Assembly (NCBI GenBank): GCA_951406725.2
Contig: OX597831.1
Span: forward strand, 35,588,001 to 35,652,000
Origin: Octopus vulgaris
Taxonomy: Eukaryota
Direction of reading: 5' to 3'
DNA: 64,000 nt
Positions 1 through 64,000 of this stretch are shown in pieces. A model generated the notes under the pieces. That model was not told the DNA's origin. It worked only from the letters and a program-made list of their open reading frames with translations, and made no database searches. How positions within the stretch are numbered: the stretch's first letter is position 1; each line of letters starts with the position of its first letter. Made by a program: the position numbers and the translations under genes.

Positions 1-96
1 TCGACCTTGGTGTAATTTGAACTCAGAATGTAATGATGGAGGAAATACTGCTAAGCATTCTGTCCAGTATGCTAATGATTCTGCCAGCTCACTGCC

Positions 97-174
<78 letters not shown>

Positions 175-865
175 GATTACAACCATAGTAATAATAATTT
201 CAAATTTTGGCACAAGCCCATCAATTTCAGGGGTGAATTGAGTCGATTGCATTGACCCCAGAACAAACACACATCTCAGTCCAGGAATCGAAATTGCTAC
301 CTCATGATTGTGGGCCTGACGCTCTAACTACTGAGTCATGCACCTTCAAGCCTTTATCCTTTTACCTTTTACCAATATGGAAATAAATACCATTCATTTA
401 CAACCATTACATGATATCAAGGCAAGGAGACTCACTCATACAACACATACATATACATACACACACATTCATGCATATATATAGATACATATAAATATAC
501 TCATGCATATGCATACACACACTCACACATATACTTACACATAAATATACACACACACACATATACATACACACACATGCATATAGTCTTATAAATACAC
601 ATGCACATGTACACACACACATGCACACTCATATATGAGCATATTAATTTACACACTCATACAAACATGCACACATACAAACACACACACACACACACAC
701 ACAACTAAATCTTCTAATCCACTCACTTGGCTTTGGTCAGCCTGAGGCTATAGTAGCAAACACTCTGCCTAACACGTCACATTGTGGAATTGAACCCATG
801 ATCATGTGGTTGGGAAGCAAGCTTCTTATCCAACCACCCAACCATGTGTGTGTGTATACACATAC

Positions 866-896
<31 letters not shown>

Positions 897-1384
897 CATA
901 CATACACACACACCCATGGAAGGCAGACATTAAATGATGATGATGATGATATATATATATTTGAATAAAAGAAGGGTAAAAATACTGCTTGCCAAAGATG
1001 AAAGCGAAAGCTTTAAAAACCACAAATCCTATGATAAATACACACACAAGCAACACAATGAACACTTCAAAAAATAGCCCTACCTTCAGGACGGAATTTG
1101 AAGGTAGTTTACATGCCCCAATATCAATTGATTTCATGCTGGGCACAAGAAAACATGCTTTGCAATCTCCTGAAGACAGGTGGTGTAGACAACAAACAGA
1201 TGTATTAGTTTAATGCTCGGGAAGTGAAAAAGTCTTTAATGTTTTGAGCCGAGCCTACGCTCTTCCACAGAAAGGAACAAGGAGAGCTGTGTAAAGTAGT
1301 ACAAATCTCTAACTGTTGAGGGAACCTGTGGAAGAGGTGGACACAGGAAGAAATGGTACGAGGTAGTGAAGCATGATCTTTGAA

Positions 1385-1948
1385 CGCTGGACCTCATGGA
1401 GGCAATGACTAGTGACCAAGACTTTTAGTGATATGCCCTGCTTGAGTAGAAGATCCATCAAGCCAAGTGAAATCATTGCCATGGCAGAGACTGGTGCCAT
1501 CTCTCTAACACTCATGCCAGTGTCATGTGAAAGCTTGTTTCAGGCATTGGGCCTCATGTGGCTGATGCTGGTGTCATGTAATTACCACCCATGCCAGTGG
1601 CACATAAAAAGAACCTTGAGAGCGTTGGGCCTCATGGAGGCAATTTCGGTTGACTGAGACCTTCGGCAATATCCTGTGCTTGAGAAGAAGACTTATGAAG
1701 CCAAGTGAAACCATAGTCGTGGCAGATGCTAGTGCCATACAACTGACATCTGTGCCAGTGACATGTAAAAGCACTTGTTACACTCTTAGAGTGGTTGGTG
1801 TTAGGAAGGGCATCCAGCTGTAGAGACCATGCGAAATCAGACTGGAGTCTGGTGAAGTCCCTCAACTTACCGGCCCTGGTCAAACTGACCAACCTATGTC
1901 TGCATGGACAATGGATGTTAAATGATGACAATGACGATGATGACGATG
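1385..1948 (+). mobile_element. Family C copy
   Basis: gagtggttggtgttaggaagggcatccagctgtaga..tail gatgacaatgacgatgat. Confidence 0.8.
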
Positions 1949-1957
1949 GTTATTGTT

Positions 1958-2238
1958 GTCGTCGTCATCGTTTAACATCCACTTTCCATGCTGGCATGGA
2001 TTGGATGGTTTGACTGAGGGCTGGTGAGACAGAAGGTTGCACCAGGCTCCAATCTGATCTGGCTAAGTTTCTACGGCTGGATGCCCTTCCTAACGCCAAC
2101 CACTCCAAGAGTGTAGTGGGTGCTTTAATGTGCCTCAGGCAATGCTGGTAATGACCACACTCAAATGGTGCTTTTTACATGCCACTGGCACAGGAGCCAG
2201 TCAGGTGGAACTGGCAACGATCATGCTTGAATGGTGTA
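1958..2238 (-). mobile_element. Family C copy, tail-to-tail with 1385-1948
   Basis: cgtttaacatccactttccatgctggcatgg..ggatgcccttcctaacgccaacc. Confidence 0.8.
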
Positions 2239-2956
2239 TATACACATTTACATGATGGGCTTCTTTTAATTTCCATTTACCAAATCCAGTCATGTCTTTA
2301 GAAATTCAAACCTGCATCATTTTATATGGAAAATTAATAACATCAAAACTCACTGGTCCTGGAGGGCCTCCAAGAGTCATAAGAGGTAAACTTGGTTACT
2401 ATTTCTAGCAGACTGTGAACTTCAGCCATGACACTGAGTGCCTTCTCATAGAATATAAAGAAAAAAAAACCAACCTCACAAAGAGCATGAGTCAATTTCA
2501 AAAGTCTATCTGATATAATGGTGGTTCTTTACTGTTATATATTCTTCTTGTACATTCTTTCATTAGTATTCAATAAAAGAGAAACAAAGGTTTTTAATTT
2601 ATCTCAGTTCTACTTTTACACATCAGCTTTTTTTTTTTTTTTTTTGTATTTCTTAATCATTTAAAAAAGAACAAACAAAAAAACAAAACGACAGAAGAGG
2701 AAAAAATAAGCATAGGAGATTTTGTTAAATTCTGTAAAATAACAGTTTTAAAACAATGAATTACAAAAAAAAAAAAAATGGAAAAAAAAGTAAGAAATGC
2801 AAAAGAAGAAATTACCAAAAATTATTCCATCAGGAAAATCCCATGGTAATGCTTGATTCAAGAAACTTAACTCCTGTCAATTACAAAATGGCAATAATCA
2901 CAGAGGGATTGCCTGATGCATATTTTCTTTCTCCATTTTACCTCCTCTTTCCATTT

Positions 2957-2991
<35 letters not shown>

Positions 2992-3053
2992 TTATTTTAT
3001 ATATATAAGTACATATATATTAAATAAACAGAGCATTCTTATTAGTTTCATTG

Positions 3054-3103
<50 letters not shown>

Positions 3104-3236
3104 ACATACACATGTGTGTTTCTGTGTGTGTGTATGTGTATATTATATATATGCATTTCTATACATATTTATAAATGTATGTATATATGTATATATATAT
3201 GTATGTATATGTGTATATACATATAAATGTGTATAA

Positions 3237-3272
<36 letters not shown>

Positions 3273-3392
3273 GTATATATATGTATATGTATATGATTAT
3301 ATATATGTATATATATAAGCTTACACACCCACACATCATATATGTATATAGTAACTAAACAAAATATTTTTATTATTGTTATCATCATCATG

Positions 3393-3447
<55 letters not shown>

Positions 3448-4921
3448 GTAGTAGTAGTAGTAATTGTAGTATTGTCATTGCTATTGTCATCGTTATTTTT
3501 TTCCCCCTTTAATCTCAATAACTGGAACAAACTTAGATCTTTTATTGATTTTTAAAAGCCTCTTCTAATCTCCAATTTTAAAGAAAAATAAATCTGTAGC
3601 CTCAGTGAACTGTTTTGCATTTAAAAAAAAATTCTTTTCCTTGCTTTTCTTTTTCCTTGTTTTTCTTTTTTCTGGTTTTGTTTTAAACTTTTCTCGTACG
3701 CTCCTTGTGATTATATCTTCATTTTAGTGGATATGGAAGAAGAAACACTTCCTACGTGTATCTATATATGTGTGGACTTATCTATGTAGGTAGCGGTGAA
3801 TGGAGGTTATGTACATATGTATGTATATGCTTTTGAGAGTGAGAGGAAATGTTACTCTTTGGGTGTGGTGGTGGTGGTGGTGGTTCGACTCAATAGAAGT
3901 CAGACACTGAAGTCAAGAGAAATGTTATTTTCAGTGATTGGAATTTTGTCTTATTTAGTTTTATTTTCTTTTGATTTTAATTTTTGTTAAAACAAAAAAG
4001 GAGATTCCTGGAATTTAGAACATTAGTAGATAGATAGATAGATAGATAGATAGATACTCTGTTGTTGTTTGTGTTTTCTTCTTCTTCTTCTTCTTCTTCT
4101 TCTTCTTCTTCTTCTTCTTCCCTTCCTCCTAGACCTTCTTGCCCTCCTCCTCGCTCACCTCTCCTCGCCCTCCACCTTGTCCTCCTTTTTGCTCTCATCA
4201 CCTCCTTGCCCTCCTCCCCTCCACGTGCTCCGCCCCTCTTTGCCCTCCTCTTCCTCCTCCCTTCTTGGCCATCCTCCCCTCCTCCTCCCCACCCTCCACC
4301 ATGCCCACTTTTTTGTCCTCCACCCCCTTCTCCTCCCCACACCTTGCTCTCCTTCTTGCCATCCTCCCCCTCTTCCTCCATGCAGCTCCCCTCCCTGCCC
4401 TCCACCTCTTCTTGTCCTCCTATTCTTGTTGTCGTCGTCCTCCTCCTTGCCCTATCTTCATCCTCGTCCCTCGTTGCCCTCCCCTTCCCTACCTCCTACC
4501 TACACTTTCTCTACCCCACCTCCTACTTTTTGCCACATACCTTTGTAATTTTGTTTGTGAAGCTCAGCATCAACACTCCAATTCTCATAAGTTCTCGCTT
4601 TGTCTTCTTTGATCTTCCCCCTCCTGCTAGTTCTTTCTCTTTGCATCATTAAAAAACAAAATTTATTCCCCCTAACTATCATTCTCCACATATACATCAT
4701 CATATGTCCACATCACCAAAACCTCCTTTGCACTTAGTAAAAATCCTCCAATGCCTAGCTCTTCTTTTGAGGTCACCAGTACTCTTTTGTTCATACATGT
4801 TGATATAACACAGCCAGCAGTGCAAACTAATTTATATGTACGTCTGTATATATGTATTCGTACACACACACACACACACATATGAAAAAATAATAATAAA
4901 GGGTTGAGAATGTGCTAAATT

Positions 4922-4953
<32 letters not shown>

Positions 4954-5280
4954 CTTACATATCTGAAAGTGAAAGTACAAAATTATGTTTTGTATTTACT
5001 TAACAAATGTTTCATATAAAAATTTTACTGTAAAAATATTAGTGTATCTTTTCACAAGGTAAGTTTTTTTACACAGCAGAAAGGAGGCAGAGTCACATAT
5101 TACTGGAAAGTTTTTGTGTATAAAATGTTTGCATATAAAAAATTTTACTGAATAAATTTTAGTGCATGTTGTAGCCAACAGAGTTTTTGCAGTGGAAAAA
5201 ATTCACATTTTACTGACTGGGTTTCACTAGTGTTCAGCTTACTTATGTTTAAATTATGTTTCTGAATGCATTTTTAGACC

Positions 5281-5368
<88 letters not shown>

Positions 5369-5411
5369 TATACATGTGTAGATATACACACATACATACA
5401 TACATACAAAC

Positions 5412-5790
5412 TCAAGGAATACTGGTGGAATATTTCCATCAAAACTTCTGTCAATTGTAAACATAACAGGCCAGATATTGTTGTTTGGGATAGAAGGGCA
5501 AAGGTATGTACTGTCAAAGAGGTCAGCTGCCCCACAGATATATCTCTTTGAAAATCAAAGAAAAAGAAGATATCTATGGACAACTGCTTCAAAACCTCCA
5601 GCTTCTGTATCCAGACTATGAATTCATATTCCCACCAACAATAATTGGAGCACTAAGTTTGTTGGTAAATGCTTAAAGGAGAATCTGGATAAACTGGGAT
5701 TTTCAGAATGAGAAATCGACTGGCTAATTCATACATTACAAGGGCAATATGTGAGTGGAACAGTAAAAATATGCAAGACTTTTCTCAAGT
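5412..5790 (+). mobile_element. Decayed RLE-domain LINE fragment
   Basis: KEYWWNISIKTSVNCKHNRPDIVVWD..EVSCP then IKEKEDIYGQL..IIGAL after a frameshift. Confidence 0.75.
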
Positions 5791-5974
5791 TCCAAATGTG
5801 AATTTGTTTGTGTTAACTACATTGCAGATATGGAGCTATGTATCTCTGTTGGAAACCGGCTCCCTCCTCAGTGGGAGATTTATAATAATTAAAAAATAGA
5901 AGAGACACACACACACATATATATTTACATATAAATATATATATATGCATACATATATATATATATATATATAT

Positions 5975-6365
5975 TCGCGGCCCGCTCAACATCATTCCCC
6001 CTCTGCCGAAAAGGCAATTGTTTCCGCGCCTGCTAGATAAGTTATTTTTGTCTCATTTCGTCTAAAGTCGTAAGACACCTGCTGTTATCCTGTTATTAAC
6101 CATTCTTGTTTTTATTTTTGTTTTCGTTTTTTGTACTTATATTCGTCTCTGTTGCGTTTACATTCGTTCCTTTTTCCAAGAAATCTAATGCTCACAGCTT
6201 AGTTTTTCCTTGGGGCTGGCCGCGTTGAAGCAAATATCAGAATTAATCAGCCTAAATTTGCTATGATGATCCGGTTTCTGACTGAAGATTAAAGGCTTCG
6301 AATGACCTGTCTGTTTTCTGTGTTCGTCCCTTTGTGTATTTCACATTCTTGTTTATTTATATGTA
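5975..6365 (+). repeat. Unclassified repeat family F (second copy ~53755-54120), abutting (TA)n
   Basis: Shared blocks ttccaag.aatcta.tgctc..cttagtttttcct.ggggctggcc..cagcc.aaatt..gactgaaga..aatgacc.gtc. Confidence 0.65.
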
Positions 6366-6398
6366 AAAATTTTTATTCCTATATATATATATATACAC

Positions 6399-6467
<69 letters not shown>

Positions 6468-6512
6468 TATGTGCTTATATTTATCTGTCTGTCTGGATAG
6501 AAAGGTGGATAG

Positions 6513-6574
<62 letters not shown>

Positions 6575-6760
6575 GAAGAATTCACAAAAAAACAAAAGAC
6601 AAAGACAGGTGGTTTAGACAACAAACAGATGTATTAGTTTAACACTCGGGAATTGAAAAAGTCTTTAACGTTTCAAGCCTACGTTCTTCCACAGAAAGGA
6701 ACACAGAAAGAAACAAAGAGAGTAAATAAAGAATGTGTAGTGACTAGCGATCTATCATGG

Positions 6761-6792
<32 letters not shown>

Positions 6793-7097
6793 ATTTATAT
6801 AAATAAGAAAAAGATCGATATTTAAATGCCGATCTTATCAGGTGGCCAGCATGGGAATAAAAACCTTCAAAGGTAATAATTATTATTAAAATTATTATTA
6901 AAATGTGGTTTTAGAGTCAAGTTTTGACAGCTATTTCCATATATATATAATTTTATATATATGGCGGTGCCCCAGCATGGCCACAGCTCATAAGCTGAAA
7001 CTAGAATCAATCAATCAATACAGAAAGGGAGAGAGAGAGTAGGTAGATAGCTAGTGGTTACATTGTCTAAATTAATATATACTTTTTTTTTTCAAAG

Positions 7098-7198
7098 GAT
7101 GTGATACGAGGATTAATGACATGGAGAAAAATGCCGTCACCAACTTTATTGGCCCTAATTTCCAATCCCACTCTTAGAGAATTCAGGCCATTGAAACA
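7098..7198 (+). CDS. CFAP221: Internal coding exon of a CFAP221/PCDP1-like gene (DVIRGLMTWRKMPSPTLLALISNPTLREFRPLK)
   Basis: Acceptor ttttttttttcaaag, donor gtaagt; only one open frame; ends in phase 2, matching the next exon; peptide resembles the recalled CFAP221 segment IIPGIMHWK. Gene identity is from memory, not a search. Confidence 0.7.
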
Positions 7199-7224
7199 GT
7201 AAGTTACCTCCCTTGCTAATTTTA

Positions 7225-7790
7225 TCTGTCAGTCTGATCTTCTCTCTCCCTCTCCCATCTCTCTTCTTCACCCCTCTCTTCTTCTGCCCTTTCTTCTTCC
7301 CTCTTTCTCTCCTTCTCCCTTCTCTCTCCTCCCCTCTCTCCTTTTCCCTCTCCCTTCTCTCTCTCCATCTCCCTCGCCTTCTCCCTTCTCTTTCACTCTC
7401 TCCCCCTCCTCCCTCTTTCTCCTTTCCTTCCCCTCTCCTATATCCCCCTCTACCCTCCTCTCCTCTCCTTCCTCTCTCCCTCTTCCCCTTCCAGTCTCCC
7501 CCTCCCATCTCCCATCTCCCCCTCTCTTCCATCTACTTTTCCCTCTCCCTTCTCTCTCTCCATCTCCCTCACCTTCTCCCTTCTCTTTCACTCTCTCCCC
7601 ATCCTCCCTCTCCTCCCCTTCCCCTTTCCTTCCCCTCTCCTATATCCCCCTCTACCCTCCTCCTCTCCTCCTCTCCTTCTTCCTCTCTCCCTCTTCCCCT
7701 TCCAGTCTCCCCCTCCCCATCTCTTCCATCTACATTTCCCTCTCCCCACCCCCCCTTTTCCACCTGTCCCTCCCTCTCCCTCTCGCACTC
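7225..7790. repeat. Polypyrimidine/polypurine tract with an internal ~195-bp duplication (similar tract 4075-4520)
   Basis: Almost pure C/T on the + strand; block at ~7345 repeated at ~7540. Confidence 0.85.
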
Positions 7791-8345
7791 CATATGGTTT
7801 TAATAGAAGACATGGGTTAAAGTATCGTTATCACCCACAGGTCTTGAAGAGATACAGAGAAATATGAGGAGTTGTTTACCTGGGTGTTTACAAAGAAAAC
7901 AAGCTCGGTGAGATGGATAAGCTATGCAAAGTCAAAAGGGGTTGGGTGAAAGCCATTTTGCAATATATAAATGGGCAAATTAAAAGTACAAATATTTGCT
8001 TGGAAACAAATAAAAATGTATTTAAAAAACCACAATGATTAAAACATACTAAAACACAAATATATAATTTTCTCCTTACTTTCTCTTTGATTAGATCTTG
8101 TGGCAAAGTAATACTGTTTGGTCTTACAAAATTCCTCCAACAACTTTTTTTACTTGTAACTGTGTTAAGTCTAAATCCCTAATCTGTTTGTCTTAAAACT
8201 GAAGCAAGATTAACTTTAATACAGCTACTATTTGAGCACCCCAAAGTGCCTGATTCAAAGCAAATGTTACCATTGCTCTTGTCACTATTGCTGTCTTCAA
8301 AACAACTTGTTAGACTGTTTGGAATATTTTTATTGATTTATTGTA

Positions 8346-8742
8346 CTCAGGCATGGCTGTGTGGTTAAGAAGCTTTCTTTGCAACCATGTAGTTTCGGGT
8401 CCAGTCCTACTCTATGACACATTGCACATGTGTGTCCTACTATATCCCCTGGCTGACCAATGCCCTGTGAGTGAATTTGGCAGATGGCAACTGTATAGAA
8501 ACCCACCATGTATATGTGTATGTGTGCGTCAGTGTTTATCCACACCCTCACTATTTGACTATCTGTATTTGTTTATGCCGTTATAACTTAGCAATTTGGC
8601 AATAGAAACTGACAGAATACATACTAAACTTAAAAGAAAAAACATACGTACTAGGGCAATTTGTTTGACTGGAACCCTTCAAGGTGGTGCTCCAGTATTG
8701 CTGCAATCCAATAGCTGAAACAAATAAAAGACAAAAGTAAAG
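8346..8742 (+). mobile_element. SINE family B copy, diverged
   Basis: Collinear with 9972-10380. Confidence 0.75.
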
Positions 8743-9250
8743 ATGAAGAATCAATTATTCATTTAAATGTTAATTTTTTCTTCTTTTTGTTCTTTCAGTT
8801 GTTTATTTATTTACTTATTTTTGGGGATATGCGTTCTTCTTCATTCTTCATTCTTCATTTGTTGTTGCAATGTTTTTGCCGTGTACTGTATTTGCATTTG
8901 CTGTCCATTTTTAAAACTGAAAATGTCATGCTTATAAATAAATGAGAAAAAAAAGTTTGTAAAAGCAACCTTCTCTTTTCACTCTTTTTGTCTGGCCCTT
9001 GGGTATCAAGGGCAGGTTTCTCCAGGTAATTATAGCCCTTTTCAGCCAGTATTCCAATGAAAATTTCATTAAGTAATGCTATAAATATGGTCTAGCTTTG
9101 GCACAAAAGAAACACGTGTGTTCACTTTGAGAGCCAGTGGTGATGATGATGATGATGACGATAGTTGTCATCATCATCATCATCATGCTGATGATGATGA
9201 TGAAAAGCTGAAAGAACAACATTAAAATGGCAATTTCTTTTTCTCTCCAG

Positions 9251-9322
9251 ATCTGAATATATATTAGCCAAACCTCCACCATTGTTGAAGGAGTTGCCAG
9301 AGGAAGCGAAAGAATTAGCAGC
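9251..9322 (+). CDS. CFAP221: Internal coding exon, CFAP221-like (SEYILAKPPPLLKELPEEAKELA)
   Basis: Acceptor tttctttttctctccag, donor gtgagt; 72 nt, phase 2-2, in frame with 7098-7198; PPLLKELPEE resembles the recalled CFAP221 PAILDALPEE. Confidence 0.72.
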
Positions 9323-9749
9323 GTGAGTCTTTTAGTATTTATATTTGAGTAAAAAAAAAAGAATAAAAAAAAACAAAAAAAAAAAAACAACATCCAACCA
9401 TAATTTGTTCACTAAAGAAACCATTTGGTGTGTGTGTATGAGTGTGTTTCTGTGTATGTATTTTTGTATAGGTGAAGTGATGTATATGTGTGTATGTATT
9501 AGATGAAGTTTTGTCATTGGAATGTTGTTGTTGTTGTTTTTTGCTTAGCCCCGGGTCATGTTCTCATCAAAAGCATTCTGGCTGTGACAGTCTTATTTTT
9601 ATTCCGTCATAGTGTACCTTGGATTACACTATCCAGAGAAATTACTTCAAACCACATTGTATCAACATTGCCATCTTAAATAAACCTCAAATTACCCCCT
9701 GCTGTCATTGTATCCTGGGCTCTTATAATTCTACTACTCTACTGTACTC

Positions 9750-9955
9750 AAAATGTATCCCTAAAGATTTGAATAGATGGATAGAGGAGATTGGCATAAA
9801 ACCTAGTTTAGTGCAGCTCCAGAAAACAGTGTTATTAGGGACAGCTAGGATACTTTGGAGGGTTCTTGGTGTCTAAGGTTACTTGCTGTAGCCCGATGTT
9901 AGGAACTTTTCTTTTCCAGCAGTTTAATCTGTTGTGTGTATATGAAGAAATAATA
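9750..9955 (+). mobile_element. Extreme 3' end of an R4/Dong-type LINE
   Basis: PKDLNRWIEEIGI..LQKTVLLGTARILWRVL* followed by a short 3' UTR ending aaataataa. Confidence 0.7.
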
Positions 9956-9971
9956 ACCCTTTCTATCATAT

Positions 9972-10380
9972 AGGGGCAGGAGTGGTTGTGTGGTAAGTAG
10001 CTTGCTTACCAACCGCATGGTTCTGGGTTCAATCCCACTGCATGACACCTTGGGCAAGTGTCTTCTATTATAGCCTCGGACCGACCAAAGCCTTGTTAGT
10101 GGATTTGGTAGAAGGAAACTGAAAGAAGCCCGTCGTATATATGTATATGTATATATATGTGTGTGTGTTTGTGTTTGTCCCCACCCACCCAAACATCGCT
10201 TGACAACTGATACTGGTGTGTTTATGTCCCCGTAACTTAGCAGTTCAGCAAAAGAGACCGATAGAATATGTACTAGGCTTACAAAGAATAATTCCTGGGG
10301 TCAATTTGCTCGACTAAAGGTGGTGCTCCAGCATGGCTGCAGTCAAACGACTGAAACAAGTAAAAGAGTAAAGGAGAGTA
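9972..10380 (+). mobile_element. SINE family B (tRNA head, CORE-like domain, internal TA/TG microsatellite), full length
   Basis: gcaggagtggttgtgtggtaag..GGTTCAATCCC B box, accttgggcaagtgtctt core, tail gactgaaacaagtaaaagagt. Confidence 0.85.
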
Positions 10381-10384
10381 TCAT

Positions 10385-10588
10385 AGGCACAAGGCCTGAA
10401 ATTTTAGGGGAAGGGGATCTAGTTGCTTATATTGTCCCTAGAATTTCACTGGTACTTAATTTATTGACCCCAAAAGAATGAAAAGCAAAGTTGACCTTGG
10501 CAGTATTTGAACTCAGAACATAAAGATGGGCGAAATACCACTAAGCATTTCATTCTGCGTGCTAATGACTCTGCCAGCTCACCACCTT
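10385..10588 (-). mobile_element. SINE family A copy
   Basis: Aligns with 61425-61656. Confidence 0.8.
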
Positions 10589-10618
10589 ATATGAGGTAAT
10601 AATAATATTAATAATAAC

Positions 10619-10830
10619 AAGGCAGTGAGCTGGCAGAAACGTTAGCACGCTGGGCGAAATGCTTAGCAGTAATTCGTCTGTGTTTAAATTCTGAGTTCAA
10701 ATTCCATCAAGGTCGACTTTGCCTTTCATCCTTTTGGGGTCGATAAATTAAGTACCAGTTGCATACTGGGGTTGATCTAACCGACTGCCCCCACCCCAAT
10801 TTCATGCCTTGTGCTTAAAGTAGAAAAGAA
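10619..10830 (+). mobile_element. SINE family A copy, head-to-head with 10385-10588
   Basis: ggcagtgagctggcagaaacgttagcacg..gagttcaaattcc..taagtaccagtt. Confidence 0.85.
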
Positions 10831-10850
10831 TAATAATAATAATGATAATC

Positions 10851-12232
10851 ATCATCATCATCATCATCATCATTTAGCGTCCGTTTTCCATGCTAGCATG
10901 GGTTGGACGGTTCAACTGGGGTCTGGGGAGCCCGAAGGCTGCACCAGGCCAGTCAGATCTGGCAGTGTTTCTACAGCTGGATGCCCTTCCTAACGCCAAC
11001 CACTCCGAGAGTGTAGTGGGTGATTTTATGTGCCACCGACACAGGTGCCAGACGAGGCTGGCGAACGGCCACGCTCGGATGGTGTTTTTATGTGCCACCG
11101 ACACAGGTGCCAGACGAGGCTGGCAGACGGCCACGCTCGGATGGTGTTTTTATGTGCCACCGACACAGGTGCCAGATGAGGCTGGCAGGTGCCAGACGAG
11201 GCTGGCAGACGGCCACGCTCGGATGGTGCTTTTATGTGCCACCGACACAGGTGCCAGATGAGGCTGGCGGACGGCCACGATCGGATGGTGTTTGTTACGT
11301 CCCCAAAGCACGGAGGCCAGTCTATGCGGTACTGGCTACGGCCACGTTCGGATGATTTTCTTGTGTGCCACCGGCACTGGTACCACAAAGATACAAATTC
11401 CATTTATGTTCATCTATTTTGATTTGTTTTGATTTGATTTGATTTGATTTGATTTTCACTTGCCTCAACAGGTCTTCACAAGTGTCACAAGAAGGAAGGT
11501 ATGCACAGGTGGACTGTCTACGTCGCCGGGTCTTCGGATGGTGTCTTTATGTGCCACCGACACAGGTGCCAGATGTGGCTGGCGAACGGCCACGATCGGA
11601 TGGTTTTCTTGTGTGCCACCGGTACTGGAACCACAAAGATACAAATTCCATTGATGTTCATCTATTTTGATTTGGTTTGATTTTGATTTTCACTTGCCTC
11701 AACAGGTCTTCACAAGTGTCACGCGTGTCACACACTTGCCTCAACAGGTCTCCACAAGTGTCACACACTTGCCTCTGCCTCAACAGGTCTTCACAAAGTG
11801 TCACACACTTGCCTCTGCCTCAACAGGTCTTCACAAGTGTCATAAGAGGGAAGGTATGCACAGGTGGACTGACTACGTCGCCGGGTCTTTGGATGGTGTT
11901 TTTATGTGCCACCGACACAGGTGCCAGGTGAGGCTGGCGAACGGCCACGATCAGATGGTGTTTGTTGTGCCCACAGCACGGAGGCCAGTCGATGCGGTAC
12001 CAGCTACGGCCACGTTCGGATGGTTTTCTTGTGTGCCACCTGTACTGGAACCACAAAGATACAAATTCCATTGATATTCATCTATTTTGATTTGGTTTGA
12101 TTTTCACTTGCCTCAACAGGTCTTCACAAGGGTCACACACTTGCCTCAACAGGTCTCCACCAGTGTCACACACTTGCCTCTGCCTCAATAGGTCTTCACA
12201 AGTGTCACACACTTGCCTCAACAGGTCTTCAC

Positions 12233-12233
<1 letters not shown>
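10851..12233 (-). mobile_element. Family C retroposon (RTE-like (GAT)n 3' tail) with an expanded internal tandem array
   Basis: Conserved block ggatgcccttcctaacgccaaccactcc; tail acccatgctagcatggaaaacggacg..(gat)n on minus; 62-bp units at 11031/11093/11155 plus ~33-bp units and larger duplications. Confidence 0.85.
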
Positions 12234-12279
<46 letters not shown>

Positions 12280-12280
12280 C

Positions 12281-12646
12281 AACAAGAGCACTCAGAGAGT
12301 GCAAACCTTGGCCAAGAGAATACCAACATCCTCTCAACGATTAGCCAGAGATGATTTTTAAAATGAGGATATCCTAAATAAACTTGACTGCACTCACAAA
12401 TGAAAACACGAAAAATGAACCTAACTGCTTTCAACAATTAAGTAAAAAAATGGAAAAATGATCCAGAATCCTTGTCGGGAATTGGATTGAGCCCAAAACC
12501 TAATAGGCTTGTGCCAGTTATGAGGCCAAACATCCCTAAAAGTTTCATCTGAATCCATCCAGCGATTCTTCAGATATCTTGTCCATGAACAAACAAACAA
12601 ATGTGATTGAAAACAATACCTACACCTTCACTTAGGCGGAGGTAAT
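12281..12646 (+). mobile_element. Non-autonomous Helentron/HINE-like element
   Basis: Starts aacaagagcactcagagag; ends in the hairpin tacc..cctt/aggcggaggtaat; homologous to 23053-23428. Confidence 0.6.
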
Positions 12647-12877
12647 AATAATAATCTTTTCTAATATAGACCTGAGGATTTGGTGGGAGGAAGTTAGTCA
12701 ATTACGTCAACCCCAGTGCACAACTGGTACTTATTTCATTGACTCTGAAAGGATGAAAGGCAAAGTTGACCTCAGTGGAATTTGAACTGAGAACATAAGC
12801 ATTCTGTGTGGTGTGCTTATGATTTTACCAGCTTGCTGCCTTAATAACAATAATGATGATTATAATAATAAATAATA

Positions 12878-13343
12878 TTGCAAAATCCTGTGGGATGCAA
12901 TGATCCAGTGCAATCCCCTGACCAGACATTGGAAACCGGACATTGTTGTGGTAAATAAAAAAGAAAGAACATGTATGATAATCTACATAGCATGCCCTGG
13001 TGACAACATAATGTGAAAAAAGAAGAATAAGAAGAAATGAACAACTATGATGATTTAAAGTGAGAAATACGAAGGTTACGGGTCAATGAAGGGAGTAGAT
13101 GTGATACCAATAGTAATTGGTGCACTTGGAAGTATCAGCACTCAACTACCAGCATAGCTGAAAAAGATCGGTGCAAGTGTGAACGTAGAACACCTATGAA
13201 AATCAGCATTGCTTGGAACTGAAAAAATTCTTCACAGGGTTCTTGAAACATGACCAGTAAACAAGTGTCACCATAGTTTGCTGGCTGTGGACAGCTGACA
13301 CTTTCCATCATACCCAGCAACATAAGCTGTGAGTTTTCATATG

Positions 13344-13345
<2 letters not shown>
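12878..13345 (+). mobile_element. R4/Dong-type LINE 3' fragment (third subfamily), decayed
   Basis: KILWDAMIQC..WKPDIVVVNKKERTC..IACPGD, later VIPIVIGALG; (TAA)n on both sides. Confidence 0.8.
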
Positions 13346-13412
<67 letters not shown>

Positions 13413-13429
13413 AATAACAACAACAACAA

Positions 13430-13771
13430 GCCCTGATGCAGTATCAGGCACTGGCTCAAATGGCTTCTGATCTTAACTGATTGGAAGTGTTACCATGTAC
13501 ATTCTTTTGTTTGGTATAAAAGATGGGCTACAGCAAATATTCTGCTCAATGCCATAGATTTGCTTGTCAGTTGTTTCACCTTAACCAGTTGAGCATGTCC
13601 CTTGGTGGCTGACAATATGTGCATCTCTGATCATGAGTGGAAGTAGTGGGGGAGCATCATAGCCATGTGTTGAGAGGGATTCTTTGGAGTTTGAATAATT
13701 CACCTATGGAAACATGGGTATTTCGTTCAACATCCTTAACCTGTATTCAAGGACCATTTGAGCGGGATGGG
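13430..13771 (+). mobile_element. Family D 5' part (the 3' part of another copy lies at 44641-44978 +)
   Basis: Begins GCCCTGATGCAGTA after (AAC)n; aligns with the reverse complement of 24263-24818. Confidence 0.8.
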
Positions 13772-13820
13772 CATATATAATTTAATAGCACCACCTGGAA
13801 GAGATACACAGATTTTGAAT

Positions 13821-14441
13821 GCAAAATCACAGTCATGGCAGATACTGGTGTCCTGCGAATGGCACCGGTGCAAAATTGCAGTTGTGGCAGATACAACTGT
13901 CCTGCAAATGGCACTGGTGCAGAATTGCAGTTGTGGCAGATACTGGTGTCCTGCCAATGGCACCAGTGCAGAATCGCAGTCGTGGCAGATACTGGTGTCC
14001 TGCCAATGGCACCGTTGCAAAATCGCAGTTGTGGCAGATACCACTGTCCTGCAAATGACACTGGTGCAGAATCGCAGTCGTGGCAGATACTGGTGTCCTG
14101 CGAATGGCACTGATGCAAAATTGCAGTCATTGCAGGTACCACTGTCCTGCAAATGGCACTGGTGCAGAATTGCAGTCGTGGCAGATACTGGTGTCCTGCG
14201 AATGGGCACCGGAGCAAAATCACAGTCATGGCAGATACCAGTGTCACGCAAATGGCACCCATGCTGTTGGTGCGTAAAAGCACCCATTACATTTTTGGAG
14301 TGGTTGGTATTAGGAAGGGCATCTAGCCATAAAAAATCATGCCAAATCAGACTGGAGCTTGGTGCAGCCTTCCAGTGTGCCAGCCCAGTCAAATCATCCA
14401 ACCCATGCCAGCATGGACAACAGATATTAAATGATGATGAT
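13821..14441 (+). mobile_element. Family C copy with ~9 x 49-bp internal tandem units
   Basis: Unit gcaaaatcgcagtcgtggcagatactggtgtcctgcgaatggcaccggt (period 49) followed by the family C 3' block and gatgatgat tail. Confidence 0.85.
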
Positions 14442-14941
14442 TACCATCAGTGCTCGACTGGTTCTTATTTTATCAAAACCTAAAGAATGAGAGGCAAAGT
14501 CAACCTTGGTGGAATTTCAATTCAGAATGGATAAAAGCTGGAAGAAAGGCTCCTGTGTTGTCTGATGCCCTAAAGACTCTGCCAGCTTGCCATAATAATA
14601 ATAGTGGTTTCTGATTTAGCTACAAGGCCAGAAATTTTGAAGAGAGAGGGAGAAAGAGGAAGTAGTTGATTTTACTTGACTGATATTGTATTTTATGAAC
14701 CTTTGAGGAATAAAAGAGAAAATTGAGCTGAGTGAAATTGAAAACTCAGAATGTAAAGAATGGGAAGAAATACATTTCTTCGAGCACTCTGCTTTTATTA
14801 TTTTGCCACAAGGGCAACAGATGGAAGACAAAACCAATACCCAAAACACATTGAGTTTAGATATAAAAACGATGCAAATTGAAATGGCGATGATAGTGAT
14901 AATGATGATGATGACAATGATTATGATGACAGTGATGATGG

Positions 14942-14993
<52 letters not shown>

Positions 14994-15130
14994 GGCAGTT
15001 GTAGCAGTGATGGTGATCGCGGTGATGACAACAACGATATCAGTTACAGCAGTGATGGTGATGATGATAATGATGGCAAAAATTATGAAGACAATGACAA
15101 TAATAATGTTGGTGATAATGATGATGACAC

Positions 15131-15194
<64 letters not shown>

Positions 15195-15374
15195 CAGACA
15201 ATGATTATTAATTATCAGGATAACGATAATTTCCATTTCAATGTTTATGTATTCAAATTTTTTGTTTTATATTCATTTGTCATTAATTCCCTGTTGTTTA
15301 GATAAAATACTGATGTTTCGAGAAATATTCTAATCTATTTAGGAATTTTTTGTTTAAATTTTAAATTACATACA

Positions 15375-15425
<51 letters not shown>

Positions 15426-16582
15426 TCATGCACACACAAATTCACACACACACACACATGCACACACAAATTCACACATGTTCATACATGCATGCATTCA
15501 CACATACTTGCATATTCATACACACACACACATATATTTGCATACACACACACACATTCATACATATTCATACATGTGTGCATACACAAGTGCACATGCT
15601 CACACACATGCATGTATATACATATACACACTTACATGCATTTGCATGCATTGTCATACACATATTTACACACAGTTGCACATACATACATACATTCCAC
15701 ACTCACATGCATTCACTTGTACGCACATACTTTTACAAACATTTGCACACGCACACACACAATTTCTTTACACACTCATACACTTACACAATATGTACAC
15801 ACATAGATTTATGCACGAAAATGCATAAACAAAATAAAAAAACAAAAAAAAATTATTCTTTTTAAAAATCAAAAAAATGCCTACCAAAAACTGAAACAAA
15901 CGTAACTATCAATATAGAAATTTTCAAGATGATGAGAAGTAAATTTCCTTGTTCTGCAATTACTCAGTATGTCTTTCTTGCTGTAAGATAGTACTGTACA
16001 ATTTGCAAGAGATTTAGCTGTTATTTCTAGCAGCCTGAGTGACCACTTATCAGCACCCTCACATAAAAACCCTTCATCCAAGAGTTGCATGGATTGGAAG
16101 GTGTTAACTCACAGGAAGCATGGATATATACATGGGGCACATGCCTGAAGTCCCTCTGGTGTGGACACAACCATCTGAGTCACATTGTTGCAAACTGACT
16201 ACCGCGATTGGTTGATTTATACTCAGTGTTCTGCTACCACCCCTCCCTAGTGCACCACTGTTTGTGATTTCAAGGTTGATTAAATGAAGTACCACACTAG
16301 AGCAGGGGACTGTAAAATGTTGGCCCCTATTGTAGTGTTTGTTCCACTCATCTGCATTCTAAGTTCAAATCCCACCGGGAACTATTTGAATGGTAGACTT
16401 AACCTGTTTCCCAGTTTAACACCAACACCTGGTCTTTAGGTGGTGCCTGTTGCAGAGGTGACCCTGCTGCTGGAAATAGTCCTGCTAGGTCACTGGTTTG
16501 AGACCTAGCATGGACACTCGCAACTGAGACCCTGTTAAGGAACATAAGCATTGTCCTGTTTCCTTATTAAGCAATAAAATAT

Positions 16583-17484
16583 TGTTGTGGCAGATGCCTC
16601 CAAGTGAGAAGTGGGCTGTTCCACTACTGTTAAATAGTGGACAGACACAGCAAGCAGTGTCGGTCAGTGAAATATGCTGTTCAGGACTGTTATGCAGACG
16701 ATGAAGTTACGTTGTCATAATGGTGGAGGCACATGGCCTAGTGGTTAGAGCAACGGACTCGTGGTTGAGGGATCACAGTTTCGAATCTCAGACCGAGCGA
16801 TGTGTGTGTTTATGAGCAAAACACCTAAGCTCCACGCTGCTTCGGCAGAAAGTAATGGTGAACTTCTGCTGACTCTTTTGCCACAACTTTCTTTCACTCT
16901 TTCCTTCTGCATCTTGCAGCTCACCTGCGACGGACCAGTGTCCCATCCAGGTGGAGAACCTATACACCAAGGAAACCGGGAAACTGGCCCTTATGAGCCA
17001 GGAGAAGGAACAAACAACAAACATTGTCATAATGCAGGACGTATCAGTGGCGACGAGGATTCAGAGCTCACACTGTGGAAAAATGTTAAAAATCTTGAGG
17101 TGTGATTTGAACTTCACACAGTGAAAAGTAATAGACACACAGTGAAAAATATGTAATTATGTGTGGAACAAAAAATAATAAGTCTGTGAAAGATTTAAGT
17201 CAGGTCGCTATATGTAGTAGCGCTACTGGTAATAATGTAGACTAGTATTACCTGCAGTATTTTGAAAAAAATATATATATTTTTCTGTGTGGAACAAAAA
17301 AAAAAAAATCTGAATAATAAGAGAGAAATAATTCTGGTTCAAAGAAAAAGAAATAACAAAAATATATTGTTCTGTTGAAAGAAGAGACAAAAAATCTCAA
17401 AGGGGGTAGGTGTTGTGGTGGACGTCCCCAAGTAAGAAGTGGGCTGTTCTGCTACTGTTAAATAGTGGACAGACACAGCAAGCA
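16583..17484 (+). mobile_element. Miniature non-coding LTR element (TRIM-like): 5' LTR 16583-17046 (SINE-interrupted), PBS 17048-17060, PPT 17399-17410, truncated 3' LTR 17411-17484
   Basis: Direct repeats starting TGTTGTGG (66/74 identical); first LTR ends ..TATCA; PBS TGGCGACGAGGAT complementary to the tRNA-Ser(GCT) 3' end; purine-rich AAAGGGGGTAGG abuts the second LTR. Confidence 0.8.
16723..17023 (+). mobile_element. tRNA-derived SINE (Meta-domain-like core) with an 11-bp TSD
   Basis: A box TGGCCTAGTGG, B-box-like TTTCGAATC, core ctgcgacggaccagtgtcccatccagg; TSD TTGTCATAATG at 16712-16722 and 17024-17034. Confidence 0.85.
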
Positions 17485-17696
17485 AAAAAATACCCTGCCA
17501 AAAACAATCAATATATATTAAGCCTAAAAGACCAAAATTAGCCACAATCTTATGAAAGTGAGTAAGCCAAGAATATGTCATTGTCAGCCTTGTAAAAATC
17601 AATATAAAGGGGTGTGTGTGTATGTGTTTGCATATGGGTGTGTGTGTGTATGTGTATATGTGTGTGTGTGCATGTGTATGTGTGTGTGTGTGTGTG

Positions 17697-18540
17697 TATA
17701 CAAGGTGTGATGGGTAAATTGTCGCCATTTTATATTTTTAATTTTGCGCATACACATTGTTTTTGATTTTGTTGACTACACAATATAGTAGGGTCAGATG
17801 GACACCTTCTGTGAGAAAAGCAGCACCATGATGCATTTCACTCAGCCAGGAATTTGGAAATGACATACTGTACTGCTCGGCATTTGTGCTGGAAGCTCCA
17901 ATAATATGAACATCTATGGAGCGTGATAAAAATCAAACATCCAGTCAATGCCATGGTGTTTGGAGTGATCACTAGTGATGGCAATGTTACGCCTCCGTTC
18001 ATTTCCCAACATAGCCTCAGACTTAACATAGAGGCCTACATCAAGTGTCCGGAGGAGGTAGTAGTGCTGCCTTGGGTCAAGAGGGTGGATGCTGGAAGAC
18101 CCAATGTCCGGCAACAGGACTCTGCACCATGCCACACAAGCAGAAGAACCCAGTCATGGCTGTCAGACAATTTCTGCCACCACATCACCCCTAACATCTG
18201 ACAACCTAACTCCCCAGACTGCAACCTCTTAGATTATTATGTGTGGAGTACAGTTGAGTGAGAGACAAACAAAACCCCTTGTAACACCAAAGATGAACTG
18301 AAGGCAAGAATTATGGCAGCATTCACCTATTTAAACAAGGAGCCCATTCAAAAGAGTTTCAGAGAATTCTGAAGTTGTCTGGAGGCTGTAGTTGAAACCA
18401 ATGATGATTTTATTGAATAAATTTACTCTTTAATATTTCAAGATATTTTTGTGTAAATTTGGTAAACATATCTTTTGAAATGAGATGTCAGTGTTATTTT
18501 CATTTTTGCGTAATTTAGACAATACTTTATTCATCATATG
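17697..18540 (+). mobile_element. Internally deleted Tc1/mariner transposon, DD37D (maT) type; transposase remnant 17923-18420
   Basis: QQDSAPCH..*QPNSPDCNLLDYYVW with 37 residues between the second and third Asp; in-frame stops; degenerate TIR-like ends bordered by TA. Confidence 0.85.
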
Positions 18541-18574
<34 letters not shown>

Positions 18575-19038
18575 TGTATGTATGATTGTATGTATGATTG
18601 TATGTATATATGTATTTATGTATGTAGGTATGTATGTAGGTATGTATGTAGGTATGTATGTATGTATTTATGTATGATTGTATGTATGTATGTATGTATG
18701 TCCACAAAATTTATTTTATAGTTATATGTAGCATATTACAATGACCTACATATGTCTCCACTGCAGCGACTACTCACTGTTGCAAATGCAACATTGCAAT
18801 ATTGTCAGTGCAGTTTCATCAGGGTCCATCCATTTGGTCTTCTATATATATATATCTGATTGATTTATGTGCAATTGTCATTTACCAAATTTTACTCTCT
18901 AACTATTGCTCAACTCTAAGCCTGCAGTAGAAGACACTTACCCAAAAGTGCTATCTCTGCTGCATTGAGCCTGTACTTAAATAAGAAAGCCACTTATTGT
19001 GATTGTTTCATTTTGTATTTTCTTTTTATTGAGGACAG

Positions 19039-19146
19039 ATCTGGCACTACAAACCCAATACAAATGAGGTGTAACATGAACATCGTCCCTACTATTGTTG
19101 AAGAGAACTTTGTTCTCCCATCAGAAGACCAAAATACAGACTGCAG
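19039..19146 (+). CDS. CFAP221: Internal coding exon, CFAP221-like (SGTTNPIQMRCNMNIVPTIVEENFVLPSEDQNTDC)
   Basis: Pyrimidine tract then gacag acceptor; weak donor gttggc; 108 nt, phase 2-2; same frame as ORF 18965..19216; IVPTIVEENF loosely matches the recalled LTPEMIKVEF. Confidence 0.55.
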
Positions 19147-19360
19147 GTTGGCTGGATGTTTTTTTTTTTATTTAAATATTTTTTTTTTTTTACTTTTACA
19201 ATCTTTTATATTCTAAAGTTGTAACCCCTACTACAAATCAAAATCCAAAATAGTGTGTGATCTTTGATTTCAGTTGATTTTTGGTTGCAAATATTTCAAC
19301 TGGATTTCTTTCTCAGATTCCATTTCATTCATTCCACAAGCATTTGAAAAAAAAAATCAT

Positions 19361-19776
19361 TACCATAAAAACCCATGTAATTTGTGCACCTGTGTAATTT
19401 ATACAGGTGATTTTCAAGATAAAAATTGTTAAGAAAATCTTCTACTCATGTAAAATTCACATCCAAATGTTTTCAGAATTTTTGATATAGCCAGGGAAAA
19501 AAAGGTTTTCAATTTAGTTGTATTTAGCATAATTTCACTTACTTATTGATTAGATTTTGTTAAATTTTCATTAAATAAAAATAATTTCTGTTTAACAGGT
19601 ATCACATTGAATTAAATTACGAATAGTTTGTATTGTTTATAATAAACAAAAACAAAAAGCAAAAAAAAATTCTAAAAATATTCCGGAAACAATCTACTCA
19701 TGTAATTTACACACCCGTTAAAGTTTATTTTTGTTTTTGTGAAAAACATGCATAAATTACATGGGTTTTTGCAGTA
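19361..19776. mobile_element. MITE with 28-bp imperfect TIRs (pogo/Tigger-like, TA ends)
   Basis: taccataaaaacccatgtaatttgtgca versus the reverse complement of the right end, tactgcaaaaacccatgtaatttatgca; subterminal tgtaatt repeats. Confidence 0.75.
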
Positions 19777-21758
19777 TCTTATTTTATTGACCCTGAGGAG
19801 GTAAAAGGTAAAGTTGACCTTGGCAGGATTTGAACTCAAAGTGGAAAGAGTCAGATCAAATACCACAAGGCATTCAATCCAACACTCATTATTGTTTCAA
19901 CTTGAGTTCAAATCCTGCCCGGGGTCTATGCATAAGATCATTGTACACACACACACACACACACAAACACACCAACATGCACATGCTTGTGTGTGTGTTT
20001 GTCCATGTCCATTGGACTTACACACAGATCTCCTTAACCAGATATTGCTAGAAGCAGTGGTAAATAAGTTTTAAGAACTAAGAGTACACTAAGATCCATT
20101 AAGCTGATGTTGAGAAGAAGAGATTGCTAAATGCTATAAGCACTCACCTCTTCTGTCAAGTATATAGAGTAACCCCTCAAATTAACGTAAAATTGTTTTT
20201 AACATAACCAAACATAATAAAAAGATGGTACTCCCTTAAAGAGTAGGGGAATACGATCCTCCTATGCACCACTGTTTCATTTCCATCACTGCTCTTCTTG
20301 TTTAGCCTTTTAGCATATCAGGCCCAAATATCCTACCCATTTAATGTTCAAACCAGCCAGATTTGGCCTCGCGCATCTACCTAATATAGTAATTTTAAAA
20401 GTAAACAATCACATCATTGAAATCTCAAAGCTATGAGATAATCCATGATTAATTCAAATTCTTCCTCCTCATTATCATTTAATGTCTGCTTTTCATGTCG
20501 GCATGGATTGGATGGTTTGACGGAGAACTGATAAACCAAGGAGCTGCACTAGGTTCCAATCTGATTTGGCATGGTTTCTACAGCTGGATGCCTTTCCTAA
20601 TGTCGACCACTCCAAGAGTGTTCTGGGTGCCGGTTACAAAACACCGGTACCAGGTCCAACTACGATCTCATTTGGCTTGATGGGTCTTCTCAAGCACAGC
20701 ATATTGCCAATGGTCTCGGTCACTTGTCACTGATTCTATAAGGCCCAAAGATCAGAGGGTGCTTTTTAGCGCTAGGTATGCAACAATGGCGTTGGCCATG
20801 ACTATTATTTCACTTGATTTGACAGGTCATCTCAAGCATAGCATATTGCCTAACGTTCAAAGGATGCTTTTTACATGCCACTGGCACATGAGTGCTAGTT
20901 ACAATGGGAATAAAAAAGCATTACATTTGACTAAGTAATCTGAATGTTAAAAGGTTAAGATACAAAGTGAATATACAGGAGTGAATAGGGCTAGAGGAAC
21001 CAAAAGTGCATGTGTGTAAAATGAAATAATAGCATGTGTGTGTATGCTTGTGTACAGGCAGTCTCCACCTGTATCATTGTAAAGTGAACATCCTAACTGG
21101 CAGAATCATTAGCACATTGGGGAAAATGCTAAGCAGCATTTTACCTTTACATTCTGGATTCAAAAGATCGACTTCATTTATCATTCTTTTGGGATCAATA
21201 AAATAAGTTCCTGTTGAGCGCTGGGGGTGATAAAATCGACTTGCCTCCACCCCACAAATTTCAGCCCTTGTGCCTATAGTAGAAAGGATATTGGAGTAAT
21301 GTTTCTAGTTTGGGAATGTCTTGTGATTATTCCTGCTAAGATCCTCTTTCTTGGTTATGAGCCAAATAGTATAAGGAAGGTCTGTGGCTAAGATATGGGA
21401 GGCCAACATGTTTTAAATCCCAAACTCTTAGGTCAGGGTGCTCACAGCTCATACCAGATTCAAACTCTCTCTCCCAGAAAAGAGATGGCCCTCAGGTATG
21501 TGTTGTACAGGCCTGTCAGTGTGTGAATATGTCCTGATGTCAAGTGAACCAATCTTTTTTTTCCTTAGGCTTAAATAGATTTTTTTGCCTCAGGGGTGAG
21601 CTGGGGAGAGCAGGAAACTATCAAAATACATTGCAAATGGACTGGCAGCAGAGGGCAATGAAAAGTCACTGTTTTATCTTCTGCTAGAAAAGTCAGGAAT
21701 TGTCAGACTTTTGTTTAGAAAGCCAAGGCAGTCAATGCTTGTAGGCATGTCACATGAG

Positions 21759-21816
<58 letters not shown>

Positions 21817-23052
21817 GAGAGAGAGAATCTGGTATCAATTGTGACCTAAGAGATTGGGATTTAAAACATTTTGGCCTCCCATATTATAGACAACAGTTAT
21901 TATGCTATGGGAGGTTTTGTTGCTACGTTAAGCAGATAAAGCAAGTATTTGGAAGTTTCCATATTGGGTCAATGCCAACTGAAAGTAGAACCACTCACTC
22001 TGTTCTCTATCTATTTCCCTATCTCCTGCTAAAGCATTTTGTCTGTCTGTTTGTCTGCAGAAAAGATAAATAGTTTAAAGACTTAGCTTTGATATTGAAA
22101 AACAAGTTAGAACAGACTTTCTCTTATCTACATTCCATGGCAGCAGAAAATAAATATCATTGACCTTTGTGCAATCCATGCTTCTATCAGGAACCATATG
22201 CAAAGCTGTCTTTTTATATTAGTTTCTGCATATTAACAAAGAAAACCATCTCGAAATAAAATTAACCTTTAGATGTGCCTTGATAGAAATCATGTGGTTA
22301 ATTAAATTTACATCCCTCTCTCTCTCTCTCTTTCTCTCTCTTTCAATATATCTTCTCTGCAAAAATAAACTCTTTCAAAAGCTGGCTTAGATTTATCTGT
22401 GCTATATTTTAGCAGAGCATAGTCTCACCAATGTTCTATCCACTACATATGCACACATACACACAGAAACGGAGAAAACAAAAAAAAAATGGTAAAATGT
22501 ATCTGTGGAGAATTAACTGGTTACTATCTTTGCACCAATCTCTCCATATTAAAAGAAAAGTTTCTAAGTTTGAAATAAGTCGTTACCATCTTCTGCAACT
22601 TTACTGCATTTTTAGATATTGCAGTAGATCTGTAAATGCTATCATTCTGGATATCGTACGATCTGAGGTCTATGCTACACTCATATATATATGTGTGTGT
22701 TTGGGTGTGTGTGTGTGTGTACATATATATATGCTGTAACAGTATGGTTATACATATATGTATATATGTACATGCACACACATATTCATATGTATATACA
22801 CACACACATACACATACACATTATGGGTTACTGAATACTGAAACATGTGTGAGAGATGAAATAAAGGAGAACTAAGTGCAAGCCTATATTTTTTTCTCTC
22901 ATTATACACACACACACATGCATAGACACACACACACATGCCCACATGTAGTCATGCACATTAGTCACTTGTAATTGAAAGGAGCAGTCAAAGAATTTAC
23001 ATTAATTTATTTTTTTCCTGCTCTTAGTTCAGTAACTGAATTAACCCTGGCA

Positions 23053-23428
23053 TTAGTACCTCTGCCTTAGTGAAGGCGGAGGTATTGTTTTCAGTTGTAT
23101 TTGTTTGTTTGTCCATGGACAAGATATCTCAAGAACTGCTGGATGGATTTGGAAGAAACTTTCAGGGATGTTTGACCTCATGACAGGCACAAACTGATTA
23201 GATTTTGGGATCAATCTGGTACTGGACAAGGATTTGGGATTATTTTTTCCTTTTTTTCGTTTTTTACTTAATTTTTGAGAGCAGTTGGATTCATTTTTAG
23301 TATTTTTATTTGTGAGAGCAGTGAAGTTTATTTCAGATGTTCTCATTTTAAAAATCATCTCTGGCTAATCATTGAGAGGACGTTGGTGTTGCCTTGGCAG
23401 AGGTTTTCCCTCTCTGAGTGCTCTTGTT
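23053..23428 (-). mobile_element. Second HINE-like copy
   Basis: Terminal hairpin tacctctgcctt-agtg-aaggcggaggta; the stem motif recurs near the other end (ccttggcagagg), as for Helentron subTIRs. Confidence 0.6.
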
Positions 23429-23489
23429 TATGTTTGTTTCTACTTTTGACAGAGTATAAAACATCAAAATGCATCATCACTCACTGACT

Positions 23490-23985
23490 TCGTGGCTGTG
23501 TTACAAACACTAACGTCCTCTCACCTTTTGACCTTCATTTGAAGAGACTTCATGTCTTCTCTTGCAGACACCTTTGCATTAAAGATGGTGTTTTCCGCAT
23601 GTTCTGCTAGAGGCCAGTTCTCTATTCAGCAGGGCTTTCAGCTTACTTCTGCCTGACATGGTGTGTGTATCAAATGGGAGTATAAGCAGACAAGCTATCT
23701 GAACATGAAGCCACCATGATGTTATTGTTGGTGACTTGGTCAGTCTGCAACATGATGTCGAAGATCCCCAGGCTGCATAAGTTTTAAGCATTGAAATGAG
23801 AGCTCTTATCTAGAATAGTAGTTCTAGGTTTCATTACCATACAGCACTGTGCTGAAGATGCTGTTCTGTGGACTGCAGCAATCTTACTGTGTTCTGTTAG
23901 CTTACTGTTCTCTCAGACTCTTGTCAGCCTGGCTAGTGTGGAGTCTGTTCTTCCAGTACATTTTTTGACTTCAGTCTCTAGAGCA
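23490..23985 (-). mobile_element. Decayed RTE/BovB-like LINE fragment (post-RT region)
   Basis: Minus strand reads LARLTRV*ENSKLT, STVLYGNET, QVTNNNI and a CKGVCKR/DMKSLQM-like segment, with frameshifts. Confidence 0.65.
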
Positions 23986-24134
23986 AAGATTCTCAACCAT
24001 TTTTTTTATTGTTTGACCCCTTCGGTTAGTATTTTATTCTGGTGGACCCCACTATAACCATTCAATGTTGACAGATGAAAGGCCACTGAGCATTTTGCCT
24101 GGCATACTAACAATTTTGACAGCTCACGACCTTC

Positions 24135-24178
<44 letters not shown>

Positions 24179-24219
24179 TAATAATACGACACACGGGTTG
24201 TTGAAATATCGTTGACTAG

Positions 24220-24260
<41 letters not shown>

Positions 24261-24262
24261 CA

Positions 24263-24818
24263 TTGAGTGAGATAGCAGCGCATGCTATCAAAGTGACACT
24301 GGGGTAAAATATACGAAGCCCAGTGTATCCATCATGACAACCCATCTTATAAGGGTACACCAGGCACATGCATCACAACCATGCGTGCGCGACATGCTGA
24401 TCTCATATCAAGATAAGCAGTGCATGACCTTCCAGGTGGGGCCCAGTTAGAATTTTCTTCAGATCAAGTAGCCCATCCAGCTCAAAAGATCCCTGAATAA
24501 GGTTTGTTAAAGTATGTTGAACGAAACACTCATGTTTCCAGGGGTGAGTTATTCAAACTACAAAGAATCCCTCTCGACACTTGGCTATGATGCTCCCCCA
24601 CTACTTCTGCTCAGGATCAGAGATGCACATATCATCAATCATTAAGGGACATGGTCAACTGGTTATGGTCAAACAACTGACAAACAAATCTGTGGTATTG
24701 AATAGAATATTTGCTGTAGCCCATCTTTTATACTAAGACAAAACAATGTACATGATAGCACTTCCAATCAGTTAAGATCAGAAGCCATGAGAGCCACTGC
24801 CTGGTACTGCATCAGGGC
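24263..24818 (-). mobile_element. Family D: ~555-bp non-coding element embedded in (TAA)n, full length
   Basis: On minus starts GCCCTGATGCAGTACCAGG and ends ..ctcactcaa then (TAA)n; no ORF; five copies in the window. Confidence 0.85.
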
Positions 24819-24851
<33 letters not shown>

Positions 24852-24903
24852 CATCATCATCATCATCATCATCACCATCACCACCACCACCACCACCACC
24901 ACC

Positions 24904-24937
<34 letters not shown>

Positions 24938-24956
24938 TCATCATTATTATTATTAT

Positions 24957-25525
24957 TAACATTATTAAAGACAGGGAAGAAAATTCTTGTAGACTAACAG
25001 ATGTAAGTGTTCCCACTGATAAAAATATATCTCTAAAGGAATTGGATAAATTAAGAAAATATAAGGACCTAGAAATTGAAATACAAAAGATGTGGCATCT
25101 TAACGCAAAAACTGTGCATGATATTGTTGGTGCCCTAGGTATGATAAAAAAAGGATGTCAGAAGCATTTAGATAAGATCTCAGGAGAAACATGTCTCAGA
25201 GAAATCCAAAAGATTGTGCTGACAAATACTTCCCACATCCTTAGAAAAACCCTATCCATTTGGATGTCTGTGCTGTATTACTTGTAGATATTTCACCTGT
25301 CAACAGAGTGGAGAGGGCACTTACCCTAGTGATCAGGACTGTTGTAGACTTGTGGGGTTTTCATGAGCAGTCCTAGGACATCTCCCGCTTTTGGGGAAAT
25401 TTTGGTGTTATATTCAATTGTTTTTTTCTTTGTTTACATGACTTTCATGTAACCCCATGTTTGTCCTGTGTTGTCCATAATGTTTATTTATTTGTAAACA
25501 CTTTGTGATTAATAAAGAAATAATT
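24957..25525 (+). mobile_element. R4/Dong-type LINE 3' fragment (second subfamily)
   Basis: DVSVPTDKNISLKELDKLRKYKDLEIEIQKMW..IVGALG..EIQKIVL; flanked by trinucleotide microsatellites. Confidence 0.85.
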
Positions 25526-25612
25526 ATTATTATTATCATTGTTATTATTATTAACAGAGAAGATTGAACTGGTTGTAAATGATAATAAAAATTGTTATTA
25601 ATATACTTTCAG

Positions 25613-25739
25613 GTCCTATATAGAAAATGATCTGAACAAGCGTATACAGTATGAGAAAAACCAACTTGGAAAGAAGATAAGAGAACGGATATCAAACATG
25701 ATAGGCTTACTTTCTGATGACACACTGCTTTGTTCATAA
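25613..25739 (+). CDS. CFAP221: Terminal coding exon, CFAP221-like (SYIENDLNKRIQYEKNQLGKKIRERISNMIGLLSDDTLLCS*)
   Basis: Acceptor atactttcag; phase 2 start fits the upstream exons; TAA stop at 25737-25739; NxLGxKI motif near the end as recalled for invertebrate CFAP221. Confidence 0.7.
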
Positions 25740-25832
25740 AGAGTGGAAAATTGGTATTGAAAAAAAAAAATTACTACAATCCAAGACAGCCAGACACACA
25801 CATATACGCACAACAACAACAAAAAAAGAAAC

Positions 25833-25860
25833 AATAAAAGATGAAAATAAAATAAATAAA
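25833..25860 (+). promoter_or_regulatory. Candidate polyadenylation signals (AATAAA cluster) of the CFAP221-like gene
   Basis: AATAAA at 25833 with further copies up to 25860, ~95 nt after the stop; the A-rich context makes chance occurrence possible. Confidence 0.4.
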
Positions 25861-26162
25861 ATATGACGTAAAATAATAATAATAATTATTATTATTATTA
25901 TTATTATTTCTACTCTAGGCACAAAGCTTTGAAAATTATGGGGGGAAGGGCACAAGTCTATTACATCGACCCCAGCATGTAACTGGTACTTATTTCATTG
26001 ACCTCCCCACCAAAAGGAAGAAAGGTAATGTCAACCTCAGCAAAATTTGAACTCACAGTGTAGCGGCAGACGAAATACCGCTAAGCATTTTGCCTGGTGT
26101 GCTAATGATTCACTGCCTTAATAATAATAATAATAGTAATAATAATAATAATAATGATGATG

Positions 26163-26208
<46 letters not shown>

Positions 26209-26397
26209 TAATAATAATAATAATAATAATGATAATAATAATATTAATAATAATAATAATGATAATATTAATAATGATAATAATGATAATAATGATAATA
26301 ATAATAATAATAATAATCATGATAATGATAATGATGATGATGATAATGATGATGACGACGACGACGACGATGAAAAATAATAATGATAATAATAATA

Positions 26398-26930
26398 AAC
26401 ACTACCAGCTTCCAACTTCAGAAAGATGGTATCAGCATAAAGCTGAAACTGTGACTGGAAAAGATGATGTAACAGTACTCTGGGACATGCCAATCAACTC
26501 TGATAAAGAAATCACGGCAAACAGGCCAGATATAATCATCAAAGATGGGAAGAATAAGACATGCTTAATGATAGATGTGACAGTACCATCAGAGAGAAAT
26601 GTGTCCATTAAAGAAGTTGAGAAGTTATTTAAGTGCAAAGACCTAGAAATAGAAGTGACCAAGGTGTGGGGAATGAAAAGCAGCACAGCACCAGTGGTGA
26701 TTGGAGCGTTAGGGCTAATGAAAAAGGGCCTTCATAAGCAGCTCATCAAACTCCCTTGCAGTGTTAACGTGGGAGAACTTCAGAAAATAGTGTTGCTAGG
26801 TTCTGCATACATTATACGCTGTGTACTTTTCATGAGATGAGGACCTGCTGTGAGCCTAGGGTCAAGAGATGACCCCGGTTCAGCAGAAGACAATGGACCA
26901 TATTTTATTTTAAGACAATAGTAATAATAT
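26398..26930 (+). mobile_element. Shorter 5'-truncated copy of the same R4/Dong subfamily
   Basis: Near-identical to 52665-53175 (PTSERWYQHKAETV..LWD..NRPDIIIKD..IDVTVPSERN), with the same 3' UTR; flanked on both sides by (TAA/TGA)n. Confidence 0.9.
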
Positions 26931-27055
26931 TAATAATAATAATAATAATAATGATAATAATAATAATAATGATAATAATGATGATAATAATAATAATGAT
27001 AATGATGATGATGATGATGATGATGATAATTATAATAATGATAATAATAATGATG

Positions 27056-27107
<52 letters not shown>

Positions 27108-28312
27108 TAATAATGATGATAATAATAATGATAATAATGATGATGATGATAATTATAATAATAATGATAATAATAATGATAATAATAATAACAATAATAA
27201 TGAGTTGACCTTGGCAGAATTTTGAACTCTGAATGTAGCAACAGGTGAAATACTATTTAAAGACAAATTTGATCAAACAACTGGAACGGTCATCATTGAA
27301 AACAGTGGCAGATCCACTTGGATTACTTAACAATGTTTAGAATTGACGGGTAGTATGCTAGGAAAAGATTTCATTATGCAGAAACAGGTTTGGAATGACT
27401 CAGCAATGACAGAAATGTTTATAATTGCAGAGCAGTGTGTTAGGACAAGTTTAGATGTCTGTTTTCCGTGCTAGCATGGGTTGGACAGTTCGATCAGGGT
27501 CTGGGAAGCCAGGAGGTTGCACCAGGCTCCAGTCTGATCTGGCAGTGTTTCTACAGCTGGATGCCCTTCCTAATGCCAACCACTCCGCGAGCGTAGTGGG
27601 TGCTTTTTACGTGCCACCGGCACAGGTGCCAGGGGAGGCTGGCTGCAGCCACGATTGGTTGGTGCTTTTTACGTGCCACCAGCACAGAAGCCAGTCAAGG
27701 CAGCGCTGGCATAGGCCACATTCGGATAGTGCTTTTTACGTACCACCGGCACAGGTATCACAACTACAATTTCCATTTGATATTTATTTTGATGTTGATG
27801 TACTTGACTCAATAGGTCTCCTCAAGCATAGCAGGTCACCTTAAGATCCAAGGTAAGCACAGGAAGAAATGTGATTTTAACAGAAAATGTAAATGTCTTG
27901 TAATCCTGAATAATTTTTAAAGACCACTGAATAATTGCAGTATAATGGCTTCTTAGCAGATTAGAAATACTCATACATCCTCAATAATCTCTTCTCATAC
28001 TCTGTACATCAGTGTCTACTCTTGACTACACGGGCATCTAAAATAATTAGTGGAAGCATAGGAGCAGTCCTAGTTGTGTGGTTAAGGACCTTACTTCCCA
28101 ACCATGTGGTTTCAGGTTCAGTCCTACTGCAAAGCACCATGGTCACAAGTATCTTCTATAACAGTCCTGGGCTGACTTAAAGCCATGTAAATATGGATTT
28201 GGGAGACAAACTGAAAGAAGCTCTGTGTGTGTGTGTGTGCATGCATGTGTGAATGTGTGCGTGTGTGTGTGTGTGGCAATCTTTTTGTTGTACTCAATAT
28301 GGAAATATCGTA

Positions 28313-28510
28313 TCAGGACAATTACCCTCCCCCCCATAGGGTAATTCCCCCTGACAACCACTCTTCCCCAGACAATTATCCCACTTGGTTAATTACACCC
28401 TCTCCAATATATTAAGAAGTTTTAAATCATCATCTGTTGTCCTCAGGGGTAATTGTCCTGGGTTGGGGTTATTGTCTATGGGCGGGGAGAGGGGTAAATG
28501 TCTTAGACTC
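28313..28510. mobile_element. Small foldback/MITE-like remnant with modular inverted motifs
   Basis: Repeated ggacaattaccc-like motifs on the left and ggggtaattgtcc-like motifs on the right. Confidence 0.5.
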
Positions 28511-28607
28511 GGAAATATTGATAGAACACCAAATACTACAATATTCTAACAATACATCCATACTGAGTAGGATATGAACTTTGCCATTTGGTATCAATAC
28601 TCTTTGC

Positions 28608-28644
<37 letters not shown>

Positions 28645-28842
28645 TACATAGATGAATATGTATAAACATGTGTGTGCCCTTGTCTTGACTTAATTTGTTG
28701 GTTGTAAATAAGCATCACCATCATACAAGCAGTGTCATTTGTTTTTTCCAATTTTCCATGCAAAACATGCCTGGCCAAGGAAAAATATTACCTTGCTTGG
28801 ATATAGGCAAAGTTTCATGACAGGAAGGGCTTCAAGATATAG

Positions 28843-29095
28843 TGGAGGCATGTGACTTAGTGGTTAGGCTGTTGGACTCATGATCATAAGATTGTAGTTT
28901 CGATTCCCAGACTGGGCGATACATTGTGTTCGTAAGCAAAACACTTCATTTCATGTTGCCCCAGTCTACTCAGCTGGCAAAAGTGTGTAATCCTGTGAGG
29001 GACTGGTGTCCCATCCAGGTGGGGAATATATACAGATTGGAAACTGGGAAACCGGCCCTTCTGACTCAAGAAGGTAACCTTTATTTTTACTTTTA
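28843..29095 (+). mobile_element. Related tRNA/Meta-like SINE (other copies ~50222-50488 +, ~40255-40492 -, ~50530-50684 -, ~262-348 -)
   Basis: Head ggaggcatgtgacttagtggttagg..tttcgattccc; core gactggtgtcccatccaggtgggg; tail gaaaccggccct. Confidence 0.75.
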
Positions 29096-29647
29096 CATCA
29101 AGACAGAAAATCTGCTTCAGTGACTTCCATGTGGTTCTTGCAAGCATAGACTCCAGTGGCATCTTGGTGTGTTCGGTTAGCAGCCCAGGCTCTACTACTT
29201 GTCAGGCTGGGAAAATTAGAAGACTGTCTAAGCTGTTGAGAAAGATAAGAGATATGAGGTATTTTATGGAAGTGATAGATTAATTATTAGTGAATATTTG
29301 AATTAATTTTGAAAAATCTTGCCTCATGCAATATAGAAACAGTTCTCATGGCTCTGGCAAAGTATTGGTCATTCTCTGACAGCTTTATGGTCAAGCCTGT
29401 GGCAGTGGAAATCTCCAGCATTATTATTCCCTGGACCATATCTCTGCTCACCACTATCGCGGCAGGGTGTGGTTATCTGCAAGTGCAAACCCCATTATTC
29501 ACAGTGGCTATTCAAGTGCCTCTCCATTGCCATTCTCTGGGGCAATGCCTTTTCCATTTTGTCTGCTGGAACCATGAGGCAATACAATGAATTCATCACT
29601 TTTGCATGTTTCACAGAGTTAGGATATTTCTTGTTTGGATGAATTCT

Positions 29648-30232
29648 TTTTCTCTTTTATTCTTTTATTTGTTTCAGTCATTTGACTTTGGCCATGCTGG
29701 AGCACTGCCTTTAGTCGAACAAATCGACACCAGGACTTATTCTATCAGTCTCTTTTGCCAAACCACTAAGTTACAGTGATGCAAACACACCAACATTGGT
29801 TGTCAAGCAATGGTGTAGGGACAAACACACACACAAACATATACATATATACATAGACACCCCCTGGCACCTGTGCAGGTGGCACGTAAAAAGCACCCAC
29901 TACACTTGTGGAGTGGTTGGCGTTAGGAAGGGCATCCAGCTGTAGAAACACTGCCAGATCAGACTGGAGCCTGGTGCAGCCCTGGCTTCCCAGACTCCGG
30001 TCGAACCGTCCAACCCATGCTAGCGCGGAAAACAGACGTTAAACGATGATGATGATGATGATATATATGAGATAAGCTTCATTCAGTTTCCGTCTACCAA
30101 ATTCATTCACAAGGCTTTGGTTAGCCTGAGGTATAGTAGAAGACGCTTGCCCAAGATACCACATAGTGGGACTGAACCTGGGACCATGTGGTTGGCAATC
30201 AAGCTACTTACCACACAGCCACTGCTGTACCT
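29648..30232 (-). mobile_element. SINE family B copy interrupted by a family C insertion (29858-30063) in its internal microsatellite
   Basis: The two halves of B flank a C copy ending in (GAT)n. Confidence 0.8.
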
Positions 30233-32860
30233 ATATTTTTGTGTATCAAAGTCAAGAACTGATGGTTTTTCAAAATGAAATTTTGATCTGAATATGTTGC
30301 TATACTGCATCCCAATCAATTATAATGATGATGAAAATGATAGTGGTTGCCATTAAGCCAAGGCCACAATTATTTATGGGTGATAACAGGCTGTATTGTA
30401 CTATACTCTTAGTTACATAATCCTAGTTACTTAGTTTCCTCCAAAACACAAAAAGAAAGATAGAAAACAAGACCAGTCTTGAGGCAATGACAAGTGACCG
30501 AGACCTTTGGAGATATACTGTGCTTGAGAAGACCCAGCAAGCCCAGTGAGACCGTGGCTCTGGCCTATGCCAAAGTTACATAACCAGCCCTGGAGATATG
30601 CTGTGCTTGAGAAGACCTGGCAAGCCAAGTGAGACTGTAACCATGGCCCATGTTAGTGTCGCATAACCGGCCCATTTAAGAGTACCTTTCAATCATTGGG
30701 CTTAAGAAAACCTGCGGAGTCAAGTGAAATCATTGTTGTGGTCGATACCAGTGCTGCCTGACTGGCACCTGTGCCAGTCAGGCAGCATGTAAAATGTACC
30801 CACTACACTCTCGGAGTGGTTGGTGTTAGGAAGGGCATCCAGCTGTAGAAACCTTGCAAGATCAGAGTGGGGTCTGGTGCAGTCTCCTGGCTTGCCAGTC
30901 CTCAGTCAAACCATCCAACCCATGCCAGCATCGAAAGCGGACATTAAAAGATGGTGATGATGACAACAATGATGATGATGATGTGTAATAGGGAACTCTT
31001 ATATTTTTAAGACAGTAAGATATGATCAGAGGGAGATTTGGCTGTTATTTCTAGCTGTTCTTATGTCCATGTAGAGGGTATTTTTTCACATTGCCTCAAG
31101 TAAATTTCCAATAGAAGTAATACAGAATTGATTTTGCATTTCCAACAACTGAATTTTCTGCGGGTGAAAAAAAACAAAAACAAAAACATCAAAATCTACC
31201 CTCTTCTAAAAAAAAGAAAAGAAGAAAAACCAAAACTAATAATAAATGAAATAAAAAGAAGTAAAATAACTCAACATCAACTCACCACCACCACTACAAC
31301 AACAACAACAGCAACAACAATTGTAAGCGGGTCAACCAAAGTCAAACCTCTGACATTCTCTGAAATTGAATCGAGTTCCATTTGAAAATTTCAATTTAAT
31401 CTTTTGTTTACATTCAATTATTACAGTTTATTATGGCTGTTTATAAGATGCAATATTCATTAATATTTTGGGTCGATGTGAAGATGAATATTTGGATGGT
31501 GGTGGTGGCGGCGGTGGTGGTGGGAGGGTGGACTCGGTGGTTGTGGTAGCGGTGGTGGTGGTGGTTGTGCAGGAGGTAGTGGGTGTTGTTGTTGTTGGTG
31601 GTGGTAGAGTTAGTGGTTCGGAGTAGAGGTGATAGTTGCCAGTGGAAGTGATGGGTTGTGGTGGGGGTGGAAATGGTGGCAGTGGTGGTGGTGGTGGTGG
31701 TGGTGGTAGTGGTAGAGTTAGTCATTTGTGGGTGTTGTTGTTGTTGGTTGTGGTGGTAGTGATAGAGTTAGTAGTTCATGGTAGAGGTGATAGTTGCCAG
31801 TGGTAGTGATGGGTTGTGGTGGTGGTGGTGGTGGTGGTGGTTTTGGGAGGTAGTGTGTGTTGTTGTTGTTGGTGGTGGCAGTAGAGTTAGTGGTTCGTGG
31901 TGGAAGTGATAGTTGCCAGTGGTAGTAATGGGTTGTGGTGGTTGTGGGAGGTTGTGTTTATTGTTGTTGTTGGTGGTTGTGGTGGTGGTGGTGGTAGAGT
32001 TAGTAGTTCATGGTAGAGGTGATAGTTGCCAGTGGTAGTGATGAGTTGTGGTGGGGATGGGGTGGAGGAGGTTTAGTCAGTGGTGGTAGTGGTGGGTGAT
32101 AATGGCGGTGGTGGTAGTGGATGAACGTGGTGGTGGTGGTGGTGGTTGTGGTGGAGGTTGTAGTTGCTGGTGGTAGTAGCGGGTGATGGTGGTGGATAGT
32201 AACAGTGGTGGTTGTGGAGGTAGTTGGTGGTAGTGGTGGTGGTTGTAGCGAGAGTATTGGTGGTGGAGGTGCTTGTTGGGAATGATGGTGTTGGTGAAGA
32301 TGATGGTGATGGAGGCGAGAGTGGCTTAGGGGATTGTAGAATCGACATTGGTGGTGATGGCAGTGGCAGTGTTGCTGGTGGTGGTCATGGTAGCTGTGTT
32401 GCTATTATTGCTTAACCCACCCGAGTTTTAACTCTGATCGATGTAGCCCTATGATCGAAGACATTCCAAGCAAGACCATCCTGTCTTTTTCCTGTGTGCA
32501 AGGAATCCATAACCACTCTATTCAACAAATCCCTTTTTAAATGATAGACAAGATTTGAGGGAGATCTGGCTGCTGTCTCTAGCAGATAGAGCAATCATCT
32601 AGAGCAACAGTTCTCAACCATTTATTTCCCTACGGACCCCTTTAGTTCCACTCTTACTCTACTGGACCCTCATAACCATCCGATGCTTAAAAAATCCTAT
32701 TATATTTTTACAATTAAATATCAAGAATCATATAAAAAATTGTTAAAATATTTTGTGGACTGCAGTTCTTATATTTAAGAGATGAGGAATTATGTACATT
32801 ATTTACATTATTTACATTATTTACATTTGGCAGATATTTGTCCTCATCTTGTTTGTTGTT

Positions 32861-32906
32861 AACACAATGTTTCGGCTGATATACCCTCCTGCCTTCATCA
32901 GGTGTT
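32861..32906 (-). ncRNA. Minimal type I hammerhead ribozyme motif within repeat family E (32760-32960)
   Basis: AACAC-CUGAUGA-A-GGCAG..CAGCC-GAAA-CA-UU-GUGUU: intact core, 5-bp stem I, stem II with one mismatch, minimal stem III. Confidence 0.7.
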
Positions 32907-32959
32907 TTGGGGAAATTTCGAACCTGGGTTCTCATTCCTAAGGTATTTTTCAATGTTGA

Positions 32960-32993
<34 letters not shown>

Positions 32994-32994
32994 A

Positions 32995-33034
<40 letters not shown>

Positions 33035-33065
33035 ATTATTATCATCATTATCATTATTATTATTA

Positions 33066-33609
33066 TCGTGTGAGGGAGCAGTGATTGCCATCAAAGTGAC
33101 ACTGGGGTAAAATATACAAAGCCCAGTATACCCATCACGAATACTCGTCTAATAAGGGTTCACCAGGAACATGAATTACAACCATATGTGCACGACATGG
33201 TGATCTCATGTCAAGATAAACAGCGCATGACCTTGCAGGTGGGGCCCAGTTAGAATTTTCTTCTGGTCAAATAGCCCATCCCACTCAAAAGCTCCCTGAA
33301 TAAGGATTGTTTAAGGATGTTGAAGTAACCACCCATGCTTCCAAAGGTGAATTATCCAAACCTCCAAGAATTCCTCTTAACACATGGCTATGATGCTCCT
33401 CCACTACTTCTGCTCATGATCAGAGATGCACATATCGTCAACCACTAAGGGACATGCTCAACTGGTTAAGGTCAAACAACTGGCAAGCAAATCTGTGGTA
33501 TTGAACAGAATATTTACTGTAGCCCATCTTTTATACTAAGACAAAACAATGTACATGATAACACTTCCAATCAGTTAAGATCAGAAGCCACGAGAGCCAC
33601 TGCCTGTAC

Positions 33610-33610
<1 letters not shown>
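33066..33610 (-). mobile_element. Family D copy
   Basis: Collinear with 24263-24818; (ATT)n on both sides. Confidence 0.85.
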
Positions 33611-33648
<38 letters not shown>

Positions 33649-34434
33649 AGTCAAAATTAAAAGAAGAGTGCCATTGTCATCTAGTCAACGATATTTTGAC
33701 ATCTTGTGTGTCTTCAACTGGTTCAAAAAATAGATTTATTGCTCATAAATTTTAACAATAAACGCTTATATGGGCCCTTAAGGGCCATACGAACCCTTAA
33801 GGGCCATATGGTCTCTGGCTGAGAACCACTGATTGAATGATACTCTTATTGGCTTGTGTGGGTGTTGGTGGTGATGGCAGTTGCTGGAATAATGTGAGCA
33901 TGTAATTTGAGTTTTGCTGGTGGTGATAGTGATGGTGATGGTGGTGGTGGTGGATGCATGGGTGTGATAGGGATGGAGTGGGTGGTGATGATAATGTGGA
34001 TATGGTGATGGTGGTGATGGTGGTTGTGGTGGTGATAGTAGTGGGCGAGGTTATGTTCCGTGTCAGTTTGCAGGTTTGCAGACGTATCATATCACCCTAT
34101 TGAATTGAGAAGAATAAAAAAAGACAGTTCCAGCAAGTGCCTGATCAATTTCTTACTGGCTCGAAAGAGAGAGAGGGGGGGGTGAGAATGTGAAAGTGAA
34201 AGTGAAAATGAAAAAGAAAGTAACAGATTAAAAGAGGAAAGGAAAGAGAGATGCAGAGAGAGGTGATGGTCAGGGGGTAAGTGTGTGAGAGAGAAGTGAT
34301 GGTTAGGGGGTAAGTGAGAGAGAGGGAGAGAGAGATTGTGTGTGTGACATGATATGAAAACAATTTTAATAGAAATTCATAAAGAAAAGTGATAAATAAA
34401 CTTGACAGGAAGAGATTTGTATCTTTGTTGATGA

Positions 34435-35420
34435 AGGCCATCACTAATTTTCCTCAAACCATCTCTAATTTTTATCAAACAGTCACTATTTCTCATCAAA
34501 ACAAACCATCGTTAGTTTTCTCAAGAGAAATGTTTCATCAGCCCATCATTAGTTTCCATCAAACCATCACTAGTTTTGATCAAATCGTCACTAGTTTTCA
34601 CTAGACAATCACCAGTTTTTATCAAATTATCACCAGCTTTCTTCTGACCATCTCTAGTTTTCATCAAACCATCATTAATTTTCATCAAACTATCTTAGTT
34701 TTCATTAAGCCATCACTAGTTTTGATCAAACCATCACTAGTTTTCATTAGACAATCACCAGCTCTTATCAAATTATCTCCAGCTTTCTTTAGACTATCAC
34801 TAGTTTTCATCAAACTACTAGCTTTCATTATACCATTACTTCTTTGCATCAAGCAATCACTAGTTTTCATTGAACCATCACTCATTTTCATCAAACCATC
34901 ACTAGTTTTCATTAGACAATCACCAGTTCTTATCAAATTATTTCTAGCTTTCTTTAGACTATCACTAGTTTTCATCAAACCACTAGCTTTCATTAGACCA
35001 TTACTTCTTTGCATCAAGCAATCACTAGTTTTCATTGAACCATCACTCATTTTCATCAAACCATCACTAGTTTTCATTAGACAATCACCAGCTCTTATCA
35101 AATTTTCTCCAGCTTTCTTTAGACTATCACTAGTTTTCATCAAACCACTAGCTTTCATTAGACCATTACTTATTTTCATCAAGCAATCACTAGTTTTCAT
35201 TGAACCATCACACATTTTCTTCAAACCATCACTCATTTTCATCAAACCACCACTAGTTTTCATTAGACAATCACCAGCTCTTATCAAATTCTCACCAGCT
35301 TTCTTCAGACCATTTTTATGAGACCATCACAAATTTTCATCAGACAATCACTAGTTTTCTTCAAACTGTCACTAGTTTTTTTTCAATTTAATCAATCACT
35401 AGTTTTCAATTGGCCATCAC
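34435..35420. repeat. 21-bp minisatellite with a 165-bp higher-order repeat
   Basis: Unit ~catcactagttttcatcaaac; marker agctttctttagactatcac at 34781, 34946 and 35111 (period 165). Confidence 0.9.
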
Positions 35421-37397
35421 TGATTTCTTTATTCCAAAGCAATTTTTAAACAGTGGAAAAAGATACGATCAATATGTTCAATCACAAAACAACAGTGACA
35501 TCATAGATAGAATGCAAAACAAATATCACTGCTGCTATTATCTTTCTTGTGATTGCTTTTGTTATTTAGTCCCAGGTCAATCTTGAGCAATTAAACAAAA
35601 GCATTCCAGCTGTGACCATCCCATCCAATCTTTTTTATGTGCATCGAACCCACAACCTCATTATTTAATTTGTTCTTTACCAAGATGCTAAGAGTTGTGC
35701 ATAATTTCAGGGATATTTGGTTAGTTGTGCAGGAAGGGGTTATCGGAAATCACTGGCCGATGTGGAATTATCTCTGCACATTGCTACTTCGGACATAAAT
35801 AACATTAAATGAGACACATTGAAGAAAGTTAATTACAGGGGCGTCAAGTCTATGGATGAAATCCATTGAAGTGGATACGGTAGGAGAGAGAGAGATGGGG
35901 TTAATAGTAAATTTAGTATAAGATAATGTTGCTTTGGATAATATGCAATTTAGGTGTTATTAGATATTATAAGGATGTGATTTGAGTGAGATTTGGCTGT
36001 TGACTTAGATATATTAGCATTGACTTAGCACTTAATTCATATTCCAAATTAATGTGTTTGTGTGTGTGTGTGTATATATGAGCACAAATGTGTGTTTGTA
36101 TGTGTGTGTATATGTGCATGAATGTGTGTAAGCATGTGTGTAGGCATATAAGTGTGTGTGTGTGTGTTTGTGTGTGTGCATATCACTAGCAGGTATTAAC
36201 CATTCCGGTATCTATAATAAAATTGTTACTATACAAATGTATTCGGTTCTATCTTTCTTGGAGCTAGTTGCAGTATATGTATGTGTGTATCAGCATCATC
36301 ATCATCATCATCACCATCGTTTAACGTCTGCTTTCCATGCTAGCATGGGTTGGACGATTTGACTGAGGTCTGGCGAACCAGATGGCTGCACCAGACTCCA
36401 ATCTGATCTGGCAGAGTTTCTACAGCTGGATGCCCTTCCTAACGCCAACCACTCCAAGAGTGTAGTGGTTGCTTTTACGTGCCACCGGCATGAGGGCCAG
36501 TCAGGCGGTACTGGCAGTGGCCACGCTCAAATGGTGCTTTTTATGCGCCACCTGCACAGGAGCCAGTCCAGCGGCACTGGCAACGACTTCACTTGAATGT
36601 TTTTTCACGTGCCACCAGCACAAGTGCCAGTAAGGCAATGCAGGTAACGATCACGCTCGAATGGTGTTTTTTATGTGCATGTATATATTCATGTGTGTAT
36701 AGCTTAGTGGTTAGGGTAACTGGCTCACGATCAGAAGGTCAGGAGTTCAATTCCTGGCAGCACATTGTGGACCTTGAGCAAGACACTTTATTTCATGTTG
36801 TACTTGTATTTCAAACGGGCTGACCTTGTCATATTCTGTTTTATGCTGAATCTCCCTGGGAATTACTTTGAGGGTACACATGTCTGTGGAGTGCTCACCC
36901 ACTTGCACGTAAATTTCATGAGCAGGCTGTCCTATTGGTCAGATCAGTTGGGACCCTTATTGTTACAACCGAGGGAGTGTCAGTTATGTGTGCATGATGT
37001 ATAAATGTGTATGCATGCATGAATGTGTGCATTTGTATGTGTGTAGACATCCTCATCATCATTATTTTAGCACATCCACTTTTTCATGTTTCCATGGGTC
37101 AGACAGAAACCTTTGAGGTAGACAGTCAATGGTCAGGTGCACTTCCTGTTGCCAAACCTTACTCGGTTTCTAAGCAAAATGATATTTCACCATTATCAGA
37201 TGCGTTTTCTTGTGAGATGAGAAATGAAGGACACTGCACCCATAAATATTAATTCATTGGGTTGATGTATAATTAATTACTGTTTTCTTTTATTCTAAAA
37301 CTGATGTAAATTAAATTGCTCATTAATTATGCTGCAATATCAATATATACCCGTGCTATTATGGAAAACGGACGTTAAACAATGATGATGATGATGA

Positions 37398-37466
<69 letters not shown>

Positions 37467-37557
37467 AAAAGTGTAGGTGGCATACGAGTGGGTATATATT
37501 TATAAAAAAGAAGTTTGAAAACGCTACTATATAAGATAAATTTTAATTTTCTTAGAG

Positions 37558-37611
37558 ATTTTACATGTTTCGGTTCTTCTTGAAAAAAAAAAAACGAACC
37601 TTTTCAAAAAT
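37558..37611 (-). ncRNA. Minimal hammerhead motif, U3-A8 core variant, 3' of the Penelope-like ORF
   Basis: AUUU-UUGAAAA-GGUUC..GAACC-GAAA-CAUG-UA-AAAU; stems I and II perfect; palindromic ACAUGU stem III; same strand as the PLE. Confidence 0.65.
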
Positions 37612-37761
37612 ACTTTTAAAAGTTAAGTGTAATAAAAAAGTTCATAATGATTTCTTACTAGTCTCAACAGAGTCCACATGGTGGTGTTTTGTGTGTGTGT
37701 GGGGGGGAGCATAAGGGCTGTCTTGTGCATTGACTAGATTCGTTGGCTGTAACCATGAAAA

Positions 37762-37792
<31 letters not shown>

Positions 37793-38009
37793 AATATATA
37801 TCATATATATACATACATATATATATGTATATATATATATATATATGAACACATATATACATATATATAAAATATAAAATAAACATATACACACAAGCAC
37901 ACATACATACACACATGTATATATGGATAATGTACATATAAAGTATAATGTGCATATAATCCAGAAACTTTCCCAGGCTGGAGGTATGAAAGAGTTGGGG
38001 GTGGGGTCA

Positions 38010-39365
38010 TGCTGGAAATTCCAAAGTATGTATTATTTCTTGTGCATGCAAGGGAAGAAGCTTTCCTCCCTGATATTTAAAATGTTCGTTGCTGATGTTG
38101 TAATATTTAACTTTTCTGTGACACAGAAGTTGTTTTTGCTGCCCTGTCCCCTGTATTTGCTGGCCTTAGCTTTAATGTTCTAGTTTATTTGGGGCTTGTC
38201 CATGCCTCGCTGTATACCATATTGGATGAAGATGTGTATGTTTTGTTTTTGTTTCTGAGCAAAGCCAAATGCTGCATATATCTTTCCTTGAAGGTGTTTT
38301 CCATAATTCCAATGTAAGATTTTATTGTTCCATTCAAGTTCATGATGCTAGCTTTGAACACTATTTTTTTTTTTCCAGGAACCTATTTTCAGGGAACAAC
38401 CCAGGGATCTACAATAAGAGAATATTTGGTTGGGTGTTCCTAATGTTATTCTTATTGTGATTGAAAATCATTGATCTTATGTTGGGGAGGCAACTATAGC
38501 TAACTTGAACTATATTTCTATTGAAGATCTTGGGGTATTCATATGTGTGGGAAGTTGGTATCTATGAGTTTCAAAAATTTTCTAGCAATTATTGTAGCCA
38601 CATTCATGGTGTATGGAGGATTATACCATAATATGTACTCCTGTCTATGCCTTTTTAGCTTGGCCTATCTATGCTTGGTTCAATATAAGTTATACTATTC
38701 TTAAAACTGGATCTTTCTACTGTGGCATTGTAACATGGGGCCGCCTTTTAGATAGTAGTTTCATTAGTAGATAGGTTGGAAACTAATTGTTTGATGATTG
38801 GCAGTGAAGGATTAGAGCCTTTGTCAATGAATGCAGTATCCTCATTTGGTTTTTGGTAAGGTTTAAATTTGTTCATCCTAAAATTCATAATGTCTAGGAA
38901 ATTAACTTCTTTAAGATTAGTGTTGATTGTAGATTTTAGGTTAATTTGCATATTTTCCCCTTATCTTACTCTCATCACATCAGTTTTTGTTATGTATTAC
39001 TCCTAGACCATCGTCCCTATATAATCCTCTGTTGGATTTGTTTATTTAATTTTTAATGTAGGATGTACATGCCAACTAGATCTGCTATTTCTGTTCCATT
39101 TTTTCTGCTCCCTGTAGCAACATCAAATAGCACATCCCTATCCTTTTTACTCAATGGGAATTACCTTGAAAAGGCAATGACTTCCCTGCATTCATTATTA
39201 TGCATGCATCAAGGTTAGTGATGGTTGTATATGCTTTACTGAACTCAAATGCCTTTCAGAGCTGGCATTTTGGAGATCATGGTGTAAAGCCTACAGTGTT
39301 GAACTGGGTGAAATTGCATTTGGGCTTATCAATTTCTCGATCCATTGAATGGTTGCACTGCTACA
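38010..39365 (-). mobile_element. Decayed Penelope-like retroelement (RT + C-terminal GIY-YIG), Naiad-like motif set
   Basis: Minus-strand motifs in order: FDVATGS, EIADLVGMYIL, GLYRDDGL (39001-39027), VNFLD..PYQKPN, ILWYNPPY, VSYSCLPN, VFKA..YIG..FKERY, FCVTEK..LNIREE..CMH; frameshifts and stops present. Confidence 0.88.
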
Positions 39366-39643
39366 CAGGATATCGATTATACGTACATTATACATTAAAG
39401 ACATATACTCCCATAAACTTATGCTGGATTCCCTAACCACACAGATTTATATGCGTAGCGCATATTCATTGCATGACATGGTTCACAGAGAAAACATATG
39501 TATATGATCTTATGAATTTACAGCCCCATAGACCATGTTTGGAGTCAGATATCTATGAAATCCCATAAATAATTATATGCACATACTCAAACATGAACAG
39601 AACACATGTTGCAGGTGTGTGTATGTGTGTGTGTGTATGTATG

Positions 39644-39712
<69 letters not shown>

Positions 39713-39764
39713 ATATGTGTATGTGCCCTGGGTGATATATATATATATATGCATATTTCTAAGT

Positions 39765-40100
39765 GAAGGTACATGGCTCAGTGGTTAGAGCATTGAGCTT
39801 ACAATCGTGAGGTTTCAAGTTTGAATCCTGGACCGGGCTGCGTGTTGTGTTCTTGAGCAAGACACTTTATTTCACGTTGCTACAGTTCCCTAAGCTGTAG
39901 AAATGAGTTGCAACATCACAGGTGCCAAGCTGCATCGGCCCCTTTGCCTTTCCCTTGGATAACACTGGTGGTGTGGAGAGGGGAGGCTGGTATGCATGGG
40001 CGACTGCTAGTCTTCCATAAACAACCTTCCTCGGACTTGTGCCTCGGAGGGTAACTTTCTAGGTGCAATCCCATGGTCAGTCATGATCAAAGGGAGTCTC
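39765..40100 (+). mobile_element. tRNA-derived SINE with a different body (related head at ~36700-36985)
   Basis: A box TGGCTCAGTGG, B-box-like GTTTGAATCC, CORE-like ttcttgagcaagacactt. Confidence 0.7.
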
Positions 40101-40609
40101 AGCTCAGCATATATCTTATCTTTTATCTTATTACTTGTTTCTGTCATTTGACTATGGCCATGCTGGGGTACTGCCTAGATGGGTTTTTAGTGGAACAATT
40201 CCACTTTCATTACTTTATATTTAAGAAAAGAAAAGAAAGAAGAAATGTTTCCTTCTCGAACCATTCAAGGCTCATAAGGACTAGTTTCCTGATTTCAGTG
40301 GTGTATAAATTCCCCACCTGGATGGGACGCCAGTCCCTCACAGGATTACTCCTTTTTACCATCTCAGTGGACTAGAGCAATGTGAAATGAAGTCTTTTGC
40401 TCAAGAAACACAACGCATTGCCTAGTCCAGGAATTGAAACAACAATCTTACGATCATGAGTCCAACACCGTAACCACTAAGCCACACACCTCCTTTTTTA
40501 AGTCAAGTATTTATTCTATCAGTCTCTATTGCCAAACTGCTAAGTTACAAGGATATAATCACACCAACACCAGTTGTCAAGTGGTGACAGAGGACAAACA
40601 GACACAGAG

Positions 40610-40663
<54 letters not shown>

Positions 40664-41199
40664 GTTTATACATGATGGGCTTCTTTCAGTTTCCATCTGT
40701 CAAATCCACTCTCAAGGCTTAAAGTTGGCCTGAGGCTATAGCAGAAGCCACTTGGCCATGGTGCCATGCACTGAGACTGAACCCAGAATGATGTATTTGG
40801 TAAACAAGCTTCTTACCACACAGCCATGCCTACACCTATATATAGATATTATTTATTCTTTAACTCTTTTACTTGTTTCAGTCATTTAATTGTGGCCATG
40901 TTGGAGCACTGCCTTTAATTGAACAAATCTAACCCAGGACTTATTGTTTGTAAGCCTAATACTTATTCTATCGGTCACTTTTGCCAAACTGCTAAGTTAC
41001 TGGGATGTAAACACACCAGCGTCAACTATCAAGCGATGTTGGGGGACAAACACAGACACACAAACATACACACACACGCGCGCACACTCATTGTCATGAT
41101 TAATAATAAATTCTTGTATATTCCATCCTGTCTTTCATTTGCTATACATATATATATATAAATTAGATTAGAGATAAAACCACTATTAGGCAAATCAAT

Positions 41200-41241
<42 letters not shown>

Positions 41242-41389
41242 ATGTGTATATATGCAATGGGCTTCTTTCAGTTTCCGTCTACCAAATCGACTCACAAGGC
41301 TTTGGTCAGACTGAGACTATAGTAGAAGACACTTGCCCAAGGTGCCACACAGTGAGACTGAACCCGGAACTATGTAGTTGTGAAGCAAG

Positions 41390-41433
<44 letters not shown>

Positions 41434-42334
41434 TTTTATTGGCTGAAGTGTTTAAAACATGCCATTTTGAGGCACCTGCTTCAATGATTTTGCTAGTTCT
41501 TTGTATTTTGTCTGGTGTATATTTTATCTCTCTTGCAACGATGAATGGCTATGTGCATCTTGGTCTTTTTCTTATGCATTATGCAAACTATCACTGTATT
41601 ATTGTTGCAGAGACCAAAAACAGCAAAATCTGAATTCCCAAATGAAGAACGCAAAACTTAGAACTTAAAACTTAAATTATTACATATATTTTATGAAAAA
41701 ATGTTCATGAAATCTTAAATAGGAAACAACTTGAAGGTATTTGAAAAACTAAGAATTCACACCAAACTCCAAAGTTTTATATATTCTTATTTTTCATTTA
41801 TGAATTATTTTGTTTTAATTTATTTCACTTACCAAAGTTTGAATCAAGTAAGAACTACCTCCCCAAAGAATTTATATTTCCACGAATTCTATTTTGGTAT
41901 ATGGCTTTTATATATTTTCTTGACATCATAGATTTCTGAACAAATATAACAAAACAACAACCAAATTAATGAAAATAGTGCTAAACCAAAAGACTGACGC
42001 CTATCCCCATTACCATCGCCTTAAAATTACAAGAATTCCTTATTTTGTTTTATTCCATTATTATCATTATTATCGGTATCATCTCCATCAGTTTTATCAT
42101 CGTTGTCATGGTGATTATCATCATTATTATAATTGTTATATATTTTTATTTAAATAATTTTTGAAAATATTTCTAACAAGTAGTTTTGGTTGGTGTTTCA
42201 CAAATGAAACACAGATTGTAAACAATGTTTATTTTCTCAAAACATACGAGGTTTTTTTACCTATTTTCTTTTTAGCTCCCAGCAATCAGAGCAATTAATA
42301 TTTGTATATTTGTATACATACATACAGGCATACA

Positions 42335-42380
<46 letters not shown>

Positions 42381-43149
42381 CAGATACATGAATATATGTA
42401 TGTATGTATCTATCTCTCTCTCCATTTATATACACACACACCCACACACATAAATACATCCATACATATATTTTTATATACACCCACATACATATACATG
42501 CATGCTTGCATGTAAGTGTGTGATTGTGCATATATAAATATATAGCTAGCTAGTTATAAATATTTATGTGTGCAGATCCATGTGTGGATAAGATCTTTAC
42601 CATCATCACTGCCACCACCACCACCACCACCACCATCATAGACATCGTTGTCGTCGTCATCGTTGTCGTCGTCATCATTGTTGTCAGCATCGTCATCATC
42701 ATCAACTGTTGTAGCATAAGCAGTAAACCTCATCATTACCATCATCACTACCACCACCACCACCACCACCACTACCATCACCACCACCACCACTACCATC
42801 ATCATCATCATCATCAACTGTTGTGGCATAAGTTGTAAATCTCGTCATCACCACCACCACCATCACCACCTCCATCATCATCATTTTCATCATCATCATC
42901 ATTATCATCATCATCATCATCATCATCTGTTGTGGCATAAGTAGTAAACCTCATCATCACCACCACCACCTCCACCACCACTGCCACCACCATCGTCATC
43001 CAATTGTATTTATGTTTTCATGCTTGTTTTAGTTGGACAGGTCCTCTTCAACATATCATCTTTCTTCTTCTCCCTCTCACTCTGTTTCTTTTCTCTTTCT
43101 CTCTCACTGCACATATATGCATTTAAATATGTACACATATCTAAATGTA

Positions 43150-43188
<39 letters not shown>

Positions 43189-43189
43189 T

Positions 43190-43514
43190 TGTGATACCTG
43201 TGCTGGTGGCACATTAAAAACCACCATCCGAACATGGCCGATGCCAGTGCCGCATTGACTGGCTTCCGTGCCAGTGGCACGTAAAAGGCACCAACTGATC
43301 GTGACCGTTGCCAGCCTTGCCTAGCACCTGTGCCAGTGGCATGTAAGAAGCACCCACTACACTCACGGAGTGGTTGGCGTTAGGAAGGGCATCCAGCTGT
43401 AGAAACACTGCCAGATCAGACTGGAGCCTGGTGCAGCCTTCTGGCTTTCCAGACCCCGGCTGAACCGTCCAACCCATGCAAGCATGGAAGACGGACGTTA
43501 AACGACGATGATGA
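43190..43514 (+). mobile_element. Family C copy (others ~20470-20890 -, 27455-27845 -, 30480-30983 +, 36292-36680 -, 60165-60572 +)
   Basis: Same conserved 3' block and (GAT)n tail. Confidence 0.85.
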
Positions 43515-43719
43515 TATATATGAGAGGTATTGGTATCCAGAAGACCCAAGGTAGAAAGGAAAGCTATGTAAGTGCTATGGAAGGACTGTAGTTAAACTCT
43601 TGGTTTGATAATAATATGAGGGAAGAGTCTAATGCGGGTCTTGGTCTTGTGTGAGCATGTATATGTTAACAAATCTAAAGCTGTGTGGAATTTTCAGGAC
43701 ATTTATAAAGAGAAAGTTA

Positions 43720-43768
43720 GCGTTACAGCTGTTTCTGGGATATTAGGGATATCCCTTCATCAGAGATA
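43720..43768 (-). ncRNA. Hammerhead motif in a probable Penelope-type terminal repeat
   Basis: CUGAUGA-A-GGGAUA..UAUCCC-A-GAAA-CAGCUG-UA; 6-bp stem II; palindromic ACAGCUGU; stem I degenerate. Confidence 0.6.
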
Positions 43769-43946
43769 ATGTGAGATGGTTGAATAGAGGGAAATAGTAG
43801 AGTTCAATATAAGGAGTTATTTTGGAAAAGGATGGAAATAAGAAGTGTAAAGGGAAATAAGAGAATAAAAGTAAAAAGAAGAATGTATGTAGGAGGCTAT
43901 AGTTTTGTTCTATTATCCAAGGAAAGTGATGTGTCGAAGTGGTAGA

Positions 43947-44180
43947 AAGGCGATGAGCTGGCAGAAATGTTAGAACGCCGGGTGAAATGTGTAACTGTAT
44001 TTTGTCTGCTGGTACATTGTGAGTTTAAATTCCGCTGAGGTCGACTTTGCCTTTCATCCTTTCAGGGTCGATAAATTAAGTACCAGTTACGCACTGGGGT
44101 CGATGTAATCGATTTAATCCGTCTGTCTGTCCTTGTTTGTCCTCTCGGTGTTTAGCCCCTTGTGGGTAATAAAGAAATAG
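43947..44180 (+). mobile_element. SINE family A copy (others ~1-99 -, 12660-12843 -, 14445-14593 -, 21095-21290 +, 25908-26120 -, 44995-45195 -)
   Basis: Aligns with 61425-61656; flanked by the direct repeat GAAGTGGTAGAAA (TSD-like). Confidence 0.85.
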
Positions 44181-45199
44181 AAGTGGTAGAAATGCTTCTT
44201 GTCCATGGTATGTAAATTCCAATAGGAGTTCATATTTTGTCATTACAAATGGAAAGTGTGGAGACGTAGATTCATTCAAAGGTCTTGTGGTGTGAATGAA
44301 ATTTTGAGAATGTAGTGGTAGTATTAAGTAGATAGAGAAAAGAGAAAGAGAAAAGCTGTATGTGAGAATGAGGAGAATGGTCAAAAGGAATAGGCGACAA
44401 AAAAAGAAAGAAAGAGGAAGAGAAAATGAAAAATGGAGTGTTAGTTGGTGGGCAAGATATTATGAGGGGGGAGGGAAAGGAATAGGGGAAAGATAGGAAG
44501 AGATAGCCTTAATAATAAGAATAATGATGATGATGGTGGAGGTGGTGGTGGTGGTGGCGGTGGCGGCGGCGATGATGATGATGATGATAATAATAATGAT
44601 AAGAAGAAGAAGAAGAAACAGAAGAAGAAGAAGAAGAAGAGGGGGAGCATCATAACCATGTGTTGAGAGGAATTCTTTGGGGTTTGAATAATTCACCACT
44701 GGAAACATGGGTGTTTCTTTCAACATCCTTAAGCAGCACCTTATTCAGGGACATTTTGAGTGGGATGGGCTACTCGACCAGAAGAAAATTCTAACTGGGC
44801 CCCACCTGCAAGGTCATGTGCTGTTTATCTTGATATGAGATCACCATGTCGCGCACATATAGTTGTGATGCATGTGTCTGGTGTACCCTTATCAGACGGG
44901 TAGTCATGATGGGTATATTGGGCTTCGTATATTTTACCCCAGTGTCACTTTGATGGCATGCACTGCTCACTCACCCAGTAATGATAATGATAGCTTCAAA
45001 TTTCGACACAAGGCCAGCAATTTCCAGGGAAGTAGAATTCAATTATATTGACCCTAGTATTTCACTGGTATTTCATTTTATTGACACTGAAGAAATGAAA
45101 AGCATTGATTTCAGTGGGATTTGAGCTCTGAAACTTACGAGCTGGAACCAATAGAGCAAAACATTTTTTTTTCTGACACTAATGATTCTGCTAACACGA

Positions 45200-47300
<2,101 letters not shown>

Positions 47301-47348
47301 AATAAACCCAGTCATATTTGTGTCCAAATGTGTATGTGTGTAAGTATA

Positions 47349-47390
<42 letters not shown>

Positions 47391-47846
47391 CGTGTGTGTG
47401 TTTATAAATATATATGTATAAGTGTAAATAGATAAACTACAGAAAATGTAATTAATGAGATTCTTTACTGAAAATCACTACAATTGTTTCAACACCCACT
47501 CACACCTGAAGTTCATAGATGAGATGCTGTGCAGTCATTCTCTTTCATCCTCTTTTTATAAACTGTACAGATATTATAGAATTCCTGAAGTACATCCAGT
47601 AACACATGCATTTCATCTGTATGATGACATCAGATAACCAATAACTGTGGATCAGCTTTGCACAGCATTCTCCAAGTTTTTTTTACCTGAATCTCATTTA
47701 ACTACGTATGAATGTATACATGTGTATTTATGTATATACATAAGAGGAATAGCTACCCAAGTGGATTCCTAACATGCTACAAGAAGATGCCGATGTGTAT
47801 TTTCTTTCCTTTGTCCACTCACTTGTTTATGTATATATATATATAT

Positions 47847-48018
47847 AGGTGCAGGAGTGGCTGTGTGGTAAGCGGCTTGCTTATGAACCACATGGTTCAG
47901 AGTTCAGTCCCACAGCGTGGCATCTTGGGTGAGTATCTTCTACTATAGCCTCGGGCTGACCAAAGCTTTGTGAGTGGATCTGGTAGATGCAAACTGAAAG
48001 AAGCCCATCCTGTATATG

Positions 48019-48063
<45 letters not shown>

Positions 48064-48266
48064 GTATGTGTGTGTGTATATGTTTGTGTGTCTGTGTTTG
48101 TCCCCCCAATATCGCTTGACAACTGATGCTGGTGTGTTTACGTCCGTCAGCCAGTGGTTCGGCAAGAGAGACCAAAAGAATAAGTACTAGGCTTACAAAG
48201 AATAAGTCGACTAAAGGTGGTGCTCCAGCATGGCCACTGTCAAATGACTGAAACAAATAAAAGAAA
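47847..48266 (+). mobile_element. SINE family B copy (others ~712-846 -, 28070-28225 +, 40500-40797 -, 40815-41390 - split, 58057-58212 +)
   Basis: Collinear with 9972-10380. Confidence 0.85.
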
Positions 48267-48729
48267 AAATATATATATATAAATATATATATAGACACAT
48301 GTTGGGCAACTGAAAATATAAGAAAAAAACAGGAAAAAAAAAGGAACAAATGTCAATAAAATAGGAGTGGAAATGGCATTTAGAGCATGGATGTTTGTTG
48401 GAAAATAGGAGAGAATCCAGAGTAGAGGAAAAAGTGGCATGAGTAGATAGTCCAGAGAAAAGGACATGCGTCAATACATTGTCAAAAAAATAACTGACTG
48501 CAAGTTAGAGAGAGGTAAAGAATGCGGCTGTGTGTATGTGTGTGTGTGTGTGTGTGTGTTTCCTAAGAAGAGTTTGGTATTAAAACGAAAAAACCAGATG
48601 AAAATATCTTAAAGATAACTTACAAATTATTCTGTTTGCTCATCATAACCATCATCATCATCATCATCATCATTGTTGTAGTTATTATTATTATTACTAT
48701 TATTATTATTATTATTACTATTATTATTA

Positions 48730-48764
<35 letters not shown>

Positions 48765-48924
48765 GTTATTATCATCATCATCATTACTTAAAAAACAACA
48801 GTTTCTTTTTAGTATTTTTTCCGCCCCCCCCCCCCCTGTATCTCTTCATAAGTTTAAATATTTTCCACTAATTTCTTTCTGCAGAGATGCTAGCATGTAA
48901 ACAAATACGTGGGAGTTTTCATAT

Positions 48925-48990
<66 letters not shown>

Positions 48991-50830
48991 GCGCGCGCAC
49001 ACACACTCAAAAGCTGTTACACACAGACATAAATACTAACGTACACATATTTACATAGATAACATTCATACCACATCTTAAGTGTTTTATATTCTTTTAC
49101 TCTCTCTTTCTCATTCATATGTGTGTGTGTGTGTGAGTGTGTGTGTATGTGTGTCTGTGTAAATGTGCAACTGAATATATATTTATATATGTGTGCGTGT
49201 GCATGTGTATGTTAATATGTATGCGTATATATGTTTGCGTGCGTGTGTGTGTGTGTGTGAATGAGTGTATATGAGTACACATGTGTGTATATGTGGGCAT
49301 AGATATATGTGTACTAGTGTGTGTATATATGTATGATATATGTAAGAATGTATGATTTTGTATGTGTGTTTGTGTGTGTGTGTGTGTGTGTGATGGCAAA
49401 TGATTTGAAAACTTTTTATTCAAATTTTCACTTAATAAATTATTGCTTTCCTTTTTTTTTTTTGGTTTGTTTTCTAAAACATTAAAAAAACCTGTTGTTT
49501 CTTCAATATTTTCCATTTTTCTTATGCAATAATCTTCTTTTTTATTATTATTCTCTCCACAAAAAAATGTATGTATCAGTTTTAAGAATTCACGAGTCTC
49601 ATAAAAATTGACACAATGGTTTTCAAAATAAATAATATTGGTATGATAATATACACTTGAAGAACTTTCCGACATAACACTTCTCAGAAAATAAGGAATG
49701 GTAGAGTTTGTGTGGTGTTGCACCTGAAGATTTTGGGTGAAATTTCTCACTGGTTCTGCTTCAAGGGGTGTGAGAAAATGTTAGTGGTTGTGAGGGCAGA
49801 AAACCGAATTGCTACTCTTATGAGAGAATTGACTATCTTGGGCCCTTCTGTATGTCTTGTAGCTGTTAAGAGGAGTGTTGAGTGATGTCTCTTGCTTCTA
49901 CCATTCCTGACAACTATAGCTCCTTCTCAGGTCATATAGACTCATAAAGCCAGTTTCCTAGATTTTGCAGTGTATATGTTCCTCTCCTATAGGATGGATG
50001 TGGAGGTGTGTGGTTTTGTTCTTAGCATGTTGGGTGCATGCTTGAAGATTGTGGCTTCGATTCCTGGACTGGGTGATGTCCTGTGTTATCAAGACATCAC
50101 CATCATATAAGCAGTGTCATTTTCTTTTCTATTTTCCACACAAAGCATGCTTAACCAAGGAAAAATATTACCTAGCTTGGATATAGGTGAAGGCTTGTGA
50201 CATGAAGGACATCAGGACAGAGTGGAGGCATGTAGTTTAGTGGTTAGGATGCTGGACTCTTGACAGTAAGATTATGGTTTCAATTCCTGGACAGGGCAAC
50301 ACATTGTGTTCTTGAGCAAAACTCTTCCTTTCACATTGCTCCAGTCTACTCAGCTGGCAAAAGGGAATGATCCTGTGAGGGACTGGCGTCCTGTCCAGGT
50401 AGGGAACATACACATCATAGAAACCAGGAAACCAGCTCTTATGAGTTTGTATGACTAAAGAAGTTAACTTCACTTTTACTTTTTACCTTTACATTCCAGT
50501 GGATGGAATGCCACAGTCTTAACAACAATACTCATTTCCTTTTTTTTGCCAGCTGAGTGGACTGGATCAATGTGAAGTGAAGTGTCTTGATCAAGAACAC
50601 AATGCATTGCCTGGTCTAGGAATTGAAACCACAACCTTACGATCATGAGTCCAACACCTTAACCACTAAACTACATGCCTCCATAACAATAAAAATCCGA
50701 AGCTGCAACAACAACAGCAACAACAACAACAACAATCATATGAGAAGGATACAATTCTATATTTAAGAGATGAGGAATTATGTACATTATTTACATTTGA
50801 TGGATATTTGTCCTCATCTTGTTTGTTGTT

Positions 50831-50876
50831 AACACAACGTTTTGGCTGATACACCCTCCAGAATTCATTAGGTGTC
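50831..50876 (-). ncRNA. Family E hammerhead motif, core decayed (element 50754-50930)
   Basis: GACAC-CUAAUGA..CAGCC-AAAA-CGUU-GUGUU; homologous to the other two copies. Confidence 0.5.
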
Positions 50877-50957
50877 TTGGGGAAACTTCAAACCTAGATT
50901 CTCATTCCTAAGGTATTTTTTGATGTTATCACTCTTCTTCTTCTTCTTCTTCTTCTT

Positions 50958-51048
<91 letters not shown>

Positions 51049-51049
<1 letters not shown>

Positions 51050-51585
51050 TGAGTGAGAGAGCAGTGCATGCCATCAAAGTGACACTGGGGTCAAATATAC
51101 AAAGCCCAGTGTACCTATCATGACTACCCATCTGATAAGGGCACACTAGGCACATGCATCACAACCATATGTGTGTGACATGGTGATCTCCTATCAAGAT
51201 AAACAGTGCATGACCTTGCAGGCCAAGCCCAGTTAGAATTTTCTTCTGGTCGAATAACCCATTCCACTCAAAAGGTCTCTGAATAAGGGTTGTTTAAGGA
51301 TGTTGAACAAAACACCCATGTTTCCTGAGTTAAATTATTCAAACCCCAAAAATCCCTCTCAACACTTGGCTATGATGTTCCCCCACTACTTCTGCTTGTG
51401 ATCAGAGATGCACATATCGTCAGCCACTAAGGGACATACACAACTGACAAGCAAATCTGTGAGATTGAGCAGAATATTTGCTGTAGCCCATCTTTTATAC
51501 TAAGACAAAACAATGTACATGATAACACTTCCAATCAGTTAAGATCAGAAGTCATGAGAGTCACTGCCTGGTACTGCATCAGGGC
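51049..51585 (-). mobile_element. Family D copy, full length with a small internal deletion
   Basis: Collinear with 24263-24818; (ATT)n on both sides. Confidence 0.85.
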
Positions 51586-51638
51586 ATTTATTATTATTAT
51601 TATTATTACTATTATTATTATTATTATTATTATTATTA

Positions 51639-51706
<68 letters not shown>

Positions 51707-51708
<2 letters not shown>

Positions 51709-51786
51709 TCAGGTCACTGCTTTGAATTGGAACTCGGAATCTTGGGGTTAGTAGCCTGCGCTCTTAACCACTACACCATATGCCCG
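51707..51786 (-). mobile_element. Very short (~80 bp) tRNA-like SINE ending in (TAA)n
   Basis: Minus strand: gggcatatggtgtagtggttaagagcgc..gagttccaattc..cagtgacctgaataat; A box TGGTGTAGTGG and a degenerate B box. Confidence 0.6.
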
Positions 51787-51811
51787 CGGGCATATTATTA
51801 TTATTCAGTGA

Positions 51812-51851
<40 letters not shown>

Positions 51852-51905
51852 AATTATAATAATAGTAATAATAATAATAATAATAATAATAGTAATAACA
51901 ACAAC

Positions 51906-51967
<62 letters not shown>

Positions 51968-52016
51968 CAATAATAATAATAATAATAATAAATAATAATA
52001 ATAATAATAATAATAA

Positions 52017-53180
52017 TAGTTAAAAGCAGATGTAAACAGGATTTATTTACCGAGAACCATGGGAGGAAGAGGACTAACTCAATTAGAATTATCTTACAAA
52101 ACTACCACTGTAGGATTAAATACATATCTTGAGCTGTCAAAAGATCCTCTAATGGAGCTTGTGCACCTACATGATAATGTAAAGAAGCTATACTTGGTAT
52201 ACAAAAAATCAGTACAGTTTAAGAAACAACTGATGACGGAAGAACCTATGATGAAGGCAAATGAGAAAGTAACCCAGTTTCCTAAAAGAGTTAAGGAAGA
52301 GATGAAAAAACAAGTTGAGAAGAAGAGCAAAGAAGAATGGCTAGAAAAACCGCTGCATGGCCGATACCTATGTAGAGTGAACAAACCAGACATAGAAAAA
52401 TGAGACACATGTATGGATGTAGAGCTCAGGACTGAAGGCTGAAACCGAAGGTTTTATCATAGCAGCACAAGATCAAGGCTTGGCAACCAGAGCTTACCAC
52501 AACAAAATAATAAACAATGGCACTGACCCGAAATACAGAATATGTCATGAGCAGGATGAAAGAGTGGACCACATCTTAACTGGATGCACAGCACTTGCAA
52601 AAGCTGAATATATTCATAGACATGATAGAGTAGCGCAATATATCCATTGGAAGATATGTAAACGCTGCCAGTTTCCAACTTCAGAAAGATGGTACCAGCA
52701 TAAAGCTGAAACTGTGACCAGAAAAGATGATGTAACAGTACTCTGGGACATGCCACTCAACACCGATAAAGAAATCATGGCAAACAGGCCAGGCATAATC
52801 ATCAAAGATGGGAAGAATAAGAAATGCTTATTGATAGATGTGACAGTACCATCAGAGAGAAATGTGTCCATTAAAGAAGTTGAGAAGTTATTTAAGTACA
52901 AAGACCTAGAAACAGAAGTGACCAAGATGTTGGGAATGAAAAGCAGCACAGCACCAGTGGTGATTGGAGCATTAGGGCTAATTAAAAAGGGCCTTGATAA
53001 GCAGCTCATCAAACTCCCTTGCAGTGTTAACATTGGAGAACTTCAGAAAATAGTGTTGCTATGTTTCGCACACATTTTACGCTGTGTACTCTCCATGAGA
53101 TGAAGACCTGCTGTGACCCTAGGGTCAAGGGATGACCCTAGTTCAGCAGAAGAAAACGAACCATATTTTATTTTAACAAC
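52017..53180 (+). mobile_element. 5'-truncated R4/Dong-type non-LTR retrotransposon (post-RT region, zinc knuckle, restriction-like endonuclease), frameshifted
   Basis: RIYLPRTMGGRGL, AAQDQ, YRIC..DHILTGC (decayed CCHC), RHD, LWD, NRPG..IDVTVP..KYKDL, IGALG; preceded by a long (TAA)n, the known Dong target; frameshift and stop near 52400-52422. Confidence 0.9.
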
Positions 53181-53237
53181 AATAATAAAATCGAAAAATA
53201 CCTTAGGAATGAAAACCCAGGCTTGAAATTTCCCCAG

Positions 53238-53283
53238 GACACCTGATGAAGGCTGGAGCGTATATCAGCTAAAACGTTGTGTT
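53238..53283 (+). ncRNA. Family E hammerhead motif with GAAA mutated to AAAA (element 53188-53348)
   Basis: GACAC-CUGAUGA-A-GGCUG..CAGCU-AAAA-CGUU-GUGUU. Confidence 0.55.
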
Positions 53284-54120
53284 AACAATAAACAAGATGA
53301 GGACAAATATCCGGCAAATGTAAATAATGTAAATAATGCAAATAATTATATAGGAAGGAGTCTACAGTAAAGAATAATCTTAAACTAAACAGGACATACA
53401 GGAAACAGCTCAGACATATATGGTAAAAAAAGTTGGTACCTTCTGATTCTTCAGAGATGAAGAATATGGTAAGGGTGAAAGGGAAGAGTTGAAGAAATTT
53501 TACAAAATAGAGAGTTTGACACTATTGATGAGGGTTGTTCACAAGATGGCTGCAGTTGTAGCTCTCAGGTTCAAATGCTTAGCAACCCAATGTCTACCTG
53601 TCTGTGTGTCTGTCTCTGCCTCTCGTGTATTCTTCCCCGCTCCATACACACGTACACAAAGAACATAGTGAAATGTGTGGGCCAACCGAGTGACCAACAG
53701 AAATAATAGCAACATCATCAAGATAAAAATAAGTGCCAGTTGAATACTGGGGTATTTAATTCGTCTTTAGTCAAAAGACCCACCGTTAATGTCCTGTTAT
53801 TTGTATTTGTGTACCATTTCTCCATTTTTTTTTGTCCTTGTATTCTGCTTTCTTTTGCTGCTTTCTTCCAAGGAATCTAGTGCTCTTCACTTAGTTTTTC
53901 CTCGGGGCTGGCCAGATTGGAGCAATCTTGAGTATAACCAGCCGAAATTGCAAAGATAATCTGGAACTCGACTGAAGAAAGAAAGCTCCAAATGACCCGT
54001 CCTTGTTTTTTTTTTTGTATCGTCTGTCTGGATGTTTTGTTGTCCTTTTTTGTATCGCCTAACTGTCTGGATGTTTGCATTCTTGTACCATTTTTGTGTG
54101 TATATATATATATTTTAACC

Positions 54121-54192
<72 letters not shown>

Positions 54193-54225
54193 GCACATGT
54201 GGTTACTTTTTTGGGACCTTCCTCT

Positions 54226-54261
54226 ATTTCTGAAGAAGAGCTTTGCTTGAAACATAAAAAT
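54226..54261 (+). ncRNA. Minimal hammerhead motif in a ~160-bp island (54200-54358) between (TA)n tracts
   Basis: UUU-CUGAAGA-A-GAGC-UUU-GCUU-GAAA-CA-UA-AAA. Confidence 0.5.
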
Positions 54262-54513
54262 CCTCTTTCTTTCCCTTCCTGAGTGTCTGATAATACAGTC
54301 CTTGTACCATATCCTCATGTTGCTTTTTCTTGTTTGTTCTTCTTTGTTTGGATTCACTATATATATATATATATATATATATACGCACACACACACACAT
54401 ATATGAGGTAGGCCAAAAGTTGTGCAACTATTTACCATATAAATCTGTATCAAATAGTAGTGTGACTTTTGGATCACCCTGTATATAGATAGATAGATAG
54501 GTAGCTAGATAGG

Positions 54514-54578
<65 letters not shown>

Positions 54579-55139
54579 TGATAGATATATACAGGCAGAT
54601 AGATTAGACAGTTTAGATAATTAGAGATATAGATATAGGATATATATGTATATATATATATATATAGCAAGAGATACTTACACGCACAAACACATGCATG
54701 TGTGCGTGTATGTGTGTATGTGTATGTGTGTGTGTGTGCGTGCATTTAATTCAAGTTGTTTATGTAAAACATGAAAGCAGAGTGAAGAATTATTGGTCCA
54801 GCATTGATGGAAAGCATTGTTATATAAAACAACAGAGAAGGTTAAGAGAGTATTATTATAGAAGAAGATGAAGAGTGTGGAATTGAAATCGAATCAATGT
54901 AAAAACAAAATGCTAAATGGGCAGAAATAATTTTGAAAACAGATAAGGAAAGTTGAATGTTTTAAGATGAGCAAGAAAGTTTAAAAGGATGTTAGCTATT
55001 TAATGAGATGATTTTTTTTTGTGTTGTTGTTGCTGTTGCGTTTGCATATGAGTGTGTGATTATGTGTAGCTGTGTGGATGTATTTGTATGTATGTGGGGT
55101 ACTTATGTGTATATATCCATATATATCCATATATATGTG

Positions 55140-55184
<45 letters not shown>

Positions 55185-55452
55185 ATATATATACACACAT
55201 ATGTATATGATATGCATTACACACACACATGTGTCTGTGTATATATGTACATATATATAACATATATATATATACACACATATATATATATACATACACA
55301 CACACATATACATACATACATACACATACATATACATATACACGCATACATACATACATATACACATACATGCACACATACATGCATAAATACATATATA
55401 TATTTATGTATATATATTCATGTATATATGTATATACATTTATATATAAATT

Positions 55453-55524
<72 letters not shown>

Positions 55525-55983
55525 AAGAAAGAGAGAGATGAGCTTTGATAAAGTTATATTGCAATTGTTACAGAAGGAAGTATATAGAGAGACAATATCT
55601 TTCCTTCTGTTAGAGATTGTGAGAAAGAGAGGTATAGGAAAATTCAAATAGAGTGTGACACCAGGGAGAGAAATATAGGTGCACGTATGCATCTAAGTGC
55701 ATCTGAGTATGCAGATGTATGTATGTATGTATATATGCACTTGTCATTCTATGAGGTGGTGTAGCTGCCAGAGAATAGAAGGAAGGGAAAGAGAGAAAGA
55801 AAGGAAGGAAGAGAGAAAGAAAGAAAAAGATTGAGATTGGCAGATAAAGAAAAGATAGATATGTATCTCTATAGATTAGAGAGGTTGAAAGTGAGAGAAG
55901 GGGAGAGAGAGAGAGAGAGAGAGATAAATGAAGTAAGTGAGGGAGGAAGAAAAAGAAAAATGAGGGAGAAACAGCGAGAGATA

Positions 55984-56018
<35 letters not shown>

Positions 56019-56026
56019 TAATAAAA

Positions 56027-56112
<86 letters not shown>

Positions 56113-56398
56113 ATATCTCACTTGATGAGAAAAGTAGAAAGTGAAAGAGAGAGAGAAAGAGGGAGATGAATGAAGTGAATCAAGGAGAAAGAAAAGGAAT
56201 GATGGAGAAAAAGGGAGAGATGAGTGTGTGTTTGAAAAAAAGAGAGAGAGAGAGAGAGAAAGGGATCAAATGGGAGATATATATCTCCATAGATTAGAAA
56301 AGTAGAAAGTGAAAGAGAGAGAGAGAGAGAGAGCGAGAGAGATGAAGGAGCTGATGGAGTGTGAACAGAAAAATGAAGAGAAAAAGAAAAGGAGAAAA

Positions 56399-56429
<31 letters not shown>

Positions 56430-56935
56430 ATAAAATGGTAGAAAAATATGGTAAAAGTTCCGTTGTACTGACACTGTGCAAAAGATTTGAACTGAGAATT
56501 AAAAAAGCATCAATCAACAGTAAGAAAAAGAGATAAGTTACTTAAGAAGGACTGGCTGGCTGGCTGGCATGTGTTCAGGTGGGTTTGTAGGAAAATATGC
56601 TCGAGAGTATGTGTGCGTATGTGCTTGTGCGTGTGTGTGCGTGTATGTGCGTATGTGTGTGTGTGTGGGTAGGAGGAAGAAGCATGGGAAAGAACAAAGT
56701 GAAAGGTTTGTAAGTTTCAAGAAGAAATGAAATTTTACACATTCAAATTCAAATTCAAATTGATTTATTTCCATTTTACTAATTCATTTATTTAATTATC
56801 ATTCTCATCATCATCATCATCATCATTATCATCATCATTATTATTATTATTATTATTATTGTTGTTGTTGTTGCTGTTGATATTATCATTATTATTATTA
56901 TTATAATTATTATTATTATCATCATCATCATCATC

Positions 56936-57082
<147 letters not shown>

Positions 57083-57467
57083 GTTGTTGTTGTTAATATT
57101 GTTATTGGTATTATTATTATTATTATCATTCTTCTTCTTCTTCTTCTTCTTCTTATTATTATTATTATTATTATTATTATGATTGTTGATATTGTTATTA
57201 TTATTATTATTATTGTTATTGCTGATAAAGAATTGTATATTGTCAATTTTTAAATTTAAGTTACAATACTTCTTGTCTTCGTTCTGTTTGCAGGCAATCC
57301 AACAAAGTTAAGTTTTTAAAAATCCATTACCAATTTTTTTTTCTTTTTTGCTCTCTTTTCTTTGTTTCTTGGCAATTTCACATGATGGAGTGGATATCTG
57401 AAAATTGACAGAACATTTGATATTTAATTAAATTTACTGACACCTCATTCAAAATAAAATAACTATC

Positions 57468-57509
<42 letters not shown>

Positions 57510-57633
57510 TATTATTATTTTTATGTTTTCACTTTGCCTTAATTTATACAAGCTACACCCAAGTCCCAACCAATGATGTCGTTGGACAACATGGTTTTTG
57601 TATCTAAAGATGCTACCAGGTGAGATACCATGC

Positions 57634-57685
<52 letters not shown>

Positions 57686-57878
57686 GTTATTATTATCTTT
57701 CTTTTATTCTTTCTTTTGTATTGGATATAGTTTTTTTTCTTTTTCAATGCTGTGATGCTTTTTTTTTTTTAAATTTGGTCAGCAACAAGTTCAAAGAATC
57801 TAGTTGTCACTAGAACACCGAAGAATTCAGAGATCAGTCTTTGAATGAATTGAATGGCAAATGAAATTTCAGTTTACA

Positions 57879-57909
<31 letters not shown>

Positions 57910-59029
57910 CTGTGCATTTTTTTTTTCATGTTTTGTTTTCTGTGTTATTTATTATTTTTCATCTCTTGACTCAATACAATGGAAATTGTCTCGTAAATGA
58001 TGTCACACCGAGGAGATAACTCAATCAACCCCTATACCTCAGCTGTTTCTTCATAGATGCAGGCATAGATGTGTGGTTTAGAAGTTCACTTCCCAACCAT
58101 ATGGTTTTAAGTTCAGTCTCACCGTGTGGTACCATGGGCCCGTATCTTCTACTATACCCTTGGGTTCAGCAAAAATTGTAAATGGTTTTGGTAGATGGAA
58201 ATTGAAAAAAAGTTACTTGTAACTTTTCCTACCTGAAGAATTTTAAATCCAATATTAACACATTTTTATATGTAGTTCCATTTACTTTGAGTTTCACCAT
58301 TCCAAAAAATAATTATTTCATGTTTCTGAAGCTTCTATGTTCTTATGATATCAATAATATACAATTCCCTCTGGGAAGAAAAAAGCTTCTAAAATGAATA
58401 GAAAAATTCAAAGAATTGTTTGGTCCAATAGTAGAACGTCTGTCATGCTTAAAATGGTTTTGAGTTCCCTATGCAATCTTTGACTTTTTATTTCCAAGGG
58501 AATCTGTGCATATTTATGCATATGTGAGTGTGTATATGTGTGTGTATGGGCTTATATAAATAAATCTGTGTGTGAGAATGTACATGTGAGTTTGTGTGTG
58601 TGTATGTATCTGACCAATGAATACTAAAGGTCAGAGTAGGAAATTCACATATGCAGCCAGCCATGAAGAACAAATCTGAAATACAAGCAAATAGAAGACA
58701 ATACCACTGAAAAGCTAGCCTGTGCCACATACTACCTTCCATTGTAGTTGGACAAACACACTCTCACAGCTTGAACTATGAGGATTTCTGCCACAACCAA
58801 ATTCAAACTACTACAAACAGAGTGGATGGCCTTGAAGTCAAAGATTTTAAACTAATGGAGACAACACTTGTATATCACCTGAGGAAACACAACTAGACCT
58901 CATTATGCAAACAAACAGTTGCATAATCAAATACCTGTATTCTTGGAGGACTACATTGTGTCGAAACAACTGTACTGAATAATAAACAAATGTCCAACTG
59001 TACTCTCACTTTCTGACTCCAATTTCTTC

Positions 59030-59093
<64 letters not shown>

Positions 59094-59450
59094 TATATAT
59101 ACATATATATATATATATGTATATATATACATGCATATAGATATAGATATATAGATATATGTGAATGTGTGTGTGTGTGTCTGTAAGCCATCTAAGAATC
59201 TATAAGCCACTAAAAAAACGCACTCATATATCTTCCCTCATATACCCACTCTACTAGAGTGGGTATATGAATCACAGTGTACAGTATTATATATCGATAA
59301 TGGTCGATTTCATTCCTTAATGGTTACCTCTGAAGAGTGCAGTGTTACATAATTGGACTGTTACCTAACACATCATTGAATTCCTATTGCAAAAACAATT
59401 GGTAAGATCAGCTGTAATGGATATATAATACACTTCAATTAATATATATG

Positions 59451-59486
<36 letters not shown>

Positions 59487-60980
59487 CAATACACATACAT
59501 ATACATGCATATGTATGTGTTTATGTTTCTTTGTTTTAACATTGCACAATAGTTGTAAATGAGTACCATGGTCATACAAAGTTGTTAGAAGTAGTCCAGA
59601 GGTAGAAGAGTCAGGTAGGTGAAGGATTGATATTAATCCTCTAACCCCAAAAAAGGTTGGACAAACAATAACAGGTGTAAAATAGTCTAATCTTTACACC
59701 TGTTTCAAATGATCTGTAACTGGTTCATATAACAATGCATATTGTGTAAGCAGATGCAATACTGAGGCAATGCTAATCATAAATGAAAAAAGCAAAGATA
59801 GTATTAACTACCACGAATTTTGATGGTTGTGCATCATGATGTGATGAATTCATAATATTTTCTTCAGAAGAACCAAGAACAAGTGCATGAAAACAGGTAG
59901 CGTTTGTGGGTTTATGTGTCCCAATATTAGATTATTTTGTGTAGTCAATGAAAACTTACAATCATATTTATGCAAAATTTTCACTCATCATTATTTCTTA
60001 AATTATGAAGAATATGCATGTATACACACCACTATGAAGTCATAGTTCTTAAACTTAATGAAGCAAAGATGGATGAGATTGTTGGTGTAATTGGTAGCAC
60101 ACTTATTGCGAAAGTAAGAGGTGTGAGTTCGATAGCAACGTGTACTAATACCCATTTTTTGTGTCGCCTGACTGGTCCTGTGCTGGTGGCATGTAAAAAG
60201 CACCATTCAAGCATGGTTGTTGCCAGTGTCCCCTGACTGGCTCCCATGCCAGTGGTGTGTAAAAAGCACCAATTGAGCATGGTCATTGTCAGTGCCAGTC
60301 CCTGACTGGCTCCTGTGCTGGCGGCATGCAAAAAGCACCATTCAAGTGTGGTCGATGCCAGTACCGCCTGACTGGCCCTCATGCAGATGGCATGTATAAA
60401 GCACCCACTTCACTCTTGGAGTGGTTAGTGTTAGGAAGGGCATGCAGCTGTAGAAACTTTGCCAGATCAGACTGGAGCCTGGCGCAGTCTTCTGATTTGC
60501 CAGTCCTCAGTCAAACCATCCAACCCATGCCAGCATGGAAAGTGGATGTTAAACGACGATGATTATGATGATAGGTTTATATGCTGCAATATTACATTAT
60601 TTTCTATAGTCAATATATATGCTGAAATTTTATTATATTCAGGAAAATTTTCCCTGGTCACCATTTCTGAACTTATGCTCACACACATACATACTAAAAC
60701 TGGTGTGCACATGTGTTTCGGTGCTATTTGCTGCATAAATGTGCATTAATTTTATCGACTTCACAGATGAAGCACGGATGGCAAATTAATTTATTTGTAC
60801 ATTGATACCGAAACTCAAGTTTGAGGGTAAGTACAAAAATATTTTTTTATTTTCATTCCCTTTGAAATTGCTCTTATTCGTGGTTTGGGCTTTGACTGCC
60901 CTTTCTAGCATGTAAGGTGTCCTGTCACAGGTCACCTCTTTCATGACTAAATGATTAATAAATGCTTAAATTATTTATAC

Positions 60981-61027
<47 letters not shown>

Positions 61028-61424
61028 GGAAAATTATTCCAAACTTAGAGGGAAAAATTCAATTTAGAAATACTAAATCAAATTTCACAAAATATAATAT
61101 ATATATATAAATTAGAAAAAAAACCCACCTTTTATGAATTCAATAAATATATATATGTATGTGTGTGTGTGTGTGTGTATGTCTGTGTTTACTCCCCACC
61201 ATCACTTGACAACCGATGCTGGTTCTTAACAGTTCTGCAAAAAGAGACTGATGGAATAATTACTAAGCTTATTCCCATTCCACCCCCACACCATTACTTA
61301 CACCCACCCCCACCTCTACCCCACCCTCAGCCTAACCCACACCCCACCCTTGCTTTCCCCACTCTTGCCTCCCCAAAATCCCAACACCATTACACCACAT
61401 CATAAACCACCTCACCATATACCT

Positions 61425-61656
61425 ATTTCTTTATTACCCACAAGGGGCTAAACACAGAGGGGACAAACAAGGACAGACAAGCGGATTAAGTCGATTACAT
61501 CGACCCCAATGCGTAACTGGTACTTAATTTATCGACCCCGAAAGGATGAAAGGCAAAGTCAACCTCGGCGGAATTTGAACTCAGAACGTAACGGCAGACG
61601 AAATACGGCTACGCGTTTCGCCCGGCGTGCTAACGTCTCTGCCAGCTCGCCGCCTT
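61425..61656 (-). mobile_element. SINE family A, near-consensus CpG-rich copy
   Basis: Reverse complement: aaggcggcgagctggcagagacgttagc..gagttcaaattccgccgaggttgactttgcctttcatcctttcggggtcgataaattaagtaccagtt; B box GTTCAAATT; about ten other copies in the window. Confidence 0.85.
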
Positions 61657-62000
61657 GCACCTCACCATATACCACCATACCACCATACCACACAGCACCA
61701 CATAAAATCACATCACACCACCATGCACACTCTAGCACTGACCACTTCCCAGCCCCATACCATCATTCACACACCTACACATACACATAAGCACAAGTCA
61801 AGGTCACCAGCGCTTTCCACACGCACATACATGCTCTCTTATACACATGCATGCGCACCTTCGTTTTGGGATCATCACCACTTTATTATCTCCCCTTCTT
61901 CCTAGTTCTCCTGTGTGACCCCCTCTGTCTGGTATTTACCATGATAGATCGCTAGTCACTATGCATTCTTTATTTTCTCTCCTTGTTTCTTTCTGTGTTC

Positions 62001-62036
62001 CTTTCTGTGGAAGAGCATAGACTCGAAACGTTAAAG
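62001..62036 (+). ncRNA. Hammerhead-like motif with a CUGUGGA core in repeat family G (61937-62113; other copies 6570-6763 -, 1170-1285 -)
   Basis: Three-copy consensus CUUU-CUGUGGA-A-GAGC-GUAG-GCUC-GAAA-CGUU-AAAG. Confidence 0.5.
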
Positions 62037-62122
62037 ACTTTTTCACTAATGCAACTGTTTGTTGTCTACACCACCTGTTTTCATCTTTTGTTTTTCTGGG
62101 AAATTCTCCCCCTATATATACA

Positions 62123-62174
<52 letters not shown>

Positions 62175-63127
62175 ATATATATATATATATATATGTGTAT
62201 ATATATATGTGTGTGTATATATAGATATATACATATATATATAAAATACGCATGTATATGCATATACATCTATATCTATATTGACAAACACATCCTCCCC
62301 TACACACACATTCACTCATATATATACACATATACACATGCATACACACAAAAAAATCTGCATATGTTTACCACACATGTCAATACTTCTATAGAACATA
62401 GTTATGAAAACATGTCTACAGTGATGAAATTTTTACCTTATTTTCACATTAAATCTTTTTATTGTACCAGCCAGAGAAACTTCAGGTTATGTTTTTTTTT
62501 TCTGAATACTCACATATATTCTGTCCCCGCCCCCCACTGCCACTGCCAACACTTCTACTACCACCAAAACCACCACCACCAGCATCACCATCACTATTAC
62601 AATCACCATGACCATCGCCACTGCTACTGCCTCTGCTCTCACCAGACTCACCACCACTGCTGTCTCAGACATCACTACCCCTACTACCACCACCATGACC
62701 CCCCACCCCCACCCCACCGTCACTACCACCACCACCACCACCGCCACCATCACCACCACCATTGAGTACATCAGGAAAAAGCGTAAATGTCTGCTCAATT
62801 TACTGTTTTTAAAAACATGCTTCACTAATTTTCTAGAATGTTTCCGAGTCGATCTTAGGATTGCATTTTCACCATTTTACCATTTTACCAATTTAGTGTT
62901 TTACTTTGCCATATCCTGTCTGTCTGACTTTGGTACTTTCGTGTTTCCCGTGTGACTGAATCATTGATCATACCTGGCAATGTGGAAAGTCATGGTTCAG
63001 TGTATACATGCTTATATAGTGACATATATACATATGTACATACATACACACACACACATATATTTCTGTATGTATATGTGAGTGTATGTACATATATATA
63101 TATATATGTAATATAAAATATATGTGT

Positions 63128-63171
<44 letters not shown>

Positions 63172-64000
63172 CGGTAAATAATGTGTATATGTATGTATAT
63201 GTATATTTATATGTATGTATATACGTGTGTGTGTGTGTGCGTGTGTTTGTATATACATATGTATACATGTGTATGTACATATAAAAACATGCGTATATTT
63301 CTACATACCTGCATATGTATACCTACCTACCTAACTACCTAACTGCATACATACATACATACATATATACATATATACATACATATATGTGTGTATATAT
63401 ATAATATATCTATATGTATGCATATATATATATATATATATATGCGTGTACATATGCAGACATATATTTTTTGCACATGTATTTTTTCACACAAATAAAA
63501 CAAATAAATATATAAGAATTCTTTTTCTTAAATCACCTTAAAAAAAACAAAGAAAAAAAAGCAAACATTAAATAAAAATACATGTAAGAAATCAGAGATA
63601 AATTTCTAATAGTTGTTTCCTCTTCATGATTGGAATGCAAGGAGTGGAGGAATGGTGAAACTCAGGCAGGTGTGGGGGTGGTTTTCTTGTGAAGATATTC
63701 TACAGGAAATATAGAACATTATTGCAACTGTAAAAGAAAGTAAAATCTTGATTTTCCCCCTTCCCGCCGAATGAAAAATTAATGGCCAAAAGTGTAATGG
63801 AATTAGAGTGTAAACTAAAGTGAGTTAGTTGTTTACTAGTTATTGGCGTTAGTGTTTAACCCTAGGTCAAACCTGATTGAGCAAAACCTATGATCAAAAC
63901 TACAGATGTTATATGTATGAGTCATGGCTCACTCTTATAAAACAAATATTCTGTTATTATGTAGTTTTAGTAATTTTGAATCTTCTTCTTTGCTCTTTGA

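Follow-up and report, generated by a model that had tools for sequence, protein, structure and literature searches.

The window analysed here, a stretch of 64,000 nucleotides of the Octopus vulgaris genome (contig OX597831.1, positions 35,588,001 to 35,652,000), contains three copies of a hammerhead-bearing repeat of ~195 nt, termed E, and raises the question of why each of them lies directly 3' of a (TAA)n tract that itself follows another mobile element. A preliminary description had recorded this arrangement after D, a non-coding, TAA-tailed, TAA-targeting repeat (twice), and after a Dong LINE (once), always on the same strand, and had offered two readings: either E brings a TAA landing pad that recruits D and Dong, or D/Dong and E move together as a composite in which a borrowed ribozyme determines the RNA end. 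The positions and strands were given correctly, but the three copies are not independent. It is very probable that a tRNA-like head, the (TAA)n tract and E together constitute the end repeat of a Penelope-like element (PLE), and that the adjacency of D and Dong reflects ordinary nesting in the TAA tract inside this repeat.

E is the hammerhead-bearing start of a PLE ORF for a reverse transcriptase (RT) and a predicted endonuclease, and not a free repeat. Its neighbours were surveyed in the 29 other best matches to the first window copy (E1) and, among the 915 exact genomic matches to the intact hammerhead motif, in the first 30; the usual upstream neighbour was a (TAA)n tract preceded by a 75-nt head (H), and at two loci endonuclease-coding DNA lay upstream of H. 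A search with the endonuclease end yielded 30 loci (including the query itself and six near-duplicates on C31), in 29 of which the stop codon is immediately followed by H and/or E (H in 27, E in 28). At the other end of the element, E runs into the N-terminus of the PLE ORF in a near-full-length copy, and at least five of the 30 loci found with the N-terminal region of the ORF read H-TAA-E-ORF. The order at the repeat end is thus stop codon, 35-nt spacer, tRNA-like H, (TAA)n, E and ORF, and E both follows the stop codon and opens the ORF, i.e. the pseudo-LTR (pLTR) or partial tandem structure. The consensus repeat unit is ~2.67 kb long (2.74 kb with H at both ends) and encodes, from an ATG inside E, a single ORF of 841 aa that includes the RT. 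The RT domain was recognized by Pfam (PF00078, E=1.4e-10, copy L215), and 19 homologs of the ORF were found at E<=1e-30. The motif VYSIPCSCG..YKGET..R..EH, seen by eye in the C-terminal region, recurs in homologs; Pfam detected GIY-YIG (PF01541) in one homolog and gave no match on the domain of this family itself. The link of E to Penelope-like elements made in the preliminary description is therefore upheld, as E is coding sequence of the PLE itself, within its RT ORF, and placement of the element as Penelope/Poseidon type rests on this architecture.

The copies of the family also bear the marks of PLE insertion. The accessible part of Craig et al. (PMC8557442) describes as PLE hallmarks inverted, 5'-truncated copies in which only one end carries a tail of 30-40 nt. 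Among 48 inverted pairs of the octopus element, 37 have the tail (the last 40-50 nt of E) on a single arm, 10 lack it altogether and one has it on both arms. Target duplications, which had been proposed as something to look for around the composite, flank the H-TAA-E inverted pairs: 14 of 48 pairs have a flank word of >=8 nt in common, versus 3.5% for mismatched flanks. Close pairs of E (exact motifs, C1:1-27 Mb) are head to head in 12 of 13 cases, and E occurs at ~10-16 matches per Mb. In four DNA-like sequencing runs with four organism labels, contigs bridge the spacer-head junction, and the architecture is therefore not confined to this assembly. A young PLE family encoding a 781-aa protein, obtained from a GIY-YIG search, was considered as a partner and set aside, there being no E in its loci among the matches listed. 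The extra Cys linker of that family is not apparent in the E-bearing family.

The second and third window copies, E2 and E3, are the two arms of a single inverted PLE insertion, whose TAA tracts house D on one arm and Dong on the other. On its left lies a degenerate target-site duplication (50736-50749, +; identical at 11 of 14 positions to 53346-53359), followed on the minus strand by E2 with its full tail (50749-50929; hammerhead core mutated by G5A and G12A), a (TAA)n(GAA)n tract (50933-51048) that separates E2 from D, a full-length D in the TAA tract of the left arm (51049-51587), a further (TAA)n tract between the head and D (51588-51709) and the tRNA-like head H with its A and B boxes (51710-51785), which had previously been missed. 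The inversion junction and a 3' fragment of H that opens the right arm occupy 51786-51815 (+; centre at ~51786-51805, H fragment at 51806-51815). The right arm continues on the plus strand with a (TAA)n tract 5' of Dong (51816-52018), a 5'-truncated LINE inserted in this tract (52019-53170; RLE endonuclease end), E3 without tail (53185-53346; G12A in the hammerhead core) and the right target-site duplication (53346-53359, +; 14 nt, degenerate). We take the LINE to be of the Dong/R4 type from its motifs; Pfam gave no LINE match. The PLE tail is present on the left arm only. Since H on the minus strand and an H fragment on the plus strand adjoin at 51710-51815, the second and third copies belong to one insertion, joined head to head, and the window therefore records two events, not three.

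The remaining event, locus 1, is nested in a MITE (32609-33831, no strand assigned; terminal inverted repeats CAGT..TTCTCA), presumably of the hAT type, both halves of which align with an uninterrupted relative in L070. E1 (32763-32957, -) comprises the PLE ORF start with the hammerhead and the full 3' tail, and is 96% identical to the family consensus. Its ORF starts with an ATG at 32935 (-), and the encoded peptide matches the N-terminus of the 847-aa homolog P0005 (E=5e-6) across residues that overlie the hammerhead core. The minimal type I hammerhead of E1 lies at 32861-32906 (-), with the core kept, the stem III palindrome broken and one mismatch in stem II, and the predicted cut falls between 32866 and 32865. 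Between E1 and the D copy (33067-33609, -; first ~12 nt absent) lies a (TAA)n tract (32960-33066, -), which we infer to be the internal PLE tract plus the tail of D. A second (TAA)n tract (33610-33647, -) lies 5' of D, without a tRNA head upstream, and is followed by a fragment (33648-33737, -) of an unrelated 151-bp repeat, F, found elsewhere in tandem and inverted forms. A target duplication around the locus 1 insert in the MITE was sought and none was found; because the locus has neither head nor target duplication, its history is read from that of the family. A search for the empty site of the MITE led to repeat F instead.

On sequence grounds, H is tRNA-derived. When it was compared with 30 tRNAs of the genome (Arg, Ala, Thr, Cys, Lys, and Glu only), tRNA-Arg was the best isotype in the set (49-51 of 75 positions identical, z 7-8), and a profile of eight tRNA-Arg genes scored H at 24.0 bits against a null maximum of 5.9. 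The consensus contains an A box (H8-18) and a B box (H53-61) at tRNA spacing. It is not a tRNA gene, since ARAGORN found no gene in 10 loci and Rfam reported no tRNA at H in the window, L152, L134, and L343. The 5' ends of 27 of 54 H-bearing copies fall at H -7 to +5, where ~2 would be expected, as do those of 8 of 17 non-inverted copies. Genome counts of exact 20-mers rise in steps, from 963 in the spacer that immediately precedes H to 5148 within H and 8633 at the 5' start of E. We infer a putative transcription start at H -7 to +5.

Several features hint that the element may be transcribed from H by Pol III, namely the boxes, the start just before the A box and the absence of TTTT. The sense strand of the whole ~2.7 kb consensus unit is free of TTTT, and the ORF of the consensus has none versus 3.0 expected from codon shuffles, a marginal difference (P=0.024); the mononucleotide shuffle (P=0.0045) was set aside in favour of the codon shuffle because G runs are likewise absent. 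As a control, two copies of the 781-aa PLE family contain 7 and 6 TTTT versus 4.9 and 5.3 expected, respectively. A TATA-like TTTATAA overlapping the stop codon, 35 nt upstream of H, also fits a Pol II start, which it would place in the same window as H. That the PLE carries a tRNA-derived Pol III promoter in its pseudo-LTR, is read by Pol III from end to end and spawns SINE-like copies is a doubtful proposition. Under it, TTTT would be missing from the 2.7 kb because the whole unit is read by Pol III, and an 841-aa ORF would be translated from Pol III RNA, which would surprise specialists; translation of a long ORF from such RNA is hard to picture. It would also amount to the birth of a SINE within the very element that serves as its partner. 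The SINE-like H-TAA-hammerhead copies would, in this same reading, number tens of thousands.

In the end regions of related elements (metagenome contigs; 79 loci fetched), no tRNA-like head was found in 34 of 35 relatives. The exception, L343, has a faint similar head, and its two TTTT per unit speak against Pol III; under the doubtful Pol III reading, this second, unrelated PLE may have taken such a promoter independently. Two further candidates were rejected: a tRNA match in L354 (480 nt 5' of a truncated PLE) was attributed to an adjacent SINE, and a box match in L352, inside the ORF, to chance. To our knowledge, PLE promoters have been little studied, and the head, absent from the end regions of 34 of the 35 relatives, bears on how PLEs are transcribed.

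The copy types can be accommodated in one scheme. At a tandem locus, transcription would start at H (~ -7 to +5), and the PLE RT would begin cDNA synthesis inside the ORF at ~E140-155 or E194. For Poseidon_Ac, a cDNA start inside the ORF was shown in vitro, and the tail was explained by two RT start sites within the ORF start, according to the accessible part of Frangieh et al. 2024 (PMC11167929). The abundant short H-TAA-E copy, often head to head, would come from initiation at the 5' E and an ORF-bearing copy from initiation at the 3' E, whereas two initiations on both strands of one break would produce an inverted pair with one tail. Later insertions of D or Dong would use the internal TAA tract of the PLE like any other, the likely order being that they entered it after the PLE had inserted, and the shared strand would follow because elements that target TAA go into such a tract one way round only. 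Capture of the head probably took place at the 5' end of the transcript; the TAA run may be the tail of the captured head, a guess from its position. With a captured tRNA head at the start of the end repeat of an autonomous element, every short copy would be a potential SINE source.

The short H-TAA-E copies, and these only, might alternatively constitute a separate Pol III SINE comparable with Schistosoma SM-alpha and amplified from short transcripts of its own, with the PLE enzyme acting in trans; this is possible, though we consider it the less likely account of them. The stepwise rise in 20-mer counts from spacer to head to E is compatible with it, as are the lower divergence of H in copies starting at the head (0.061 vs 0.088, p=0.017) and the retention of G9 in the A box in 25 of 25 such copies vs 9 of 15 (p=0.0013, one of 75 sites), comparisons made between sets that were sampled differently. 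In addition, L158 and L142 carry flank sequence in both arms, which suggests read-through templates. However, H is the own end repeat of the autonomous element, and long copies (L319 and L334) start there too; internal RT initiation on a full-length transcript would yield the same product; and no variant private to the short copies was found. The head is thus shared with the autonomous partner, and nothing found marks the short copies as a lineage of their own. The accessible part of the account of SM-alpha and Sj-alpha (PMC6765202) gives a similar succession of a Pol III-type promoter and a hammerhead, but those are non-coding tandem repeats, whereas in octopus the promoter-like head and the hammerhead belong to an autonomous element, as its end repeat and the start of its ORF.

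Turning to the ribozyme, the motif ascribed to E in the preliminary description, GACAC-CUGAUGA..GAAACGUU-GUGUU, is correct as a family consensus and present in none of the three window copies; E1 keeps CUGAUGA and GAAA and has ACAU in place of the stem III palindrome ACGU. The intact 45-nt motif has 915 exact genomic copies versus none for the reversed control, and the consensus contains CUGANGA, GAAA, NUH, stems I and II and a palindromic stem III, as minimal type I hammerheads do. It matches every feature listed for PLE hammerheads in the accessible part of Cervera and De la Pena 2014 (PMC4209133), with a stem II of 5-6 bp vs 7-8 bp there and otherwise no material difference. Rfam returned no hammerhead match at E in the window, L152, L134, and L343, and the predicted pairing is 0.4 for stem I and 0.7 for stem II, with -5.7 kcal/mol for the stem III self-duplex. 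Judged from its sequence, the hammerhead motif is real at the family level. In 22 of the 56 copies sampled the core is unaltered. N7 alone among the core sites is strongly dimorphic (38 T and 15 A), which would be expected had active masters retained their core, and the other frequent changes are mostly at CpG sites; the hammerhead copies are neutral mutants of a few masters. The predicted cut lies ~90 nt inside E, and the 3' ends of E, located at 138-170 or >=186 in 136 of 145 matches, lie ~50-100 nt beyond it, so that predicted hammerhead cleavage is not what sets the 3' ends of copies. In three raw RNA runs of related label, 7270-10315 reads fell on the element, in equal measure on either strand and with no end pile-up; such libraries are unable to reveal a cleavage or start site and weigh neither way.

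The frequency of the D/Dong arrangement was assessed with samples of E picked by likeness to E1 or by exact motif. Of 80 E copies that retain their 5' edge and have 700 nt of sequence upstream, 47 have H as their upstream neighbour, seven a Dong-like end, three D and 11 other sequence, and 12 are truncated against an inverted partner. Within the window itself, three of five D copies and one of two Dong 3' ends are without E. Of the random TAA tracts, taken from 100 stretches of 10 kb at fixed positions, 28 of 117 have a D or Dong-like end on their 5' side, and three of 117 are followed by E. The adjacency thus does not exceed a TAA-matched null: E tracts are invaded in 10 of 80 cases vs 28 of 117 random tracts, a difference towards fewer (Fisher p=0.065), with the null imperfect in that D or LINE tails make up many of the random tracts and the tracts at E are often short. 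The idea that E travels with a TAA landing pad is structurally right, since the tract is internal and runs from H to E, but recruitment of D or Dong by it finds no support, invasion being no higher than in random tracts. The accessible part of PMC7998251 reports that Dong elements target (TAA)n in molluscs, and the LINE 3' ends and D of the octopus likewise lie in TAA tracts in fixed orientation, with no sign of a PLE partnership beyond the common target sequence. D, Dong and E share a strand because D, Dong and the PLE tract all carry TAA on the sense strand.

That D/Dong and E make up a composite mobile unit with its RNA end set by the hammerhead is very improbable. The adjacency in all three window copies of E, which suggested it, is reduced by the fact that two of them belong to one insertion. 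For the D-to-E junction, the evidence comes from sampled loci and the first 27 Mb of C1. E follows D in two of 30 D loci (two of the loci overlap), leaving 28 without E, and in one of 17 random D 3' ends. In all, it follows three of 47 D ends vs two of 106 non-D tracts, and this odds ratio of 3.5, although non-significant (p=0.17), leaves room for a modest D-to-E enrichment. With exact motifs in C1:1-27 Mb, H is followed by E in 16 of 48 cases and D in two of 74 (p=4e-6). D-TAA-E was found in 11 of 62 sampled D copies, and a tree of these copies, in which E-adjacent rows are over-sampled, contains one small clade rich in this arrangement. Four of the five members of the clade are nested in PLE ends; the fifth is a solo D with the same diagnostic sites. 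Over the whole tree, the 11 E-adjacent rows need nine changes, where shuffles give a mean of 10.3 and 66 of 500 are as low, and 0% of bootstrap trees have a single origin (the bootstrap is not fully settled), so the E-adjacent D copies are not monophyletic. The slot moreover holds no fewer than four kinds of element, D and three Dong-like ends, and in the inspected inverted loci (the window, L203, and L236) D is present in one arm or once only. The order H-TAA-D-TAA-E occurs in L152, L215, L301, and the window. The position of the predicted cut, inside E and short of the 3' ends of its copies, likewise argues against a borrowed ribozyme, as does the identity of E as PLE coding sequence. Similarly improbable is that E is an independent TAA-targeting element and met D and Dong because all three use the same target: a preference for microsatellites is described for some PLE clades (accessible part of PMC8557442) and 11 of 80 E copies have no head or known invader upstream, but the target duplications of the inverted pairs are mostly ordinary AT-rich sequence, the 3' flanks of E are not TAA, and the tract is bounded by fixed H and E junctions.

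Among known elements, the octopus PLE comes nearest to those of the Penelope/Poseidon type, such as Poseidon_Ac of the green anole as described in the accessible part of PMC11167929: both have a single ORF with RT and a C-terminal endonuclease (in octopus a candidate, by motif), AT-rich targets, a hammerhead at the junction of pLTR and ORF and two classes of 3' ends in the ORF start that yield an optional tail. In octopus, by contrast, the entire hammerhead is contained in the ORF, 3' of its first in-frame ATG, and ~100-180 nt upstream of the hammerhead there are a tRNA-like head and (TAA)n, which that text does not mention for Poseidon_Ac. Hammerheads in PLE ends, inverted insertions and nesting of Dong in TAA are already known, and the proposed link between two retroelement systems dissolves into such nesting, which is a useful negative. 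The unusual part is the tRNA-like head that opens the PLE end repeat and may act as a promoter. The tRNA-derived SINEs of octopus, OR1 and OR2, were reportedly described by Ohshima and Okada in 1994; they are presumably of tRNA-Arg origin and might resemble H. They are set apart by description, as they are cited as CORE-SINEs in the accessible parts of PMC4758252 and PMC4824008, whereas (TAA)n and PLE sequence adjoin H directly and leave no space in which a CORE domain could lie. A preprint proposes that retrozymes derive from pLTRs, with no mention of tRNA in its accessible part (bioRxiv 10.64898/2026.07.22.740005). No tRNA-derived pLTR head in an autonomous PLE was found in the literature covered, which included the accessible parts of PMC13282606, PMC7761336, and PMC8969392 and had Repbase, Dfam, supplements and most subscription journals outside its scope. 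Repbase or Dfam may hold the E-bearing PLE family. Being abundant, the family matters for repeat annotation, in which it may be split into 'SINE' and 'Penelope' entries.

Junctions of inverted Penelope-like element (PLE) copies are concentrated at a short palindrome, GCCC-AC-GGGC, which spans the first base of the tRNA-like head H and is found at positions 51786-51800 of the window as well as at many other loci. The inverted copy starts between positions -7 and +5 of H in 19 of 37 cases, and the same junction is present in RNA reads. At two further insertions, in L142 and L158, the flank located 3' of E, the hammerhead-bearing start of the PLE ORF, is duplicated and inverted, which suggests either read-through templates or fold-back repair. 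Near-identical PLE-containing loci (L201, L206, L207, and L212-L214) recur along the 12-Mb contig C31 and probably represent a segmental or satellite array.

Loci L161-L190 belong to a young PLE family that retains numerous intact 781-aa frames. Its members carry an extra Cys linker preceding the GIY-YIG domain and a 3' region composed of tandem repeats; a simple scan of ~1.5 kb downstream found no convincing canonical hammerhead. A distant PLE (43% RT identity) is arranged in tandem on a metagenome contig, L343, in identical copies with a period of 2,791. Between its stop codon and hammerhead lies a head-like region (L343:2814-2900), in which A- and B-box-like motifs ending with CCA precede a short run of TAA. 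The tRNA profile score of this region is weak (7.6 bits vs a null maximum of 5.9), and the Rfam search of L343 was negative. Each unit contains two TTTT runs, and a TATA-like motif is located 47 nt before the hammerhead.

Repeat F, a 151-bp unit represented at 33648-33737 of the window and in L252-L265, forms tandem and inverted arrays adjoining TAA tracts, including a tandem array in L260. Its minus strand shows a hammerhead-like layout, with the core slot occupied by CAGUUGA (23 hits), CUGUUGA (2), or CUGAAGA (1). A second such layout, GAAA...CUGAAGA, is present on the plus strand, where GAAA is intact in 3 of the 14 exact-context hits. F appears to be retrozyme-like.

Three further window copies of the TAA-targeting repeat D (24264-24820, 13430-13771, and 44628-44978) and a second Dong 3' end (26396-26907) lack E, and a different Dong-like 3' end (24960-25287) follows the first of these D copies. 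D is ~540 nt long, has 8,480 exact 3' motifs, and includes a young subfamily with a divergence near 1%. Minisatellite arrays are located at 34438-35379 (period 21/165), 13820-14264 (period 49), and 11019-11268 (period 62/82) of the window.
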